From positions 703,507 to 767,506 of the forward strand of contig CP166960.1 in assembly GCA_041447175.1 (NCBI GenBank): a stretch of DNA of 64,000 nucleotides. Direction: 5' to 3'. Origin of the DNA: Candidatus Bathyarchaeia archaeon. Lineage in GTDB: Archaea > Thermoproteota > Bathyarchaeia > Bathyarchaeales > Bathycorpusculaceae. Shown piece by piece: positions 1 to 64,000 of the stretch. Below the pieces are notes generated by a model. The model did no database searches. It was not told the origin of the DNA and was given only the letters and a program-made list of their open reading frames with translations. How positions within the stretch are numbered: the stretch's first letter is position 1; the number at the start of each line of letters is the position of its first letter. The translations under genes and the position numbers were made by a program.

Positions 1-1
1 C

Positions 2-928
2 ACCTTGGTCTACGGAGCTCTGGGCAACAAGATGGTTTGTCTTACGCCTTGTGAACGAAAAATCGGCTACGTTTTTCAGACTGCAGCGCTGTTTCCCCAC
101 ATGAAAGTAAAAGACAACGTCGCCTACGGGTTGAAGGCAAAGCGCCTATCCAAGCAGGAAATCGCGGAAAAAACCCGTTCCCTGTTGCAGTTTGTGGGTA
201 TGGGTGAGTACGCTGAACATTTTCCGCATCAGATCAGCGGTGGACAAAAACAGTTGGTGGCGTTGGCGCGGTCGGTGGCTACGGACCCTGAGGTGCTTTT
301 GTTGGATGAGCCGTTGTCGGCGGTTGATGTGAAGATGCGGGAAACTTTACGGTTTGAGTTTAAGAGTCTGCTGCGTAAGCTCAACATTACAGCAGTGTAT
401 GTTACGCATGATTTGACGGAGGCACTGGTGATGTCTAGCCGCGTGGCGGTCATGGGTAATGGACGTATTGAGCAGGTGGGGAATCGGGATGACATTTTGG
501 GCAAGCCTAACTCTCGGTACGTGGCGGAGTTTTTGGGGCTAAACGTGTTCACGGCAAAAGCAGTCCAGAAGCCTAAAGGCAAAACGGACTTAGACATTAA
601 CGGTGTGGTGCTTATGGCGCCTAACTTGGAGGTTCCTGACGGGGAACCTGTTCTGGTTACCATTAAGCCTGAAGACGTCATTTTGTCGTCTCAATCCAGC
701 CTTAAGGAACCCAAATCTATCTGCTGCAGATGCAACTTCCTTAAAGGCACCATCGTCGAGATTACCCTGATGCGTTCCATCGCCCGCGTAACGGTTGATG
801 TAGGCTTTCAAATACGCTCCAAACTCACACTAAGTTCACTGGGCGATTTGGGGTTAATTGAAGGCGACACCGTCTGCGTAAAATTCAAAATTGATGCCCT
901 AAACGTGTCCACCAAAAACACCCCCTAA
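2..928 (+). CDS. ABC transporter ATP-binding subunit (ModC/WtpC/CysA-type importer with C-terminal TOBE-like domain), 5' end cut by window edge
   Basis: Frame is open from the window edge. Signature ISGGQKQLVALARS, Walker B LLLDEPLS, H-loop VTHD. Walker A must lie upstream of the window. The C-terminal ~70 aa form a beta-rich TOBE-like extension. Confidence 0.8.
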   Translation, partial: TLVYGALGNKMVCLTPCERKIGYVFQTAALFPHMKVKDNVAYGLKAKRLSKQEIAEKTRSLLQFVGMGEYAEHFPHQISGGQKQLVALARSVATDPEVLLLDEPLSAVDVKMRETLRFEFKSLLRKLNITAVYVTHDLTEALVMSSRVAVMGNGRIEQVGNRDDILGKPNSRYVAEFLGLNVFTAKAVQKPKGKTDLDINGVVLMAPNLEVPDGEPVLVTIKPEDVILSSQSSLKEPKSICCRCNFLKGTIVEITLMRSIARVTVDVGFQIRSKLTLSSLGDLGLIEGDTVCVKFKIDALNVSTKNTP

Positions 929-1155
929 CATGAATCTATAGCCGCCTATTAGCATCCAATTAGCAATTCAATGCAGAACCCGTAGAGGGAAGGGGCGAAT
1001 GTGGAGCATGGCGGTTGTGTGTTGGTTTTGTGACGTGATAGTGCTTTTGTTTGTCGCTGGACTGTTTAGGGTTGATTAGGTATGTCTCAGGAAACCCCCA
1101 CCCAAACCCCAGCCGTCCCTTCTGCCGCGGTCGCTGAAAAGAAACCCATTACAGT

Positions 1156-1496
1156 TCAGGAGCTGATTGATTCCCTTCGCAGCATGCCTACGCCTCTGCC
1201 GCTGTTGTCCGTGACCCCATTGGCGGTAGAGGAACCTGGTTGGAAAATCAGGTTAATCAACTGTCATTGGTCCTTTTTTCTATGTCGGCTTCAGTTTCGA
1301 ACCCTTTTTTGAGGGCGGATTTTTTGATTTTTTCAGGGTCAATGCCAAATCCGTCGTCTTCCACCACAATTATGACGTGGTCGCCGTTTCTCTGCGCCGA
1401 AAGTTTAATGGTGCCCACAGGGTCTTTGTGGGCGTTTTCCCTTTCGCTGGGGGTTTCGATGCCGTAGTCGATGTTGGTAGTAGACCTATTCTGCAA
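1156..1496 (-). pseudogene. CheA-like histidine kinase remnant (HATPase domain only, frameshifted)
   Basis: The 1257..1496 translation DYGIETPSERENAHKDPVGTIKLSAQRNGDHVIIVVEDDGFGIDPEKIKKSALKKGF matches the CheA N-box/G1 region. After the stop at 1257 the homology continues in another frame (1156..1263: NLIFQPGSSTANGVTDNSGRGVGM, CheA F/G2 boxes). No phosphotransfer, dimerisation or CheW-like parts are present. Confidence 0.6.
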
Positions 1497-1541
1497 CCAA
1501 CCCCTATTCCCTCTACGCTTTTACAAGTATATTCCTGGTTG

Positions 1542-1781
1542 TTAGGTTGATTGTGATTCAATCAAAGTTAGCGTTAAAGTCGATTTAATGTTATCCAACC
1601 CGCGGATACGTTTAGACACGATTTCTTTGACGGCTCCAAATGATTCAGCTTGAATTAAAGCCACCGCATCATACATCCCGCGGGAAGAATGAGCTTCACT
1701 TACGCCTTCAACCTTCCTTAAACTTTCAACCACCTCCGCGCCGTCAGAAGTGGCGTTTATGAAAACCAACGCTCTGGGCAT
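1542..1781 (-). CDS. Stand-alone Lrp/AsnC ligand-binding (RAM) domain protein
   Basis: MPRALVFINATSDGAEVVESLRKVEGVSEAHSSRGMYDAVALIQAESFGAVKEIVSKRIRGLDNIKST has the beta-alpha-beta-beta-alpha-beta pattern of AsnC_trans_reg domains. The internal ATG at 1781 is preceded by GGAGGTGA. The longer ORF-track start (1892) has no support. Confidence 0.6.
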   Translation of the reverse strand: MPRALVFINATSDGAEVVESLRKVEGVSEAHSSRGMYDAVALIQAESFGAVKEIVSKRIRGLDNIKSTLTLTLIESQST

Positions 1782-1911
1782 AACACCTTCACCTCCTGTC
1801 CGCGTGGATTTCTTTTCTCCCAACGGGAAAAAACGTGCATACACAAAGCAAGCTTCCTTCTGGAAAACCGCGCCACCCCAGCATGGTTCCAAAATGAAGC
1901 TGAAACACTCA

Positions 1912-2109
1912 TCACGGTATTCCTTCTCGAATACAGTAAAAGTTGCCGTTTATGCACATGAAAGCGGGGCATTTTCCGTCATAGCAGTGGTTTAGCCATT
2001 GGCATGGTGAACGGACTTCGTGGACGCGTCGCTTGTAGGTGTACGTGCTTTGGATTGAGCGGTTTTTGGGTTTGTCCTGTTTAGAAATTTTGTTTAAAAC
2101 TGCTCCCAT
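1912..2109 (-). CDS. Hypothetical small Cys-rich protein
   Basis: 65-aa ORF with 5 Cys (CQWLNHCYDGKCPAFMCINGNFYC). No recognisable family. Coding status is uncertain. Confidence 0.2.
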   Translation of the reverse strand: MGAVLNKISKQDKPKNRSIQSTYTYKRRVHEVRSPCQWLNHCYDGKCPAFMCINGNFYCIREGIP

Positions 2110-2245
2110 TTGAGCACCTCAAAATTCGTTGTTAGGTCATTTGATTGAGGATGTTATTAAAACTGTGTTGCATACACTGTACTACTACAACTTGCAACTG
2201 GCTGTTAGGTTGTCTGTGTTTGGCGTTAAACGCGATGAACCATGA

Positions 2246-3211
<966 letters not shown>

Positions 3212-3216
3212 CGCTG

Positions 3217-5427
3217 TTAGGTGTTGCTGAACCTGTTGAACTCGACCAGGGTTCCAATGGCGCCGCATGAGGGGCATCGGTGTAGGTTGCCAAACCAGCT
3301 TTTCTGGCAGTTCTTGCAGTAGGTCACGGAGCGGTTATACGTTAATAATTCAACGCCGTGATTCTGCATTAAGCGAAGGGTCAATTTCATGAGTTCGTCG
3401 GGGTTTTCCTCTGAAGCATCAATGTCGATGATGGTCAAGTTTGCACCCGCGCTTAACCCTTTAGTTTTCTCATGCAACTCTAACTGCTCGGTGGGCACCG
3501 AAAGAACTTTGTTGCCTGTTTGCAGGGTCATTCTTTGGGCAGTGGTGTAGTAGGGTTTCTCGCGGGTTCCCAAAAAATTAACCTTAGCTAACCCGTACTT
3601 CTCCACATCCAACTGAGCTAACCTCCCCGAAGATTCGGGGCTGCGTACAATGGCCAGTGAGATACGTTTTCCATGTTTTCTGCCCAGTTTACTGATGTAT
3701 CCCTGCATGTTCTGTAGCAACTCCACCGCAAACTGGATGCTTTCTTTGTCCCCGAGGGGTTTGGACGTGAAGCTTTCAATTGAGCTTTCAAACCCTGCCA
3801 CGTTAACTATCCCGCTGCAGTTTTCCAACCTGAAGTATGTGTCTCCGTTGGCGCCATGCATAAGAAACGGCAACACCGTTTTCCCAAACTGCTTCAGCGC
3901 TCGCTGCTTTATGCCTAACGCGCGTACTGCCATCTCTGCTCTTTCTTTGAGTAAATTGAAGAATTTGGTTTTGTCTTTTTCGCATTCACGCACAATCCTT
4001 GGCAAATTTATGGTGACGCAGCCAAGGCAGCCAGTTCGCATGGTGTCGGTTTCCCAGTCGCCAGTTAAGTTCGCTTTCAACTTTATTCCTGAAGCAGAAA
4101 ACGAGGCGGTTTCTCCGTTTAAAAGTTCATTGGCAAATAAGATGGGGCTTTTGTCAAATGCTAACTGGGTGGCTTTTTGAAAAATCGGTGTTTCTTGTTC
4201 AGTTGCTGTTTGGGGGGTAACTTTCAGGATGAGTTTGGGGTTGACGATTGGTTTAAAAACGCTTTCTTCGGTGAAGATATCTACGGTTAATTCCGCTAAA
4301 AGTTTGGCTTCTTCTGTGTATTGGCTGTAGTTGCCTGCGGTTTTTCCGTTTGGACCTACAGCTGGTTTATTTGCCAAAAAACTTGGCATTTGAGGTTCTA
4401 ACCCCAACGATACGTCTGCGTGCTGGTTAAGGTTTAAAATGAACAAGCGCAGGTTTTCCTTCACCTGAGTTGGGTCTAAACCTGTAATGAACGGCGCCAA
4501 AAACACGTTGAAGTGGTCTATAGTTTGGGTTTCGTTAACTTCTTGCTGCGTGAACAATAGCATGTCAAAGGTGGTTGCCAAGGCGGCTTCAAAGCTTTTG
4601 GGCGGCTTCTTGGATTGCTGTTGTGGGTTAAAGTCGTCCAGACGCATCCCGTTTTGGAGAAAGAACCGTAAGTCATGCATGATTTCGCTGGGCTTAAGAA
4701 TCCAAGTGCTTAAACCGTTAATGTGCAGTGCCCCAGACAAATGTGCATCTGAAATGTCTCGGGGTAACACATTAAGTAATGTGTATTCGCGGAAAACGGT
4801 TTTCCCCGCCATAGCCAAAACTGACCCCGCCTCCTGAGGCGTTTTTGCGTCAATCAAGGCAGCAACTTCGTGAACGGGCAACCCTAACCGTGTAAGCTTA
4901 TGACGATAATCCTCAAGGCCTTTCTCGATTAAGAGGACGTTTACGATTTCGCGGATAAGCGCGGCAGTTAAGTATTTGATTTTGGATTTGACGAGGAGTT
5001 TTTCGGTTTCTTTGGCAGTTTTTTGAGCCAAGTCCGCGGGCATTTTGCTTTCACGTATGAGGCTGTTGGCGATTTTGTTTGCGTCAAACTCTTCAAACGT
5101 GAAATGGGATGTGCGCACCAGCATGCCTTTGGGTTTGACTGCTTTTTTCTCTACGCGGTCAGCTACGTCGATGACCATCTTGCCAAGGTCTGTGAGGAAG
5201 TATTTTTTTGCCTCTGAATCCACTTCCACCAAGTTTGCTTTCAGCAGGAACTTTAGGTGATACGCAAATCTTCCTGCGTCGCGGCTTGGATTCATCTTTA
5301 ACTGGTTCATAAGTTCGGTGTAGCTTAATTCGCCTTTGTCAAAGAGCAGGTTTAGGATTTGCAGCCTCAACGGTGAAGAAACAGCTTTGAGAACTTTTAC
5401 GCCACGCGCACGTTGAGGAAGCGACAT
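3217..5427 (-). CDS. Class III (anaerobic) ribonucleotide reductase NrdD-like protein with N-terminal ArsR-type wHTH and ATP-cone; glycyl-radical motif not conserved
   Basis: N-terminal wHTH (SSPLRLQILNLLFDKGELSYTELMNQL...AYHLKFLLKANLVE). ATP-cone (VRTSHFTFEEFDANKIANSLIRES...IREIVNVLLIEKG). NrdD core (CLGCVTINLPRI). C-terminal Zn site CKNC...CPSCG. The position of the RxxGY radical motif reads NRFSNT followed by stop. Confidence 0.8.
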   Translation of the reverse strand: MSLPQRARGVKVLKAVSSPLRLQILNLLFDKGELSYTELMNQLKMNPSRDAGRFAYHLKFLLKANLVEVDSEAKKYFLTDLGKMVIDVADRVEKKAVKPKGMLVRTSHFTFEEFDANKIANSLIRESKMPADLAQKTAKETEKLLVKSKIKYLTAALIREIVNVLLIEKGLEDYRHKLTRLGLPVHEVAALIDAKTPQEAGSVLAMAGKTVFREYTLLNVLPRDISDAHLSGALHINGLSTWILKPSEIMHDLRFFLQNGMRLDDFNPQQQSKKPPKSFEAALATTFDMLLFTQQEVNETQTIDHFNVFLAPFITGLDPTQVKENLRLFILNLNQHADVSLGLEPQMPSFLANKPAVGPNGKTAGNYSQYTEEAKLLAELTVDIFTEESVFKPIVNPKLILKVTPQTATEQETPIFQKATQLAFDKSPILFANELLNGETASFSASGIKLKANLTGDWETDTMRTGCLGCVTINLPRIVRECEKDKTKFFNLLKERAEMAVRALGIKQRALKQFGKTVLPFLMHGANGDTYFRLENCSGIVNVAGFESSIESFTSKPLGDKESIQFAVELLQNMQGYISKLGRKHGKRISLAIVRSPESSGRLAQLDVEKYGLAKVNFLGTREKPYYTTAQRMTLQTGNKVLSVPTEQLELHEKTKGLSAGANLTIIDIDASEENPDELMKLTLRLMQNHGVELLTYNRSVTYCKNCQKSWFGNLHRCPSCGAIGTLVEFNRFSNT

Positions 5428-5784
5428 TGAACCTTTTCTCTCTTCAGGTGACTTGAGGTATTGTCAACGGGAGAGTTTAAACCTTAGCCAAGAACCCGTT
5501 TTTCTCAATTCCCCTTTCATGGGAAAAAAGTTTGATGACTTTCTTATGTTAGTATTCATGCAACCTTGAGTTTTAAATCTAAAACCCCTTCTGCCAAGGT
5601 TCTGGTGACCTTCAAGTTTATGGTTCCGAAGCATACAAGCATCTAAAAAGCTGTGCTGTCTGCTTATATTTTTTCAAATAAACTTTAATGTCTTGTTAGA
5701 AAATTTTTGCTTCGTTCAGCTCTAATTACGGCAATTCTTATATATGTCTTGTAGTTACTCCGTTTTTACCCTAAATAGGAGAAA

Positions 5785-8622
5785 ATGATAAGAATGAAAA
5801 TTTCGATGAGTAAGATTAAGTTAGCTACGCTTTCGCTTCTGCTATTAGCTATAATCGCTTTCCCCGCATTCTCACTGCAGACCGCCAGTGCGCATTCGCC
5901 TTCTTGGAATATTACTCGGTATGCTTTTGCTTCTGCTGCTCCTAATCCTGTCGGTGTGAATCAGCCGGTTGCTATTGTTATTTGGGCAGATATCCCTCCG
6001 CCTACGGCGTCGGGTAATGCTGGTGATCGTTGGACTGGTTTTAAGGTTGACGTCACTAAGCCTGATGGTACGACGGTTAATGTTTTGAGTGATGGTGTTT
6101 CGGATCCTGTGGGTTCGAGTTATGCGCTTTATACTCCGGACATGACTGGTGTTTATACTGTTGAGTTTAGTTTTCCTGCTCAGGTTTTGGAGCGGGCAGG
6201 TTATACTGGTCTTGATGGTTCAAACAGCGTTTACATCGGCGATACCTTCTCTGCCGGACATGTGACAACTACATTCACTGTTCAGCCTGATGCAGTGCCT
6301 CACTTCGAAGAAGCACAGTTGCCTGTAAGCTACTGGACGCGGCCAATCAACGAGAACAACCGTAACTGGGCTCAGGTTGGTTCAGCCTGGCTAGGCTCAA
6401 CTGGCAACGGCGGTATTTTTGGCGCTACTTACCTTAAATACAACCCCTACGGCTGGGCACCAAGCACTGCTCACGTCTCCATGACTTACCCACTTTCGTG
6501 GGGCGGCATCGTCGGAGGCGGCAACGCAATTGTCTCTGACATCGGCTTCTACTCAGGCACACAATACCAACTAAAATTCAGCTATCCAATCATCATGTAT
6601 GGCAACGTCTACTTCAGCCTCCCAGTTAACAACGCAATCAGCGGTAATGGTGTTGCTTGTGTTAGTTTGCGTACTGGTGAGACTTTGTGGGTGAATCCTG
6701 ACTTTAGTACGGTTATGATGGGTCAGCTTTATGATTTTGAGTCGCCTAACCAGCACGGTGTCACAGGTATTTACTTGTGGGCTAGTGGCCGGGCTGTTGG
6801 CACTGGAATCACTAATCCTGGCGCTGATGCAGTTGCAGCCTTAAGCGACAACTACCCCGTCGGCACAAACCTAGCAATAACCCCTGCAGTCACCAACAGC
6901 ACCGCCAAAGTTGATGCTGCTGCTTGGGTTGCTCTTGACCCTCAGACTGGTAAAGTGCTTTTCAATTTGACTAATGTTCCTTCTGGCACGCAAGCATATG
7001 GACCTCACGGTGAGTGGCTTATCTATAACATCGGCGGCGAAGACGGCTCAGCTTCCTACCTCTGGCAATGGAACAACACTAAACTACCCGGCAACGACGC
7101 AAGCGGCGGCGTAACCCAATGGATGCCTGGCAACCGAAACTGGAACATGAGCACTGCTTATGACTATAACGTGACTTTGTCTGAGACTCTACCTTCTAGG
7201 ACTTCTCCGATTGGTGGTAGCGGTTTTGGTGTGACCACCTATTATGATGCGGCTACTGGTCTTTATACTGCGCCTCCTGCGATTGTTCGTGTGTTTCCGG
7301 GTAATGTTATTCTTGGTCAGAGTTCTGGTTTGCAGCAGACTCCTGGTACTTCTGCGGGTATTCTTGGCACTCCTAATCCGTTCACTTTGTGGGCGATTAA
7401 TCTTGATCCTTCACGTGGTGATGTGGGTGAGGTTTTGTGGCTTAAGGATTATCCTGCTCCGGAGGGTAACATTACGGTGAACATTGGTCCTGCTGATGGT
7501 GAGAATAACGTTTTTACGTTGTACTATAAGCAGACTCGTCAGTGGGTTGGTTATGACTTGTTGACTGGTGAGCAGCTTTGGGGTCCTACGGATTCTGAGA
7601 ATCAGTGGAACTTTTACACTGGTACTACTGGTTTGACTGGTCCGATTGGTGTGGGCTATGGTCACATGTATGTTGCTGGCTACGGCGGTACGGTTTATGC
7701 GTATGATCTGAAGACGGGTAATGTGGACTTTACTTTCGGTAATGACATCAATGACCCTAATAATAGTACTTTTACTGCAGAAACTGTCTACGGCGTTTAT
7801 CCCACTCAGGTGGCTGCTGTTGCTGATGGCAAGGTGTACTTGGTTGAGGAAGAGCATTCTTTGGATTCGCCTGCGTATCGTGGGGCTAAGACTCGTTGTA
7901 TTGATGCGTTTACTGGTGAGTTGCTGTGGGATATTTATGGTGTTAGTTCTTGGCAGAGCAGTGCGGTTGCTGATGGTTACTATACTTGGCTAAACTACAA
8001 TGACATGCAGATTTATGCTATGGGTCCTGGTCCTAGCGCAACCACCGTTGACATAACTAACAACGTTGTCTCCTTAGGTAGCAGTGTTGAAATCGTCGGA
8101 ACAGTTACTGATCAGACTCCGCTTGAGGCTTTGATGGGTACTCCTGCTGTTTCGGATGCGGATCAAGGTGTTCAGATGGAGTATTTGGTTCAGCACAGTG
8201 TTGATAAGCCAACTGACATTGCTGGTGTTCCGGTGACTTTGTTTGCTACTGACTGTAATGGTGTTACTGCTGAAATTGCTCAGGTGACTAGCACTGGTAC
8301 GGGTGGTGTTTTCCACTATTTGTGGACTCCTCCGGCGGAAGGTGAGTTTGTTATCACTGCAGAGTTTGCTGGCACTAACTCTTATGGTCCTTCTTCTGCT
8401 CAGACAGCTCTAGGCGTTACTGCTGCTGCTCCCATTGTGAATCCAACTGCAACCCCCAGTCAATCTTCATCCCCCGTTGTCTCTGCAACTCCTGAAGCTT
8501 CCCCTACAACTGCAACTTCGCCTGGTAATGCGCCTGCCTTTGAAGTTTACATTGCAATCGCCGCAGTCGTCATAGTCGTAGTCATCGCAGCCGCAGCACT
8601 CGTCCTAAGAAGACGCAAATAA
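5785..8622 (+). CDS. Secreted PQQ-like beta-propeller repeat surface protein with Ser/Thr/Pro linker and C-terminal TM anchor
   Basis: Signal peptide (KLATLSLLLLAIIAFPAFSLQTASA). Repeated propeller motifs (SLRTGETLWVN, ALDPQTGKVLFN, GYDLLTGEQLWG, AYDLKTGNVDFTF, CIDAFTGELLWD). PT/S-rich linker. C-terminal hydrophobic helix plus RRRK. Confidence 0.7.
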   Translation: MIRMKISMSKIKLATLSLLLLAIIAFPAFSLQTASAHSPSWNITRYAFASAAPNPVGVNQPVAIVIWADIPPPTASGNAGDRWTGFKVDVTKPDGTTVNVLSDGVSDPVGSSYALYTPDMTGVYTVEFSFPAQVLERAGYTGLDGSNSVYIGDTFSAGHVTTTFTVQPDAVPHFEEAQLPVSYWTRPINENNRNWAQVGSAWLGSTGNGGIFGATYLKYNPYGWAPSTAHVSMTYPLSWGGIVGGGNAIVSDIGFYSGTQYQLKFSYPIIMYGNVYFSLPVNNAISGNGVACVSLRTGETLWVNPDFSTVMMGQLYDFESPNQHGVTGIYLWASGRAVGTGITNPGADAVAALSDNYPVGTNLAITPAVTNSTAKVDAAAWVALDPQTGKVLFNLTNVPSGTQAYGPHGEWLIYNIGGEDGSASYLWQWNNTKLPGNDASGGVTQWMPGNRNWNMSTAYDYNVTLSETLPSRTSPIGGSGFGVTTYYDAATGLYTAPPAIVRVFPGNVILGQSSGLQQTPGTSAGILGTPNPFTLWAINLDPSRGDVGEVLWLKDYPAPEGNITVNIGPADGENNVFTLYYKQTRQWVGYDLLTGEQLWGPTDSENQWNFYTGTTGLTGPIGVGYGHMYVAGYGGTVYAYDLKTGNVDFTFGNDINDPNNSTFTAETVYGVYPTQVAAVADGKVYLVEEEHSLDSPAYRGAKTRCIDAFTGELLWDIYGVSSWQSSAVADGYYTWLNYNDMQIYAMGPGPSATTVDITNNVVSLGSSVEIVGTVTDQTPLEALMGTPAVSDADQGVQMEYLVQHSVDKPTDIAGVPVTLFATDCNGVTAEIAQVTSTGTGGVFHYLWTPPAEGEFVITAEFAGTNSYGPSSAQTALGVTAAAPIVNPTATPSQSSSPVVSATPEASPTTATSPGNAPAFEVYIAIAAVVIVVVIAAAALVLRRRK

Positions 8623-8637
8623 ACCAACAACCAACCC

Positions 8638-8657
8638 TTTCTTTCTTTTTTTGTTTT
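8638..8657 (+). terminator. Oligo-T tract downstream of the propeller gene (archaeal-type terminator candidate)
   Basis: tttctttctttttttgtttt lies 16 nt after the stop codon. Confidence 0.35.
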
Positions 8658-8737
8658 AACGCTCAAAACCTGTTTTCTCTGCAAAACATCAGTCGCTTTA
8701 TATTTCTCTGCGCCTACGCGTCTACGGAGACAAATTC

Positions 8738-9412
8738 ATGCGTATAGTGCTCAGAATAGGCGGCTCAGTTGTCGCATCACCCATTAACACTGACCTTATC
8801 AACAAATACGCTGACCTGCTTCGAACCCTGAAAATGCAGGGTCACGAGGTTGCCGTGGTTACAGGCGGAGGACAAATGGCTCGGGAGTTCATTCAAATCG
8901 CTAAAAACTTGGGTTTAGAAATGCAGGCGCAGGATGAAGTTGCCATAAGCGTTTCTCGGTTGTTTGCGCAGCTTTTTTTGAAGAAGCTTGGTGGCTTGGC
9001 ATGCGGCAAAGTGGCTGTGTCCTTAGAGGAAGCAGCGGCGTGTTTAGACACGGGGAAAATCATGGTTATGGGTGGATTAAAACCTGGCATCACAACGGAC
9101 GCCGTCGCCGCTATGGTCGCGGAGCATGTTAAGGCAGATTTGCTGCTTAAGGGCACCGACCAAGATGGCATCTACGATAAAGACCCCCGAAAATTCGCCG
9201 ACGCAGTGAAGCTGGATCATATGCAGTTTGAGGATTTGCAGGGTGTGCTCTCGGAGACGGTTCACACGGCGGGGATTCACCAAATCATCGACCCTGAAGC
9301 CGCGAAAATTCTTAAACGCAAACACGTCAAGCTTATGGTGGTTAACGGGTTTAAACCTGAAAACGTTTTGGCGGCGGTTAATGGCGAAAAAGTCGGAACT
9401 GTCGTCGACTAA
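8738..9412 (+). CDS. pyrH: Uridylate (UMP) kinase, archaeal type
   Basis: Amino-acid-kinase fold with MRIVLRIGGSVV, VAVVTGGGQMAR, MGGLKPGITTDAVAA and GTDQDGIYDKDP. The ~225 aa length is typical of archaeal PyrH. Confidence 0.85.
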   Translation: MRIVLRIGGSVVASPINTDLINKYADLLRTLKMQGHEVAVVTGGGQMAREFIQIAKNLGLEMQAQDEVAISVSRLFAQLFLKKLGGLACGKVAVSLEEAAACLDTGKIMVMGGLKPGITTDAVAAMVAEHVKADLLLKGTDQDGIYDKDPRKFADAVKLDHMQFEDLQGVLSETVHTAGIHQIIDPEAAKILKRKHVKLMVVNGFKPENVLAAVNGEKVGTVVD

Positions 9413-9458
9413 ATAGTCTTTTTTATTGCAGTTTTGTTTCTTGGCGGCAACAACCTTA

Positions 9459-9500
9459 AATATCACTTGCGATATCGCCTTTGATATCTAATGTAATATC
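9459..9500. promoter_or_regulatory. Four RATATC hexamers phased at exactly 12 bp, upstream of padR (candidate operator/promoter)
   Basis: aATATC 9459-9464, gATATC 9471-9476, gATATC 9483-9488, aATATC 9495-9500. Includes the 10-bp palindrome gcgatatcgc. The array ends 15 nt before the padR start. Confidence 0.4.
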
Positions 9501-9514
9501 AATAGTGATGTGAA

Positions 9515-10081
9515 ATGTTCCCTCATAAAAGAAACTGGATGCGACACAACGCCATGGTTCCCAAAGGCTTCATACGATACCACGTCCTTGAAGCCCTCAA
9601 CGAGAAACCCATGTCCGGCTCCGAACTCATGGAGCACATCGAAAAAAACACCGGCGGAAGATGGAAACCAAGCCCCGGCTCAATCTACCCCTTGCTTTCA
9701 TGGCTCCAAGACAACGGATACATAAAAGAACTCCCCACTGAAAACGGGCTCAAACGCTACGAGCTGACCCCAAGCGGCAAAGTTCTTCTTGAAGAACAAG
9801 TTCAGGTGAGAAGCAAATTCCGTGAGGACGGTGGCTTCTTCTTAGAGCCCTTCTTTGACCGCTTCTTCACGGGGATGCCCGACGAAAAAACCGAACAAGT
9901 CCAAAAGTCCATAAAACGCCTTGCAAATTCCACCTTCAACTTGGCTCACAACCTCAAAGAGACCTATTCCGAGCAAGCATTGGAGGAAGCTTTGCGGATA
10001 ATTGATGGTGCCTCAGCGAAACTGGAACAAATCAACAGTACCATAAAAGGCGAACCAAAACATGAGCCAAACACAAGTTGA
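9515..10081 (+). CDS. PadR family transcriptional regulator
   Basis: GFIRYHVLEALNEKPMSGSELMEHIEKNTGGRWKPSPGSIYPLLSWLQDNGYI is the canonical PadR wHTH. It overlaps the downstream ABC ATPase gene by 20 nt. Confidence 0.8.
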   Translation: MFPHKRNWMRHNAMVPKGFIRYHVLEALNEKPMSGSELMEHIEKNTGGRWKPSPGSIYPLLSWLQDNGYIKELPTENGLKRYELTPSGKVLLEEQVQVRSKFREDGGFFLEPFFDRFFTGMPDEKTEQVQKSIKRLANSTFNLAHNLKETYSEQALEEALRIIDGASAKLEQINSTIKGEPKHEPNTS

Positions 10082-11084
10082 CTCCGCTGAAGACGTAATT
10101 AAAGTTGAAGGCTTAACCAAAGTCTTCAACAAAACCTTCACAGCCGTTGACCACATAGACTTCAGCGTTAAACGCGGCGAAATCTTTGGCTTTTTAGGTC
10201 CAAACGGCGCAGGCAAAACCACCACCATCAGCATGCTCATCACCGTGCTTAAGCCAACCAGCGGCAAAGCCACCATTCTGGGCGGCGACATAGCCAACCA
10301 AAGCCTCAAGGTCCGAAGCGCCATAGGCGTGGTTCCCCAAGAATACACCGCTGACGAAGACCTCACCGGCTACGAAAACATCCTGCTCTGCGCCGACCTC
10401 TACGGTATTCCCCGTTCCGTCTCCAAAAAACGCGCCATGGACCTATTGCAGCTGGTCGAGTTGACGGCATTTAAGGATAAACGGGTCCAGACGTACTCGG
10501 GTGGCATGCGGCGTAGACTGGAACTTGCATGCGGCTTAATCAACAGGCCCAACGTGCTCTTTCTTGACGAACCCACCTTGGGGTTGGATGTGCAGACTCG
10601 CGCTGCCACATGGAACTACGTCAAGATGCTTAAGCAACAGTTTGGCATGACGCTGTTCTTGACCACGCACTACTTAGAGGAAGCTGACGCTCTCTGTGAC
10701 CGCATCGCCATAATTGACCACGGCAAAATTATAGTAACCGGCACTCCCGCTGAGCTTAAAGACAGCCTAGGCGGAGACATCATAACCTTAGCCATCCAAA
10801 ACGACGCCGACATAACTGACCTCATCAGCAAACTTGAGCATGTCAAAGAAGTCAAAAAAGAAAACGGCTCCTACTTGATAAAAACTGCAAACGGCGAAGC
10901 CACTGCACCCCTAATCATCGAAGCGCTACGTAAGAATGGGTATGTCGTTACAAAGCTTTTCCTAAACAAGCCAACCCTAAACGATGTCTACTTAGAGTAC
11001 ACTGGCAAAACCATGCGTGACGCCGAGGAGTCCCGTGAAAACGTGGCTCGACAAAGAATGGCGGTGCGGAGGGCAAGACGTTGA
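10062..11084 (+). CDS. ABC transporter ATP-binding protein (DrrA/ABC-2 exporter type)
   Basis: Walker A GPNGAGKTT, signature YSGGMRRRLELA, Walker B LFLDEPTLGLD, H-loop TTHY. Confidence 0.85.
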   Translation: MSQTQVDSAEDVIKVEGLTKVFNKTFTAVDHIDFSVKRGEIFGFLGPNGAGKTTTISMLITVLKPTSGKATILGGDIANQSLKVRSAIGVVPQEYTADEDLTGYENILLCADLYGIPRSVSKKRAMDLLQLVELTAFKDKRVQTYSGGMRRRLELACGLINRPNVLFLDEPTLGLDVQTRAATWNYVKMLKQQFGMTLFLTTHYLEEADALCDRIAIIDHGKIIVTGTPAELKDSLGGDIITLAIQNDADITDLISKLEHVKEVKKENGSYLIKTANGEATAPLIIEALRKNGYVVTKLFLNKPTLNDVYLEYTGKTMRDAEESRENVARQRMAVRRARR

Positions 11085-11923
11085 GTGACATAGAAACCCG
11101 CGTTTCCAGCAATCGCCTGCATGGCTTGTGGGCTTTAACGAATCGTGACCTCAAAAAGTGGTACCAGAACCCCGTCGTGTTTGTGATGGGGATTATTCAG
11201 CCGATTCTGTGGTTGACTCTCTTAGGCAAAGCCATGAACATAGGCTCAATAATACCCAACATACCCGGCGTGAACCCCGCGTTGGTCATGCAGAACACTT
11301 TCGGAACCAGCGATTACTTCTCCTACATGGCTATGGGCATGGTGGCGTTCACCACAGTCTTCACTTCGGCGTTTGTCGGCATCTCCGTTGTCATCGACAA
11401 GCGCTTGGGCTTCATGAGCAAAGTGCTAAGCACCCCCGTCTCGCGTTCCGTGATAATCCTCTCCAAAGTGCTTTCCGCAAGCATCCGCTCCATGTTCCAA
11501 GCAGGCATCGTCACAGCTTTAGCCTACCTCATTGGACTACAGTTAGGCGCAAACTTTACAGTCTTTAGCGTCTTTGGAGTCTTTGCCCTCGTGTTCCTCA
11601 TCAGCTTTGGATTATCTTCGATGTTCACGGCGATTACGTTGCGGACCACACGCATGGAAACGCCCCAAGCCATAATTCAGTTGGTTACGTTGCCCTTGAT
11701 GTTTGCCAGCAGCGCCTACTTCCCGATTTCCCAGATGCCCAGTTGGCTGCAGGTAATCGCCAGCGCTAACCCCATTAGCTATGCAATTGACGGGGTACGG
11801 CGGTTGATGATATTCAGCGACGGTTACAGTCAACTGCCTTTGGACTTCGCGTTCGTTGGAATCTTCGCGGTCGTTGTAACTGCAATTTGCATCGTGCTTT
11901 CCTGGAGATACCTCAACAAGTAA
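11081..11923 (+). CDS. ABC-2 type transporter permease
   Basis: Six predicted TM segments. 4-nt overlap with the upstream ATPase gene. Typical ABC-2 layout. Confidence 0.75.
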   Translation: MSDIETRVSSNRLHGLWALTNRDLKKWYQNPVVFVMGIIQPILWLTLLGKAMNIGSIIPNIPGVNPALVMQNTFGTSDYFSYMAMGMVAFTTVFTSAFVGISVVIDKRLGFMSKVLSTPVSRSVIILSKVLSASIRSMFQAGIVTALAYLIGLQLGANFTVFSVFGVFALVFLISFGLSSMFTAITLRTTRMETPQAIIQLVTLPLMFASSAYFPISQMPSWLQVIASANPISYAIDGVRRLMIFSDGYSQLPLDFAFVGIFAVVVTAICIVLSWRYLNK

Positions 11924-11925
11924 CC

Positions 11926-11944
11926 TCTTCTTTTCTTTGTTTTT
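11926..11944 (+). terminator. Oligo-T tract after the ABC-2 permease gene
   Basis: tcttcttttctttgttttt lies immediately after the stop codon. Confidence 0.35.
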
Positions 11945-12042
11945 GGGAGCCCTCTGTTTGGCTAACGTTTTAAACCTACTTCTCTCAATAATGAACCATT
12001 TGCTTGAGTTTAACGCGGTAAACTTCAGTTAAAGGTGCAACA

Positions 12043-12300
12043 ATGACTGATAAAAGAAAAGGCTCAGTTCAGATTCGGTTCGAAATCCTAGAGTTCCTTT
12101 TCTTTGCCAACATGCCTCAACTGCGCACTCACGTTTGGCGAAAAGCAACTGACGTTTCCTATGACGATTTCCTTAAACATTTAACGTACCTTCGGGAACG
12201 GGGGTTTGTATCCGAAACCTCTAAAGGACAAATCTTACTGACGGCGGATGGACGAAAAATCTACTCCAACCTGCGGGACAGTTTGCCGTCTTTGCTTTAG
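12043..12300 (+). CDS. Small winged-helix DNA-binding protein
   Basis: 85 aa. IRFEILEFLFF...DDFLKHLTYLRERGFVSETSKGQILLTADGRKI resembles wHTH helix-3 plus wing. Confidence 0.45.
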   Translation: MTDKRKGSVQIRFEILEFLFFANMPQLRTHVWRKATDVSYDDFLKHLTYLRERGFVSETSKGQILLTADGRKIYSNLRDSLPSLL

Positions 12301-12360
12301 GTTTCACCTTTGGTGCATCATCTATATAACTGCCGCATGGAAACAAGGAGATGAAAACAA

Positions 12361-12735
12361 ATGACGGAAAATGAACCTGAACAAATTTACCCCGTGAAAA
12401 CGTTACATGATTTTCTTAGTGAATTCAACAAAGAGTGGTACAGGTTCAAACGGGGCACGCTGATTAGCCTCACCATTTTAAGCACGTTGCTTGCCACGTT
12501 TATTTTGTTGTTTTTCCGTGCCCTGCGAATGGGCGTAGACTTCCTTGTTTTCATATTCCCTTTTATTCTAGCAACCTTTTTAATTTACAGCATAAGTGCT
12601 TTGATGGCACAGTACCGTTTCTTACGAAAATGGGAGCACCGAAGAGAACAACTGCTCAGTTTAGAAGAGAAACTTATGGCTTCAAAGCTTGACACGGACA
12701 AGCCTGAAGCAATCTCTCCTCAAAGCGTTGAGTAA
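12361..12735 (+). CDS. Hypothetical membrane protein (2 TM)
   Basis: Two hydrophobic helices (LISLTILSTLLATFILLFF, FLVFIFPFILATFLIYSISAL). No family recognised. Confidence 0.4.
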   Translation: MTENEPEQIYPVKTLHDFLSEFNKEWYRFKRGTLISLTILSTLLATFILLFFRALRMGVDFLVFIFPFILATFLIYSISALMAQYRFLRKWEHRREQLLSLEEKLMASKLDTDKPEAISPQSVE

Positions 12736-12823
12736 CTGCAGTTCATCTCTGGTGTATATGCTCCGTGAGATACCCTTTATTAAAACGCAAGAAACTGTTG
12801 AGCAAAAAAGGACGTGAAAGAAA

Positions 12824-13513
12824 ATGTCAGCGACGACTCCTGTTGTCGAAATAACCGACCTCAAAAAAACTTACATGCTTGGAAAAATCCCAGTGGAAGC
12901 TCTCCGCGGCATCAATCTTCGTGTTGAACGGGGCGAGTTCGTTTCCATTTTGGGTCCAAGTGGCAGCGGCAAATCCACCCTCCTAAACCTAATCGGCGCC
13001 TTGGATAAGCCCACTTCAGGTAAGCTGCTTATAGATGGCGTCGACGTTTCAACTCTGAATGATAACCAGCTTACAGAGATACGTCACAAAATTGGTTTTG
13101 TCTTTCAGTTTTTTAACCTGATTCCAAGGTTCACCGCAAGAGCTAATGTAGAGCTTCCTATGTCTATTGCAAGTTTAAGCAATGGTGAACGGAAACGGCG
13201 TGCGGAACAACTTCTTGAAACCGTTGGGTTAAAAGAGAGACTGGATCATAAACCAGCCGAGCTTAGCGGGGGACAACAGCAACGTGTTGCTATTGCTCGG
13301 GCGTTGGCGAATAATCCGCGTTTTCTGTTGATGGATGAGCCTACGGGTAACGTTGACTCTCGAACTGCCCAAGAAGTCATCACTTTAATCAAGAAACTCA
13401 ACGAAGATGGCGTCACCATAATCATGGTAACACACGACCAGAACCTAGCCAAAGAAGCAAAACGTACCATCAAAGTTTTTGATGGGCGCATCGATTCGGA
13501 TATGGTGAACTGA
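12824..13513 (+). CDS. ABC transporter ATP-binding protein (MacB/LolD/FtsE-like)
   Basis: Walker A GPSGSGKST, signature LSGGQQQRVAIARA, Walker B LLMDEPTGNVD, H-loop VTHD. Confidence 0.85.
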   Translation: MSATTPVVEITDLKKTYMLGKIPVEALRGINLRVERGEFVSILGPSGSGKSTLLNLIGALDKPTSGKLLIDGVDVSTLNDNQLTEIRHKIGFVFQFFNLIPRFTARANVELPMSIASLSNGERKRRAEQLLETVGLKERLDHKPAELSGGQQQRVAIARALANNPRFLLMDEPTGNVDSRTAQEVITLIKKLNEDGVTIIMVTHDQNLAKEAKRTIKVFDGRIDSDMVN

Positions 13514-13514
13514 T

Positions 13515-14834
13515 ATGAAGGCACGTGACGTTTTCTCTTACTCGTTAAGCGCTATTAAACTGCGGAAACTCCGCGCTGCCCTCACCATACTAGGAGTCGT
13601 CATAGGCATAGCCGCCATTGTTGCGTTGCTGGGCATTACACAGGGGGTTGAGAGCACCATAACTAGCGAACTTAGTCAAGGCTTAGCCACTGACACCCTC
13701 ATTATAACCACCAACTCTGGTCTTGGAGGTGGAGGCGGCTTTGGCGGTAATGGTGGTCAAAGTGACGCAGAAGGCGGCTTAGGCGGCGGAGGTGCATCCA
13801 GTTCAAACTTCAAGCTATACCTCAATTACACCAATGACCTCAACTCAACGCTGGACCCAGGAATCGTTTCCTCGTTTGCAATCATTCAGCAGTCAGGCTA
13901 CCTGCAATCAGGTGACGACACACGGCAAGTTACCAACTTGGTTGGCGTTGACTTTGAAGCCTACGACAGCGTTTATGGCAGTACCTTCAAAGCTGCCAGC
14001 GGAGACATAAACCTGAATCCTTCCGACACAGACATCGTGATTGGCGCACGGGTAAGTGACCCCAGACTTAACGGCACCGTACTCTTCAACGCGGGAGACC
14101 AAGCAGACCTCATCTGGACAAATGTCACCCAACTTAGCTTCGCAAACGAAACATACTCTGGACAAATCTCTGCTGTTCTGGAAAAAATAGGCGGATTCAG
14201 CTTTGTGGGCCCCTCCGACACGGGCGTTTACATCCCGCTTTCGCAAGCTCAAAGCTTCTTTGGAACTGACGAAGCCAGCATGATAATCGTGAAACTTGCC
14301 AACAGCGACAACGCTACCGTAACCCAAGCCACCAAAGCCATAACCGACTACTTCAAGAACCAAGTCACCATCATATCCCCCAACGCCGTCGTTGATTTAC
14401 TCTCCAGCATCGTAAACATCTTAGGCTTGTTCGTGGCGGGCATTGCAGGAATTTCACTGCTGGTTGCGGGAATCGGCATAATGAACATCATGATTGTGTC
14501 GCTGATTGAACGCACCCGCGAAATCGGCATCCTCAAGGCGTTAGGCATGAAGAGCCGAACCGTGCTCTCCATCTTCCTTGCTGAATCAGCCATCATCGGC
14601 TTAATCGGCGGAGTCTTGGGCGTCCTTGGAGGCTGGGGCTTAGCGCAAGCTGTCAGCTTCATCGTGGCAAAAATGTTTGAGTTAGGCGGCGGCTTAACCC
14701 TCACGCCCGTGTTCACGCCCCAAGTTATCTTGGGCGCGTTGGCGTTTGGTATGAGTGTAAGCATAATCTTCGCGTTGTACCCTGCTTGGCGCGCTTCCAA
14801 ACTGAAGCCTGTGGATGCCCTACGATACGAGTAG
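13515..14834 (+). CDS. ABC transporter permease, FtsX/MacB family, with a Gly-rich insert in the extracytoplasmic domain
   Basis: N-terminal TM, a large extracytoplasmic domain, and a C-terminal FtsX 3-TM module (ERTREIGILKALGM). Adjacent to the ATPase gene. Confidence 0.8.
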   Translation: MKARDVFSYSLSAIKLRKLRAALTILGVVIGIAAIVALLGITQGVESTITSELSQGLATDTLIITTNSGLGGGGGFGGNGGQSDAEGGLGGGGASSSNFKLYLNYTNDLNSTLDPGIVSSFAIIQQSGYLQSGDDTRQVTNLVGVDFEAYDSVYGSTFKAASGDINLNPSDTDIVIGARVSDPRLNGTVLFNAGDQADLIWTNVTQLSFANETYSGQISAVLEKIGGFSFVGPSDTGVYIPLSQAQSFFGTDEASMIIVKLANSDNATVTQATKAITDYFKNQVTIISPNAVVDLLSSIVNILGLFVAGIAGISLLVAGIGIMNIMIVSLIERTREIGILKALGMKSRTVLSIFLAESAIIGLIGGVLGVLGGWGLAQAVSFIVAKMFELGGGLTLTPVFTPQVILGALAFGMSVSIIFALYPAWRASKLKPVDALRYE

Positions 14835-14991
14835 CCAAATGAACCCTCTTTAGTCTCGTCGGGTTTTCATTCCCCCCGACAACCTTTTTCTAAAAAGCCG
14901 ATACTGCAGCAACCGTGAAGCTTCCACGTATGCACGTTTATTTGCCATCTCATCATGATATTTCTGTGATTACATCGCGGAAAGTGGTTCA

Positions 14992-15606
14992 ATGTCCAAT
15001 GACGTCCTAAGAGTGCATTCAGAATCTGCGCAAACATATGACCAAATCTGCCTGCAGGTGGAGTCACATGCACACGAAGTCCTCTTCGGGATGGCTTTCG
15101 AATACATTAACCCAAAAGAAGCACTGATAGACATCGGGATAGGCACCGGCGTGTGCTCTAAGCTTTTTCACAAGGCAGGTTTGAAAATTTATGGCGTGGA
15201 CAACTCGCAAGAAATGCTCGCCGTCTGCAGAAAGAAAGGGTTTGCAACGGAACTGAAAAAACACGATTTGTGCTCTGGTAACTGGCCTTTTGAGGCTCAG
15301 GCGTTTCACCATGCCATCTGCTGCGGCGTGTTCCACTTCATTCCCGATTTAATCGTTTTCTTTCAAGAAACCCGCCGCGTTCTAAAGGACAAGGGCACCT
15401 TCAGCTTCACCCTAATTGACGGAAAGGGAAAAACCTCCTATGTGGACTCTGGCATCCACATTTACTGCCACGACGAAAACGCGATACTTCCTCTTGCATC
15501 TGGCTGCGGTTTTTCTTTGCTTAAACGACTGCCATTTTCTACCTTCAAAGACCCCCGCAAACAGGAAACAGTGCATTTTAAGGCTTACACCCTAAGAAAA
15601 ACATAG
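14992..15606 (+). CDS. Class I SAM-dependent methyltransferase
   Basis: Motif I LIDIGIGTGVCS and post-I YGVDNSQEML. Confidence 0.7.
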   Translation: MSNDVLRVHSESAQTYDQICLQVESHAHEVLFGMAFEYINPKEALIDIGIGTGVCSKLFHKAGLKIYGVDNSQEMLAVCRKKGFATELKKHDLCSGNWPFEAQAFHHAICCGVFHFIPDLIVFFQETRRVLKDKGTFSFTLIDGKGKTSYVDSGIHIYCHDENAILPLASGCGFSLLKRLPFSTFKDPRKQETVHFKAYTLRKT

Positions 15607-15664
15607 CTTTACACATCAAAACTTAAAGCTCCCCCCTGAAGTGTTCTACAGCAGAGGCAGACTC

Positions 15665-16108
15665 ATGGTGAACAGACGTTATCCGGACCAGCCCGTTGTC
15701 GGTGTTGGCGCAGTAATCCTCAAAGGAGACAAAATGCTCTTGGAAAAGCGCGGAAACCAACCCGCTAAGGGGCAGTGGACCATTCCAGGCGGCGTGGTTG
15801 AAGTTGGCGAAAGCTTGGAAGAAGCAGTTATCAGAGAAACCCTTGAAGAAACCGACTTAGTTGCCTCAGAGCCGCAGCTTATCGATGTAGTTGACCAAGT
15901 GCATCTGGACGCGGAGGGCAAAATCGAATACCACTACGTCATCGTGGATTTCATTGTAACCGTATCTGGTGAGCCTCAGGCGGGTAGCGACGCCGACGAA
16001 CTCAAATGGGTACCTGTCGATGCTGTAGAAAGGTACGATTTAACGCCCTCTTTTAGAAGATTCTTTGTCAAAAATCAAACAAAACTACAAAGCATAACCT
16101 CGACATAG
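15665..16108 (+). CDS. NUDIX hydrolase
   Basis: NUDIX box GGVVEVGESLEEAVIRETLEETDL (GX5EX7REUXEEXGU). Confidence 0.8.
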   Translation: MVNRRYPDQPVVGVGAVILKGDKMLLEKRGNQPAKGQWTIPGGVVEVGESLEEAVIRETLEETDLVASEPQLIDVVDQVHLDAEGKIEYHYVIVDFIVTVSGEPQAGSDADELKWVPVDAVERYDLTPSFRRFFVKNQTKLQSITST

Positions 16109-16502
16109 AAATGTCCTTTGAACGCGCCGAGCATATCAAATCCAATACCGTTAATTCTTGACTCACGTTTTGGCTTTCATTACCCATATAGTTCGCCAGC
16201 ATTTTATAGCTGTGTTTGCATATGTCTAGGTAGTTCTATACATTAGCCCATCGTTATGTCTACTGAAAATGCGTAGATTTGCTAAACTGAATGAAGGGTG
16301 GCGCCTAATTTAGCATCGTTTAAATGTGCCTTAACAATTGGCGAACCACTGGTGGTTGTTGAACTGCGACATCGTGGACGCGGTGTGATTTGCACGTTTG
16401 CCTAGTTTTGGAGCGGTCATATTTGGATGCTAATAGCAATTGTATGCAGAAACCGAGGAGGAGGGAGCCGAGGGCTCCTGCAACTGTTGAATGTTGTTTT
16501 TT

Positions 16503-17957
16503 CTATGAGGCGAAGAACAGTCGGGTTTCGCCCATCGTTTTCAAATCCAGCGAACGCACCCGTGTAACCATGGGAAAGTCTCGGACAACCCGCCCCAAGG
16601 TAAGGCAGTTGTGCGGCGGCAAATCCCGTGCAATGCTGCGAACCGTTTCAGCGTCTACGCGTGCAGCTCGGCTGACCACATCCAAGTCATGTTCGTTGGT
16701 GAAGTTAAACAGGAAAATGTTGTCCGCTTGCCTGTAGATGGTCTCCTGCACCGTGTCAGGCTGGTTAGTGATGAACGTGGTGAATATGCCAAAGTGCCGC
16801 ATGCGTGTGACGATGTCGTCCCAGTAGGTTTCCCGCAGGTACAGGTGTGCCTCCTCGGCAAAGAGGAAAACCGCTTTGAGTTTCCAGTTTTGCAGCGAAT
16901 CCACAAGCTTGCCCAAGACGTATTCGACGACGATTTGGCGGTCTATGTTGCCGGTGTTCTTGAGGTTGATGATGATTGCGCCGCCGCTGTCCTTAGCCTT
17001 GAGCAGGCTGTCATCAAGCAGGGCTGCTTCGGTGAGGTTGTCAGTGAAGAAACCAGAGTTAACCAGCGAAAAGTAGCGGCTGGCAAGAGCGTCACGGACA
17101 TGCTGGTTACAGTTGCAGTTTCGGATGGCTTCGTGGAGTTCGGCGAGGGTGAGTTTGCTTTGGTCTTTGAGTTGTTTCCAGATGCGTTTGAACTCCCGCG
17201 CCGAAGTTCCAGGCAAATGCAGCGCGTTGACGAGGATGCCTAAAACGACGTTGAGGTGGAGTTGGTTTATGGCGACTTTGAAGTTTTGGCTGGGCGTGAG
17301 GGCGTAGATGCGGTCGTAGTATATGTTTCGTTTGCCGTCGTTGGTCATGCCGATGCTGCCATACTCGCCGTTAAGGTCAAAGACGACGACAGTGGCTTTG
17401 TAGCCCACAAGACTAGCCATAAGCAGCTTGCTGAGGTGGCTTTTGCCGCAGCCCTTCTTGCCTGTGATGATGTTTAGTGTGCCGTCTAAGGCGGTGGCGT
17501 CGATGGTGAGTAGCGAGGAGTCTTTGGTTCCGCCCAAAATGATGGGTCGCTTGCCATCCACGTTTGCCAGCTTCATCAGCGCGGGTACCGACAGCTTCCG
17601 AATCAGCGACTGGGAACGGCTGGGCAGCCAGCTGCTGCTGGGGCTTAGCATGTTGTTTTCGAGGGTGGCGCGGATTTTGCACACTAGCAAGCTTGCGTCT
17701 TGGATGTAGGTTATGTGGGGCGCGATTTCCAGCGGGTCAATGTCTTCGCCCTGAATCGGTTCACCTCCATCAGGCAACGTACGCAGAAGCTCCTCCAACA
17801 CACCTGGCACCGCGGCAAACTGCACATCAATCACCTGCACAATCAGCGCCTTGGCAGCTTCTGTGTCTTCGACCATGAGGTAGTCGCCTTTTTCGGCGCA
17901 TTCGTTGGGGAAGCTGAGGATTTGGATGATGTTGCCTTCTTTTCGGTAAAGCTTCAT
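16503..17957 (-). CDS. herA: HerA-like (DUF87/FtsK-HerA superfamily) ATPase
   Basis: N-terminal barrel-like domain, Walker A ITGKKGCGKSH, Walker B AVFLFAEEAH. ~480 aa. 4-nt start/stop overlap with the upstream NurA-like gene. Confidence 0.65.
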   Translation of the reverse strand: MKLYRKEGNIIQILSFPNECAEKGDYLMVEDTEAAKALIVQVIDVQFAAVPGVLEELLRTLPDGGEPIQGEDIDPLEIAPHITYIQDASLLVCKIRATLENNMLSPSSSWLPSRSQSLIRKLSVPALMKLANVDGKRPIILGGTKDSSLLTIDATALDGTLNIITGKKGCGKSHLSKLLMASLVGYKATVVVFDLNGEYGSIGMTNDGKRNIYYDRIYALTPSQNFKVAINQLHLNVVLGILVNALHLPGTSAREFKRIWKQLKDQSKLTLAELHEAIRNCNCNQHVRDALASRYFSLVNSGFFTDNLTEAALLDDSLLKAKDSGGAIIINLKNTGNIDRQIVVEYVLGKLVDSLQNWKLKAVFLFAEEAHLYLRETYWDDIVTRMRHFGIFTTFITNQPDTVQETIYRQADNIFLFNFTNEHDLDVVSRAARVDAETVRSIARDLPPHNCLTLGRVVRDFPMVTRVRSLDLKTMGETRLFFAS

Positions 17958-19033
17958 GCAAACCCCTCCCTGCCAAACGGGCCAAACAGCAGTCGATGCA
18001 TGTCTGGACGGTTGACAATTTGGATTCCGTGCCGGCGCGTGATGAAGTGCTGCATCGCCAAAACCTCATTTGCCGTAAACGTACACAAAATATGCGCCAG
18101 CCGCAGCGTCTCGGGGTAGCTGTTTTGGAGCACGTCGTTGCCCAGCAGCTTCTCGACGGCTTCAAAGCGGCTCTGCAACGGGACTTCGCAGTCAATGTCA
18201 AGGCGAAAAGCCATGTTGGCTTTGTGCAGCCGCGCCACATAGACATCACCCAACGGAACCATAGGCGCCTTAAACCGCAGCCCCGTGGTTTCCAGCAGGT
18301 AAGGCGCTTCGCCACTGGGCAGCAGGTCAGTTATGAGGTAACCGTTGGCGCGCAGACTGGTAGCTTTGCTGAACGCGAGAACGGTGTTGTTGTTTCTGCG
18401 GGCAAGGGTGAGGATTTCGCGCATGCGGTGCACGGGCGTGTCCATGGTGCCTGAGATGAGGCTGCCGTCAAAAAGCAGGACGGCGTTGTTTGTGGTTCGA
18501 GCGAGGCGATTTTGCATCCACCGCTCCAGAATGCTGGCGAGGCGCGTGGGCATTTGCATCAGCGGCGGGGTGGCTTGGCGGCTGCCGGTGTAGGGGGTGT
18601 GGAAACAGTCGCGTTCGAGGTTGCTGTAGACGGCGTTTTTGTTTTCTTCGGTTATGTGGAAAATGAAGGGACCCAGCCGAGTGTAGTGGTAGCGGCGGTT
18701 TTTTTGTTGGACGGTGGCGCCGCGGATGGCGATGATGATGCCGGTTTTGGTTTCGCCGATTTTGATGGTGGAGGTGTCGACTGCTGCGCTGGGGGTTGGT
18801 TGGTGGCTTGGTGGGCGGGGGAGGGGTGTGCGTTTGAGTTGGAGTTGCGTGGGGCATTCTTGATGAAGTTCGGGGGTGAGGGTTTGGGGGGTGGGTTGGA
18901 GGTTTGTGTTGTGGGCTTGGCGGAGGCTGTTGATGCTGAGTTCTATGAAGCGTGTGGGGAGGGGGGTGTCGGTTGTGGGTTGTGGAAAGTTATATTTGGG
19001 GGTTGTTGTTATTGTGTATTGTTCAATCACCAA
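17954..19033 (-). CDS. nurA: NurA-like 5'-3' nuclease with Pro/Thr-rich N-terminal extension
   Basis: AVDTSTIKIGE and AVLLFDGSLISG resemble the catalytic Asp motifs of the NurA domain. It pairs with HerA. The first ~90 aa are low-complexity. Confidence 0.55.
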   Translation of the reverse strand: MVIEQYTITTTPKYNFPQPTTDTPLPTRFIELSINSLRQAHNTNLQPTPQTLTPELHQECPTQLQLKRTPLPRPPSHQPTPSAAVDTSTIKIGETKTGIIIAIRGATVQQKNRRYHYTRLGPFIFHITEENKNAVYSNLERDCFHTPYTGSRQATPPLMQMPTRLASILERWMQNRLARTTNNAVLLFDGSLISGTMDTPVHRMREILTLARRNNNTVLAFSKATSLRANGYLITDLLPSGEAPYLLETTGLRFKAPMVPLGDVYVARLHKANMAFRLDIDCEVPLQSRFEAVEKLLGNDVLQNSYPETLRLAHILCTFTANEVLAMQHFITRRHGIQIVNRPDMHRLLFGPFGREGFA

Positions 19034-19166
19034 GATTCACCAATATGCAATATCTATTGGTGCAGTAAATAAATGTTGCGCTTGTACATCATGCGCAATA
19101 CAATATACAATAACAGCAGAAGACGAGACCGTGACCGAACCCCAAAAACCACCCATCAAAGTCAAA

Positions 19167-19541
19167 ATGAAAATCGGCGACATAGAATTCGAAATCGAAT
19201 CCCAAGAAGACCAAATCCAAACCGCCGTCGACCGCATCCTCGCAACCGTCACCACCCGCCTCAAAGACCTCCCCACCTCGGTCCCGTCACCAACCGAACG
19301 CCAAGCTCCACCCCCAAGAGCCGAAACCTGCAAAGGCATCATCCAAAAACTCTGGGAAGAAAACTGGTTTGCTCAGCCCAAAGGCTTAGAAGACGTGCAT
19401 AGCGAACTGGCAAGGCGAGGTTTTCACTATGACCGAACCGCCGTAGCCCATGCATTGGTGGACCTGGTTAAGGATAATGTGCTTACACGCATCGGCAGAC
19501 CACGTAGGTACCAGTACGCCCAAAAACGACCTCCACCCTAA
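19167..19541 (+). CDS. Hypothetical protein with C-terminal wHTH-like region, divergent from nurA
   Basis: The ATG at 19167 is the first start outside nurA. The C-terminus (HSELARRGFHYDRTAVAHALVDLVKDNVLTRIGRPRRYQY) resembles a recognition helix plus wing. Confidence 0.4.
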   Translation: MKIGDIEFEIESQEDQIQTAVDRILATVTTRLKDLPTSVPSPTERQAPPPRAETCKGIIQKLWEENWFAQPKGLEDVHSELARRGFHYDRTAVAHALVDLVKDNVLTRIGRPRRYQYAQKRPPP

Positions 19542-19765
19542 ACAATAGACACAATTATGAAGGATATAGGCAAAAATGCCTACATAGGCACCCGTGTCTA
19601 TATCCTACATTGATTTTGGCATAGCATAACCCCCCTTTTGTTCGGGAAGGTTTGCATATTTTTTCGTTCAGATTAATGTCCACGGTTTAACGCCTTAGGC
19701 GAGCGACTCACTTGTGGCTTGTTTTGGTCAAAAGAACCTGCGTTCTACGGTTGCCGCCTGTTCCG

Positions 19766-22105
19766 TTAAGGTTGCTGCAGATGCCGTCTCCAAGTTAGCG
19801 TGCTTACAAACACGAGCGCATAGCAAGCTAACGCCAGTAGCATTGCTGTCGAGAGTCCCATCATGATGCCTATGCCCGTTGCCAGAACCGAGCCCAACAC
19901 GGAAGTTACACCGTTAATTGCCCACATCCATGGAACACTGATTTTGGTGTTCGCCGCGATGATGCTGATTCCTGTGGGGAAAGGTATGCCCATGAAGAAG
20001 CCCAGCGGAAATATTAGGGCAATTGTTATGGCGCTTCGAGCTATGGCATCCAAGGGAAGCAGGGCGTTTAGTAGAGGGTTTAAGATGAAGTAGTACGTTC
20101 CTGCTATGGCTGTGATGGCTAAACATGCAAAAAGCACTGTTTTAGAAGCATCCTTGGTTTTGATGAATTTGCCTGAGAAACTGCCAACCCCGGTGGACAG
20201 AAGTAACGTGAACAGGATAACTTCAAGTGATCTGGTTGGGTAGCCTAGAAACAGGATGAACTTTTGCACCAGCGTGATTTCGATAAGCATGTAGCCTGCG
20301 CCCAACGCTGCAAAGTAGAGAATAAACGGTGCTGCCTTGGCGAGTTTGCCTTTGCCTTCGGAGCGTTTGCGCACTAGCGGAACCACAGAAACCCCTGCTG
20401 TGGCGATGATGGCAAACAGCATCAGGGGCGTTAGGCTTTCGGGGATGCCTTTTTCGAAGTCAAAGAAGTAGGGGTTGTCATCTGTGGCGGGGCGAATTTG
20501 GCTGTTGGAATTGGCGTAGAACTCTTCTAAGGTGACTTTGCCTGTGAGGAGGTCAGCGTAGGGCTCCTGCGTTTCAATGTAAGGTGCGTGGAGGACGGCG
20601 TGGTTTTCACCCATCTCCAGTGTTTCTATGTTCACGGTTTGTGCTTCAAGCTGCGTGAAAGGCACCTTCTTTAGCATAAACAAGGCCGCAACTCGCCCCG
20701 GCTCATACTCCCAAGTGGTCACAGACATGTATTTGCCCACATCCTCTGGCGCAACCCCCTCCGCTATCAAAAGCTCCGTAGCGGTGGTTACCAGTTTGGG
20801 GACTTCTTTGATGAATCGTGTGATGCTTAAGACGCCGTTGTTTGTTAGGTGGTTGTAGTATTGCTGGAAGGCTTCTTGGGTGTAAAGGTAGTTTTCTGCT
20901 AAAGCGTAGCCGCCTGACGCAAGTGCAGCCCAGGAGTCAACCATGGTTAAAACGATGACATCGTACTGTTCGGTTGAGCGGCTTATGTAGCTTCGTCCAT
21001 CAGCCACCACTTCGTGCACATCATCGTAGGGTGCGATGCCGTCATCGTAGCTGTATATGTCGCCGCCTTTTGCCCCAAGACTCTTGACCACATCAATCAC
21101 GATAGGGTTCAGCTCAACAGCCGTCACCAATTTCGTACCGCCATGGAGCGCGGTGAGTACGTCTCCGCCGCCTCCTGAACCGATAACTAACGCGTGCTTG
21201 GGGTCCTCCACTATTGTGTAGGGTGTGTAGTAAATCATGTCTTTAAGAAAAGTTGCATCATTCAGCGTTCCGTTGAAGCGGTATACGTTGGTTCCTGCGT
21301 CTGCGTCGATGTAGATGCTGGCTGCGATGGGGCTGCCCGCTGGGAAACCCTCTACTACGTCGACTCGGGAGAACGAGTTCCAGTCAGTGTAAACGTCCGT
21401 GAGTGAGGGGTCCTCTAAGGCGCGGTATAGGGATTTGCTTTCGTTGGGTTCTGCTCTTAGCCATAGGGTCTGTGCGTTGGTTGCTAACATGCCCGAAGAC
21501 AATACCAACACGGCTAAACTGAAGGCTATGAATTTACGTTTTTTAGTGGCAAATGCAAAGAGTGTTCCCGACACAGCTATGATTAAGCCGACCAAAAGCA
21601 CGGCGGATTCAGCGCTTAGTGGTCCTAGGACGGGCTCCACCATGAAGCAGCCTAAGCTTGCCCCAATCATGTCTGCAAAGTACAATGCGTAGACGGTTTT
21701 GCTTTGGCTTTGAAAGACTGAGGATATGCAGATGCCGCAGAAGAAGAATGGAACCATAGACACGGCATAGAACACGTATAACGCGTAGACTGAAATTGGG
21801 AACTGCAAAATCACATACAACACTGCTGGAATGGAAAGCGAGAAAGTCAGGGTTGCAACCGTTGCTATCTCCATGGAAGGTGCTTTTCTTCCGATGTAGT
21901 GCGCAAAAACTCCGCCAAACCCGAGCCCAAACATGGCGACGGAAACAGCAATGAAGGCGTAATGGTACCAGATGACAGTTGAGAATAATCTTGTTATTAA
22001 GATTTCCAGCATCAGGCTGGAGAAGGAAACCAGCATAATGCCCACTAAGACAAGGGTTTTATTTTTTTTCATTTTGTCGTTTTGTCCGTTCACATCTGCG
22101 TGCAT
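19766..22105 (-). CDS. Membrane-embedded spermidine synthase-like (polyamine aminopropyltransferase family) fusion protein
   Basis: Multi-TM N- and C-terminal regions flank a Rossmann module (ALVIGSGGGGDVLTALHGG..VTAVELNPIVIDV, DVIVLTMVDSWAA). Confidence 0.7.
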   Translation of the reverse strand: MHADVNGQNDKMKKNKTLVLVGIMLVSFSSLMLEILITRLFSTVIWYHYAFIAVSVAMFGLGFGGVFAHYIGRKAPSMEIATVATLTFSLSIPAVLYVILQFPISVYALYVFYAVSMVPFFFCGICISSVFQSQSKTVYALYFADMIGASLGCFMVEPVLGPLSAESAVLLVGLIIAVSGTLFAFATKKRKFIAFSLAVLVLSSGMLATNAQTLWLRAEPNESKSLYRALEDPSLTDVYTDWNSFSRVDVVEGFPAGSPIAASIYIDADAGTNVYRFNGTLNDATFLKDMIYYTPYTIVEDPKHALVIGSGGGGDVLTALHGGTKLVTAVELNPIVIDVVKSLGAKGGDIYSYDDGIAPYDDVHEVVADGRSYISRSTEQYDVIVLTMVDSWAALASGGYALAENYLYTQEAFQQYYNHLTNNGVLSITRFIKEVPKLVTTATELLIAEGVAPEDVGKYMSVTTWEYEPGRVAALFMLKKVPFTQLEAQTVNIETLEMGENHAVLHAPYIETQEPYADLLTGKVTLEEFYANSNSQIRPATDDNPYFFDFEKGIPESLTPLMLFAIIATAGVSVVPLVRKRSEGKGKLAKAAPFILYFAALGAGYMLIEITLVQKFILFLGYPTRSLEVILFTLLLSTGVGSFSGKFIKTKDASKTVLFACLAITAIAGTYYFILNPLLNALLPLDAIARSAITIALIFPLGFFMGIPFPTGISIIAANTKISVPWMWAINGVTSVLGSVLATGIGIMMGLSTAMLLALACYALVFVSTLTWRRHLQQP

Positions 22106-22233
22106 CGATTTCTTTCCAGCATCAAACAGATGAGTATCTGAAATTTAATTTTCTGCATGTGTGAATCACACTGACACCCCACAAAGTTTAACAGTGCGTA
22201 CACCCATGGAACCGCACACTACCCGCAGGGGTT

Positions 22234-23055
22234 ATGGCTTTGGAACACACGTACGTGCAAACATTAACTGGATTGGGGCTTACTTCTTGCCAAAGCCGCG
22301 TCTATCTTGAACTCGTACGTTTAGGTTCTTCGTCTGCAAAAGCAATCTCCGCAGCAGCACAGGTCACCCGTCAGGATGTTTACCGCATCATGCCTGCCCT
22401 TCAGGAAATGGGGTTAGTTGAAACTGTTATTGACTCTCCCACTCTTTTCAACGCCATACCCATCGAAGAAGGCGTTTCCATCCTGATGAAACGCAGGAAA
22501 AAAGAAAATGATGAGCTCCGTGTAAAAACGCGGCACTTGCTGGCAAACTTCCGAGCCAAAGAAACAAAGCATCTTCCCCAAGAACACGCATTTGTTTTGA
22601 TTCCTCCAAAAGAAACTGATGTTCGGCGGCGAAAACGCTCCCTCTCCAAAGCTCAAGAAACCTTTGACGCCATCAGTTCTAAGAAGCGTTTTTCTCAAGC
22701 GGTTTTTCATATGTTTGAGACCTTAAGTGCAGCGGCAGACCGCGGCGTGAGGATTCGTTTGATAACGGAGCGTCCTGAAGAAGGTGGATTGCCTAAGGAA
22801 TTGGAGCATTTGGCAAAAAATGCTCGTGTGGAAGTTCGTTTTCTTGAGTATCCTCCTAAGGCGGTTGTGAACATTGTTGATGGTTTGGAGGCTTCAATTT
22901 TGACTTTGGGGTCTGCGGGTTGGGCGCAGTCGTCTTCTTTGTGGACCAGTAATCCTAGTTTTGTGGCTGTGGTTCAAGACCATTTTGATTCAACTTGGAG
23001 TAAAGCGTTACCTTTAGCTTTGGCTGAGGCGCGTCCCCGTAAATGTTGGACTTAA
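22234..23055 (+). CDS. TrmB family transcriptional regulator
   Basis: N-terminal TrmB HTH (LGLTSCQSRVYLELVRLGSSSAKAISAAAQVTRQDVYRIMPALQEMGLVE) plus a C-terminal effector-like domain. Confidence 0.7.
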   Translation: MALEHTYVQTLTGLGLTSCQSRVYLELVRLGSSSAKAISAAAQVTRQDVYRIMPALQEMGLVETVIDSPTLFNAIPIEEGVSILMKRRKKENDELRVKTRHLLANFRAKETKHLPQEHAFVLIPPKETDVRRRKRSLSKAQETFDAISSKKRFSQAVFHMFETLSAAADRGVRIRLITERPEEGGLPKELEHLAKNARVEVRFLEYPPKAVVNIVDGLEASILTLGSAGWAQSSSLWTSNPSFVAVVQDHFDSTWSKALPLALAEARPRKCWT

Positions 23056-23130
23056 CGCAAATTATCGGTCTGGGTGTTTGAGGCAAAAATTATAACTCAA
23101 TGCTTAGGAATAGTAGCGTGGGGACTACCA

Positions 23131-23610
23131 ATGAAGAGTGTGGTTGTTTATTATTCTCGAACGGGAAACACCAAGTTTATAGCAGAAACCATCGCCGCCC
23201 AACTATGTGCCGATCTATGTGAAGTTACGGATAAAACAAAACGTGACGGTAAACTGACCTATTTGACAGGCGGATTTGCCTCTTTGCGGGAAAAACCCAC
23301 AGAAATTGAAGTCTCCAAACCCGTCGGCGTCTATGACTTGGTGGTTGTGGGTTCGCCTGTGTGGGCAGGAAAAATAGCCCCCGCTATCAGGACATTTCTA
23401 AAAACCACTGACCTGTCCCAGAAACTTGTTGCATTATTTGTGACGTTAGGCGGAGACAAACCTGAACACGCGTTGCAGAACATGAAGACGGCGTTCGCGG
23501 CGAAACAATTAGTCGGCGAGTTCGGAGTTACCTCCGCATTGGATAAGCGGGAACAAACCTTGGCGCAAGTGGCTGCTTGGTGTAGCAAACTGCAAAAATC
23601 ACTTAACTAA
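23131..23610 (+). CDS. Flavodoxin family protein
   Basis: MKSVVVYYSRTGNTKFIAETIA FMN-binding loop. The ATG at 23131 is preferred over the ORF-track start. Confidence 0.7.
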   Translation: MKSVVVYYSRTGNTKFIAETIAAQLCADLCEVTDKTKRDGKLTYLTGGFASLREKPTEIEVSKPVGVYDLVVVGSPVWAGKIAPAIRTFLKTTDLSQKLVALFVTLGGDKPEHALQNMKTAFAAKQLVGEFGVTSALDKREQTLAQVAAWCSKLQKSLN

Positions 23611-23626
23611 AACCCGAGAAAACAAA

Positions 23627-24625
23627 TTACGCTTCTGAAGTCTGCTTGTTGAGCCACTCAAAAATGGCTCCTGCAGCTTCTTGGTCCAGCACGCGGTCGG
23701 AAGCATTGTAGTGCAGCGCCGCTTGAGCATCAAGTTTCTCACGGGGCGTCTCTTCATGCTTCAGTATATGATTCGCGTTTTCTGGGTACACAAACTCTGC
23801 CAAGCCGTTTTTGGCAGCCGCAGCTTCCAGGGGCTTCCCGTCTGCTTGCCAGTCAGTTTGGATGTCCTTTTTGCCAATAACCACCAGCAATGGAGCATCG
23901 AGTTTGGCTATAGCTTTTGCTGGGTTGTATATCCATAATTCGCGGGCAAAGGGCAAGTTAAATGGCGTTGCCAAACTTAGCAACAGTTGTTTCATACCCT
24001 CAGGCAGAGACGCGTCAGGAACTACTGGTTTGCCCTCGACAAATGCGGCAATGGCAGCGTCATAGTACTTCATTGTGGATTCTGCGTCTGGTAACGCTGC
24101 GACTTGGCTGAAAATCTGACTACGCGCCACTTGACCAACGGCTCTTCCAGGGGCACCTGTGAGCACGAAACCTCTGAATCTGTGCTGCTTAGCTTCAAGT
24201 TGGTAGTTTAAGGCGTGAATGGCGCCTTCGCTACTGGAAAGCACAAACAAGTCCGAATCATCTCCCTGCCTCTCAGCCACTATGGTTTTAACGGCGCCAG
24301 CCAATTCGTCAACGTGGCTTTGCATGCTGATTTTACCTTTCAGCTTCATCGCAGCCTCTTTTGCATGTGGTCCCGAGGCACGTTTATCATAACGTAAAGT
24401 CAAAAACCCCTGATGTGCGAGGGCTTCCGCCAGCAGCTTGCCGCTGCCGTTGGTTCCGGGCAAAAGAGGTGAGCACCAATCGCGGTCGGTTGGTCCACTG
24501 CCCGCCACAAACACTACTGCACCGCATGTTTTCTCGCTTTTTGGGTAAGTCAATGTGCCGTAAACAGGAATCTCGTCGACTATCCATTGTGTTTCTTTGT
24601 TTTCGATTTGCTGATTTTGTGGCAT
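23627..24625 (-). CDS. Alpha/beta hydrolase fold protein
   Basis: ~330 aa with the beta-strand/loop pattern of alpha/beta hydrolases (VVFVAGSGPTDRD, LFVLSSSEGA nucleophile-elbow-like, C-terminal NANHIL His). The elbow is atypical (S-S-S-E-G). Confidence 0.6.
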   Translation of the reverse strand: MPQNQQIENKETQWIVDEIPVYGTLTYPKSEKTCGAVVFVAGSGPTDRDWCSPLLPGTNGSGKLLAEALAHQGFLTLRYDKRASGPHAKEAAMKLKGKISMQSHVDELAGAVKTIVAERQGDDSDLFVLSSSEGAIHALNYQLEAKQHRFRGFVLTGAPGRAVGQVARSQIFSQVAALPDAESTMKYYDAAIAAFVEGKPVVPDASLPEGMKQLLLSLATPFNLPFARELWIYNPAKAIAKLDAPLLVVIGKKDIQTDWQADGKPLEAAAAKNGLAEFVYPENANHILKHEETPREKLDAQAALHYNASDRVLDQEAAGAIFEWLNKQTSEA

Positions 24626-24698
24626 GCTTTCACAGTGTCTCCAGTGATATCTGGTTGTGGGGTAACTTAAACAGTGTGACAGCGTGGTTGCAGCGTAA

Positions 24699-24893
24699 CT
24701 ATGCTAGAATTGCTTCTTGTCCTAAGAGAGCTTTTTGGAATAAGTCTTGGATTGCGGCGGTTATGCTGCCTGCGTAGCGTGGTCTCACTACTTTTTCGGA
24801 GAACTCTATGAGCAAGGCAGGTGGCACATTGTGGAATGCCAAGTCTGTGAGGAGGTCATCTTCTGTGACTAAGGTTGCGTTTTTTCGTTTCAT
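24699..24893 (-). CDS. Hypothetical small protein
   Basis: 65-aa ORF from the internal ATG. No motif recognised. Confidence 0.25.
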   Translation of the reverse strand: MKRKNATLVTEDDLLTDLAFHNVPPALLIEFSEKVVRPRYAGSITAAIQDLFQKALLGQEAILA

Positions 24894-25034
24894 GCATATT
24901 CGCCTACAGACTGCCTCTATGCCTATCTCTTTAAAAAGAAACATGCCCCAGCGACTCACTTGGGCAGGGGGGAGGGAGCAGTGAAACTGAAAGCGCGAGT
25001 TCGAATGAAGTAAAAAGGGCGGTTCCTGCTTGGG

Positions 25035-25931
25035 TTATGCTGCAGCGGCTATGCTGTTGACGATGAATATGAACAGGGCAATCACCGCTATGAATACTGC
25101 ACCCAAGAAAACCGTTAAGCCTTTTTCATGTTTTCCAAACTTCAACGACAAAACTGCGTTGACTGCTGGAAATATGGCGCCGATTCCCAAAAGAAACAGC
25201 AGTTCCGATTTGTTTCCCCAACGGTTGGCTACGCCGTCAAACCCAAAGTGGACAGGCACCGTTTCTGGAAGGGCAGCATAAACCGCAAAAAAGTAACCCA
25301 CAAAAACAAGGTACGCCCCAAAGACGGCTAAAACCTGCGCGTAAACAACCCACTGGCCCGCCCCCCGGCTGAGGTCTGGCTTTGTTATAACCCCCTTTAC
25401 GGCTCCTACAGTTTTAGCCTTTGCCGCTTCAAGAAATTGGAGCGGTTGTGCAGGTGAAAGCACCAGTTTTTCTCCATCCACCAACGTAAGAACCACAAAT
25501 TCCCCATCAATTCTCGTAGCATAAACGTGCGCATTGCCTATGCTGGTTCGAAATAAGCCCCAATGAAGCCCGGGCAGGCTTGCTCCAAACAGCCGCAAAT
25601 TCAGCTTTAACTCTGCAGCTTCCACTGACGCAATTTGTTGGTAGGCTATTTTTTTCTTGATTAACCCGATATTTACTTGAACATGTGTGTTTGAGAGCTG
25701 GTATTTCATGTGCCCTGCAGAAAACGTGAGGTAACCCAGCAGGAGAAGCACCGCAAGCAGAACCGAACCCATTACTGCAGTGAAGGCTACGGGTCCCTGC
25801 AAAAACAGAAACATCAATGCTCCAATTGGAACTGCAAGAATGACAAGAAAGATTATTCCGTAGTAATTTGACTTTGAGGAATGTGTAGGCTCGTAAGCTG
25901 TGACGTTTTCGGGTGGCATTGCATTATTCAC
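25035..25931 (-). CDS. Membrane protein with bacterial-PH-like and DUF1648-like regions
   Basis: TM pairs flank a PH-like segment (MKYQLSNTHVQVNIGLIKKKIAYQQIASVE). The C-terminal PETVPVHFGFDGVANRWGNKSE is typical of DUF1648/SdpI-like N-termini. Confidence 0.5.
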   Translation of the reverse strand: MNNAMPPENVTAYEPTHSSKSNYYGIIFLVILAVPIGALMFLFLQGPVAFTAVMGSVLLAVLLLLGYLTFSAGHMKYQLSNTHVQVNIGLIKKKIAYQQIASVEAAELKLNLRLFGASLPGLHWGLFRTSIGNAHVYATRIDGEFVVLTLVDGEKLVLSPAQPLQFLEAAKAKTVGAVKGVITKPDLSRGAGQWVVYAQVLAVFGAYLVFVGYFFAVYAALPETVPVHFGFDGVANRWGNKSELLFLLGIGAIFPAVNAVLSLKFGKHEKGLTVFLGAVFIAVIALFIFIVNSIAAAA

Positions 25932-26050
25932 GTATGCGTTGTTATTATAGTCGTTTCATACTGCCTGCTTTTTCCCTTGTTTGGATAGGTTTTTGGGTAC
26001 ATAGTTTATTGAGAAAACCCTTTTACTCTCTAAACCCCCACTGTAAGGCT

Positions 26051-26476
26051 ATGTCTTCTACAAAACGAATGATTGTTGACTGGAAGGGGCAGCTCCGCCT
26101 TGAGGCTGCAAACGAAAAAGGGCTTTTGGTGCGGTTTGATGCACCCAAAGAGCACGGCGGCGAAGAAAGTGCCCTTTCCCCAATGGAAAACGTGCTCGCC
26201 AGCTTAGCGGCATGCAGCAGCTTCCATGTTCTGACAATCCTGAAAAAGAAACGCCAAACCGTCACGGGCTACTCTGTTGAGGCAACCGCTGAAAGGAGAG
26301 ACGAGCCCCCGCGGGTCTTCACCAAAATTCACCTCAAATACGTCATTAAAGGCGAAAACCTCGACCCCCACGCTGTGGAGACCGCTATCAAACTCTCCGA
26401 AGAAAGTTATTGCTCGGTGGGCGGGATGCTAAAAAAAGCTGTTCCTATAACCTCTTCCTTCGAAATCAACCCCTAA
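26051..26476 (+). CDS. OsmC family peroxiredoxin-like protein
   Basis: LASLAACSSFHV and SEESYCSVGGML carry the two conserved Cys of OsmC/Ohr. ~140 aa. Confidence 0.8.
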   Translation: MSSTKRMIVDWKGQLRLEAANEKGLLVRFDAPKEHGGEESALSPMENVLASLAACSSFHVLTILKKKRQTVTGYSVEATAERRDEPPRVFTKIHLKYVIKGENLDPHAVETAIKLSEESYCSVGGMLKKAVPITSSFEINP

Positions 26477-26581
26477 ACACCACGACGGACCCGAGCAACC
26501 GCATATTGCTGCCTATTTGGCGTTTTATCTTCGGCAACTGCCACGCATGCGGTGCCTTTCTTTGCGACGTTTCTGCTACTG

Positions 26582-27325
26582 CTATGATAGTAAGAGAATT
26601 TTTTTCATCACGTCGATGCCTTTTTGGGTTATGAGGTAGTCGCCTTTGTTGTCTTCTTGGGCAATCAACCCCGCATCCAGTAGCTTTTTGACGTGAAAAA
26701 TCAGGTGCCCTCCCTTCAGGTTGGTTATTTGGGTTAATCGTGAGAAGCTGTTTTTGCCCTCGTAGGTGCTGAGCAGGATTTTAAGCCGCACGGAATTTGC
26801 CAGTGGCTCCAGTACCCCCTCCACAAGCTTGGCTATGTTTAGTTCTTCGTTTTGTTTGTCTTCGGCGTTTTTCTCAACCAGAACCACGGTTTGGAACGCC
26901 CGCTTTTCGCGTTTTAGTTTTTTCTGAAAATTTCGGTGGCAGGCTTCACAGGGTGCTCCTTTGGCTTTTTCTGTGATCTGTTTTGCATGGTCGATTTTGG
27001 AGTCAAAGTCGGCTAAGGTGTCGGTGGAGTTTGATTCTTTTATGGCTTTGAGGTTTTCGTTGGCGATTTCTGCGAATTTTTTTATGCAGTTGGGTTGGTT
27101 TTTGCATTGGGCGTCGGTGAGGTTTTGAAGGTCTTCGTTGAGTTCTTCTTGGAGTTGGTTGGCGAAAAGGAGACGGCGGTTTTGGGTTAAGGCTTCTTCG
27201 ACGGCTTTTATGCGTTCTTTGAGGATTGAGCCTTCAAGTCGGTTTAGTTCGGCTCGGAGGGTTTTGATTTCGGTTTTTAGTTCTTCGATGGCGGTTAGCA
27301 TTGTTTGGTTGTTTGGGTTGGTCAT
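26582..27325 (-). CDS. Coiled-coil protein with C-terminal ArsR-type wHTH
   Basis: Long heptad-like N-terminal region. C-terminal LANSVRLKILLSTYEGKNSFSRLTQITNLKGGHLIFHVKKLLDAGLI. Confidence 0.6.
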   Translation of the reverse strand: MTNPNNQTMLTAIEELKTEIKTLRAELNRLEGSILKERIKAVEEALTQNRRLLFANQLQEELNEDLQNLTDAQCKNQPNCIKKFAEIANENLKAIKESNSTDTLADFDSKIDHAKQITEKAKGAPCEACHRNFQKKLKREKRAFQTVVLVEKNAEDKQNEELNIAKLVEGVLEPLANSVRLKILLSTYEGKNSFSRLTQITNLKGGHLIFHVKKLLDAGLIAQEDNKGDYLITQKGIDVMKKILLLS

Positions 27326-27412
27326 GTTTTCCCTCTACAAATTGGTATATTTTTGTTACCTAAAACTATATAAAAATATCTGAGTGACTTGACCAATACA
27401 GGAGAAACAAAC

Positions 27413-27868
27413 ATGACGAACCTCTTAATCGCCTACTACTCCAAAACTGGAAACACCGAAAAAATCGCCAGCCTCATAGCCGAAGGCGCCAAAACCACAC
27501 CCCAAACCACCGTAGTGGTCAAAAAAGCCCAAACCATAGACGCCAAAGAAGCCGCCCAAGCCGACGCCTTCGCAATTGGCTCCCCCACATACTTCAGCCT
27601 AATGTCTGGGCCAACCCTAACCCTACTCACGGAACTGTATTTTGTTCGTGACCAGCTAGCCGGCAAACCCATGGTAGCATTTGCCACAGGCGGCGGCAGC
27701 CAAACTAAAGCCGTGGAAAACATCGAAAGTGTCCTAAAAGCCTTCAACCCCAAACTACTACAACCCGGACTGGCTGTGGGCAACACAGTTTCGGACGCCG
27801 ACGCCCAGCAAGCAAGAAAACTGGGAGCCGACTTGGCTAAAGCCGCAGCAGAAACCAAAGCAACTTAG
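27413..27868 (+). CDS. Flavodoxin / WrbA-like flavoprotein
   Basis: LLIAYYSKTGNTEKIASLIAEG FMN loop. GGAGAA lies upstream of the ATG at 27413. Confidence 0.75.
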   Translation: MTNLLIAYYSKTGNTEKIASLIAEGAKTTPQTTVVVKKAQTIDAKEAAQADAFAIGSPTYFSLMSGPTLTLLTELYFVRDQLAGKPMVAFATGGGSQTKAVENIESVLKAFNPKLLQPGLAVGNTVSDADAQQARKLGADLAKAAAETKAT

Positions 27869-28045
27869 CAACAATTGCCGCCGTAAATTGCGGCGCCTTC
27901 TTTTTTCTGGAAGACAGCAACAAAAGGTGAATTCCCAGATTTTTCGAAGCTCTTTGCGTGCTGCTGAGTGTGGTCTCTAAGGTATAAAGGTTTGTTGGGC
28001 TTTGGGTTGCTGCGGTTCAAATCTGGGTGTGTTCAGCTGAGGGGT

Positions 28046-28861
28046 TTACTGTTTTTCCCAGTAGATGGTTGTTATGGTGGTGTCTATTTGATCTATTACC
28101 CTGCCCTCTTTGGTTATGACTGTAAGGTATTCTTTGATTTTGTTGATTTCATCGGCTGTTAGCTGCTTGGCCATCATTGTTCTGCCTATGTAGTAGGAGC
28201 ATGCATCCTCATACGTTTGGTTCATGTCCCAAATCTGTTTTTCATACGCAAGCTTTGGCAAATACCCATTCCCAAACAGCATCCCCATGATGTAGGTGCG
28301 GTCTTTTCCACAGTTTCCTTCATCATCAGCTACGCCTGCAATCTTGTGAACCTGCTGCAAAACCGGCTCCACCATCTTGCTGGGGTTGGATATTACACAA
28401 AACCGTTTGCTTGCAGCGTTCATTTTTTTGATTGTGGCGGCATTGCAGATTGCGGGAGTTGTGTGGGCAAACACCAAATCAAAATGTTCCTTGAAGCCTT
28501 GTTGCTCAAGGTCTACGGCGTTCCAATCCAGAACGGAAAGGGCTACGTTGGGTATTTGTTCTTTTTCGAGTTTTTCTTTTCCTTGCTGTATCATTTTAGG
28601 GGACAAATCTACTCCTGTTACAGAATGCACCTTTTGAGCCACCGCCATGGAGTATACGCCCACTCCACACCCAACATCGAGCACGTCATAGTTTTGGGCT
28701 AACATGTGCTCTTGGTCCAGCAGTTGCAGGAATTTGTTGTCCTGAAAAGTCGGCATTAAATTGTAAATTGGGTCTTGGGCTTGAGAATCCCATAATTGCA
28801 CTTGCGACTGGGTATCCTTGTTTTGTGACACCCAGCTTTTTTCGATTTCTTCAATAGCCAT
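28046..28861 (-). CDS. Class I SAM-dependent methyltransferase
   Basis: Motif I VLDVGCGVGVYSMAVA and post-I VTGVDLSPKMI. Confidence 0.75.
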   Translation of the reverse strand: MAIEEIEKSWVSQNKDTQSQVQLWDSQAQDPIYNLMPTFQDNKFLQLLDQEHMLAQNYDVLDVGCGVGVYSMAVAQKVHSVTGVDLSPKMIQQGKEKLEKEQIPNVALSVLDWNAVDLEQQGFKEHFDLVFAHTTPAICNAATIKKMNAASKRFCVISNPSKMVEPVLQQVHKIAGVADDEGNCGKDRTYIMGMLFGNGYLPKLAYEKQIWDMNQTYEDACSYYIGRTMMAKQLTADEINKIKEYLTVITKEGRVIDQIDTTITTIYWEKQ

Positions 28862-28958
28862 GCAGTATTACTCCAGTTGTTTAGAGTGTTACTGGCTTTG
28901 TAGGTTTTACCTGTTTTATATAAACTTTGGCAACCCCCAAATTGTGTGCTTTCAAAAG

Positions 28959-29036
28959 TGGTGGGGCTGGGGAGATTTGAACTCCCGTCACGAACGCCCG
29001 AGGCTCATAGCCTGGACCATGCTAGCCGACAGCCCC
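28959..29036 (-). tRNA. tRNA-Pro (anticodon CGG) with encoded CCA
   Basis: Hand-folded cloverleaf. Acceptor GGGGCTG/CAGCCCC; D-arm GGCT/GGCT with G-U pairs; anticodon stem TGAGC/GTTCG; loop CT-CGG-GC (U33, G37); T-arm GGGAG-TTCAAAT-CTCCC; discriminator A followed by CCA. Confidence 0.8.
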
Positions 29037-29285
29037 ACAAGCGGCTACGGTTTATGTTCTTTGGGCAGACATGAACATAAGTGTTCCTCAACAAAAAGGT
29101 TCACCCTTGTCTTGTCAAGTTTTCTTGAGGCGCTTGGATTAAGTCAAGAAAGTTTGACCAGAAAACACGCTTGTTTCCGTTCTGTTTAGTCAAAAAACCT
29201 TTACAAAAACCCTTTTTTACGCTGAAAATCCTAGACAAATTGGGCTTCGGCTCAGGCACAGTTTGAACAATTGGAGAAGTAGGGT

Positions 29286-30029
29286 ATGTTTGACCTTAAA
29301 AAAGCGTTTGCCGCTGCTTTACTTGCAGTGGCAGTTTTGGTTTTGTATTATTTTCTCAGCGGCAAAGGGTTTGGGTTAAGCAGCAGCAACTGGGTGCTGG
29401 TCGCATTAAACATTGGCTTCTTCAGCCTATTCTTCCTGTTCATACCCTTCAAACGCAAAGTCAAACGCCGCCACGCCAGCATATACCTCGCCTTCATCGT
29501 AGGCTTATACGCCGAAATGTACGGCGTCCCCTTAACCATGTACTTCTTCACCTGGGCGTTTGGCTACAACAACGTCTACACCCTTGAATTCCTACTCTCC
29601 GGAGTTTTAGGACCTGAACTGTTCTACGCAGTCTTCACGTTCTTCATATTTCCCGCAACCGCCCTCGTAATGGTCGCTGGCATCTTGCTTATTGTGTTTG
29701 GCTGGAGAGACATCCACCGCGGCAAAGCAACCAACCAACTGGTTTCAACTGGCATCTATGGGCGAATTCGGCATCCCCAGTACTTGGGTTTTCTGCTCCT
29801 CACGCTGGGCATGAACCTGGAGTGGACCACCATATTCACGTTTCTGCTCTGGCCCGTACTGGTCGTCATGTACTATCGGCTGGCAAAAGAAGAAGACATG
29901 GACAATCAGGAGCAGTTCGGCGAAGAATTCCAACAATACAAAAACCGTGTCCCAGGCTTCCTGCCCCGGCTAACCAAACCCCACTTCACCTTGAAGCAGG
30001 CAAACCCCAAACGCTTCCCACAGACATAA
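29286..30029 (+). CDS. Isoprenylcysteine carboxyl methyltransferase (ICMT)/phospholipid methyltransferase family membrane protein
   Basis: Multi-TM with GIYGRIRHPQYLGFLL and EEDMDNQEQFGEEFQQYKNRVP, characteristic of the ICMT/PEMT family. Confidence 0.75.
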   Translation: MFDLKKAFAAALLAVAVLVLYYFLSGKGFGLSSSNWVLVALNIGFFSLFFLFIPFKRKVKRRHASIYLAFIVGLYAEMYGVPLTMYFFTWAFGYNNVYTLEFLLSGVLGPELFYAVFTFFIFPATALVMVAGILLIVFGWRDIHRGKATNQLVSTGIYGRIRHPQYLGFLLLTLGMNLEWTTIFTFLLWPVLVVMYYRLAKEEDMDNQEQFGEEFQQYKNRVPGFLPRLTKPHFTLKQANPKRFPQT

Positions 30030-30118
30030 CTTCCCCAAACCACCACGTTTTTTTGTCTGGAGAAACCTAAATAGGCTTGCCGCGTTCACGCTTTAGCAGA
30101 ACGCTTCGGAGAAGTTAC

Positions 30119-30622
30119 ATGCCCCAAAAAAACCGACGATACACCCTCAAAACCAAAGAATCCAAACAAATCCTCACCCAAGCTTCCGAAAAACTCAAAC
30201 TCAACCTTGACAACCTCGTAGGCGCAAAAGCCAATGTGGAAATTGTAGAAGCCGACTTTGGTGACCTGCTGCTTATCGACGGCACGCCTCTGCTTTTTAG
30301 GACCGCGGGACTGGTTTTTCCCACGTTAATGGCGGAGGCAATTGTGACGCGGCTGCCCAAAGTCGTGGTGGATATGGGGGCGGTCAGGTTTGTCTGCAAC
30401 GGCGCCGACATCATGGCTCCAGGCGTGGTCCGCTACGACGGAGACTTCGCAGCTGGCGACGTGGTTGTGGTTGTGGATGAAAAACATGGCAAGCCGTTAG
30501 CTCTAGGTGAATCGCTATACCCTTCAACCGAAGCCCGCGGGATTAAGCAGGGACCTGTCGTTAAAAGCCGGCACTGTGTGAGCGATAAAGTTTGGAATTT
30601 CGCCAAGTTGTCGACTGAGTAA
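30119..30622 (+). CDS. PUA domain RNA-binding protein (archaeal MCT-1/Tma20-like)
   Basis: Pre-PUA plus PUA region (GADIMAPGVVRYDGDFAAGDVVVVVDEKHGKPLALGESL). Confidence 0.75.
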   Translation: MPQKNRRYTLKTKESKQILTQASEKLKLNLDNLVGAKANVEIVEADFGDLLLIDGTPLLFRTAGLVFPTLMAEAIVTRLPKVVVDMGAVRFVCNGADIMAPGVVRYDGDFAAGDVVVVVDEKHGKPLALGESLYPSTEARGIKQGPVVKSRHCVSDKVWNFAKLSTE

Positions 30623-30794
30623 ACCGCGTGTGGCTTTTTCGGTGACAATCCATGCATATGCCAACGACTTTCACGTTTTCGACACGTTGCTGCCTACCCA
30701 GCAAGCCTTTTCCAAGTACAGTGACGTAGCCGAGAGGTTTGCCGCATTTCTGGCATCGGACTGGTTCGTTTTCGTTCATTTGGGTCACTTCCAT
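30561..30794 (-). CDS. Possible small zinc-ribbon protein at the end of the ABC-2 operon
   Basis: CQKCG...CMDC pairs. Its start overlaps the permease stop, and its 3' end overlaps the convergent PUA gene by ~60 nt. Weak support. Confidence 0.3.
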   Translation of the reverse strand: MEVTQMNENEPVRCQKCGKPLGYVTVLGKGLLGRQQRVENVKVVGICMDCHRKSHTRFTQSTTWRNSKLYRSHSAGF

Positions 30795-31537
30795 TTAGTG
30801 AGGATTTCTTCCCGCCGAAACGTCGCTTTAGCCACGTAAAACAACGCCAAATCCGCCACCGCAAGCGCGCCTGAAACAACCAAGCCTAAGGTGACCAGCG
30901 GGATGGAGGGGATGGAGGTTGCAAGTATCATCACCATCAGCAGGGGCAAGATGATTAAGCCGCCCAGTTGCTGAGCAGCGCGGATATCGTTGACGCGGGA
31001 GGAAATGATGACGTTAGCTTCAACGCTTAAAACGCAGGCAAGCGGCGTCATTAACCCCATGACAACTGCCCAGTAGAGGTTGGGCAACAGCCAAACACCC
31101 AGCGTCATCGAGGACCATACGTCGATTATGACCACAAAGATGGCGGTGCCTATGTATGTGGCGCCTATGCAGGGAATGAAGGAGGCGAGGCTTTTGCCAA
31201 ACAGCAACTCCGCATCCGTGGTTGGCGTTGCCAGAAGCGGCTCAAGGCTTTTTTCCAGTTTTTCGCCTACAAAACTGTACGATGCAATGATGGTGGGCAG
31301 CACGGCGGCGATGACCACAAAGTACGCCGTGAACATGTCAATGAGCATGTAGGCGGTTTGCACCATTTGCGGGTTGTTTATGCTGCTGGCTCCGGCGGTT
31401 ATCGAGAAAATCAGGATGCCTGGAATCAAAATGCCCATAAGCAGGGGTAAAGCAACAAGCGAGTACGTGATGTACTTGTTTTTCTTAAACACCGATAGGT
31501 CTTTTGAGGCAACTATCCACGCTTTTGCAAATCTCAC
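30785..31537 (-). CDS. ABC-2 family transporter permease
   Basis: Six hydrophobic helices. 1-nt overlap with the upstream ATPase gene. Confidence 0.65.
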   Translation of the reverse strand: MRFAKAWIVASKDLSVFKKNKYITYSLVALPLLMGILIPGILIFSITAGASSINNPQMVQTAYMLIDMFTAYFVVIAAVLPTIIASYSFVGEKLEKSLEPLLATPTTDAELLFGKSLASFIPCIGATYIGTAIFVVIIDVWSSMTLGVWLLPNLYWAVVMGLMTPLACVLSVEANVIISSRVNDIRAAQQLGGLIILPLLMVMILATSIPSIPLVTLGLVVSGALAVADLALFYVAKATFRREEILTKWK

Positions 31538-32469
31538 TATGCCTTCGCCTCCCTAATCAACTTTAAGTACACATCTTCAAGTGTGGACTTAAGCTCGGTC
31601 ACGTACTGTACATCTCCACCCGCAGCCACAATCGCCCGCACCAAGTCTGGGTTATCCTTCTCAGGGTGATCCATATCCAATACGAGTTTGTTATCGACGA
31701 CCCGAACATTACTGACCGAATTGAGCTTTTCAACTGACCTCGTTATCTCGTCGGTTACCATCTGCAGATGCACGATAGTCTTGCGACTGTAAAGGCTCCG
31801 CTCCAACTCCTTGGGTTCACCGACAGCAATAAGGCGGGTTTTGAGGATGCCTATGCGGTCACAAAGCCGTTCCGCCTCATCTAAATTGTGCGTGTTGAGA
31901 AAGATGGTGTTTTTTTCTTTTTTGAGCTCCAACACAAAATCCCGCACCGTCTTGGAGGCTTCGGGGTCGAGGTTGGCGGTGGGCTCATCCAAAAAAAGCA
32001 GCTTAGGTTCATGGATGAGGGCGCGGGCGATGGCGATTTTTTGTTTGGTGCCTTTGGAGAAGTTGCCTACGTTTTCGTCGCGGCGCTCCCAGATGCCCAG
32101 CAGCCGTAGCAGCCGCTCGATGTTTTCGCTTCGTTTCTCTGGGGGGACCTCGTAGAGTTTGCCGTAAAAATCCAAGTTACGGTATGCGCTTAGGTTATCA
32201 TATAAGCCTACGTTTTCAGGCAGTAGCCCCACCATTTTGCGGATAGCAAGGCAGTCGGATTCTTTGCCTGACTCGTAGCTGCCGATGTGGGCTTTTCCAC
32301 TGGTTGGTGTGATGAGGCAGCAAAGCATACGCACCGTGGTTGTTTTCCCCGCGGCGTTCGGTCCAAGAAACCCAAAAACTTCGCCGTCTCTAACTTTGAG
32401 GTTAAGGTTATCCACAGCAGTCAGGCTGCCGAATTTGCGGGTTAAATTTTCAGTTTCAATCATCCGCAA
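31537..32469 (-). CDS. ABC transporter ATP-binding protein
   Basis: Walker A GPNAAGKTT, signature FSKGTKQKIAIARA, Walker B LFLDEPTANLD, H-loop NTHN. Confidence 0.85.
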   Translation of the reverse strand: MRMIETENLTRKFGSLTAVDNLNLKVRDGEVFGFLGPNAAGKTTTVRMLCCLITPTSGKAHIGSYESGKESDCLAIRKMVGLLPENVGLYDNLSAYRNLDFYGKLYEVPPEKRSENIERLLRLLGIWERRDENVGNFSKGTKQKIAIARALIHEPKLLFLDEPTANLDPEASKTVRDFVLELKKEKNTIFLNTHNLDEAERLCDRIGILKTRLIAVGEPKELERSLYSRKTIVHLQMVTDEITRSVEKLNSVSNVRVVDNKLVLDMDHPEKDNPDLVRAIVAAGGDVQYVTELKSTLEDVYLKLIREAKA

Positions 32470-32602
32470 GAGCCCCTTAAAGTTGACTCTAATTAGGGCT
32501 TTTGGTATTTAGATTCTTCTATCCACCGCTTCTTTGTCGTCCTTGAGCAACTGGAGCTTAAGTTGATTTTTTCCCAGATATTTGCAGTTGTTGGGAAACG
32601 GT

Positions 32603-32863
32603 TTAGGTTTTTTCGTACTTGGAATCTTCGATGCGTTTGCGTTCCAGCTCCTCCTCAGAGATGTCCCTTTCAGGCTCCTGCTGGTTTTCCTGCGGAGGAT
32701 ACGTTATGGGGTCTGGGACGCTGGAGTAAATGTTGAGCCAACTGCGTTTGCCGCAGGCGGGGCACTTCACATAGTGAAGAGGACCCACGTGAGGCGCGAA
32801 AACTGCGCCGCCTAACCCTTGCTCGAAAACTGCCCCACATTTCTTGCATTTAACCCGAGCCAT
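32603..32863 (-). CDS. Small zinc-ribbon protein
   Basis: CKKCG...CPACG within 40 aa, plus an acidic C-terminal tail. Confidence 0.45.
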   Translation of the reverse strand: MARVKCKKCGAVFEQGLGGAVFAPHVGPLHYVKCPACGKRSWLNIYSSVPDPITYPPQENQQEPERDISEEELERKRIEDSKYEKT

Positions 32864-33168
32864 ATCTTTTCGTCCTGATGCCTGTTATTGTTGCATCAAT
32901 TGGAGCAAATGTAGTTAAGCTTTTCCAAAACAGAAAAACAAACACGACACCAACCGAAAACTATGGTCCAATAGTTGGTTTATGGCTTTTTTTTCGGATC
33001 CTGCTTTTTCGCCAAGAGACATGGCAGAGGCTTTTTGGGAATTCGGATTTTCAATCTGAAATCGTCGGTCACAAGCGTCTTATACGCCTTCAACAATACG
33101 CCTTTCAATAGGTGATTTCGAATACGTTAATTAGGGAACCAACCTATTTCCCTTGTGGAGTGACGTTT

Positions 33169-34191
33169 ATGGCGGTCTTGATTGATGACATCGGAAGCTT
33201 TCCCTTACCCCACGCCATAAGTCAAGAAGCGTTCAGCCGTGCCTATGTGGCGGCAAGAGACGCTTTCGCCAAAGGTGCCGACCCGCGCAGCGATGAGTTT
33301 GTGAAGGCAAACTTTTGTGAGGTGGTGCTTGACTCCTTCCGCAAGAAGCTAACTGCAGGGCTTGATGTGGTTAATTTTCCTCAACACTATGATGGGGTTA
33401 AGCAAATTGGCGACGTGCTGCATAAAGCCATGGACAATGGCACCTTTGTGGTTGACGAAAAGGATGCTTTTCTGCCCGAAGTTCGCCTAATCAGTCAAGA
33501 AGCCAAAAACCTCAGCGAAGAGTTCGGCAAACAGATTCTACTGAGAATTTCCCTCTTTGGACCGATGGAGTTGTATCTCAAAGAAATCGGCACCACCCCT
33601 TACCCTGATGTGCTGGATGGTTTTGCGCAGACCATTAGGCTTTTTGCAAAAAACTCCATCTTAGATACCAAGTATCTTAAGACCGAGGTTGTTTGTATTG
33701 ATGAGCCAAGCTTTGGTTTTCTTAACATTAACGCCGCAAACGATTTGATTCAGCAAACCTTGGCGAAAGCCTTCGATTTCTCGGGGGCAACTAGGCAAAT
33801 TCATCTGCACTCCTCAGTTCGGCTTCCCGACCTGCTACAGATAAAAAACCTTGATGTGCTGACATTTGAGTATGCGGCTTCCCCTAAAAACATCGAAGGC
33901 GTAACCAAACGCATGCTAGAAGCGGCAGATAAGCGGGTGCGTGTGGGCGTTGCCCGAACCGACATCGACACAATTCTGGCTGAACTGCACGACCAAGGCA
34001 TAGCAAATCCTTCCGCGGAGCAGCTTGTCGAAAGCAAAGCGGCAATACACAAACGGTACCTGTTTGCAAAAGAAAAGTTTGGCGACCAAATGACGTTTAC
34101 GGGTCCAGACTGCGGGTTAGGCGGCTGGCCAAGCCAAGACGCCGCGCAGATGCTTTTGGCGCGCGTGGTTGAAGCCGTCAAAAACCAGTAA
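33169..34191 (+). CDS. Cobalamin-independent methionine synthase (MetE C-terminal domain)-like protein
   Basis: VLIDDIGSFPLP N-terminus and C-terminal FTGPDCGLGGW resemble archaeal MetE-like/URO-D superfamily proteins. The usual H-x-C Zn motif position reads HLHSS. Confidence 0.5.
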   Translation: MAVLIDDIGSFPLPHAISQEAFSRAYVAARDAFAKGADPRSDEFVKANFCEVVLDSFRKKLTAGLDVVNFPQHYDGVKQIGDVLHKAMDNGTFVVDEKDAFLPEVRLISQEAKNLSEEFGKQILLRISLFGPMELYLKEIGTTPYPDVLDGFAQTIRLFAKNSILDTKYLKTEVVCIDEPSFGFLNINAANDLIQQTLAKAFDFSGATRQIHLHSSVRLPDLLQIKNLDVLTFEYAASPKNIEGVTKRMLEAADKRVRVGVARTDIDTILAELHDQGIANPSAEQLVESKAAIHKRYLFAKEKFGDQMTFTGPDCGLGGWPSQDAAQMLLARVVEAVKNQ

Positions 34192-34311
34192 CCCACTGTA
34201 GCCTTCAGCACGGGGTTTTCTGTGTTTCCGCCTTGACCTTTGGTAGGTAGGCTACCTTTTGATAGACCCTTCCCCTCCTACGTTTTGGTTAAAACCCACT
34301 TTCTATAGTCT

Positions 34312-35457
34312 CTATGTTTTTAGGTTCTTAAGGCAGCAGAGAAAATCGTCTATGTGTTGCTTTTTGGTGTGCGGCATCAAAACCACCCGTATACAGCCCA
34401 ACCGTGGTACGTGCGAGACATACCAGCCTTGACTGCGCAGTTTTTCCGTGAGTGCCCTTGGGTTCGCGGCGCGGAAAGCAACAATATTCATGTTTGGTCG
34501 AAGTAAAACTTCGAAACCTGCCGCTTCGAGCCCCTCGTACAAATAAGTGGTCAGCTTCATGCAGTGCGCCACCGTTTTCTTGAAGCCTTCGCGTCCCAAA
34601 GAAGCGAAAACTGCCCAAGTTGCGGCTGCCGAAGCTGCAGGACGCGTGCCCACAAAGGTACACTGAAAATCCTGTGTCAAATACGGCGTCGGGGTCTTGA
34701 TGCACTCCACGGCGTCTTTGTCTCGAAACAGGATGCCGCCTGCGGGGATTGTGGACATGCCCATCTTGTGGGGGTCAACTGTGACTGACCTAACCCCCTC
34801 CAGCTGGAAGTCAAATGCTGGAACCGTGTAGCCCAGCTCTTTCAGGAACGGTAGCACCAGCCCGCCAAATGCTGCGTCAACATGCAACGGCACGCCGTGG
34901 TTAAGGGCGATTTCGGAGAGTTCCTCAACGGGGTCAACTGTGCCCAACTCTGCCGAACCCGCGTTCCCCACAACGGCTATGGTGTGGTCGGTGATTTGCT
35001 GCTTCACAGAAACAAGGTCCACTTGGAAGTTTGTGTTCAGTTTCGCTTTTTTCGGCTTTATTTTGAGCAGGTCACAAATTTTGATAAACGAGAAATGCGC
35101 CGATTCAGGCACCACCACTTCAGGGTCGTCCACGTTTGCCGCGTTCCGCGCTGCATACAGTGCCATAAGGTTGGCTTCGGTTCCTCCTGAAACAATAAAC
35201 CCCGCGCCGTTTGCGGGTGCATGCAGAAGCGCCAGCAGGTCGGCGACCGCTTCCTGCTCCAGTTGTATGCTGCCAGGGAAAAGGGCGGGGTCACCAAGGT
35301 TTGCTTCCATGAAGCTTTTGTGGGCTGTTTTGGCTGCGGGGTGGGGGGTGGTGCACATGGAGCACAGGATTTTGCCGTCGCGGTATTTTTGGTCTTTTTG
35401 GTTTGCTTGTTTGAGTTTTGCCAAAACTTCCTTTTTGGTTAAGCCTTTGGCGCGCAT
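34312..35457 (-). CDS. mfnA: L-tyrosine/L-aspartate decarboxylase (methanofuran/CoA biosynthesis)
   Basis: Group II PLP decarboxylase of ~380 aa. SGGTEANL; PLP-lysine motif SVTVDPHKMG; overall match to archaeal MfnA architecture. Adjacent to mfnB. Confidence 0.8.
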   Translation of the reverse strand: MRAKGLTKKEVLAKLKQANQKDQKYRDGKILCSMCTTPHPAAKTAHKSFMEANLGDPALFPGSIQLEQEAVADLLALLHAPANGAGFIVSGGTEANLMALYAARNAANVDDPEVVVPESAHFSFIKICDLLKIKPKKAKLNTNFQVDLVSVKQQITDHTIAVVGNAGSAELGTVDPVEELSEIALNHGVPLHVDAAFGGLVLPFLKELGYTVPAFDFQLEGVRSVTVDPHKMGMSTIPAGGILFRDKDAVECIKTPTPYLTQDFQCTFVGTRPAASAAATWAVFASLGREGFKKTVAHCMKLTTYLYEGLEAAGFEVLLRPNMNIVAFRAANPRALTEKLRSQGWYVSHVPRLGCIRVVLMPHTKKQHIDDFLCCLKNLKT

Positions 35458-35466
35458 GCTTTTGCC

Positions 35467-36195
35467 TCAGATGCCTGCGGCGTGGCAAGGCTTCAACGCG
35501 TTTTTGATGACTTGGACGATGATTTGGACTTTTTCTTTGGTTATGTGCCCTGTAACTCTGTCTCCGTTTAAGCATGCTGCGCCTCGCAGTCCAATGATGT
35601 CTACGTCTAATCCGCAGAGCACGGGCAGATTCTCCAGCTTCAAGGAGCCTGCCAAGGCGGCTTGTAAGCCGTAGCTGTGCGCTTCATTGACAAACGCCTT
35701 CAGTTGTTTGGCGTTGAGGAAGTCCAGCAGGGTTTTGCCGTCTTTAATGGCGGTGTCCAGCATGGCTAAGTCGCATCCTGCCTGATGAGCGATTTTGGGG
35801 ACTGCCATGGGGTCAACGGAGTTTACTCGGTGGGCGTCGGCGTAGCCTGCAACCACCACCTTCACGTTAGAGTCAAAATCTTTAACGGCGTGGACCACAT
35901 TCTGCATCAAGAACACGGCGTCTTCTGGGGTTTTGAGGTGGTAGAGGCTAGCTTTGACGTAGTTGACGCCTGTTGAGGCTGCACCCAAAGCCGCCAGCGA
36001 CGCGCTCCCCGGCAGGTTGGGTAGGTCGCCAAGTGTGCAGCTGACCTCAAGGTTAGCGGGAGTCACCGTTCGGATTTGTTTGATGACCCACGGGAAACTG
36101 GCGCCTAGGGGTCCTTCTTTGGGGTTTTTCACGTCAATTATATCTGCACCGCCAGCGACGGCTTCCAAAGCTTCCATAGGGTTAATTGGGCTCAC
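35467..36195 (-). CDS. mfnB: (5-formylfuran-3-yl)methyl phosphate synthase
   Basis: SPINPMEALEAVAGGADIIDVKNPKEGPLGA and the TIM-barrel pattern typical of MJ1099/MfnB. The N-terminus probably starts slightly upstream at a non-ATG codon (in-frame ILLKLLV precedes the GTG). Confidence 0.8.
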   Translation of the reverse strand: MSPINPMEALEAVAGGADIIDVKNPKEGPLGASFPWVIKQIRTVTPANLEVSCTLGDLPNLPGSASLAALGAASTGVNYVKASLYHLKTPEDAVFLMQNVVHAVKDFDSNVKVVVAGYADAHRVNSVDPMAVPKIAHQAGCDLAMLDTAIKDGKTLLDFLNAKQLKAFVNEAHSYGLQAALAGSLKLENLPVLCGLDVDIIGLRGAACLNGDRVTGHITKEKVQIIVQVIKNALKPCHAAGI

Positions 36196-36504
36196 GAGCA
36201 GTTTCAGCAGTATCCGCTCCCATTCTGTATGGTGATGCAGATTTTCTCAACCTTAAAGCTTTTGCCCCAGAAATAAGTTTACGTTGTTTTCAAAGCGGGC
36301 TTCTTTTGAGAAGGGTTAACTTTTTGGCGTTTGCGGGAGACGTTTAGCTGCTCTAAACTGTTATCCTCCTCGGTTTTTGGCAGCGTCCGTTTTGGGTTGT
36401 TTTTTTAATTTGGGCTTTAAAATGGGTTTGTGTCGCGGCGAAAAACGGCGTGGAACGGCGGGAAAAGGCGCTGCAGGGCGGGTTTTGGCGCCGTTTGGCT
36501 TAAA

Positions 36505-37183
36505 TCAACTATGTACCCGCCGTTGTTTGAGCAAAACAGTAGCCGTCACTACCCCAACAACAGCAGCCGCTATCGCGCCCACCAAAAGAAGGTTCTCCTG
36601 CAAACCCGAGTCGCCTTTAGTTGTGGCTATTGAGGGAGATGGAATTGGTTGCGTTGCAGTTGATGAGGGCTTGGGAGGCGCAGTTGTTGGGGGTGCCGCT
36701 GAAGAAGGTGTAGGTGACGACGTTGGCGTCTGTGCTAAGCTGGGCGTTGGTGTCGGGGCAGGTGCTGGGGTTTGGTATGTTGGGTCAGGTGTGCCGTATC
36801 CTGCAGGCATATACTGCTCGTTAACCGCGCTTGGTTCAAACGAACCGATGAAATCACTAAAGCTAAATGTGAAACCGCCTACTGTGTAAATAACATCGTT
36901 TATTGCTGTGGCACCAAAATATGTGAGAGATGTGGGTTTAGGAGTGGTGCCTGTTGCCCAGTTGTTATTTTTTTGGGTTATAAACGTAAATAGCTGCCTC
37001 ATCAAAAACGTAGACTTGTTTAGAAGCATTTATGCCCTCAGTTGCGACTGCAACCCATGTGCTCCCTCTTGAAGGCGCTACTTCACCTTGGTCCTCCCAA
37101 AAGAACGCGTTGTTCTGCCAAAAGAACACCGCTTTGGCATGTTCGCTGCGGTTGCCACGTTTAAAAGGAACAACTTCACAGTC
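36505..37183 (-). pseudogene. Kelch-like repeat surface protein remnant (5'-truncated, frameshift in an A7 run) with PT-rich linker and C-terminal TM anchor
   Basis: The upstream frame reads ...STWVAVATEGINASKQVYVFDEAAIYVYNPKK-stop. A 1-nt shift in the A7 run (T-run 36968-36974 on the plus strand) continues it as NNNWATGTTPKPTSLTYFGATAINDVIYTVGG. There is no start codon or signal peptide upstream (in-frame TGA at 37184-37186). Confidence 0.5.
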
Positions 37184-37211
37184 TCATGCATAGGGCAACG
37201 AGGTTGACGAT

Positions 37212-37949
37212 TTGAAAATTATCCCTGTAATAGACATCTTAAACGGCGTAGCGGTGCATGCGGTAAGGGGGCAGCGGAGCCAGTATCAGCCCCTGAAAAG
37301 CGTCCTTTGCACTTCTGCGGAGCCGCTTGTCGTCGCTTCGGCATTCAAGGAATGCGGCTTTTTCGACTTGTACGTTGCCGATTTAGACGCCATTTTGGGC
37401 AGGGGCGAAAACTTCTCGGTTTTAAGGCAGATAGCCCAGCAGACGGGGTTGAAGTTGATGGTTGACGCAGGCGTCTCCGACCTTGAGGGAGCGCGACGGG
37501 TTTTGGGTTGCGGGGTGGCGAAGGTGATTGTGGGAACCGAAACCCTGCCCTGCCTAAGCTTCCTCAAAGACGCCGTCGAGTGTCTTGGGGCAGAGAAGGT
37601 TGTGGTTAGCCTTGACCTAAACGCGGGAAACGTGCTGGGCAAATCTGAGGCTTTGCGGTCTTTGGGTGCGTTGGAGCTTGCGGGGCAAGTGCAGGCGGCG
37701 GGGGTTTTGGAGTTGATTGCGCTGGATTTGGCGCGGGTCGGCAGCGGCGAAGGCACCGATATCCCGCTGTTGGACGCCTTGTTAGGCGGGTTGAATCTCC
37801 GGGTGCTTGTCGGCGGAGGCATGCGGGGCATCAACGATTTAGTCCTCCTAAAAGACAGGGGCGTTTACGGGGCGCTTGTGGCAACTGCCCTGCACTCGGG
37901 CAAGATTTCCATCGATGCCTTGCAGCATTCAGGTTTTCTTGAAACATAA
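37212..37949 (+). CDS. HisA/HisF-related TIM-barrel protein (archaeal H4MPT-associated family)
   Basis: MKIIPVIDILNGVAVHAVRG, KVIVGTETL and LVGGGMRGINDL are HisA/HisF-like phosphate-binding motifs. No other his genes are adjacent. Confidence 0.7.
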   Translation: MKIIPVIDILNGVAVHAVRGQRSQYQPLKSVLCTSAEPLVVASAFKECGFFDLYVADLDAILGRGENFSVLRQIAQQTGLKLMVDAGVSDLEGARRVLGCGVAKVIVGTETLPCLSFLKDAVECLGAEKVVVSLDLNAGNVLGKSEALRSLGALELAGQVQAAGVLELIALDLARVGSGEGTDIPLLDALLGGLNLRVLVGGGMRGINDLVLLKDRGVYGALVATALHSGKISIDALQHSGFLET

Positions 37950-37994
37950 CCCACTAGCGTTTCTTTTCCGTCAATTGGAACGTTTTCTGTGTGG

Positions 37995-38732
37995 TTATGG
38001 GGCTTCTTTGAGGGTGCACACCACCCCGCCCAACTGCAAAAGCCGTTTTCCCGTCGCCGTATCCGATTTGACCACCCGCGTTTTCACGCCTTTATTGGTG
38101 GCGACCTGCGTTAGCCTTTGGAGGCGGTTTTTTCGGCGGTTACCCGTAAGCTGCGTGTCGGTCAGCATGAGGTATTCGGGTTCAGGCTTACCCGGCGGGT
38201 GTACTCCGTAAACAGCTTCTTCAATGTCCTCCAACGCGTACAAAACCATGGGCGTCTGGACAGGGGCATTTAGACGCCTCTCAAGCAGTTCCAGCAGGTT
38301 CTCGTTTTCCTCGGAGGTGGCTTTGCCAATTATTTTGCGAAACTCTGCTGTCCGCGTCAAAACCGTCACTTCATGCATCGTGGAGGCAGACCCCGTGACT
38401 TGTGCAAACGCGGCTTTGCTTGGACCCCCAATAAGCCATGCGTGGTGCTCTTTGATGTGCCGCAGAAAATCCGCTGAAAAGCCTGCTCTGGGTGGGGAGG
38501 CGACGATTATGCTTTGGACGCCTTCTTTTAAGGTGGGGCGCAGAGCGTTTATGATGGCTTCGTGAAAATTGTAGACCGCTTTTTGGTCACTTCGGTTTGC
38601 GTTGAGTGGAACGGTCTTTTCAGGCTTAGCAACGTGGCTGTAAACTTTCCACAGCGTTGCCTGCTCCTCTTTTAAGCCTACCAGAACCGCAACGGGGTAC
38701 CCTCGCCGATATCTTCTCTGAAACGTCACCAC
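37995..38732 (-). CDS. Short Pelota/eRF1-family protein
   Basis: Central and C-terminal eRF1-like regions (MVLYALEDIEEAVYG, EYLMLTDT, GKRLLQLGGVVCTLK), but only 245 aa versus ~350 for canonical Pelota. Confidence 0.5.
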   Translation of the reverse strand: MVTFQRRYRRGYPVAVLVGLKEEQATLWKVYSHVAKPEKTVPLNANRSDQKAVYNFHEAIINALRPTLKEGVQSIIVASPPRAGFSADFLRHIKEHHAWLIGGPSKAAFAQVTGSASTMHEVTVLTRTAEFRKIIGKATSEENENLLELLERRLNAPVQTPMVLYALEDIEEAVYGVHPPGKPEPEYLMLTDTQLTGNRRKNRLQRLTQVATNKGVKTRVVKSDTATGKRLLQLGGVVCTLKEAP

Positions 38733-38746
38733 AATCCTTCCGCTGG

Positions 38747-39400
38747 TCAGGTTCTTCTATGTCTCACCGCTACCCTATAAGCTATCACGGCAACGACGCC
38801 TGTGGCTACTGCTGCAAACACGTAGAGCACGGCGTCTTCTAACCCGATGACTTGTGGCTGCCACATGTTGGTTTTATCCATTACCGTGTCGATTGAGAAA
38901 TTGTACTCGGGGTAAGTTGAATGCGCCTCCACCAGTACCCCTGTTTGTTGGTCCCAATAAAAGGTGGTTTGTGGGGTTCTTCCAGAAGCCACAGACCGCG
39001 GTGCGTCACCATAAGTTTTCTGTTGTACACTTTCAATTGTGATGTTGCCTTGATGGGCATCAAAGAAAGATTCGCCTTCGGTGAGGTCAGCGGGGATGAA
39101 GAAGGCGTCTCCGATTTGTCCCGTTTCAAGGTTCAGGGTTACGTTTTCCACCAAGAAGGTGCCGTTTTGAAATTGGGTTGTTACGTTAAGGTTAATGACT
39201 GTGCCCTGAACGTTTTTAACCTCCATTCTTGCCCACTGCGCGTCATGGTCTCCAGGCGGCGACCCCGAAGTTGCAACCTGGTACTCTATCCAGTCCCCTT
39301 CCTTTGTGCCCACAGAAATGCTGGCAGAAACCAAAACGGACGCGGCAACCAAAACAACAAATAAAGCCGCGGTTACTGCTGCGACGCGCTTCTTGTTCAT
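38747..39400 (-). CDS. Secreted protein with C-terminal TM anchor (hypothetical)
   Basis: Signal peptide (AAVTAALFVVLVAASVLVSASIS) and a C-terminal helix plus RHRRT. Confidence 0.45.
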   Translation of the reverse strand: MNKKRVAAVTAALFVVLVAASVLVSASISVGTKEGDWIEYQVATSGSPPGDHDAQWARMEVKNVQGTVINLNVTTQFQNGTFLVENVTLNLETGQIGDAFFIPADLTEGESFFDAHQGNITIESVQQKTYGDAPRSVASGRTPQTTFYWDQQTGVLVEAHSTYPEYNFSIDTVMDKTNMWQPQVIGLEDAVLYVFAAVATGVVAVIAYRVAVRHRRT

Positions 39401-39543
39401 TTTTATTCGGGGATAGTTGTGGCAGAAGCTGCCTTTAAGATTTGCTAACCGTCTCAGTTGCGCTGGTTTTCTGGGGGTTTGGAAAAGTATAAAGGCATCT
39501 TCAGGCGAGAAGTAACTTCTACTTACATGTAAGGGTTGAGAGG

Positions 39544-40128
39544 ATGCAAGCAGTTGGCATTATCCTGTTTCTAATCAGCGTTGGAACTATCGCCGCGCCT
39601 ATAGGTGCCGTCATCGTCATGTACCACGATAACTTGGCAGAGTTGGTGGTTCCACCTGAAATTTCTGAACTTATCGACGGAAACAGCGCCGCCCTGCAGC
39701 AGAATCTGGGGATAAGCGGCGGCAGCGGCACAAACACATCCAACTCCGAGATGATGGGCATCACAGTTGTGGATAAACAGATAAACGCTTTGTCTCGAAC
39801 ATTCTCCATAACCGTAAACTTCACCAACCCCCTTAACCTCAACTTCACCCTCAACAACCTCTACGCAGGTGTCCAATGCGCAGAACACAACTTCTCCTTG
39901 GGCTCCGTCGGTCTCGATGGCACCGTAGCAATCCCCGCGGGAAAAGCCGCCCTGCTTACCGTGACGGGTTCATGGACGCAGGACGCCGAGAGTCACTTCC
40001 TCACCGAGCATCTAGGCGAAACATCCATAGATGTGACTCTGGTGGATGTGACTGTTGACTTAAACGGCATAACCATCCAGCAGAACGAGCCCATCCCCAT
40101 CGGTCCTGTTCCCATATTTGGCTGGTGA
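39544..40128 (+). CDS. N-terminally anchored extracytoplasmic protein (possible LEA_2/WHy-like beta-sandwich)
   Basis: One N-terminal TM. The NPLNLNFTLNNLYAGVQC...TVDLNGI pattern is reminiscent of LEA_2 domains. Confidence 0.35.
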   Translation: MQAVGIILFLISVGTIAAPIGAVIVMYHDNLAELVVPPEISELIDGNSAALQQNLGISGGSGTNTSNSEMMGITVVDKQINALSRTFSITVNFTNPLNLNFTLNNLYAGVQCAEHNFSLGSVGLDGTVAIPAGKAALLTVTGSWTQDAESHFLTEHLGETSIDVTLVDVTVDLNGITIQQNEPIPIGPVPIFGW

Positions 40129-40708
40129 CCGTATGCCCGGCAAGTTTAACTGGGTGGGCATAGTGGGTGGCTCTGCTACTCTTGTGCTCATTGCTGTTTC
40201 CTGGTTCGTTCCTTGGTGGAGCTTTAACATCGGAAGCCCCGCCTTCGTGGAAGCCTCCTTCTCGCCCGTTAACCTGAACTTTGCCCTCTTTGGCGATTCC
40301 CTCACGTTGCCGTTGATTTGGGCAATGAACATCTCGGTTTTGCTGTCTTTGGCTGCTGGCGGCATCATCATGCTGGTCTACTCCCTTGTACCCGCTAAGC
40401 CATACGCTAAGAGGCTGCTAAGCTTCAGCTACAACAAACCCATTTACGCGGTCGTCTTCTTTGTGGCTGAGTTGATTGTGATGGTGATTATGGCTAAGAC
40501 CCTTGTAGGACTTGACCTTCCCCTGTCAGGGTCAGCGGTCATTATGCTTCCGCCCAGCATGACTCAGGGAACAAGTGTGAGCGTCGCGGTTCTGGCGGCT
40601 TTTGGCTGGCCCTTCTACTTCGCAATCGTCGTTGCAATCCTTTGTGTGGTGGCCCGACTTGTGCACAAAAAAGTTGTTGGCGCTACCTCAACTGAACCCC
40701 AACCATAA
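40118..40708 (+). CDS. Hypothetical polytopic membrane protein
   Basis: ~5 hydrophobic helices. Overlaps the previous gene by 11 nt. Confidence 0.45.
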   Translation: MAGDRMPGKFNWVGIVGGSATLVLIAVSWFVPWWSFNIGSPAFVEASFSPVNLNFALFGDSLTLPLIWAMNISVLLSLAAGGIIMLVYSLVPAKPYAKRLLSFSYNKPIYAVVFFVAELIVMVIMAKTLVGLDLPLSGSAVIMLPPSMTQGTSVSVAVLAAFGWPFYFAIVVAILCVVARLVHKKVVGATSTEPQP

Positions 40709-40728
40709 CCCGCACACATCAAAGCTGG

Positions 40729-41475
40729 TCACGAGGTTGTGCTTGTCATTTCTTTTTCGGCATCATCTTGGCGGCTGGGTTTTTTGGTTACTTGTAGCTT
40801 TCTAAGCATTTCCCGGGCGTTTTCCAGCATCGCAGTGTCATTGTTAAAGAAAACATATGCCCCTGTCGGGTTTGCCTTAGCGATTTTAGCTGCGACCTCT
40901 TTGAGCTCTTTGTCCGTGTAGCGGTGAATATACCATGCGGTTCGACCATGCATCCGCAGATAAACCCTGCCTTCAAGGTTAACGACTTCCCTAGGCAAGT
41001 CGGGCGCATCCACACTCACCCAAACAACCCCCACATCCCTTGCCCAGCTGGTCCACTCGGGCGTGAACCACTGCTGGTTTCTCGCCTCAAGCGCAATTTT
41101 CCCCTCAATGCCTGTTTTTTGAATAAACCTTTCAATGATTGACGCGGAATGCGGTGTGGTTTTGGGTGGAAGCTGAAACAAGAAAAAATCCGTCACAGAC
41201 TCAAGGGGGGCAAAGAGTTGTTGGAAGTTTTGCCATCGGCTTATGGCTGCCTCGTTGAACTTGTAGGTGTGGGTGAAGAGGCGGTTGACTTTAATTGACC
41301 ACCGCAGGTTTTTGCCTTTGGTTGCCCATTTCTCAACGGTTTTTGCGGGTGGGTACCTGTAGAAGCTTGCGTTTAATTCTACGGCGTTTAATCCTGATTT
41401 GGCAGCGTACCAGTCTAGCCTACGCGTCTGGTTCCATTTGTAGTACCAGCCAGAAGTGCCTACAAAAGCATCCAT
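40729..41475 (-). CDS. DUF72 family protein
   Basis: N-terminal VGTSGWYYKWN, with FYRYPP and FFLFQLPP motifs characteristic of DUF72. Confidence 0.8.
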   Translation of the reverse strand: MDAFVGTSGWYYKWNQTRRLDWYAAKSGLNAVELNASFYRYPPAKTVEKWATKGKNLRWSIKVNRLFTHTYKFNEAAISRWQNFQQLFAPLESVTDFFLFQLPPKTTPHSASIIERFIQKTGIEGKIALEARNQQWFTPEWTSWARDVGVVWVSVDAPDLPREVVNLEGRVYLRMHGRTAWYIHRYTDKELKEVAAKIAKANPTGAYVFFNNDTAMLENAREMLRKLQVTKKPSRQDDAEKEMTSTTS

Positions 41476-41666
41476 GGTTAGTGGCTCCGGAAAATAAACA
41501 TATTAACTATCGTTGAAAGAGTAAATAAAAGTTTTAGTTCTCGTATCAAGTCAAAATTCTGCGGGTGAAAGTGCTTTTATGGCGCGGACGGTTTTGTTTT
41601 AAATGTTAAGGGAAGGCTTATTCAATTGTTCGTCGTATAGATAACTAATCTTTGTTGGGGAACGCG

Positions 41667-42401
41667 ATGACGGACGGCAAAGGAAAATTTGAACAAGACC
41701 TCAACGTGCTTGTCGCTAAACTTTCAGCAGACATGACAGAGGATCACAAGCACAAACTGGAAAAACTAAAACTTGACCTTATCAATCTCCAAAAACGCAA
41801 CATAGTCAAAATTAACCATTCTGTCATGGAGTTAGTCTGCGCCAAATACCTCATCCTTAAAGATTATGATGTTGAAATTGAGTACCCTCTTGACCCCATT
41901 TTAACCTGTGATTTGTTTTCCGCAAAAGGCTACGGAGACCTCATCGTGGAAATCGAAACCGGCTACATACCGCCCGAACACGCTATGGCTCCCCTAACGT
42001 ACACTTATGCGCGTTTGGCAAGCAAAATCGTCCGTTACAGTTGTTTTGCAGGAAAATTCGCCATTGGAGTTCCGCCTCACTATGTTTTGCCGCTACCGAC
42101 GGCTCTAACGTTGCCGCCTCGCCGAAGAAACCCCAACGACATTGAATACATCAAAAACCTCTGCGACCGCTTCTACCAAAACCCTCCCGTCACCTACGAT
42201 GGCATCCGAAATGCACGCATACACGAAATCTACCTAATCGACGTAGACCGGCTAAGAGTTCAAGAGATGGACCCCGAAACATACATGAAACGCGCTCTAA
42301 ACAAAGGAGTTGTCTTCACACCCTACGACGAAGCAATTGTTGAAAATGGCATAGGCACTCAGGGGCGTCAAGAAGAAAGAATTGACTACTACACCAAATA
42401 A
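41667..42401 (+). CDS. Hypothetical protein (possible PD-(D/E)xK-like core)
   Basis: CDLFSAKGYGDLIVEIETGY resembles a D...ExK-type nuclease core but lacks the Lys. Weak support. Confidence 0.3.
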   Translation: MTDGKGKFEQDLNVLVAKLSADMTEDHKHKLEKLKLDLINLQKRNIVKINHSVMELVCAKYLILKDYDVEIEYPLDPILTCDLFSAKGYGDLIVEIETGYIPPEHAMAPLTYTYARLASKIVRYSCFAGKFAIGVPPHYVLPLPTALTLPPRRRNPNDIEYIKNLCDRFYQNPPVTYDGIRNARIHEIYLIDVDRLRVQEMDPETYMKRALNKGVVFTPYDEAIVENGIGTQGRQEERIDYYTK

Positions 42402-42417
42402 CTCTGATGATACCTCG

Positions 42418-42684
42418 ATGCCCTACTTCGTTTACATACTTCTTTGTCAAGACGGAACCTTCTACACTGGCTATACCAAAAACGTGCAGGAACGCGCCAA
42501 CCTGCATGCAAACGGACGCGGCGCCAAATACACCAAATCACATCCGCCAAAGCAGGTTTCCTATGTGGAAACGTTTTCTTCCCGTTCAGAAGCTATGCGC
42601 CGCGAGAAGGCAATTAAGAAGCTAAACCACCAACAAAAACAAGCCCTCATTGACTCACAAAGCAACCCAAAAAACTCTCCCTAA
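42418..42684 (+). CDS. GIY-YIG nuclease superfamily protein (UPF0213-like)
   Basis: YFVYILLCQDGTFYTGYTKNVQERANLHANGRGAKYT...SEAMRREKAIKK carries the GIY-YIG motifs. Confidence 0.8.
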   Translation: MPYFVYILLCQDGTFYTGYTKNVQERANLHANGRGAKYTKSHPPKQVSYVETFSSRSEAMRREKAIKKLNHQQKQALIDSQSNPKNSP

Positions 42685-42740
42685 CGCTTCAAGGAAACGT
42701 TTGATAACCCGTTTGGTTCAAGATGTTTCAGTGAAGCACG

Positions 42741-43217
42741 ATGCCTAAGTCCAAGCTGACTTGGAGCCAAAAACTCCCAGAGCAAAGGCTCCCAAAAGTT
42801 GAGCAGATTCCCGAGCGCATGGTTAACCGCTGGGGCACCGGCACCATAGTTATTCCCGCCCCCATCGAGGTTGATGAACTCATGCGGAAGGTCCCAAAGG
42901 GTAAACTTGTCACAATGAACATCCTTCGCGCGGCGCTTGCCAAAAAACATAACGCCACCATCGGGTGCCCCATGACCACAGGCATTTTCAGCTGGATTGC
43001 CGCCCACGCAGCCGAGGAGCAACGGCAACAAGGTGCCTCCGACGTTACGCCCTATTGGCGAACGCTAAAAACGGGTGGTTTACTTAACGAAAAATACCCT
43101 TACGGCGCTGAAGGGCAAAAGCAGCTTTTGGAGACTGAAGGACACGTGGTTGTTAAAAAGGGAAAAAACTATGTTGTCCTAAACTACATCGAGGCTTTAG
43201 CCACAATTAGCGTTTGA
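42741..43217 (+). CDS. MGMT-family DNA-binding domain protein (alkyltransferase-like, no PCHR motif)
   Basis: VPKGKLVTMNILRAALAKK...TPYWRTLKTGGLL parallels the IPxGxVxTYGxIA...PWHRVV pattern. The active-site Cys motif is absent. Confidence 0.45.
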   Translation: MPKSKLTWSQKLPEQRLPKVEQIPERMVNRWGTGTIVIPAPIEVDELMRKVPKGKLVTMNILRAALAKKHNATIGCPMTTGIFSWIAAHAAEEQRQQGASDVTPYWRTLKTGGLLNEKYPYGAEGQKQLLETEGHVVVKKGKNYVVLNYIEALATISV

Positions 43218-44501
43218 TTAAATGATGAACATTAACGCTAATGCGGTGCAGATTGGGATAAGTAAATTGTCATTTATGGGCAGTGGCAAAAACTCAATAG
43301 TCATCCCTATCGCGGCGCCAACTAAGGCAATCCAAGGCGAAACAAACATTAAAGCCCCCAAAAACGCGAAGAAGAACCCGCCTAAGGAGCCTTCCAGCGT
43401 TTTTGACCGGTTAAACGGCATCGGCTTTTTGGACAGTGTGCCTCCGATGAGGGATGCGGTGCTGTCACCAAAGGTGAAGATGGCAATGGCGGCATAGCTT
43501 GCTGGAGCTGGGAAAAGTAAGAGCGTGAGCAGAATTCCAAACGCAAAGTACAACGGGGCTGTCGTAAATTCGCAGAGTTCTGATTGGGACGCCGCATGCC
43601 GGGTTACTGTTGAGAAGAAAGGCACGTTCATTCCTTTCACCCTTGATAACTCAGAAACCGTGTAAAAAACAATCACCAAACTTATGAAAAGCGCTACAAG
43701 CGGTACACCTAAGTAAATTGCAAAAATGGGCATGAAGATGCCTGAGGCGTGAATGGATTCGCGGAGTAGGTCTTTGGATGAGGGAAAACTTTTGGTTTTT
43801 TGGACGCCGTGAATGATGGGTAAAATTTTGGAAAGCCTGCCGGTTACAATGGCGTCTGCTTTTGTTTTTATGATAAAGTCGGAGTTGTAGCCGATTTTTA
43901 AAGCGTCTTTGAGAAAGATACTAGAGTTGTTGCGGTCATCAGCCACTACAACACAATCGCTGGGAGTCAGGTTTCCTTCTTCTAAAAGTTCCTTTAGAAC
44001 CAAAAATTTGCCGTTTGATTCAGTTACGTCGCCCCAAACCTCCCCCGTGAAGAAATCGCCTTCAATGCTAACCTCCACGCCTATCGCGTAGTCGGCACCA
44101 ACTTGTTTTGCTAATCGATCAACCAGAAACGTCGGAATGCCCGAACTGATCAGCGCTGTTTTACAGCCTTCAGCCCTTAAGGTGTCAAAGACTTCTTTGC
44201 TGTTGGGCATAAGCGGCAGATTATCAATGGTTTGATAAAACACTTCAAGTTTAGTGCCTCGTATAGTCCAAAAAATCCGCGTCAACGCCTGCTTAAGAGG
44301 CAAAGCTCCGATTTCGTACAAGAAACCCATGAGCAGCACCCGAAACAAATGTGCAAAACCTAAACTTCGTGCTACGTCAAAGAACAACCGGTTTCTAGGT
44401 ATCAGGACGCCTTCCACGTCAAAAACAGCAAGCTTTGGTTCCCTCCCCTCGGTAATCGTCAATGTTTTCACTTTTAACCCGTATTCTGGACTAACCCTCA
44501 A
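43218..44501 (-). CDS. Fusion of a HAD-IB (phosphoserine phosphatase-like) hydrolase domain and a polyprenol/dolichol kinase-like CTP-transferase membrane domain
   Basis: N-terminal KLAVFDVEGVLIP (DxDx motif variant), ALISSGIP and VVADDRNN. The C-terminal multi-TM region has FGDSTASLIGG, typical of the DolK/CdsA family. Confidence 0.6.
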   Translation of the reverse strand: MRVSPEYGLKVKTLTITEGREPKLAVFDVEGVLIPRNRLFFDVARSLGFAHLFRVLLMGFLYEIGALPLKQALTRIFWTIRGTKLEVFYQTIDNLPLMPNSKEVFDTLRAEGCKTALISSGIPTFLVDRLAKQVGADYAIGVEVSIEGDFFTGEVWGDVTESNGKFLVLKELLEEGNLTPSDCVVVADDRNNSSIFLKDALKIGYNSDFIIKTKADAIVTGRLSKILPIIHGVQKTKSFPSSKDLLRESIHASGIFMPIFAIYLGVPLVALFISLVIVFYTVSELSRVKGMNVPFFSTVTRHAASQSELCEFTTAPLYFAFGILLTLLLFPAPASYAAIAIFTFGDSTASLIGGTLSKKPMPFNRSKTLEGSLGGFFFAFLGALMFVSPWIALVGAAIGMTIEFLPLPINDNLLIPICTALALMFII

Positions 44502-44548
44502 TTATATACGCTGGCTTTAAAAGGAGTTTCTGATAAAAAGCACCCAAA

Positions 44549-45895
44549 TTAAGCAGATTTGCCGTTGAGCGCCTTTTCGTTCTGTAACTCCAATGGGCAA
44601 CCTCCACCGCAAACCTGCAGTTGAGGGCACCCCTCACATTTTTCTGGAGCGTAGGCTCGACTGCGGATTGCTTGGGCGGTGGGGTGGTTCCAGATTTTGC
44701 TCCAGCTGGCGGTGAGGATGTTTCCGAGGCTTTCAAAGTAGCTTTGACAGGGGTACACTTCGCCGTTGGGTGCCACGCACATATTAATGAGAGCGGCACT
44801 GCAGGACTTTACGCCTAACCCATACTGCACGGGGTCAAACTGGCAGTACTGCGTGGGTGTGTACCACAAAAACTTAAGCCCCAACTCCTGCGCTTTGTCC
44901 CTAACCTGCGGCAACAACACATGCAAGTCGTCAATGGTCAGGGCAAACTGCTGGCTTACCTCGTTGGCTTTGCCTGAGTAGATGAGGCTGTTGCAGCCAA
45001 ACGCATCCACACCCAAACCCTTAATGAAGTCTACTGTGTCCAAGAAGCTCTTCGCGTTATGTTTGCTAAGCGTGGTGTTAGTGGTGACGTAAATTTGCGA
45101 GTTTACGACGTTTCGGATGCCCGCTACGGTTTCCTTCCAGCTGCCCGCGGAGGCAGTCATGGCATCGTGCACTTCCGGTTTATGCGACTCCAACGTAACC
45201 TGCACAAAATCCAGCCCCGCCTTCTCCAACGCGTCCACGTAGGCTTTGTCTTGGAGGTTTCTACCGTTGGTTATTAGCCCCGTGACCATGCCTTTGTTTT
45301 GGGCATAAAGCAGCAACTCCGGCAGGTCCTCGCGTAGGGTGGGTTCGCCGCCCGTGAAAGTCAAAATGAACACGCCGATACTGCTTAGGTGGTCTATTGC
45401 TTGTTTCCACTGTGCCGTGGTCATTTCAGCGGTTTCGTGGGGTCCGCCTGCGTAGCAGTGAATGCAGTTGTTTTGGCAGCGGAAAGTCAACGCCATATCC
45501 ATACGCAACGGCGCTGTGTACGCGTAGCTGAACGGCTCCTCCTTTTCCACATCCAAAAAGGTCACAGGGCAAATTTTCTCCGTTTCAGCCAGTGTGCTGA
45601 TTGTGTAGATAAGCCGCTCGTAGTCCGCTTTGGCTTGGTTTTCGTCAACGCGAAATGTGCCGCGGATTTTTTTGATAACCTCCGCTTCGGGCATGCCCTG
45701 CATGAAGAAATATGCGTAAGCTGAGGCGGTTGGGTTAAGGTGCAGCACAGTGTTTGCGTTAATCACCATGACGCCGCGTTCATCCGATTCAACACGTAGT
45801 TGCAGCGCCATACCCGTGAATTCGCCTGTTCCACGGTAAGTGTACCGCCCAGCAGGCACCACGCTTTTTCTAAGTAACTTGTTTTTCCAACTCAT
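44549..45895 (-). CDS. Radical SAM/SPASM-domain enzyme with N-terminal PqqD-like (RRE) domain
   Basis: CQNNCIHC (CX3CX2C). SPASM Cys cluster (CSAALINMCVAPNGEVYPCQ...CEGCPQLQVCGGGCP). The N-terminal VMVINANTVLHLNPTASAYAYFFMQGMPEAEVIKKIRGTFRVDENQAKADYERLIYTISTL resembles PqqD/RRE. The ATG at 45895 lies 1 nt after the upstream stop. Confidence 0.8.
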   Translation of the reverse strand: MSWKNKLLRKSVVPAGRYTYRGTGEFTGMALQLRVESDERGVMVINANTVLHLNPTASAYAYFFMQGMPEAEVIKKIRGTFRVDENQAKADYERLIYTISTLAETEKICPVTFLDVEKEEPFSYAYTAPLRMDMALTFRCQNNCIHCYAGGPHETAEMTTAQWKQAIDHLSSIGVFILTFTGGEPTLREDLPELLLYAQNKGMVTGLITNGRNLQDKAYVDALEKAGLDFVQVTLESHKPEVHDAMTASAGSWKETVAGIRNVVNSQIYVTTNTTLSKHNAKSFLDTVDFIKGLGVDAFGCNSLIYSGKANEVSQQFALTIDDLHVLLPQVRDKAQELGLKFLWYTPTQYCQFDPVQYGLGVKSCSAALINMCVAPNGEVYPCQSYFESLGNILTASWSKIWNHPTAQAIRSRAYAPEKCEGCPQLQVCGGGCPLELQNEKALNGKSA

Positions 45896-45896
45896 C

Positions 45897-47525
45897 TTAT
45901 CCAACTCCTCCACCGGCACATGCACACGCACAAGAAACACACGCGCAGGCACACGCGCACGCCGCACAGGCGCAGACGCATCCCGCTTTTTTGTTGGCGG
46001 GTTGATGAGAAGCGGGGGGTTTGGCGGGGATGATGGCGTTGGCGAATTTTTCGATGTTGGTTACGATGTTGCTTGAGGTTTTCTCCAGCGAGGTGGCGAT
46101 GTTGTTGGCGAATTCGGCGCCGGGAATCGTGGGGGGTTTGCCTGACTGCGAGGGGGCATTGATGTTTGGCGTGTAGTTTGGGTCGGCTCTGTAGTGGGTG
46201 TAGCCGTACCAGTACCACAGCCAGTACGGACTGGGCTCAAATGGCCGCGTGGTGAAGGTGGTTTTTGTGCGTCCCTGATAGTCTGGGTCTAAGAGTAGCC
46301 ACAGAAGCTGCTGGTCATATGCTTTTGATGCAAGCTCACCTGTGCCTGCCTGCTCCACCTGCAGCCATGCTTTGTCCACAATTTTGCGGTAATACTCCTC
46401 CGTGTCCTTGCGGCTGTATCCCCGCAGTTTCTGCTCCAAGGTGTCTCGCAGATACATAACGGTCTTTGCCAGTGCCTCTTCGTCAAGGGTTCCGTCCGCT
46501 TTGACTGCGTCGAGAAAGTCTATTTCGTAGTACCGCAGCAGGTTGTCCTCGGGTCCCTTCTTGTTTTGGTATTCGGGCATAACCCGCAGCTTAAGCGATG
46601 GATTGGTGGATTCCACCCAGACCGCGCGTTTCTGCAGCAGGCTGTAGAGGATTTCGGTAACGATTTGGGTGGGCTTAAGGTCCAGCAGATAAGAGGCTTC
46701 GACAGCGGTTAAGCCGCGTTTTATGCCCAGAGTTTCCATGCTGACCTTGGGTGAAGTGTAAGGGCGTTTCCGCGCGGCGTAGAAAACTATGCCTAAGGCA
46801 AGCAGAACAAACGCCACTGCCGCCGCAATGAACGCTATGCTGGTTCCTGATAAGCCGCCTTGGGCTGGAGGCTCAAAATCTGGAAGGGCTTCTGCTGGAA
46901 ACGACACCCCAACAATGTACTGCTCCTCGGCTTGCAGAACAGGAATTTCCCAGTAAACCGCGAGTCTGCCGTCGGGTTCAGTAGAGGTGCTGTTCCAAAA
47001 GGCGTCTGCAGTGGTTTTCACATCGTTTACGGTGACGTTTGGGGGCATAACAATTTGGATGCGGGCATCATTGATGGGAACCGACATCCACTGTGGGGCA
47101 AACTGCATCCCAAAGTTCCCCTCGTTCATGGAGTCAGGGCTAATCATGTCCGCCACGTTGGTGGTTAAGGTGAACCAAATGGTGTTGCCTGCGGTCAGCG
47201 GCGAATCCAAAGTTACCTTCACGCCTGTGCCATCCGAAGAACGGTCAGCCTGCAAGAAATGCCCATACTGGTCCGTGACTTCGCCAATCATGAAGTCCTT
47301 GGTGGGCTGCCCCAACGTAACGTAGCTGATTTGCTGCCCCGACTCCAACGTTAAACTCACGTTATAAAACAGGTCAACTGTGCCGTCGTGGTTTATCCAA
47401 AGCTTTGCCCATTCCTGATTGAAGCGGTAGCTTCGGGTCTGCGCGTCAGAAACCGCGACGGAGGCGGCTACGCAAAGAAGCAGAACCGCTACGAAAAATG
47501 TAAAGAAGACCCGTTTTTTCACCAT
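45897..47525 (-). CDS. DUF2207-like membrane protein ending in an alternating Cys-Ala tail
   Basis: Signal/anchor helix, then an extracytoplasmic domain (SYRFNQEWAKLWINHDGTVDLFYNVSLTLESG), then a TM followed by ARKR. A large cytoplasmic region follows (GLTAVEASYLLDLKPTQIVTEILYSLLQKRAVWVE). C-terminus: CVCACAACACACACVSCACACAGGGVG. Confidence 0.6.
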   Translation of the reverse strand: MVKKRVFFTFFVAVLLLCVAASVAVSDAQTRSYRFNQEWAKLWINHDGTVDLFYNVSLTLESGQQISYVTLGQPTKDFMIGEVTDQYGHFLQADRSSDGTGVKVTLDSPLTAGNTIWFTLTTNVADMISPDSMNEGNFGMQFAPQWMSVPINDARIQIVMPPNVTVNDVKTTADAFWNSTSTEPDGRLAVYWEIPVLQAEEQYIVGVSFPAEALPDFEPPAQGGLSGTSIAFIAAAVAFVLLALGIVFYAARKRPYTSPKVSMETLGIKRGLTAVEASYLLDLKPTQIVTEILYSLLQKRAVWVESTNPSLKLRVMPEYQNKKGPEDNLLRYYEIDFLDAVKADGTLDEEALAKTVMYLRDTLEQKLRGYSRKDTEEYYRKIVDKAWLQVEQAGTGELASKAYDQQLLWLLLDPDYQGRTKTTFTTRPFEPSPYWLWYWYGYTHYRADPNYTPNINAPSQSGKPPTIPGAEFANNIATSLEKTSSNIVTNIEKFANAIIPAKPPASHQPANKKAGCVCACAACACACACVSCACACAGGGVG

Positions 47526-47872
47526 TTCGGCTCCTCCGCAACCTCGAACGTGGTTCCACAATAAGGGCACTTCGCGTAGGGTACGCCTTTTTCAATGTGG
47601 ATTTGGCGTGCATCCACCGAGGCAGAGCAGTGAGGGCACTTGATTGTGGCGGCCTTCATTTTTCCCGAAAGCTCCAGTTGCTGGATGATTTTGGTGGGTT
47701 TACGAGACGAAACGTAAGTGACGTATGAGACAGCAAAACCTAAGGCAAAGAGGGCAAGGGCGACGGCTAGGCGCGTGGTGGCTTCTTGGACGGAGGCGGC
47801 GATGGCAAAGATTAAGCCAAAGAAGAACAGAACAGCCGCAGCGAGCGCGCCTAATACGGTTGTTACTTTCAT
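47519..47872 (-). CDS. Two-TM membrane protein with C-terminal zinc ribbon
   Basis: Two hydrophobic helices, then CPHCS...CPYCG. Its stop overlaps the start of the downstream gene (ATGGTGA). Confidence 0.5.
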   Translation of the reverse strand: MKVTTVLGALAAAVLFFFGLIFAIAASVQEATTRLAVALALFALGFAVSYVTYVSSRKPTKIIQQLELSGKMKAATIKCPHCSASVDARQIHIEKGVPYAKCPYCGTTFEVAEEPKW

Positions 47873-47981
47873 GGTTACGTGTTTAGGGGTGGCGGGAATT
47901 TAACTTTGCCCCGCCAAATGTTTCCCTGCAAGCGGCGCGTGAAGTGGAAACCTATTAAGAAGCCGCAGAGAACGCATATTC

Positions 47982-50489
47982 ATGTTTCCCACTGGGGCAA
48001 AGGGCAAAAAGTTATCTGCATTACTTTTGGTAGGGCTATTTTTTGCAGCGGGCGCGTTTTCAGTTATCGCTGGTGAGGGGTTTGTTTCAGCTCAACCTTT
48101 AGTGCCCCCTGTTTTGGCATGGCAACAGACCCTGCCTGAGGAGTCGGGAGTTTCTGCGAATCAGATTATACAAACCAGTGACGGCGGATATGCAGTGGTT
48201 TGTGAGGGGAACTACAAGAATTTTTCTCCGGGGGCACTTGTCAAACTGGACGCTGCGGGTCAGGTTCAGTGGAGTAAAACTTATGGTGTGGTTAATTTGT
48301 TGACTTTAATGCAGACCACAGATGACGGCTTTGCTCTGGTTGGCTACGAGTTTAGGGGCACTTCCCGCCCTGTTCTTCTTAGAACTGATTCAAACGGCAA
48401 TGAACTATGGAACCAAAGCTACACCGAGTTAACCGTCAACTCGATGCTGCCCGCACCAGACGGAGGCTTCATATTTGCGGGGTCTGCTTCAACCACCCAC
48501 GACGCCGCGTTGTCTGATTCTGACTTTGCCTTGGCAAAGGTGACTTCTTCAGGGACTCTTCAATGGAACAAAACATACGGCGACGCAGGCGACGATTATG
48601 CCGTTTCGGTTGTGCAAACCCTTGATGGCGGTTATGCTTTGGCTGGAACAACAACGTCGTTTGACCCTGAAGGAGAATCCAATATGTGGCTCGTAAAAAC
48701 GGATTCAGAAGGCAACATGCAGTGGGACAAAGCCTTTGGAGGGTTAGGCGACAGCGCGGCTTACTCGGTTATTCAAACCAATGATGGAGGCTACGTTTTA
48801 GCGGGCGACACTAACGCTTTCGGGTTAGGCCGCTATGACGCGTGGCTAATAAAAACCGATACCACGGGCAATCTTTTATGGACCCAAACCTACGGCGGAA
48901 CAGGCGAACTACCCAGCATAGGCGATTTGCCGACAAATTTTGTTGCAGGCTCAAACGGCGAGGCAGAAGACCACGCGTATTGCGTAATACAGACCCGTGA
49001 TGGAGGCTTGGCCTTTGTTGGAGCTTCCTCCTACATGCCATCAGGGTCGGCAACTACCCTTGTTTGGCTAGTCAAAACCGATTCTGCTGGAAACCCCCAA
49101 TGGAACCAAACCTTCGGCGCACCATTCAAGACTTGGGCAGGAAACGCCCTCATCGAAACATGCAACGGCGCTTTTGCCATTGCAGGTTTCAGGCAGGAAC
49201 CTGGGTTTCCGTGGATAGGCAACGGCTATGTAGTTGAAACTGAACCCTCTTCACCTTTACCGAGCTTAACTCCAACAGTCTCCGTTTCGCCAAGCTCGCC
49301 TCCTCCCACCTTGTCTTTTCCCTCAACCATCATACTTGCCGACGGAAACATTGACCCCTCAACGTCGCCTATTCAACGCATCGGCAACCTCTACACGTTA
49401 ACGGACAACTTGAATGGAGAACTCGTCCTCAATAAAGACAACGTGATTCTTGATGGCGCTGGCTATATGCTTCAGGGAAACGGCACCTTAGGCGGGCTTA
49501 TAATTCGAAAGAGTCAAACTGGCGTGAACCTAACAGACCAAACCAACATCACGGTCAGGAATCTGCAGATAACTGGCTACAACTACGGCATCTACCTCCA
49601 AAACTCCACCAACATCACCCTCACCGAAAACAGAATTTCACAAAACAGCAACGGCATTTTTGAGAAAAACTCAACCTTCACCACAATTTCAAAGAGCAAC
49701 CTGACACAAAACGACTACGGCGTTTTCATAACCCAATCCTTTAACAACAACTTAAGCCGCAACAACATCGATGATAGCCTCTCCTTTGGCATCACCTTAA
49801 ACCAATCGGTGGGTAACGTTCTTTTCGGAAACAACCTAACCACCTCAAGCGTTGACTTTGAATCGGGCTCAAACAACCTCGTCGCGGGGAACCTCTTCTA
49901 CAGCAGCTACTTTGGCATCTACCTGAACGGCGAAACCAACTCTACGGTTGTAGCAAACAATTTCACGGCCTGCAGTTTTGCCATAGATTCCCCAAGTGGC
50001 GCCTTTGGCAACTTGTTCTACCTGAACAGCTTCAACAATACGCACATTAACGAGTTTTCTGGGAAAGAGCATAATTTTTGGGACAACGGCACAGTTGGAA
50101 ACTTCTGGAGTGACTACTTCACAAGGTACCCAAACGCCACTGAAGCTGACAACTCTGGGGTCGGAGACATTCCTTACGCCATGGTCTACGGCTTAACCGA
50201 TGAGTACCCATATGATGGGGATGTTCCAAACCCCAACAATGTGGACCGCTATCCCCTGTTGACGCCAGTTTCAAGCACCACCGCCATGACCTTAGCGGAA
50301 GAGTTAGTTTTGGCGCATACGTGGTCGTCAACTCCGACTCTGCCCCCATACGCCACGCCTTCACCATCAACCTCCCCGCAACCCGATTCCGTATCGGCTG
50401 ATTTGTGGCTGGTGCTTGCTTTTTTGGGTCTAATTGGGGTCGTTGCGGTTGCTGCGTTGGCTTTCAAATTGAGAAAGAAGCATACCTGA
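47982..50489 (+). CDS. Large surface protein: DGGY-motif repeats + right-handed parallel beta-helix (NosD/pectate-lyase-like) + PT linker + C-terminal TM anchor
   Basis: Signal peptide. ~7 diverged repeats (W.KTYGG...IQT.DGGY.LAG...D.WL.KTD..GN..W). Beta-helix repeats (NITVRNLQITGYNYGIYLQNSTNITLTENRISQNSNGIF). C-terminal helix plus KLRKKHT. Confidence 0.65.
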   Translation: MFPTGAKGKKLSALLLVGLFFAAGAFSVIAGEGFVSAQPLVPPVLAWQQTLPEESGVSANQIIQTSDGGYAVVCEGNYKNFSPGALVKLDAAGQVQWSKTYGVVNLLTLMQTTDDGFALVGYEFRGTSRPVLLRTDSNGNELWNQSYTELTVNSMLPAPDGGFIFAGSASTTHDAALSDSDFALAKVTSSGTLQWNKTYGDAGDDYAVSVVQTLDGGYALAGTTTSFDPEGESNMWLVKTDSEGNMQWDKAFGGLGDSAAYSVIQTNDGGYVLAGDTNAFGLGRYDAWLIKTDTTGNLLWTQTYGGTGELPSIGDLPTNFVAGSNGEAEDHAYCVIQTRDGGLAFVGASSYMPSGSATTLVWLVKTDSAGNPQWNQTFGAPFKTWAGNALIETCNGAFAIAGFRQEPGFPWIGNGYVVETEPSSPLPSLTPTVSVSPSSPPPTLSFPSTIILADGNIDPSTSPIQRIGNLYTLTDNLNGELVLNKDNVILDGAGYMLQGNGTLGGLIIRKSQTGVNLTDQTNITVRNLQITGYNYGIYLQNSTNITLTENRISQNSNGIFEKNSTFTTISKSNLTQNDYGVFITQSFNNNLSRNNIDDSLSFGITLNQSVGNVLFGNNLTTSSVDFESGSNNLVAGNLFYSSYFGIYLNGETNSTVVANNFTACSFAIDSPSGAFGNLFYLNSFNNTHINEFSGKEHNFWDNGTVGNFWSDYFTRYPNATEADNSGVGDIPYAMVYGLTDEYPYDGDVPNPNNVDRYPLLTPVSSTTAMTLAEELVLAHTWSSTPTLPPYATPSPSTSPQPDSVSADLWLVLAFLGLIGVVAVAALAFKLRKKHT

Positions 50490-50650
50490 AAGCCTGCGCT
50501 GAGTTGCTTTGAGAATTTGAAAGCTAACCTCATGAATTCAGACTATATAGTTAATTTTGACAAAGCATATTTACCTGAAAAACCTACTTTTAATTGGACC
50601 TTTGTTTACGCCAAACCTACCTAGAGGCGACTGGAGGTGCAGGTGGACAC

Positions 50651-51886
50651 GTGAAAAAATTCTTAGTTATGCTCATAGTGGTGTTCTTGCTGACATCTAC
50701 TGCAGCCGCCGTCGTGGTGCCCTTGAGGTTGGCTGACAAAAACAAAGAAACCTCCTTTTATGTAGGTGTGTCTTTCTGCGGCAACACCACCGCTGAGGCA
50801 AAACTGCTCATCGACAAGGTGCAGGGGTACACGAATCTGTTTGTGTTGCAGTCGTGGCCTGTGAGCCGAAACGAAACCGCTGTTTACGAAGTTTGCGACT
50901 ACGCTGTTGCTCATGGGTTGAGCATAATTGTCAATTTGGGCACGCGGACTGACCGTGTGACTTGGGAGTGGCAATTTCAGGTGTGGAAGAACGGAGAGAC
51001 ACGTTGGGGTGACAAGTTTTTGGGTGCCTATTATGATGATGAACCGGGAGGCGCTCAAATTGACTACGACTGGAATGGTTTTCTTTCTGAACGTGTAGCT
51101 TACACTGTTCCTAAAGATTCTGACCAATGGGGCAGAGAGGTTTACCTGAAGTGGCTGGAGTGGAAAACCAACGGCACCCAACCCGCAGACTACAATGCAG
51201 AAACACAGGTTTTCCTCAACTACTTTAACCATAATGAAAGTGCTTTTCAGGAGCTGAAACGTAACGGCATTAAAACCTTCATCTCTGACTACGCATTGCA
51301 CTGGTTTGATTACTTGGGCGGTTATGATGTTGTTTTGGCTCAGTTCGGCTTCAATAACAGCTACGTGCAGGCAATCCAGCAGGTCCGAGGTGCAGCGAAC
51401 ATGCAGGGCAAAGAGTGGGGCGCCATCATAACTTGGAAGTACATGCAGGAACCCTACTTGGCCAGCGGCGAAGAAATCTACCAGCAAATGATGACGGCAT
51501 ATCAGGCAGGCGCAAAATACGTGGTTATCTTTGATTACCCGCAAATTGACGGGAATCCTTATGGTGTTTTAACCGAGGACCATTTTGATGCGCTGGAACG
51601 TTTCTCAAATGATGTTATGGCAACTTCCAAAATGCGGCTTTTAACAGATAACAGCCAAGCTGATGCAGTTTTGGTTTTGCCCAGCAATTATGGGTTTGGG
51701 CTCAGACGGGCAGATGACCGAATTTGGGGCTACTGGGGACCTGACCAGAAAACCGCGCAGGTCTGGGCGGCGTCACAAAACCTGCTGCTACAGTATGGGG
51801 TTCATTTGGATATCGTGTTTGATGACCCCGCTTACCCTGTTGAGGGCAAATACTCCACGGTCTACTACTGGAACCAGACCCTTTAA
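50651..51886 (+). CDS. Secreted hypothetical protein
   Basis: The GTG at 50651 is preceded by GGAGGTG. Signal peptide KKFLVMLIVVFLLTSTAAAVVVP. No family recognised. Confidence 0.45.
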   Translation: MKKFLVMLIVVFLLTSTAAAVVVPLRLADKNKETSFYVGVSFCGNTTAEAKLLIDKVQGYTNLFVLQSWPVSRNETAVYEVCDYAVAHGLSIIVNLGTRTDRVTWEWQFQVWKNGETRWGDKFLGAYYDDEPGGAQIDYDWNGFLSERVAYTVPKDSDQWGREVYLKWLEWKTNGTQPADYNAETQVFLNYFNHNESAFQELKRNGIKTFISDYALHWFDYLGGYDVVLAQFGFNNSYVQAIQQVRGAANMQGKEWGAIITWKYMQEPYLASGEEIYQQMMTAYQAGAKYVVIFDYPQIDGNPYGVLTEDHFDALERFSNDVMATSKMRLLTDNSQADAVLVLPSNYGFGLRRADDRIWGYWGPDQKTAQVWAASQNLLLQYGVHLDIVFDDPAYPVEGKYSTVYYWNQTL

Positions 51887-52048
51887 CCGCCGCAACTGCC
51901 CTTTGCCCGCGGGGTTTTGCTTCTGTTTGATATTGCTAAGGCGGCGTTTTGGTCGTAACTTTTATAAGGTTTCCCTGCATGAGAAGATGGGGAATGGGGG
52001 TCCTAATCACTTTAGGACTCCCAAACGACAATTATTTTTGCCTCACGT

Positions 52049-52276
52049 TTAAGGTAGTTTTCTTTGTGTATGGTTTAAGGCGTTGCTTTGATTTTTCTCT
52101 TTAATTATACGCAGCATTTTGGAGGCTTCAAAGGCGTTTTGTGCCGAAGCGATGCGTTTTGCTTTGGCAACTTCGATTTTGGTGCCGCAGTGAGGGCAGG
52201 TGCGAGTTTTCTGGCTTGCGGGGGCGAGCAGCAACCCCATGCATTTTTTGCATTGGATGATTAGTGTGGGGGGCAT
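52049..52276 (-). CDS. DUF1922-like zinc-ribbon protein
   Basis: IIQCKKCMGLLLAPASQKTRTCPHCGTKIEVAKAKRI matches the DUF1922 layout. The internal ATG is preferred. Confidence 0.5.
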   Translation of the reverse strand: MPPTLIIQCKKCMGLLLAPASQKTRTCPHCGTKIEVAKAKRIASAQNAFEASKMLRIIKEKNQSNALNHTQRKLP

Positions 52277-52347
52277 TTTGGTGTGCCTCAAGCGAAAGCC
52301 TTTTCCACATACAGTTAGATAACAGTATTGGCAAGGATGCATCGCGG

Positions 52348-52710
52348 ATGGGTGTGCCTGAAAAGCAACGGTCCAGACCCAATTTAATTGAGGTTGCCGT
52401 GAAATACTTCAAAAAAGAAGGCTTCAAAGTCAACGGTCAAGCCGTAGCCATGGAAGGCGACAGCGGAATTCTGCGCCAATTTGACCTTTTGGTGCAGAAG
52501 GGACGCGAGGAGCAGGTGGTTTGGGTGCGTGACTGGAACCGAACAATCGGCGTCAACGTCATCATCGGATTAGACACGGCTTCGGCGGACGTGCGGCTCT
52601 CCAACCCAATTATGATAGGCGAAAAATTCAGCGACCACGCTAAATCTTATTCAAACCGCCGCAAAATCATGCTGCTCACCAAGCAAAAGTTGACAACCAG
52701 CTTCCGCTAA
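52348..52710 (+). CDS. Restriction-endonuclease-like (PD-(D/E)xK) small protein
   Basis: VKYFKKEGFKV...GDSGILRQFDLLVQKG...VVWVRDW resembles an Mrr-cat/Hjc-like core. Confidence 0.35.
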   Translation: MGVPEKQRSRPNLIEVAVKYFKKEGFKVNGQAVAMEGDSGILRQFDLLVQKGREEQVVWVRDWNRTIGVNVIIGLDTASADVRLSNPIMIGEKFSDHAKSYSNRRKIMLLTKQKLTTSFR

Positions 52711-52715
52711 AACGG

Positions 52716-53300
52716 CTACTCTTTTAGGAACTGGTCAAGTTTGCCTTCCCGCTCCAGCGTACCAAGCCAATCCACAAAGCCATACACGCAAGGTTTTTTG
52801 CCCTCCAAAACCGCCACAACCTGCTGCAACACCTCTTCTGCGGGTTTGCCTGTGGTGTCTACTTCGCAGACCTTTGCCTTATCCTGCTTCTGCAAAGCTT
52901 CCACAAGGCACACATCCAAAATTTCGGCTTGCAAATTTTCCCGCTGTTTAGCTTGGGTGTAGCCGCGTTTCTGCATGAGCTCGGAGAGCTGGGTGGGGTG
53001 GCGTCGAAGCACGAAAACGTGGCTGACCAACGGTTTTGGGGTGACTGCGGCGGCGAAATGCCCGTCGATGATGGTGTCGGTTTGTGCGTGTGTGAGGAGG
53101 CTGCGGAGTTTGCGGCGCATTTTGGCTTCGTCCACAACCGTGGTTTGCCGCTGTTTGTCCTGCTCAAGCGCCAAATGTTCCTTTTCTGTAAGCTCGGTTA
53201 GGTTGATGTATTGGGCGTTTAGTTGGCTGGCGAGTTGTTTGGCGAGGGTGGTTTTGCCTACGGCGGGTGTGCCCGTGATGAGGATGACGCGTTTAGCCAT
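52716..53300 (-). CDS. Fap7/adenylate kinase isoenzyme 6-like NTPase
   Basis: MAKRVILITGTPAVGKTTLAKQLA P-loop. ~190 aa with the archaeal Fap7-like layout. The internal ATG at 53300 is preferred. Confidence 0.7.
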   Translation of the reverse strand: MAKRVILITGTPAVGKTTLAKQLASQLNAQYINLTELTEKEHLALEQDKQRQTTVVDEAKMRRKLRSLLTHAQTDTIIDGHFAAAVTPKPLVSHVFVLRRHPTQLSELMQKRGYTQAKQRENLQAEILDVCLVEALQKQDKAKVCEVDTTGKPAEEVLQQVVAVLEGKKPCVYGFVDWLGTLEREGKLDQFLKE

Positions 53301-53446
53301 GAGTTTAGAGGGCGGCTGGGGGTAGTTAACGCTTACGGGCCCAGATGTGCCTTTGTGTTTTGGGGTTCGTGGTTGTTGGTGCACTGGTGAACCAGCATTT
53401 GTTCTTAAACAAAAAACCCAACCTTCTTCTTCAAAGTGAAGCAACA

Positions 53447-54010
53447 ATGAACTCCCTAAAAAGAATCATCACCGTTTTGCTGTTGACCACGCTTGGGGTT
53501 GGAGCAGCCGTATGCGCTTTTGGGTCAACAACCTACACCGTCCAAAGTGACAACACCGCCAAAATCACTGTCCATTCAGGCAACGTAAGAACCACTTGGC
53601 ACGCTTATGCATTTAGACCCGCCCTGCCAATGTTCCTGCAACAGCCCTCTACGCAGACAAGCAGTCAGCTAAGTGGAGCAGGGGACACGATAATTGCCCA
53701 CCTAGCCGTAACCTCAACAACCGTGTATTTTGGTCAAGATGTCAAAATCATAGCCAAACTTAGCCAGCCCGTCTCAGGTTTAACTCTTACGCTGCGGTTC
53801 ATGGATGCCAATCAGCCCACCTTCAACGCAGAGGACGAAGCCTACCTGCAGGCAACAATCGACTATATTCTCAGTTCCCAGTGTCAGACCACGGCGACCA
53901 CCAACTGGAATGGTGTTGCAGTTTTTGATTTAGGCACCGGGCTGCCGGTAACGCAGGCTCCGTTTGACGCGTGGCACTTTAACATCATGCCCCAGTCCGT
54001 AACCAACTAG
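53447..54010 (+). CDS. Secreted hypothetical protein
   Basis: Signal peptide MNSLKRIITVLLLTTLGVGAAVCAFG. No family recognised. Confidence 0.4.
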   Translation: MNSLKRIITVLLLTTLGVGAAVCAFGSTTYTVQSDNTAKITVHSGNVRTTWHAYAFRPALPMFLQQPSTQTSSQLSGAGDTIIAHLAVTSTTVYFGQDVKIIAKLSQPVSGLTLTLRFMDANQPTFNAEDEAYLQATIDYILSSQCQTTATTNWNGVAVFDLGTGLPVTQAPFDAWHFNIMPQSVTN

Positions 54011-54020
54011 CTCCTCACCC

Positions 54021-54039
54021 TTTTCCTTTTTGTTTTTCT
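54021..54039 (+). terminator. Oligo-T tract after the secreted-protein gene
   Basis: ttttcctttttgtttttct starts 11 nt after the stop. Confidence 0.35.
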
Positions 54040-54084
54040 GGTTTGGTGGGTTAACTTTATTGCTTGCCCCGCGTCTTCTGATTT

Positions 54085-54398
54085 GGGCTGGCGAGTTGGT
54101 GTGTGGCTGTCGTTCCCTTCGGGGAATGAGGAAACTCCGCTCACGTGTAGAATTGCACCCCGACGGGGAAGCCGAGAGGCTTGGCAACAGAGCAGAAACG
54201 AAACGTCCCCCCAGACTTGGCGATGAAGCGTTAGGGACGCGGAGTGTGCTGGGTGCGGCGCGGTGAAACGGCTGTCCTGCAAGTGGAAAGGGCAAACAGG
54301 CGCCGATGAAGCATCTACCGGAAGGCGCGGGTAGCCCGATTAGCCGAATGCCACAACAAGAACAAAAAGCGGGTTACAACCAACACACCACGCCCACC
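54085..54398 (+). ncRNA. rnpB: RNase P RNA (archaeal type-A-like)
   Basis: CR-I-like GAGGAAACTCCGC, GGTGAAACGGC, and a CR-V-like ACAAGAACAAAAAGCGGGTTAC whose GCGGG can pair with CTCCGC (P4). The 5' GGCGAGTTGGTGTGTGG and 3' CCAACACACCACGCC ends are complementary (P1). ~310 nt in a gene-free gap. Exact ends are approximate. Confidence 0.7.
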
Positions 54399-54442
54399 TT
54401 AATTTGAGAGCTTATAACGTGCTTGTTTCTTTCAAAAAGGGG

Positions 54443-55471
54443 TTAGGGGAAGGTTGAGTTTCCCCTAGTCATGACCAGTACCTGCTGGCTGACGTAGTCC
54501 ACAAGGTATACTTTTGAAGTTGCTGGGTTGACTGCCATGGGGTCTAAAGCTGGCCAAACTAACACTTGCAGTTTAACGCTGGACAGTGCGTCGTGTGTGG
54601 TTCCGTTAAGGCAGGAGACGTTGTAGCCCTGCGTCGTGTAAAGCAAGTTGTTCGCCGCGTCGATTGCTTCCACCTGCCCCGTAAAGTTCGCCGAGACCAG
54701 TTGCAGGTCGGTGCCGTTCAGCACTGCACCACCCACATACACGTAGTCGGTGGCGTTATTGTACATAACCGCCACATCAAATAACGGCGTCTGCGTTGCA
54801 TTGACAATCATGTTGTTATCATCAATCAGGTAGGTGCCGTCGTTGCCCGTCCAAGTCGCGTACATTCCGTTGGTGTTGACATTTACTGCGACGCCGACCC
54901 GCTGTATGTAAGTGTTGTTCTCGCTGCCGGGGATGTTTACGGTGGCAATTAAACTGAAATTCAGCGCGTCATAAACCTGCACGGCGTCGCACTTGCCCCT
55001 TAATGTGGTCCAGTCTCCGATGTAAAGGCGGTTAGTGTTTGGGTTAAGCGCCAACTCGTAATAGTTGTACACCTGCTCCTCTATCGTTCCCAAGACGGCA
55101 TTTGTGGCTCCGTCAAGGACGGTGATGTTGCTCCAGGTGCCAACGTACACGAGGTTGTTTTGGGGGTTAACGACGACGGCCCCCACATCCTTATCAAAAG
55201 CAATTTCACTTAGCACAGTGTTGTTTTCCCCGCTGATTATCACAAGCCCTTCTTTCGTACCCACATACACCAAGTTTGTCTGCTCATTAACCGCCACACA
55301 CGTAGGATCATCAGCAAAAGCAAGAATAGCCTCCACACTCAAAACATCCGTGTCGTCAGCGGCATAAGCCCCCAACGGGGTAGAGCTAACCACAAACAGA
55401 GCCGCAAGAGCCACCAGAAAAGCAGCCTTCACGCTTTTTCCGTTAGCTACCGATTCTTTAATCTCAAACAT
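54443..55471 (-). CDS. Secreted YVTN-type beta-propeller repeat protein
   Basis: The ATG at 55471 is preceded by GGAGGTGA. Signal peptide present. Repeats: NLVYVGT, NRLYIGD, NLLYTTQ, SKVYLVDYVSQQVLVM. Confidence 0.6.
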   Translation of the reverse strand: MFEIKESVANGKSVKAAFLVALAALFVVSSTPLGAYAADDTDVLSVEAILAFADDPTCVAVNEQTNLVYVGTKEGLVIISGENNTVLSEIAFDKDVGAVVVNPQNNLVYVGTWSNITVLDGATNAVLGTIEEQVYNYYELALNPNTNRLYIGDWTTLRGKCDAVQVYDALNFSLIATVNIPGSENNTYIQRVGVAVNVNTNGMYATWTGNDGTYLIDDNNMIVNATQTPLFDVAVMYNNATDYVYVGGAVLNGTDLQLVSANFTGQVEAIDAANNLLYTTQGYNVSCLNGTTHDALSSVKLQVLVWPALDPMAVNPATSKVYLVDYVSQQVLVMTRGNSTFP

Positions 55472-55700
55472 GACTTTCACCTCCCTCACAAGCTTTGAAC
55501 CTATGGCAATTCGCTTGCCAACGTAGGGCGGCGATTCACAAAGCGAGACAGCATTGACCCATCTTGTGAAAAACGGGCTCTTTGCACTAAGCAGCTTTTG
55601 GTTGCCAAGAAACGCATCTTTCAAGCAGAGGACAGAACTGTTATCGCGGTGATGAATACCAGCGGCTTGCTTTATTCTTTTCTATCCCATAACAAAACGA

Positions 55701-55762
55701 GCAACCCATAGAGCCGAACGCCCAAAAAAAGAAGCGGGTTACAACCAACACACCACACCCAC
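55701..55762 (+). repeat. Diverged duplicate of the 3' terminal ~60 nt of the RNase P RNA gene
   Basis: 55732-55762 matches 54367-54397 at 30 of 31 positions (aagcgggttacaaccaacacaccac[a/g]cccac). Weaker similarity extends ~30 nt upstream (agccgaa[c/t]gcc). Confidence 0.85.
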
Positions 55763-56054
55763 AACAAACACACCCTGTTTCACTTTCTTTTCCTAAAGAT
55801 TTTAAGCACCTCCGTGCGGGCATCCTTGAGTAATTGTGATATCTGAACTTCCACCCATCCCCTGCTTCAAATTATTTTTATCAATCAAGCAGTAAGTCTT
55901 ACATAAGAAACAGCAGAAAAATAATCTCACAAACAAAGCATGAAGCCAAATCGCCCCTTGCCTTGTTTAGTTCTGGGTTTTTCTCCACAAATACTATGAA
56001 ACTTTATATTTAAGGGAACGTGTAATTTTAGTGTTAATTTGAGGGGAAGGAGAA

Positions 56055-56924
56055 TTGAAGGTTTATTATTTAGAGAATAAGTTGAATCGTTTGAATGCTT
56101 TAGCGAAGTGTTTGCGGGTTGCTGTTTTGGTTGGGCTGCTTTTTTCAGGTCTACTCATGGCAGCATCAGCCATCGGCTTTGCCGCTGCAGCGGATGCTCC
56201 TGCTACCCAGTGGAGTCAAACCTACGGCGGAACAGACTGGGATTATGCGGAGTGTGTGGTTCAGACTAGTGATGGCGGGTATGCACTAGCAGGCTACACA
56301 GCTTCGTTTGGTGCAGGCTACAGTGATTTTTGGTTGGTGAAGACTGATGCTTCTGGTACTTTGCAGTGGAGTCAAAATTATGGCGGACCAGGCAGTGAGT
56401 GGGCGTATTGTGTGGTTCAGACTAGTGATGGCGGGTATGCACTAGCAGGTCGAACAGCTTCGTTTGGTGCAGGCTTTGATTTTTGGTTGGTGAAGACTGA
56501 TGCTTCTGGTACTTTGCAGTGGAGTCAAAATTATGGCGGACCAGGCAGTGAGTGGGCGTATTGTGTGGTTCAGACTAGTGATGGCGGGTATGCACTAGCA
56601 GGTCGAACAGCTTCGTTTGGTGCAGGCTTTGATTTTTGGTTGGTGAAGACTGATGCTTCTGGTACTTTGCAGTGGAGTCAAAATTATGGCGGACCAGGCA
56701 GTGAGTGGGCGTATTGTGTGGTTCAGACTAGTGATGGCGGGTATGCACTAGCAGGTCGAACAGCTTCGTTTGGTGCAGGCAGCAATGATTTTTGGTTGGT
56801 GAAGACTGCTCCTGATAGTTTGTTTGTTGTGCCTGAGTCTGCCTTTGGCGCTCTGGGCACAATAGTCGCCTGCATAACAGCCATGGCAATAATAGCCACA
56901 AACAAAAAACGCCAAACCAAATAA
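56055..56924 (+). CDS. Surface protein made of DGGY-motif repeats with C-terminal TM anchor
   Basis: Signal/anchor helix. Four repeats (WSQ.YGG...YCVVQTSDGGYALAG.TASFGAG..FWLVKTD), three of them identical. C-terminal helix plus NKKRQTK. Confidence 0.65.
   Translation: MKVYYLENKLNRLNALAKCLRVAVLVGLLFSGLLMAASAIGFAAAADAPATQWSQTYGGTDWDYAECVVQTSDGGYALAGYTASFGAGYSDFWLVKTDASGTLQWSQNYGGPGSEWAYCVVQTSDGGYALAGRTASFGAGFDFWLVKTDASGTLQWSQNYGGPGSEWAYCVVQTSDGGYALAGRTASFGAGFDFWLVKTDASGTLQWSQNYGGPGSEWAYCVVQTSDGGYALAGRTASFGAGSNDFWLVKTAPDSLFVVPESAFGALGTIVACITAMAIIATNKKRQTK
56332..56780 (+). repeat. Perfect 153-bp in-frame tandem repeat (2 full copies + 143 bp of a third), flanked by diverged partial copies
   Basis: Units 56332-56484, 56485-56637 and 56638-56780 read identically by eye. 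A diverged copy lies upstream (~56205-56331), and a short partial copy follows. Confidence 0.9.
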
Positions 56925-57267
56925 CACAGCCCCAAACCACACTTCTTTTTATCAGAAAAACGCAGAAGTATAGTTTTGAGTCTGCAGCCCAAAAAGAGGG
57001 CAGAAGCAACTTCTCTGAACTTATCTTCAGAAAGGTTAAGCCCAGTTGTGGCGCTAAGAATGGAATTGAATGCACGGAGGCGCTTTCTTTTTCTGCACTC
57101 ATTGCTCTGTCTTTTTAGAGTATATTGTTCTGATGCAGGTTCAAAGAATTTTTTTATGTGAATTAGCTTGAAAATTGAGGATTCTTTACAAACATGCATT
57201 TATTGACGTGGTGCTTGACACATTGTCTGCGCAATGCTGCTGTTGCCCTCACTGTTTCTATTATGGT

Positions 57268-57591
57268 TTACTTTAAAAAACCAAAAAATAGGGAGAAGCT
57301 TTGAAAACTATTTTTCTGGGGTAGTTCGCTGATTTTGATGTCTTTGCTGAAGCGTTGGAGGTCTTGGTCTTGGGAGTAGAGGATGTTTGCTTTTTGGTTT
57401 ATGGCTGTGGCTACGATTAGGGCATCGGGTAGTTTTCCGCCTCTTTTAGCCCTCAGGTTGGCGGCTAAGTCTGCAATTTCAAACGTGACGGACACAATTT
57501 TGAAGCCGTTAAGCGTTAAGTCTTCAAGCAGTTTTTTTGTTTTTGCAGCTTTAATTTGGTTCAGGGCATTTTTCATTGTTTGTCTTCTCAT
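57268..57591 (-). CDS. PIN-domain (VapC-like) protein lacking the N-terminal strand/first acidic residue
   Basis: PDALIVATAINQKANILYSQDQDLQRF matches the C-terminal PIN motifs. At 107 aa it has no N-terminal ..DT/DS.. motif. 4-nt overlap with the antitoxin gene. Confidence 0.5.
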   Translation of the reverse strand: MRRQTMKNALNQIKAAKTKKLLEDLTLNGFKIVSVTFEIADLAANLRAKRGGKLPDALIVATAINQKANILYSQDQDLQRFSKDIKISELPQKNSFQSFSLFFGFLK

Positions 57592-57806
57592 TCTTCGCGA
57601 AGCTTTCGCTGATGTTTTAAGGGGTCGCCGAAAACGCCTTTGCCGATGCCTTTCAAGTCCACTACTGGGTTAAAAGGTTTTAGAAGCAAGCCGTCTTCGG
57701 TCTTGTTGATTTCAACTATTATTCCTTCTTCGATGTGGTGTTTTTTGCGGAGTTTTTGGGGAATAACTACTTGCTCTCGCATGTCCACCTTTACTTTTTC
57801 TGACAT
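57588..57806 (-). CDS. AbrB/SpoVT-family antitoxin (VapB-like)
   Basis: QVVIPQKLRKKHHIEEGIIVEINKTEDGLLLKP is a SpoVT/AbrB swapped-hairpin motif. Confidence 0.7.
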   Translation of the reverse strand: MSEKVKVDMREQVVIPQKLRKKHHIEEGIIVEINKTEDGLLLKPFNPVVDLKGIGKGVFGDPLKHQRKLREE

Positions 57807-58024
57807 AATATCTATCAGATAATGGTCATTCAGGGAATTAACGTTTCTTACAAAAGTTGATTTCTGAAACCGCTTAGATAACTGGCTAAATGGCAGAAAC
57901 GGCAGATTAAAGATTAAACCAAAACTACGCCACTAAATCAAGTTGCTTATTTAACCGATTGGGCAAACGTTTGTTGGTTGCCCTCTGAGGGGCTCTTTAT
58001 TGTGGCAGAAATGTGGGGTGGGGG

Positions 58025-58756
58025 TTAAGCGGCTTGTTTAATGTAGCCTTCTACCACTTCGTCAGATAGCATTTCCATTTTCTTTGTTGCCGCCGGTATG
58101 ACAGCGATTTTTATTCGGGGCGGCGCCTGTCTTGAATCAACCGCTTTCACTAAGCACTTCACTGCAAGCGCGGTGATTTGTTGAAGCGTCAAATCTTCCC
58201 GGTACTCTTTTTGCAGCATTGACAGCACGTTTTCGCTTCCTGCACCAATTGCCGTGGCTTTGTATCGTTTGTAGGTTCCACTTGGATGCGTAGCAGTTAT
58301 GCATGCGCCTGTTTTGTCGACGCCGCCAAAGATTATTGAAACCCCAAACGGTCGTCCGCCGCCGTTTTGCGTGTACGTTTGCTGGGTGTCGCACACTTGT
58401 TCGGTTACGGTTTCTACGTCAATGGGTTCATCAAAGTTTAAAATGTTGTTTTGCGCGTTTGTGCGTGCCTTATCTATAAGCACTCTAGCATCTGAACTTA
58501 AACCTACAATAGCTGCGCCTATATGGTTGTCCACTTGAAAAATTTTCCATGAACATTTGGGGTCCTCAAATGCTTCAATGTTTTCTTCTGCTCCAAGAAC
58601 ACAGCCTTCAGGACAGTGGATGCCTAAAATGGTGGATCCGCGGTTCACAGCTTCCATTGCGTATTCCACTTGGAAAAGCCGTCCGTCGGGGCTGAAAACG
58701 GTGTTTATGTGGTCATATGCTCCAGGTTTTACAAATGCAGACATGGCATTACCCAT
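58025..58756 (-). CDS. psmA: Proteasome subunit alpha
   Basis: YDHINTVFSPDGRLFQVEYAMEAV N-terminal alpha-subunit signature. ~240 aa. Confidence 0.9.
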   Translation of the reverse strand: MGNAMSAFVKPGAYDHINTVFSPDGRLFQVEYAMEAVNRGSTILGIHCPEGCVLGAEENIEAFEDPKCSWKIFQVDNHIGAAIVGLSSDARVLIDKARTNAQNNILNFDEPIDVETVTEQVCDTQQTYTQNGGGRPFGVSIIFGGVDKTGACITATHPSGTYKRYKATAIGAGSENVLSMLQKEYREDLTLQQITALAVKCLVKAVDSRQAPPRIKIAVIPAATKKMEMLSDEVVEGYIKQAA

Positions 58757-58842
58757 CCGTGTTGTGCTTTTACGCCTTCAGCATCATATAAGGGTTAGCT
58801 ATATTTAATTACGCATTTCAAGGAAAGGAGCATAGTAGACTT

Positions 58843-59298
58843 TCACTGGACATTTCGGGGGAACAACTGCTTTCCTTTTTCCGTGTAGGCGATGAAGCCG
58901 AGTTTGTTAAAGAAGTCCAGTTGGTCGTCCAGCTCGCCGCCCTCCACAAGCTTGCCTTCTACCACGCGAAAGAAGAAAACCATGGGCAGGGTGACTTTGT
59001 TGCCTGTTGGGGGAAGGGGGACTCCGAAAAGGTTCCAACTGCCCGTGTGGGTGCCTGTGGCGGTGACTTTGACCCAGACCCACTCTCCCTCGGCAATCAT
59101 GTCTTGGATGGTTTCATGCCAGTCAGGGAACCCCTCAAACGCCAAGGTGAAGAGTTGCTTAAAGTTGTCTCTGCCTTGCTGCTGATGCGTGTGGTCAACG
59201 TAGTCCAGCGAGACCAGTTCTTCGAATATGTTCAGGTTGCGGTTGTTGTATGCGTCAATAAATTTTCGAATGATTGATTTGTTTTCTTCCGCTGACAA
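58843..59298 (-). CDS. SnoaL-like / predicted ester cyclase family protein
   Basis: NKSIIRKFIDAYNNRNLNIFEELVSLDYVDH...GTHTGSW...PTGNKV is typical of the NTF2-like ester cyclase family. Confidence 0.7.
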   Translation of the reverse strand: MSAEENKSIIRKFIDAYNNRNLNIFEELVSLDYVDHTHQQQGRDNFKQLFTLAFEGFPDWHETIQDMIAEGEWVWVKVTATGTHTGSWNLFGVPLPPTGNKVTLPMVFFFRVVEGKLVEGGELDDQLDFFNKLGFIAYTEKGKQLFPRNVQ

Positions 59299-59346
59299 AA
59301 AATCACCAATCCTAATGGTTTTGATGGCGTTTAACAGTTTTTGCCT

Positions 59347-59667
59347 CTACGGGCGCATGTTGTCAGGGCGTGGATGGCTGTTTTCTGGTTTGTAAATTAT
59401 TAAGGTGTCGGGTTCTTTGTTTATGGTGTGCTTTGTTTTCCACATGCTGCCGCTTTGGTACGCCAGTTGATGTTTGGCTACTATGTCGTGCACGCAGTTA
59501 CGTGTCTTCTCATCCAACGGCATCCGAACAATAATCCGATAACCCGCGTCGCTTGGCGTGTTAGAGGGTGCTACCTCCAGCGGGTGCCCATCCAAACCCA
59601 AACAGCAGTCAAGAAGCTCCTTCACAACAGATATGGCTTCTTCGCGTTTCAAAACTGTCCCTCGCAT
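59347..59667 (-). CDS. Hypothetical protein
   Basis: 106-aa ORF with no recognised motif. Confidence 0.3.
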   Translation of the reverse strand: MRGTVLKREEAISVVKELLDCCLGLDGHPLEVAPSNTPSDAGYRIIVRMPLDEKTRNCVHDIVAKHQLAYQSGSMWKTKHTINKEPDTLIIYKPENSHPRPDNMRP

Positions 59668-59701
59668 GTTAGATTAAAGAAAAATTGGGGGTTGCGGCTG
59701 T

Positions 59702-59929
59702 TTATAATCCGCTGCCGTCTGGGATGCCGTCACCCGAGTTTGGCGCTGGTCCAACACCGGGATTGTCGGGGCGTTCAAGTCCACTTCCATCTGGAACACC
59801 GTCGCCCATGTTTGGGGCAGGTCCAGAGGCGTTGCTTGCCGCTGCAACTCCTACGCCCAGAGCCAACGTTAAGAGCCCAACGACTAGGATGATGCTAAAG
59901 ATTTTCTTTATTTTAAAAGCCTCCAACAC
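59702..59929 (-). CDS. Small secreted Asp/Gly/Pro-rich peptide with internal duplication
   Basis: Signal peptide (KKIFSIILVVGLLTLALGVGVAAASNA), then GPAPNMGDGVPDGSGL and GPAPNSGDGIPDGSGL. Confidence 0.4.
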   Translation of the reverse strand: MLEAFKIKKIFSIILVVGLLTLALGVGVAAASNASGPAPNMGDGVPDGSGLERPDNPGVGPAPNSGDGIPDGSGL

Positions 59930-60182
59930 TAAAGTGTTGTTAAAATCATATTAAAGATTTTTGGACAAGCACGAGTACTACTTCGGCTGTCCTAAATCGG
60001 ACTCCTTACCAGTACAATAGCTCCATAGCGCTACAGGCTATGTTTAACATGAAGCCAACCCCTGGCATCCTTTTGTGGATTAGCCCCAAGTTGTAGTCAT
60101 GTTTAGAACTTGTTAGCATCTTCGGTTTTTTCGAAAGTTATTAAAGCACTCTCATACATATCGTAATCTTCGGAGACCGTAA

Positions 60183-60275
60183 ATGCCAAAAAAAGAAAAA
60201 CCTTTAACCAAAAAAGAGCGCGACGAGAAACGAAAAGCGAAAAAGGCAAAGCAAAGCAAAACGCAAACTTCCTAA
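60183..60275 (+). CDS. Candidate 30-aa lysine-rich small protein (not in ORF track)
   Basis: MPKKEKPLTKKERDEKRKAKKAKQSKTQTS. GGAG lies ~10 nt upstream and an A/T-rich TATA-like ttattaaag lies ~40 nt upstream. Confidence 0.25.
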   Translation: MPKKEKPLTKKERDEKRKAKKAKQSKTQTS

Positions 60276-60469
60276 GCCCCAAAGAGCTTTGTAAGCTTTT
60301 TTCTAATTAACCTTTTCTATGCATTTTGTCCAGTCAGAATCACCAAATGGGCGGTCTTCATTTCTTATCTGTAGCGCCTGTAGGCGTGTTGCGTTGGGTT
60401 CTTATAGACACCTCAAGAGGGTAAAACAAGTTTAAAAGCTTGAACGCTGTTACTGCATTTGTTGAGATT

Positions 60470-60598
60470 ATGCCAAGTGTAGCTAGACGTAAAGCAAAAA
60501 ATACTCAGAATGCACAACAGAAAAAGCTGCAACGGGAAAAGGAAGCAAAAAAGAAACTGGAGCGGCAGCAGCTTCCTGCTAAAGGTAAAAAACGGTAG
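60470..60598 (+). CDS. Candidate 42-aa lysine/arginine-rich small protein (not in ORF track)
   Basis: MPSVARRKAKNTQNAQQKKLQREKEAKKKLERQQLPAKGKKR. A TATA-like gtttaaaag lies ~40 nt upstream. Confidence 0.25.
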   Translation: MPSVARRKAKNTQNAQQKKLQREKEAKKKLERQQLPAKGKKR

Positions 60599-60876
60599 TC
60601 AAAAGTCAAGGCGCCCCGTTGTTGACTTAAGCAGGTTTGTTGTGTCAAGAAATCTTTACTAGCAACCTTTTTTGTGTCAGGAAACCTTTACAAACACCCA
60701 TTTTTAGGCGAACGCATAGCTGGTTTTTGGGGTTTAGGATGAAACAGCAGCATGCATTAGCACTCCAGCCAAATCCAGACGTAGACGCGTCTGTTTCTGG
60801 AAATGAGCCTTCTTTTTCTAACCTGCCCGCCATGGACTCTCACGCAGAAAAAACTGCAGTGGGGGCATCTGCGTAA

Positions 60877-61965
60877 TTGGATAGCCACAACCAAATCCAA
60901 GGACGCCCCGTAAACGTTGACCTGATACGCACCACCGCCATGTTTGGCGTTCTGCTGCTGCACGCGGCAGGCAGATATCCCACAACCCCCAACGAGCTCC
61001 AACAAATGGCGCCTCTGGCGTTCGTGGGTTGGGGCATCGTGGACATTTACCAAAGCATCGCCGTACCTCTGGGCGTTCCCCTTTTCTTGATGCTCACGGG
61101 CGCGCTTCTTTTGCAGCCCGAAAAAACCAACGAACCCTTGGGCGTGTTCTTCAAGAAACGCTGGTCACGTTTAGGTTTGCCTACATTGTTTTGGTGTGTT
61201 GCGTATTTTGCTTGGGACTTTCTGGTTCAAGGCATCCCGTTCACTTCCAGCGCCATCATCCAAGGACTCCTTAATGGCCCCTACACCCAGTTGTGGTATC
61301 TTTACGTGCTTGCAGGACTTTACCTTCTCACGCCGATTTTACGCGTGTTCATGGCGCATGCAAACCAGACTTTGATAAAGTACTTCGTGATTTTGTGGGT
61401 TATCAGCGTTGCCGTTTTGCCCTTTTTTGGCTTATTCTCGCCCTACATGTTAAACGAAAACGTTTTTACCCTAACGGGGTATGTGGGCTTCTTTGTTTTA
61501 GGCACCTACCTTCTCACCGTAAACGTGCCCCGCAAAACCCTCCTGACCCTTGCAGCTCTGGGTGTGGCTTTGACTGCCGTGGGCACCTACGCGTTGGCAG
61601 CGACGGTTGGCGGAACCGAAATGTACTTCTTCCAGCAATACTTCAGCCCAACCATCCTTTTAACTTCCACCATGGTGTTTTTGCTACTGCTCACCTCGAA
61701 GCCGCCTTCCACCCAAAAAGATGCGCATCCCTCAATAATCAGTCGACTAATTCAACTTATCAGCGAAAACACGTTGGGCATATTCTTCATTCACGTCATG
61801 ATAATTGAATCCATCCAAAAAGGCTACCTGGGCTTCACACTCAACCGCACCATCCTTAACCCCATAGTTGAGGTTCCCATCCTGACCATAATTGTCATGT
61901 TCATTTCGCTGGGGATAATTCTTTTGCTCAAAAAAATCCCCTACCTCAAGAGGCTGATTGACTAA
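60877..61965 (+). CDS. Acyltransferase family 3 (OatA/OafA-like) membrane protein
   Basis: VDLIRTTAMFGVLLLHAAG N-terminal motif and ~10 TM helices. Confidence 0.75.
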   Translation: MDSHNQIQGRPVNVDLIRTTAMFGVLLLHAAGRYPTTPNELQQMAPLAFVGWGIVDIYQSIAVPLGVPLFLMLTGALLLQPEKTNEPLGVFFKKRWSRLGLPTLFWCVAYFAWDFLVQGIPFTSSAIIQGLLNGPYTQLWYLYVLAGLYLLTPILRVFMAHANQTLIKYFVILWVISVAVLPFFGLFSPYMLNENVFTLTGYVGFFVLGTYLLTVNVPRKTLLTLAALGVALTAVGTYALAATVGGTEMYFFQQYFSPTILLTSTMVFLLLLTSKPPSTQKDAHPSIISRLIQLISENTLGIFFIHVMIIESIQKGYLGFTLNRTILNPIVEVPILTIIVMFISLGIILLLKKIPYLKRLID

Positions 61966-62084
61966 TGCTGACGAAACAAAAATTCCAATCGCAAACACCT
62001 CTTCTTCTTCGCAGGGCGCGAACAAGCAAAAACCATATTTTATCAAACAAGAAACTAGACTGCAGCATTCCGCGAGACAGCAAA

Positions 62085-62783
62085 ATGACTATACCAAATT
62101 CGCGGCTTCTCAATGTGGGTGTGCTGATTGTTCTGCTTGTTTTCTTAGGGGTGCTTGCGTTCTTTGTTGTAACCACCACAAACCAGCCTCCTACGGACTC
62201 AATTCGTGTGGCCTGTGTCGGCGACAGCCTCACCCAATTAACCTACTACCCAAACGACCTTAAGCAAATGCTCGGTTCCGACTATACAGTTCGTAACTTC
62301 GGTGTTGGCTCCACCACTGTCTCGCTTGAATCCGAAACGCCATACATGAACACCAGCAAATTTCAGGACGCACTGGAGTTTAACCCTGACATAGTAGTCC
62401 TCATGCTGGGAACCAACGACGCCCAACCCAGCCTTCACCAGTACAACGCCAGTTTTGTGGACAACTACCTCACGCTGGTTGCCGCATTCCAAGCGCTTCC
62501 CAGTGACCCTCAAATCTGGATTGTGCTGCCCCCACCCATTTTTGATGACCAGTCAGGCAAAATAAGCCCCCAATATTTCGCTGACACCCTTATCCCCATC
62601 ATCGGGCAGGTGGCAGAGCAGGCTGACCTGCCAGTTATCGACGTGTATTCGGCTTTGGCTGATGGCGCACAGTATTTTCCTGACGGTGTCCACCCTGACC
62701 AAAAAGGCGCCGAGATAATCGCCCAAACGATATACAAAGCGTTAACTACACAAACAATTGAACCGACGCATTTGCCGTCCTAA
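62085..62783 (+). CDS. SGNH/GDSL hydrolase with N-terminal TM anchor
   Basis: Block I VACVGDSLT, block III GTNDA, block V DGVHPD. Confidence 0.75.
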   Translation: MTIPNSRLLNVGVLIVLLVFLGVLAFFVVTTTNQPPTDSIRVACVGDSLTQLTYYPNDLKQMLGSDYTVRNFGVGSTTVSLESETPYMNTSKFQDALEFNPDIVVLMLGTNDAQPSLHQYNASFVDNYLTLVAAFQALPSDPQIWIVLPPPIFDDQSGKISPQYFADTLIPIIGQVAEQADLPVIDVYSALADGAQYFPDGVHPDQKGAEIIAQTIYKALTTQTIEPTHLPS

Positions 62784-63448
62784 CAAACAATATGCGTGCA
62801 AACGGTGGGCTCCTCAGCTAAAACTGCCTTCAAGCGGTCGGGGAACTTGCCGTTTACAACAAAGCAATCTAACGGGTGCTCTAAAAGTAACTGGGGCAGA
62901 AACGTGTCTACGCTGGTGTGTTGCCCAAATTTTAGCAGTTCCCGCGCCGAAACTGTGTTGAGCAGTTTGGCGTTTGGGTTTTGTTTGGGGTTTTGGGTGA
63001 AGATGCCGTCTACGTCGGTGGCAAACACTACTTTTGGTGCGTCAAGTTGGTTGGCTATGTAGGCGGCGATGGAGTCCGAGGTGACTTCCCACGAAGGCGT
63101 GAACGGGTCGCCCTCAAGTAGCAGTGTAGCGGGCAGAAAAATGGGAACTGCGCCTGTGCCCGAAATCGTGAAGGCATCTTTGAGTGAGCGGCAAACCTGG
63201 CTATCAGGAATAAGCTGGGTGAGCAGCAAGCCGTACTGGTCCATGGCCAGAATTGCCATCCGATGCGACACCGCCGCAGGCAAGCTAAACTTGGCGTCCA
63301 AGTCCCTAACCGTGTCTGCGAATTTGCCCCCGCCGGGCACCACGACAATTTGGTGTGTCCTGGCGATTTCAGAAATTGCCTTCCCAAGTGCCTCTAAGGT
63401 TGCGGGGTCTTCGGATAGGCTGCCGCCGACTTTAATCACGGCATCCAA
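62780..63448 (-). CDS. Amino acid kinase family protein, MfnE-like ([5-(aminomethyl)furan-3-yl]methyl phosphate kinase family)
   Basis: AVIKVGGSL, IVVVPGGGKFAD and ATDVDGIF are motifs of the AA-kinase fold. At ~220 aa it has no ACT/PUA additions. It overlaps the adjacent hydantoinase-like gene. The assignment to MfnE is inferred from size and context. Confidence 0.55.
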   Translation of the reverse strand: MDAVIKVGGSLSEDPATLEALGKAISEIARTHQIVVVPGGGKFADTVRDLDAKFSLPAAVSHRMAILAMDQYGLLLTQLIPDSQVCRSLKDAFTISGTGAVPIFLPATLLLEGDPFTPSWEVTSDSIAAYIANQLDAPKVVFATDVDGIFTQNPKQNPNAKLLNTVSARELLKFGQHTSVDTFLPQLLLEHPLDCFVVNGKFPDRLKAVLAEEPTVCTHIVC

Positions 63449-64000
63449 TTAACATCCCTGACTTCCAGTTTGGTAGCCACCTTTAACGCTACACCCACCG
63501 AAGGAGAAACCAACGCCGTCCCCGCAGGGAGCACATCTTCGATGCTCACGATTTGAGCGATACCTGCCCGCTCTGCAGCTCTGCGAGCCAGAAAATCTTT
63601 GCCCATTCCCGTAACAACTACAGGAATTGTTCTTTTCGGGCTGCCTTTTACACGGCTGTAAATCTGATTTAGTGCTTCCGTAATCTGTCCTACTTGTTCT
63701 CGGTAAACTGCAACGGCAATCGCGTGAATTTCTTGCCCCGAAAGCATCTCCACATCGGCGCAGACCACCCGTGCCAAGCGTGCCGCAGCGTCGTCTACTG
63801 TTTTTCCTTTGCCATCAGCCGTTTCCGTCGTGTATTGCTCAGGGGTAATGTTGCCTAAAAAGAGGTGCACGTCGCCGCTTTGAGCAAACAGCTCTGAAGA
63901 AACCCTTGCCGCACCTCCATGCACAGGGACGCGGCTGACAACTGCCGCAACGTTGGTTCGCAGGCAGCCTGTGTACACAAGTTCGCCGTTTATGAGTTTC
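63436..64000 (-). CDS. Hydantoinase-A-like protein (probable H4MPT-linked C1-transfer pathway family), 5' end beyond the window
   Basis: GDVHLFLGNITPEQY...AAARLARVVCADVEML...IPVVVTGMGKDFLARRAAERAG resembles the C-terminal half of hydantoinase/oxoprolinase-like ATPases. The frame stays open to the window edge. Confidence 0.5.
   Translation of the reverse strand, partial: KLINGELVYTGCLRTNVAAVVSRVPVHGGAARVSSELFAQSGDVHLFLGNITPEQYTTETADGKGKTVDDAAARLARVVCADVEMLSGQEIHAIAVAVYREQVGQITEALNQIYSRVKGSPKRTIPVVVTGMGKDFLARRAAERAGIAQIVSIEDVLPAGTALVSPSVGVALKVATKLEVRDVNWMP

Follow-up and report, generated by a model that had tools for sequence, protein, structure and literature searches.

A conserved pairing of a Cys-Ala-tailed membrane protein with an RRE-containing radical SAM/SPASM enzyme: a putative protein-tail maturation system in Archaea and Bacteria

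What is the substrate of a radical SAM/SPASM enzyme which carries its own recognition element (RRE), but whose nearest neighbour is a membrane protein instead of a short peptide? RRE-dependent enzymes of this class have been mined almost only beside short precursor peptides and, because mining centres on such peptides, a family paired with a 540-aa membrane protein escapes the mining pipelines. The question arises from three minus-strand, translationally coupled genes in a 64-kb stretch of a Bathyarchaeia genome (the window, by which we mean the whole stretch of DNA that was analysed), to which the databases and literature searched attribute no function. The genes, here called A, B and C, are:

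47519..47872, minus strand: gene A, 117 aa, with two transmembrane (TM) helices and a cytoplasmic CxxC...CxxC zinc ribbon (from the ORF list)
45897..47525, minus strand: gene B, a 542-aa type-I membrane protein
44549..45895, minus strand: gene C, a 448-aa RRE, radical SAM and SPASM enzyme

The start-to-stop packing described in the original prediction is borne out by both the ORFs and the junction sequence. The end of A (...E-P-K-W-TGA) overlaps the start of B, whose ATG lies within ATGGTGA at 47525-47519, and B terminates in GGGVG-TAA (with the TAA at 45899-45897), from which a single nucleotide separates the ATG of C at 45895. Longer starts for C are possible in the ORF lists (such as a GTG at 45967; the NCBI call is 467 aa long), and these extensions translate the Cys-Ala codons of B out of B's frame; since the orthologue alignment backs the ATG at 45895, we adopted it as the start. 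When compared with the PADLOC defence-system models, A and B had no match and C showed only generic viperin-core similarity.

The features of B relevant to its possible role as a substrate are the following:

46860..47438, minus strand: extracytoplasmic beta-sandwich, residues 30-222 (AlphaFold2, pLDDT 93-97)
46770..46844, minus strand: single TM helix, residues 228-252, followed by ARKR (AlphaFold2 and sequence)
46206..46706, minus strand: folded cytoplasmic domain, residues 274-440 (pLDDT mostly >90)
46026..46130, minus strand: pre-tail helical segment, residues 466-500 (AlphaFold2 and family consensus)
45900..45980, minus strand: (Cys-Ala)n tail, residues 516-542, CVCACAACACACACVSCACACAGGGVG (homologue comparison)

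The AlphaFold2 model of B (mean pLDDT 81.6) matches the architecture first proposed from the sequence, namely an N-terminal helix (residues 2-27), an outside domain, one TM helix followed by ARKR and a cytoplasmic C-terminal part. The core of the beta-sandwich (residues 32-210) is modelled with pLDDT >93, and Foldseek matches the domain to ribophorin I/OST1 and to the M1 aminopeptidase N-domain (E 3e-10 to 1e-8). On the other side of the membrane, the cytoplasmic domain combines a strand-helix N-terminal portion with a helical bundle and retains the motifs RGLTAxEAA and KGFSRxET...YY in the family alignment. Two further helices (469-487 and 491-498, pLDDT about 82-85 over 469-498) have the family consensus PGxxFAxxxxxxxExxSxxxVxNxxxF...P and are a candidate leader-like recognition region, after which the chain is modelled as disordered (residues 502-542), ending in CVCACAACACACACVSCACACAGGGVG. 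The cytoplasmic placement originally given to the tail agrees with this predicted topology, in which the tail and the enzyme C would share one compartment, the cytoplasm.

The B family is unannotated and comprises 1623 homologues at 90% clustering, or 580 clusters at 50% identity. Its description as DUF2207-like holds as a distant relationship, with weak matches to the N-domain PF09972 in two (best 5.5e-5) and to the C-domain PF20990 in three (best 1.2e-4) of 32 family members, but does not extend to the window copy itself, which had no Pfam DUF2207 match at E<0.1. The orthologue from Ornatilinea is labelled in UniProt as DUF2207 domain-containing.

It is the tail, which we had expected to recur in homologues, that proved to be the most conserved portion of B. 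Virtually invariant among 120 Bathyarchaeia homologues, it retains its CACACAGGG core even where the identity of the B bodies across the family falls to 25-30%, and the frequency of the top residue reaches 0.99 over these last nine residues, versus 0.40-0.43 in the folded domains. The general pattern consists of at least two (Cys-Ala)3-4 blocks separated by a conserved two-residue turn (C-[A/V]-[G/S]-C) and closed by Gly-Gly-Gly, with 7-11 cysteines at i, i+2 spacing. The codons vary freely (TGC and TGT are used about 50:50, together with all four GCN and all four GGN codons), and this synonymous variation under protein-level invariance implies selection on the peptide, Ala and Gly included. 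The Cys-Ala block is not always a terminal tail, given that two homologues (P0268 and P0295) continue beyond it with another domain, some 90 aa long.

The enzyme C can be divided into three parts:

45581..45853, minus strand: PqqD-type RRE, residues about 15-105 (family profile and model)
45455..45478, minus strand: CX3CX2C motif (C140, C144, C147), invariant in 32 orthologues
44597..44845, minus strand: SPASM domain, with seven invariant Cys (C351, C365, C383, C420, C423, C429, C433)

Membership of the radical SAM superfamily (PF04055, 1e-24, 88 bits against a cut-off of 29.5) and the presence of a SPASM domain (PF13186, 2.1e-11, 44.4 bits against 21.5), together with the alignment of the 32 orthologues, confirm the CX3CX2C motif and the SPASM Cys cluster noticed at the outset. 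The RRE that had been proposed for the N-terminal segment stands at the level of the family, where Pfam PqqD (PF05402) matches 22 of the 32 orthologues (best E 4.4e-9), but not for the window copy taken singly, which scores 17.2 bits, under the cut-off of 23.4. A profile of this domain matches the lasso-peptide RREs TfuB1 (1.5e-7) and TbiB1 (0.03), as well as PqqD (0.14), and the modelled fold is beta-beta-beta-alpha-alpha-alpha (strands 16-21, 30-35, 41-45 and 49-53; helices 55-65, 70-81 and 85-105; pLDDT 80-91). Judged from profiles and model, the N-terminal domain of C is, at family level, a PqqD-type recognition element, for which peptide binding is predicted. The solved folds nearest to C are SkfB, SuiB, CteB, PqqE and anSME (Foldseek), with SuiB and CteB, both RRE-bearing RiPP maturases, matching over the full length. 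As anticipated, C falls outside the families of known function (AhbD/NirJ-like enzymes and others): among the best 25 curated NCBIfam radical SAM/SPASM equivalogs listed, it scores far under the cut-off in every case (bits/cut-off: NirJ2 139/500, PqqE 125/381, AhbD 125/500, MftC 114/265, SkfB 90/300, StsB 81/625, AlbA 79/850, ACGX 74/400), and the Ornatilinea orthologue is likewise under the curated cut-offs. Enzymes that form thioethers are not measurably closer to C than are C-C cross-linkers or heme/PQQ enzymes.

The linkage between the radical SAM gene and Cys-tail proteins was surveyed from both sides and holds in both directions, in Archaea and in Bacteria, with almost no exceptions. Starting from B, with C sought within 7 kb, a C orthologue adjoins B in 74 of 80 GTDB species genomes (37-74% identity along almost the whole protein, 270-720 bits), and three genomes (L050, L052 and L063) have B with no C in that range. 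In the survey that set out from C, 72 of 80 metagenome contigs had B or its tail; seven of the others have no usable flank, and the remaining one offers about 750 nt downstream of C. The hosts include Bathyarchaeia, other Thermoproteota, Heimdall/Hodarchaeota and Methanomassiliicoccales among the archaea, and Anaerolineae, Planctomycetota and Aminicenantes among the bacteria, with others besides, the named lineages all being taxa known as anaerobes. The flanking genes vary by lineage, and in the loci compared none of them is kept from one lineage to the next, nor does the conserved set contain a metallochaperone or Fe-S assembly gene. Some extra genes occur in the bacterial loci, coding for a methyltransferase, a dead paralogue of the radical SAM enzyme and a PAS-like protein of 113 aa. 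The recurrence of tail and linkage in two domains of life is more than chance.

Protein A is a frequent accessory membrane partner of the B-C core. Its zinc ribbon matches TIGR02098 (23.6 bits, cut-off 20.9) and PF13248, and 64-65 of the 80 genome loci have an orthologue of A upstream of B. Where the 7-kb flanks are complete, the B-C pair occurs in at least seven loci without an A orthologue, in non-Bathyarchaeia Thermoproteota (L017, L022, L024) and Heimdallarchaeota (L074, L076, L078, L083). A ends in a motif of its own:

47522..47536, minus strand: E-E-P-K-W motif, C-terminus of A (comparison of archaeal and bacterial orthologues)

The sequence ...CPxCxxx[FY][EQ]xxEEPKW-stop is near-identical across archaeal and bacterial orthologues. 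This invariant end, absent from the original prediction, makes A a rival candidate for the substrate of C, or a candidate for an additional one.

The presence of an invariant-tailed B beside a peptide-recognising C in many anaerobes points to an undescribed tail-maturation system. Drawing on sequence, models and analogy, we consider it probable that a conserved module for protein maturation has B and C at its core, and that C modifies the cytoplasmic tail of B; none of the in silico tests that could have contradicted the original idea of C acting on this tail went against it, and overall the idea is supported. In the proposed mechanism, B would be inserted N-out and C-in, exposing a cytoplasmic part of roughly 290 residues with the flexible tail at its end. 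C, a predicted cytoplasmic enzyme combining the PqqD-type recognition element with a radical SAM barrel and a SPASM domain holding two auxiliary clusters, would dock by its recognition element onto a stretch of B that precedes the tail and modify the tail covalently via 5'-deoxyadenosyl radical chemistry. By analogy, the most likely chemistry is the formation of Cys thioether cross-links (sactionine or ranthionine-type sulfur-to-carbon bonds), which may tie the alternating cysteines to carbons of Ala or Gly and lock the tail as a rigid hairpin, still joined to the membrane protein. To the more specific idea of a putative "protein-embedded RiPP", where the RRE-guided enzyme puts multiple cross-links into the invariant (Cys-Ala)n-Gly3 segment of B, we give roughly even chances.

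The same cysteines could instead form a metal- or iron-sulfur-binding module, a metallothionein-like CxC ladder with its thiols on one hairpin face, where no cross-linking occurs and C loads, senses or uses the cluster, or acts elsewhere while anchored to B. An alternative of this kind had already accompanied the original prediction, and several observations suit it: the 7-11 cysteines in at least two blocks around the turn, the ability of CxC-rich sequences to bind metals also when unmodified, and the anaerobic character of the host lineages. However, plain metal ligation needs no such constraint as the one acting here, under which Ala and Gly are as invariant as Cys despite saturated synonymous change, and a metal site explains neither the lack of metallochaperone and Fe-S assembly genes in the conserved set nor the dedicated RRE-bearing radical SAM/SPASM enzyme that almost always adjoins B; the known enzymes of this architecture covalently modify peptide substrates (PMC10114670). 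We regard the metal-binding reading as rather unlikely.

Alternatively, C could act on A, cross-linking or trimming its EEPKW end, with the tail of B serving otherwise; the chemistry could then resemble that of StrB/SuiB, which join Lys and Trp by a C-C bond, or the C-terminal reaction of MftC. This would account for an end that hardly changes between Bathyarchaeia, Anaerolineae and Planctomycetota, is in keeping with the translational coupling of A to B, and finds some support in the folds nearest to C, among them SuiB, which cross-links Lys to Trp and has its RRE at the N-terminus. The persistence of B-C in the A-less loci speaks against it, as do the scant space left for a leader by an EEPKW that abuts a folded zinc ribbon and the contiguity of Lys and Trp, which sets this motif apart from known ones such as KxxxW or WxK; we find it improbable that A is the substrate. 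Still less credible, to the point of being very improbable, is that the target of C is a short precursor peptide missing from the annotation, or a small molecule, with C adjoining B through operon organisation only. Short peptides are indeed the substrates of most characterised RRE radical SAM enzymes (PMC10288494), and the additional genes in the bacterial loci would fit such a scheme, but the overlapping or abutting genes leave no space for a small ORF between A, B and C (in the window as well as at other loci from Bathyarchaeia), no further gene is conserved across lineages, and the B-C adjacency outlasts phylum and domain borders amid otherwise unrelated flanks.

If the tail of B is modified by C, RiPP logic extends to the maturation of membrane proteins, a new post-translational structure arises from a Cys-Ala repeat, and an experimental way opens into the function of DUF2207-like proteins, in a family present in both domains of life and plentiful in Bathyarchaeia, a major sediment lineage. 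In its stronger, protein-embedded RiPP form, this would be the first RiPP-type leader-guided maturation of a membrane protein, would place on the cytoplasmic side a prosthetic element of a new, covalently assembled type, structural or metal-binding, and would offer a first clue to function in the DUF2207-like superfamily. If the tail binds metal instead, it would form a metal or cluster site of a new kind in the cytoplasm, linked to a domain on the outer side of the membrane. A cultured host is available (Ornatilinea apprima P3M-1, WP_075064614-618).

Compared with known systems, B follows the DUF2207 plan (PF09972 and PF20990) of a signal/anchor helix, an extracytoplasmic beta-sandwich, TM and cytoplasmic regions and a Gly-rich low-complexity C-terminus, but its branch is set apart by one TM helix past the ectodomain, by a cytoplasmic domain that is distinct and by the Cys-Ala tail; the literature searched offered a single functional study on DUF2207, a stress/biofilm phenotype in S. 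mutans. C shares with the SCIFF/CteB and SuiB-type maturases the order of N-terminal RRE, radical SAM barrel and SPASM, and these rank with the top structural matches to it over the full length (Foldseek 5e-11 to 1e-10), with similarity confined to the shared domains (16-18% identity in structural alignments). SCIFF peptides are Cys-rich, like the tail of B, yet the substrates of these enzymes are peptides of about 45 aa, unlike the 542-aa B, and the adjacent short leader and Cys-core precursor that defines sactipeptide and ranthipeptide loci is replaced here by the end of B, the only adjacent Cys-rich sequence.

Whole proteins are also modified by SPASM enzymes: QhpD cross-links a protein subunit via Cys thioethers and anSME acts on whole proteins (PMC10114670). 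As proposed for B and C, the targets of QhpD/QhpC and anSME/sulfatase remain functional proteins, and no natural product is released; in contrast to B, neither target is a membrane protein or contains a Cys-Ala repeat, QhpC being a small soluble subunit cross-linked to Asp/Glu, while anSME, unlike C, has no RRE and oxidises one Cys or Ser to formylglycine. The closest precedent is the StsA/StsB/StsC sactipeptide system of Streptomyces sparsogenes, in which StsB, working with the RRE protein StsC, forms three Cys-to-Gly sactionine bonds in a hairpin on a core of the pattern CxCxCx4GxGxG (PMC10288494). Against the StsB model, C reaches 81 bits (cut-off 625), its RRE is fused and not a separate protein, the substrate would be the end of a 540-aa membrane protein instead of a short leader-core peptide, and the tail has longer Cys-Ala blocks (7-11 Cys) and three contiguous Gly. 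Nevertheless, both systems pair a radical SAM/SPASM enzyme and a PqqD-type RRE with cysteines at i, i+2 and i+4 followed by a Gly-rich stretch, which in Sts becomes a hairpin with three Cys-to-Gly S-C-alpha bonds and in B is predicted to be modified.

The ORFs and junction sequences bore out the predicted arrangement of three minus-strand genes packed start to stop, encoding a Zn-ribbon protein with two transmembrane (TM) helices (A), a type-I membrane protein (B) and an enzyme combining a PqqD-type RiPP recognition element (RRE) with radical SAM and SPASM domains (C):

47519-47872, minus strand: gene A, 117 aa
47522-47536, minus strand: C-terminal E-E-P-K-W motif of A, near-identical in archaeal and bacterial orthologues
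45897-47525, minus strand: gene B, 542 aa
44549-45895, minus strand: gene C, 448 aa

In the A/B overlap, the sequence ATGGTGA holds the ATG of B and the end of A's last codons (E-P-K-W-TGA), and the TAA of B is followed, after one base, by the ATG of C. B is 100% identical to the hypothetical protein ACBZ72_03940 of a Candidatus Bathyarchaeia MAG. Longer alternative starts exist for C (GTG at 45967; the NCBI version has 467 aa), and the ATG at 45895 is favoured on the basis of the orthologue alignment and of the orthologue length (447-448 aa). Read in the other frame, the Cys-Ala codons of B form an Arg/Leu/Cys-rich ORF (45892-46218 and 45896-45967, both on the minus strand; ...RLRLCGVRVCLRVC...), which gene callers use to lengthen the radical SAM gene at its 5' end ('MCLRLRR...' extensions in many loci); this upstream extension of C looks like an annotation artefact and not a real overlap.

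The linkage expected between C and Cys-tailed partners was found from both sides. A scan based on B (one genome per GTDB species) gave 80 loci in archaea (Bathyarchaeia, other Thermoproteota, Heimdall/Hodarchaeota, Methanomassiliicoccales and Thermoplasmatota) and in bacteria (Anaerolineae/Chloroflexota, including the cultured Ornatilinea apprima P3M-1, Planctomycetota, Aminicenantes, Hydrogenedentes, Polyangiaceae and others). In 74 of these, tblastn with the window proteins placed a C orthologue next to B (37-74% identity over residues ~10-440, 270-720 bits); contig ends truncate two loci (L057, L082), another is ambiguous (L036), and at three (L050, L052, L063) C was absent within 7 kb of B. 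For the high-GC loci L036, L059, L066, L077 and L081, where ORF calls are unreliable, gene content was taken from tblastn. A metagenome scan based on C likewise gave 80 loci (44-75% identity), with B or its tail present in 72 and C at the contig edge in seven, while in one (L151) C lies with a methyltransferase close to the end of the contig, and B is missing upstream. We hold the functional coupling of B and C with greater confidence than the assignment of the substrate discussed below.

The C-terminal Cys-Ala segment of B, which ends in a Gly-rich stretch, is conserved throughout the family, as the original prediction demanded. Clustering at 90% left 1623 homologues of B, the best 120 of which are all ~540 aa long and 64-100% identical, with the tail essentially unchanged. 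Exhaustive searching among representatives at 50% identity delimited a family of 580 clusters (160 at E<=1e-30); with few exceptions the full-length representatives end in a Cys-Ala tail, even at 27% identity. Three tail types were distinguished:

archaeal: C[V/A]CAC[A/V]xCACACAC[V/A]SCACACA[G/S]GG[VG/AG/AR]
bacterial, very uniform: ...GGGG-CACACACAGCACACAGGGR
third type: CACACACVSCACACACAGGGGCT

Across 90 representatives of B, the mean top-residue frequency is 0.40 in the ectodomain, 0.43 in the cytoplasmic domain, 0.72 in the whole tail and 0.99 in its last nine residues (CACACAGGG). In 73 genome loci, TGC and TGT are used about 50:50 for the tail cysteines, and all four GCN and all four GGN codons occur at every Ala and Gly position; it is therefore the peptide, Ala and Gly included, that is constrained, and a DNA-level repeat was rejected, the third codon positions being saturated. 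The tail always contains at least two (Cys-Ala)3-4 blocks with a C-[A/V]-[G/S]-C spacer, and judging from this pattern the blocks could possibly form a hairpin, one face of which would carry the Cys and the other the Ala residues. In two 50%-identity representatives (P0268 and P0295) the Cys-Ala block is internal and precedes a mutually homologous, conserved domain of ~90 aa (no Pfam match for that of P0268), so that a free C-terminus is not obligatory.

An AlphaFold2 model of B (32-sequence alignment, mean pLDDT 81.6) shows the following organization:

residues 2-27: N-terminal signal or anchor helix
residues 32-210: beta-sandwich (pLDDT 93-97)
residues 228-252: single TM helix, then ARKR
residues 274-440: confident cytoplasmic domain
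residues 469-498: helical segment
residues 502-542: disordered tail, ending in CVCACAACACACACVSCACACAGGGVG

Foldseek matches with this model were informative for the ectodomain only, whose beta-sandwich resembles ribophorin I/OST1 and the N-domain of M1 aminopeptidases. Pfam and NCBIfam gave nothing usable for B (sub-threshold DUF6232 and LAVTG noise only), and its HMM profile matched no PDB sequence. The description of B as DUF2207-like holds as a distant relationship but not as membership, since Pfam finds no DUF2207 match in the window copy and weak DUF2207 or DUF2207_C matches in a few family members; UniProt names the Ornatilinea orthologue DUF2207 domain-containing.

C matches the radical SAM (PF04055, 1e-24) and SPASM (PF13186, 2e-11) families, and its CX3CX2C motif (C140/144/147) does not vary between orthologues, nor do the seven cysteines of its SPASM domain. 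The RRE that the original prediction gave to C is well founded at the family level, with PqqD matches in 22 of 32 orthologues at E<=0.01 (best 4.4e-9), but the window copy itself, at 17.2 bits, stays below the 23.4 cut-off. Against the PDB, the N-domain profile matched the lasso-peptide RREs TfuB1 (1.5e-7) and TbiB1 (0.03), and PqqD (0.14). In the AlphaFold2 model this domain has four strands followed by three helices (pLDDT 80-91); the model as a whole (mean pLDDT 64.8) was built on a shallow alignment, and only the N-domain and the barrel are trustworthy. Foldseek with the whole model matched SkfB (2.5e-13), SuiB, CteB, PqqE and anSME, the alignments to SuiB and CteB covering all three domains. 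Among the best 25 NCBIfam models listed, C lies far below every curated cut-off:

NirJ2: score 139, cut-off 500
PqqE: score 125, cut-off 381
AhbD: score 125, cut-off 500
MftC: score 114, cut-off 265
SkfB: score 90, cut-off 300
StsB: score 81, cut-off 625
AlbA: score 79, cut-off 850
ACGX system: score 74, cut-off 400

On these scores and the presence of the RRE, C was rejected as an AhbD/NirJ-like heme enzyme or anaerobic sulfatase maturase, the examples of known families that would have counted against the original prediction. The Ornatilinea orthologue is likewise below the NCBIfam cut-offs (its RefSeq name is merely 'radical SAM protein'). PADLOC found no defence-system match in the cassette.

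The composition of the cassette differs between lineages. Anaerolineae loci add a class-I SAM methyltransferase and a C paralogue that keeps the PqqD-like N-domain and lacks the CX3CX2C motif and, in this lineage, the SPASM cysteines; we read this paralogue as a catalytically dead scaffold. In Ornatilinea apprima the methyltransferase is WP_075064614.1 and the paralogue WP_075064615.1. Both genes were seen in bacterial cassettes at L028 (10135-12052) and L058 (4708-6965 and 8800-10728), the methyltransferase having the DVU_1556 family as its best, sub-threshold, match; L058 also has a Met_synt_B12-like protein and two tandem B genes, each ending in a Cys-Ala tail. The order is B-C-methyltransferase in Methanomassiliicoccales and Asgard loci, and A-C-(Met_synt_B12-like)-dead paralogue-B, at times with two B genes, in Planctomycetota and some others. 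In some Anaerolineae cassettes two genes are inserted between C and the dead paralogue, one for a PAS-like protein of 113 aa and one for a protein of ~335 aa that carries a hydrophobic segment at its C-terminus (L019, L023, L038, L039, L041, L055, L075, L084); a dual-specificity-phosphatase-like gene (HCxxGxxRT) recurs close by.

The genes around the module also vary by lineage. The window contains, outside the cassette:

28962-29036, minus strand: one tRNA gene
40729-41475, minus strand: DUF72 protein, downstream of the cassette
42382-42684, plus strand: small GIY-YIG nuclease-domain protein, downstream of the cassette
43218-44501, minus strand: 427-aa protein, N-terminal HAD hydrolase domain fused to a multi-pass membrane domain, 47 nt downstream of C
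47982-50489, plus strand: 835-aa NosD/right-handed beta-helix surface protein with C-terminal membrane anchor, divergent from A
54091-54388, plus strand: archaeal RNase P RNA (180 bits)

The two RNA genes are consistent with an archaeal chromosome. The HAD-membrane gene is syntenic with the cassette in Bathyarchaeia loci only, was rejected as a component because of this restricted co-occurrence, and probably lies outside the system. The GIY-YIG gene reappears close to the cassette in related Bathyarchaeia contigs, and the adjacency of the NosD gene is not kept in other genomes.

In the mechanism best supported, C would use its RRE to bind B at a site ahead of the tail and would then modify the cytoplasmic Cys-Ala segment by radical chemistry; that this tail is the substrate of C we consider somewhat probable. 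A possible rival, or second, substrate is A, in which two hydrophobic helices at the N-terminus are followed by a CxxC...CxxC zinc ribbon at the C-terminal end (TIGR02098, 23.6 bits, cut-off 20.9). In the orthologues compared, its terminus is near-invariant from archaea to bacteria (...CPxCxxx[F/Y][E/Q]xxEEPKW-stop), a point unremarked in the original prediction, and EEPKW, as a second invariant terminal motif of the cassette, is possibly a substrate or docking motif. However, A is missing at Heimdallarchaeota and non-Bathyarchaeia Thermoproteota loci with full flanks where B-C remains, and B-C is therefore the core pair. As for the chemistry on the tail of B, the Ala/Gly invariance is easier to reconcile with acceptor or steric roles than with metal ligation alone. 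By analogy, thioether formation is most likely, given the StsA/StsB/StsC precedent and the protein maturation by QhpD and anSME. Thioether formers are still not measurably nearer to C than other SPASM enzymes, and the chemistry may instead be epimerisation, C-C cross-linking or Cys oxidation.

The A-B-C module is undescribed in the curated families, source annotation and literature searched, where the tail sequence string matched only DNA primers. The closest precedent is StsA/StsB/StsC, in which a CxCxCx4GxGxG core gains three hairpin Cys-to-Gly sactionines, the RRE protein StsC being required for efficient processing (PMC10288494); QhpD and anSME are SPASM enzymes able to mature proteins instead of releasing peptides (PMC10114670). 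The cassette resembles RRE-dependent maturation systems of the radical SAM/SPASM kind and belongs to no named one; its presumed substrate, the C-terminal end of a full-length membrane protein, is unusual.
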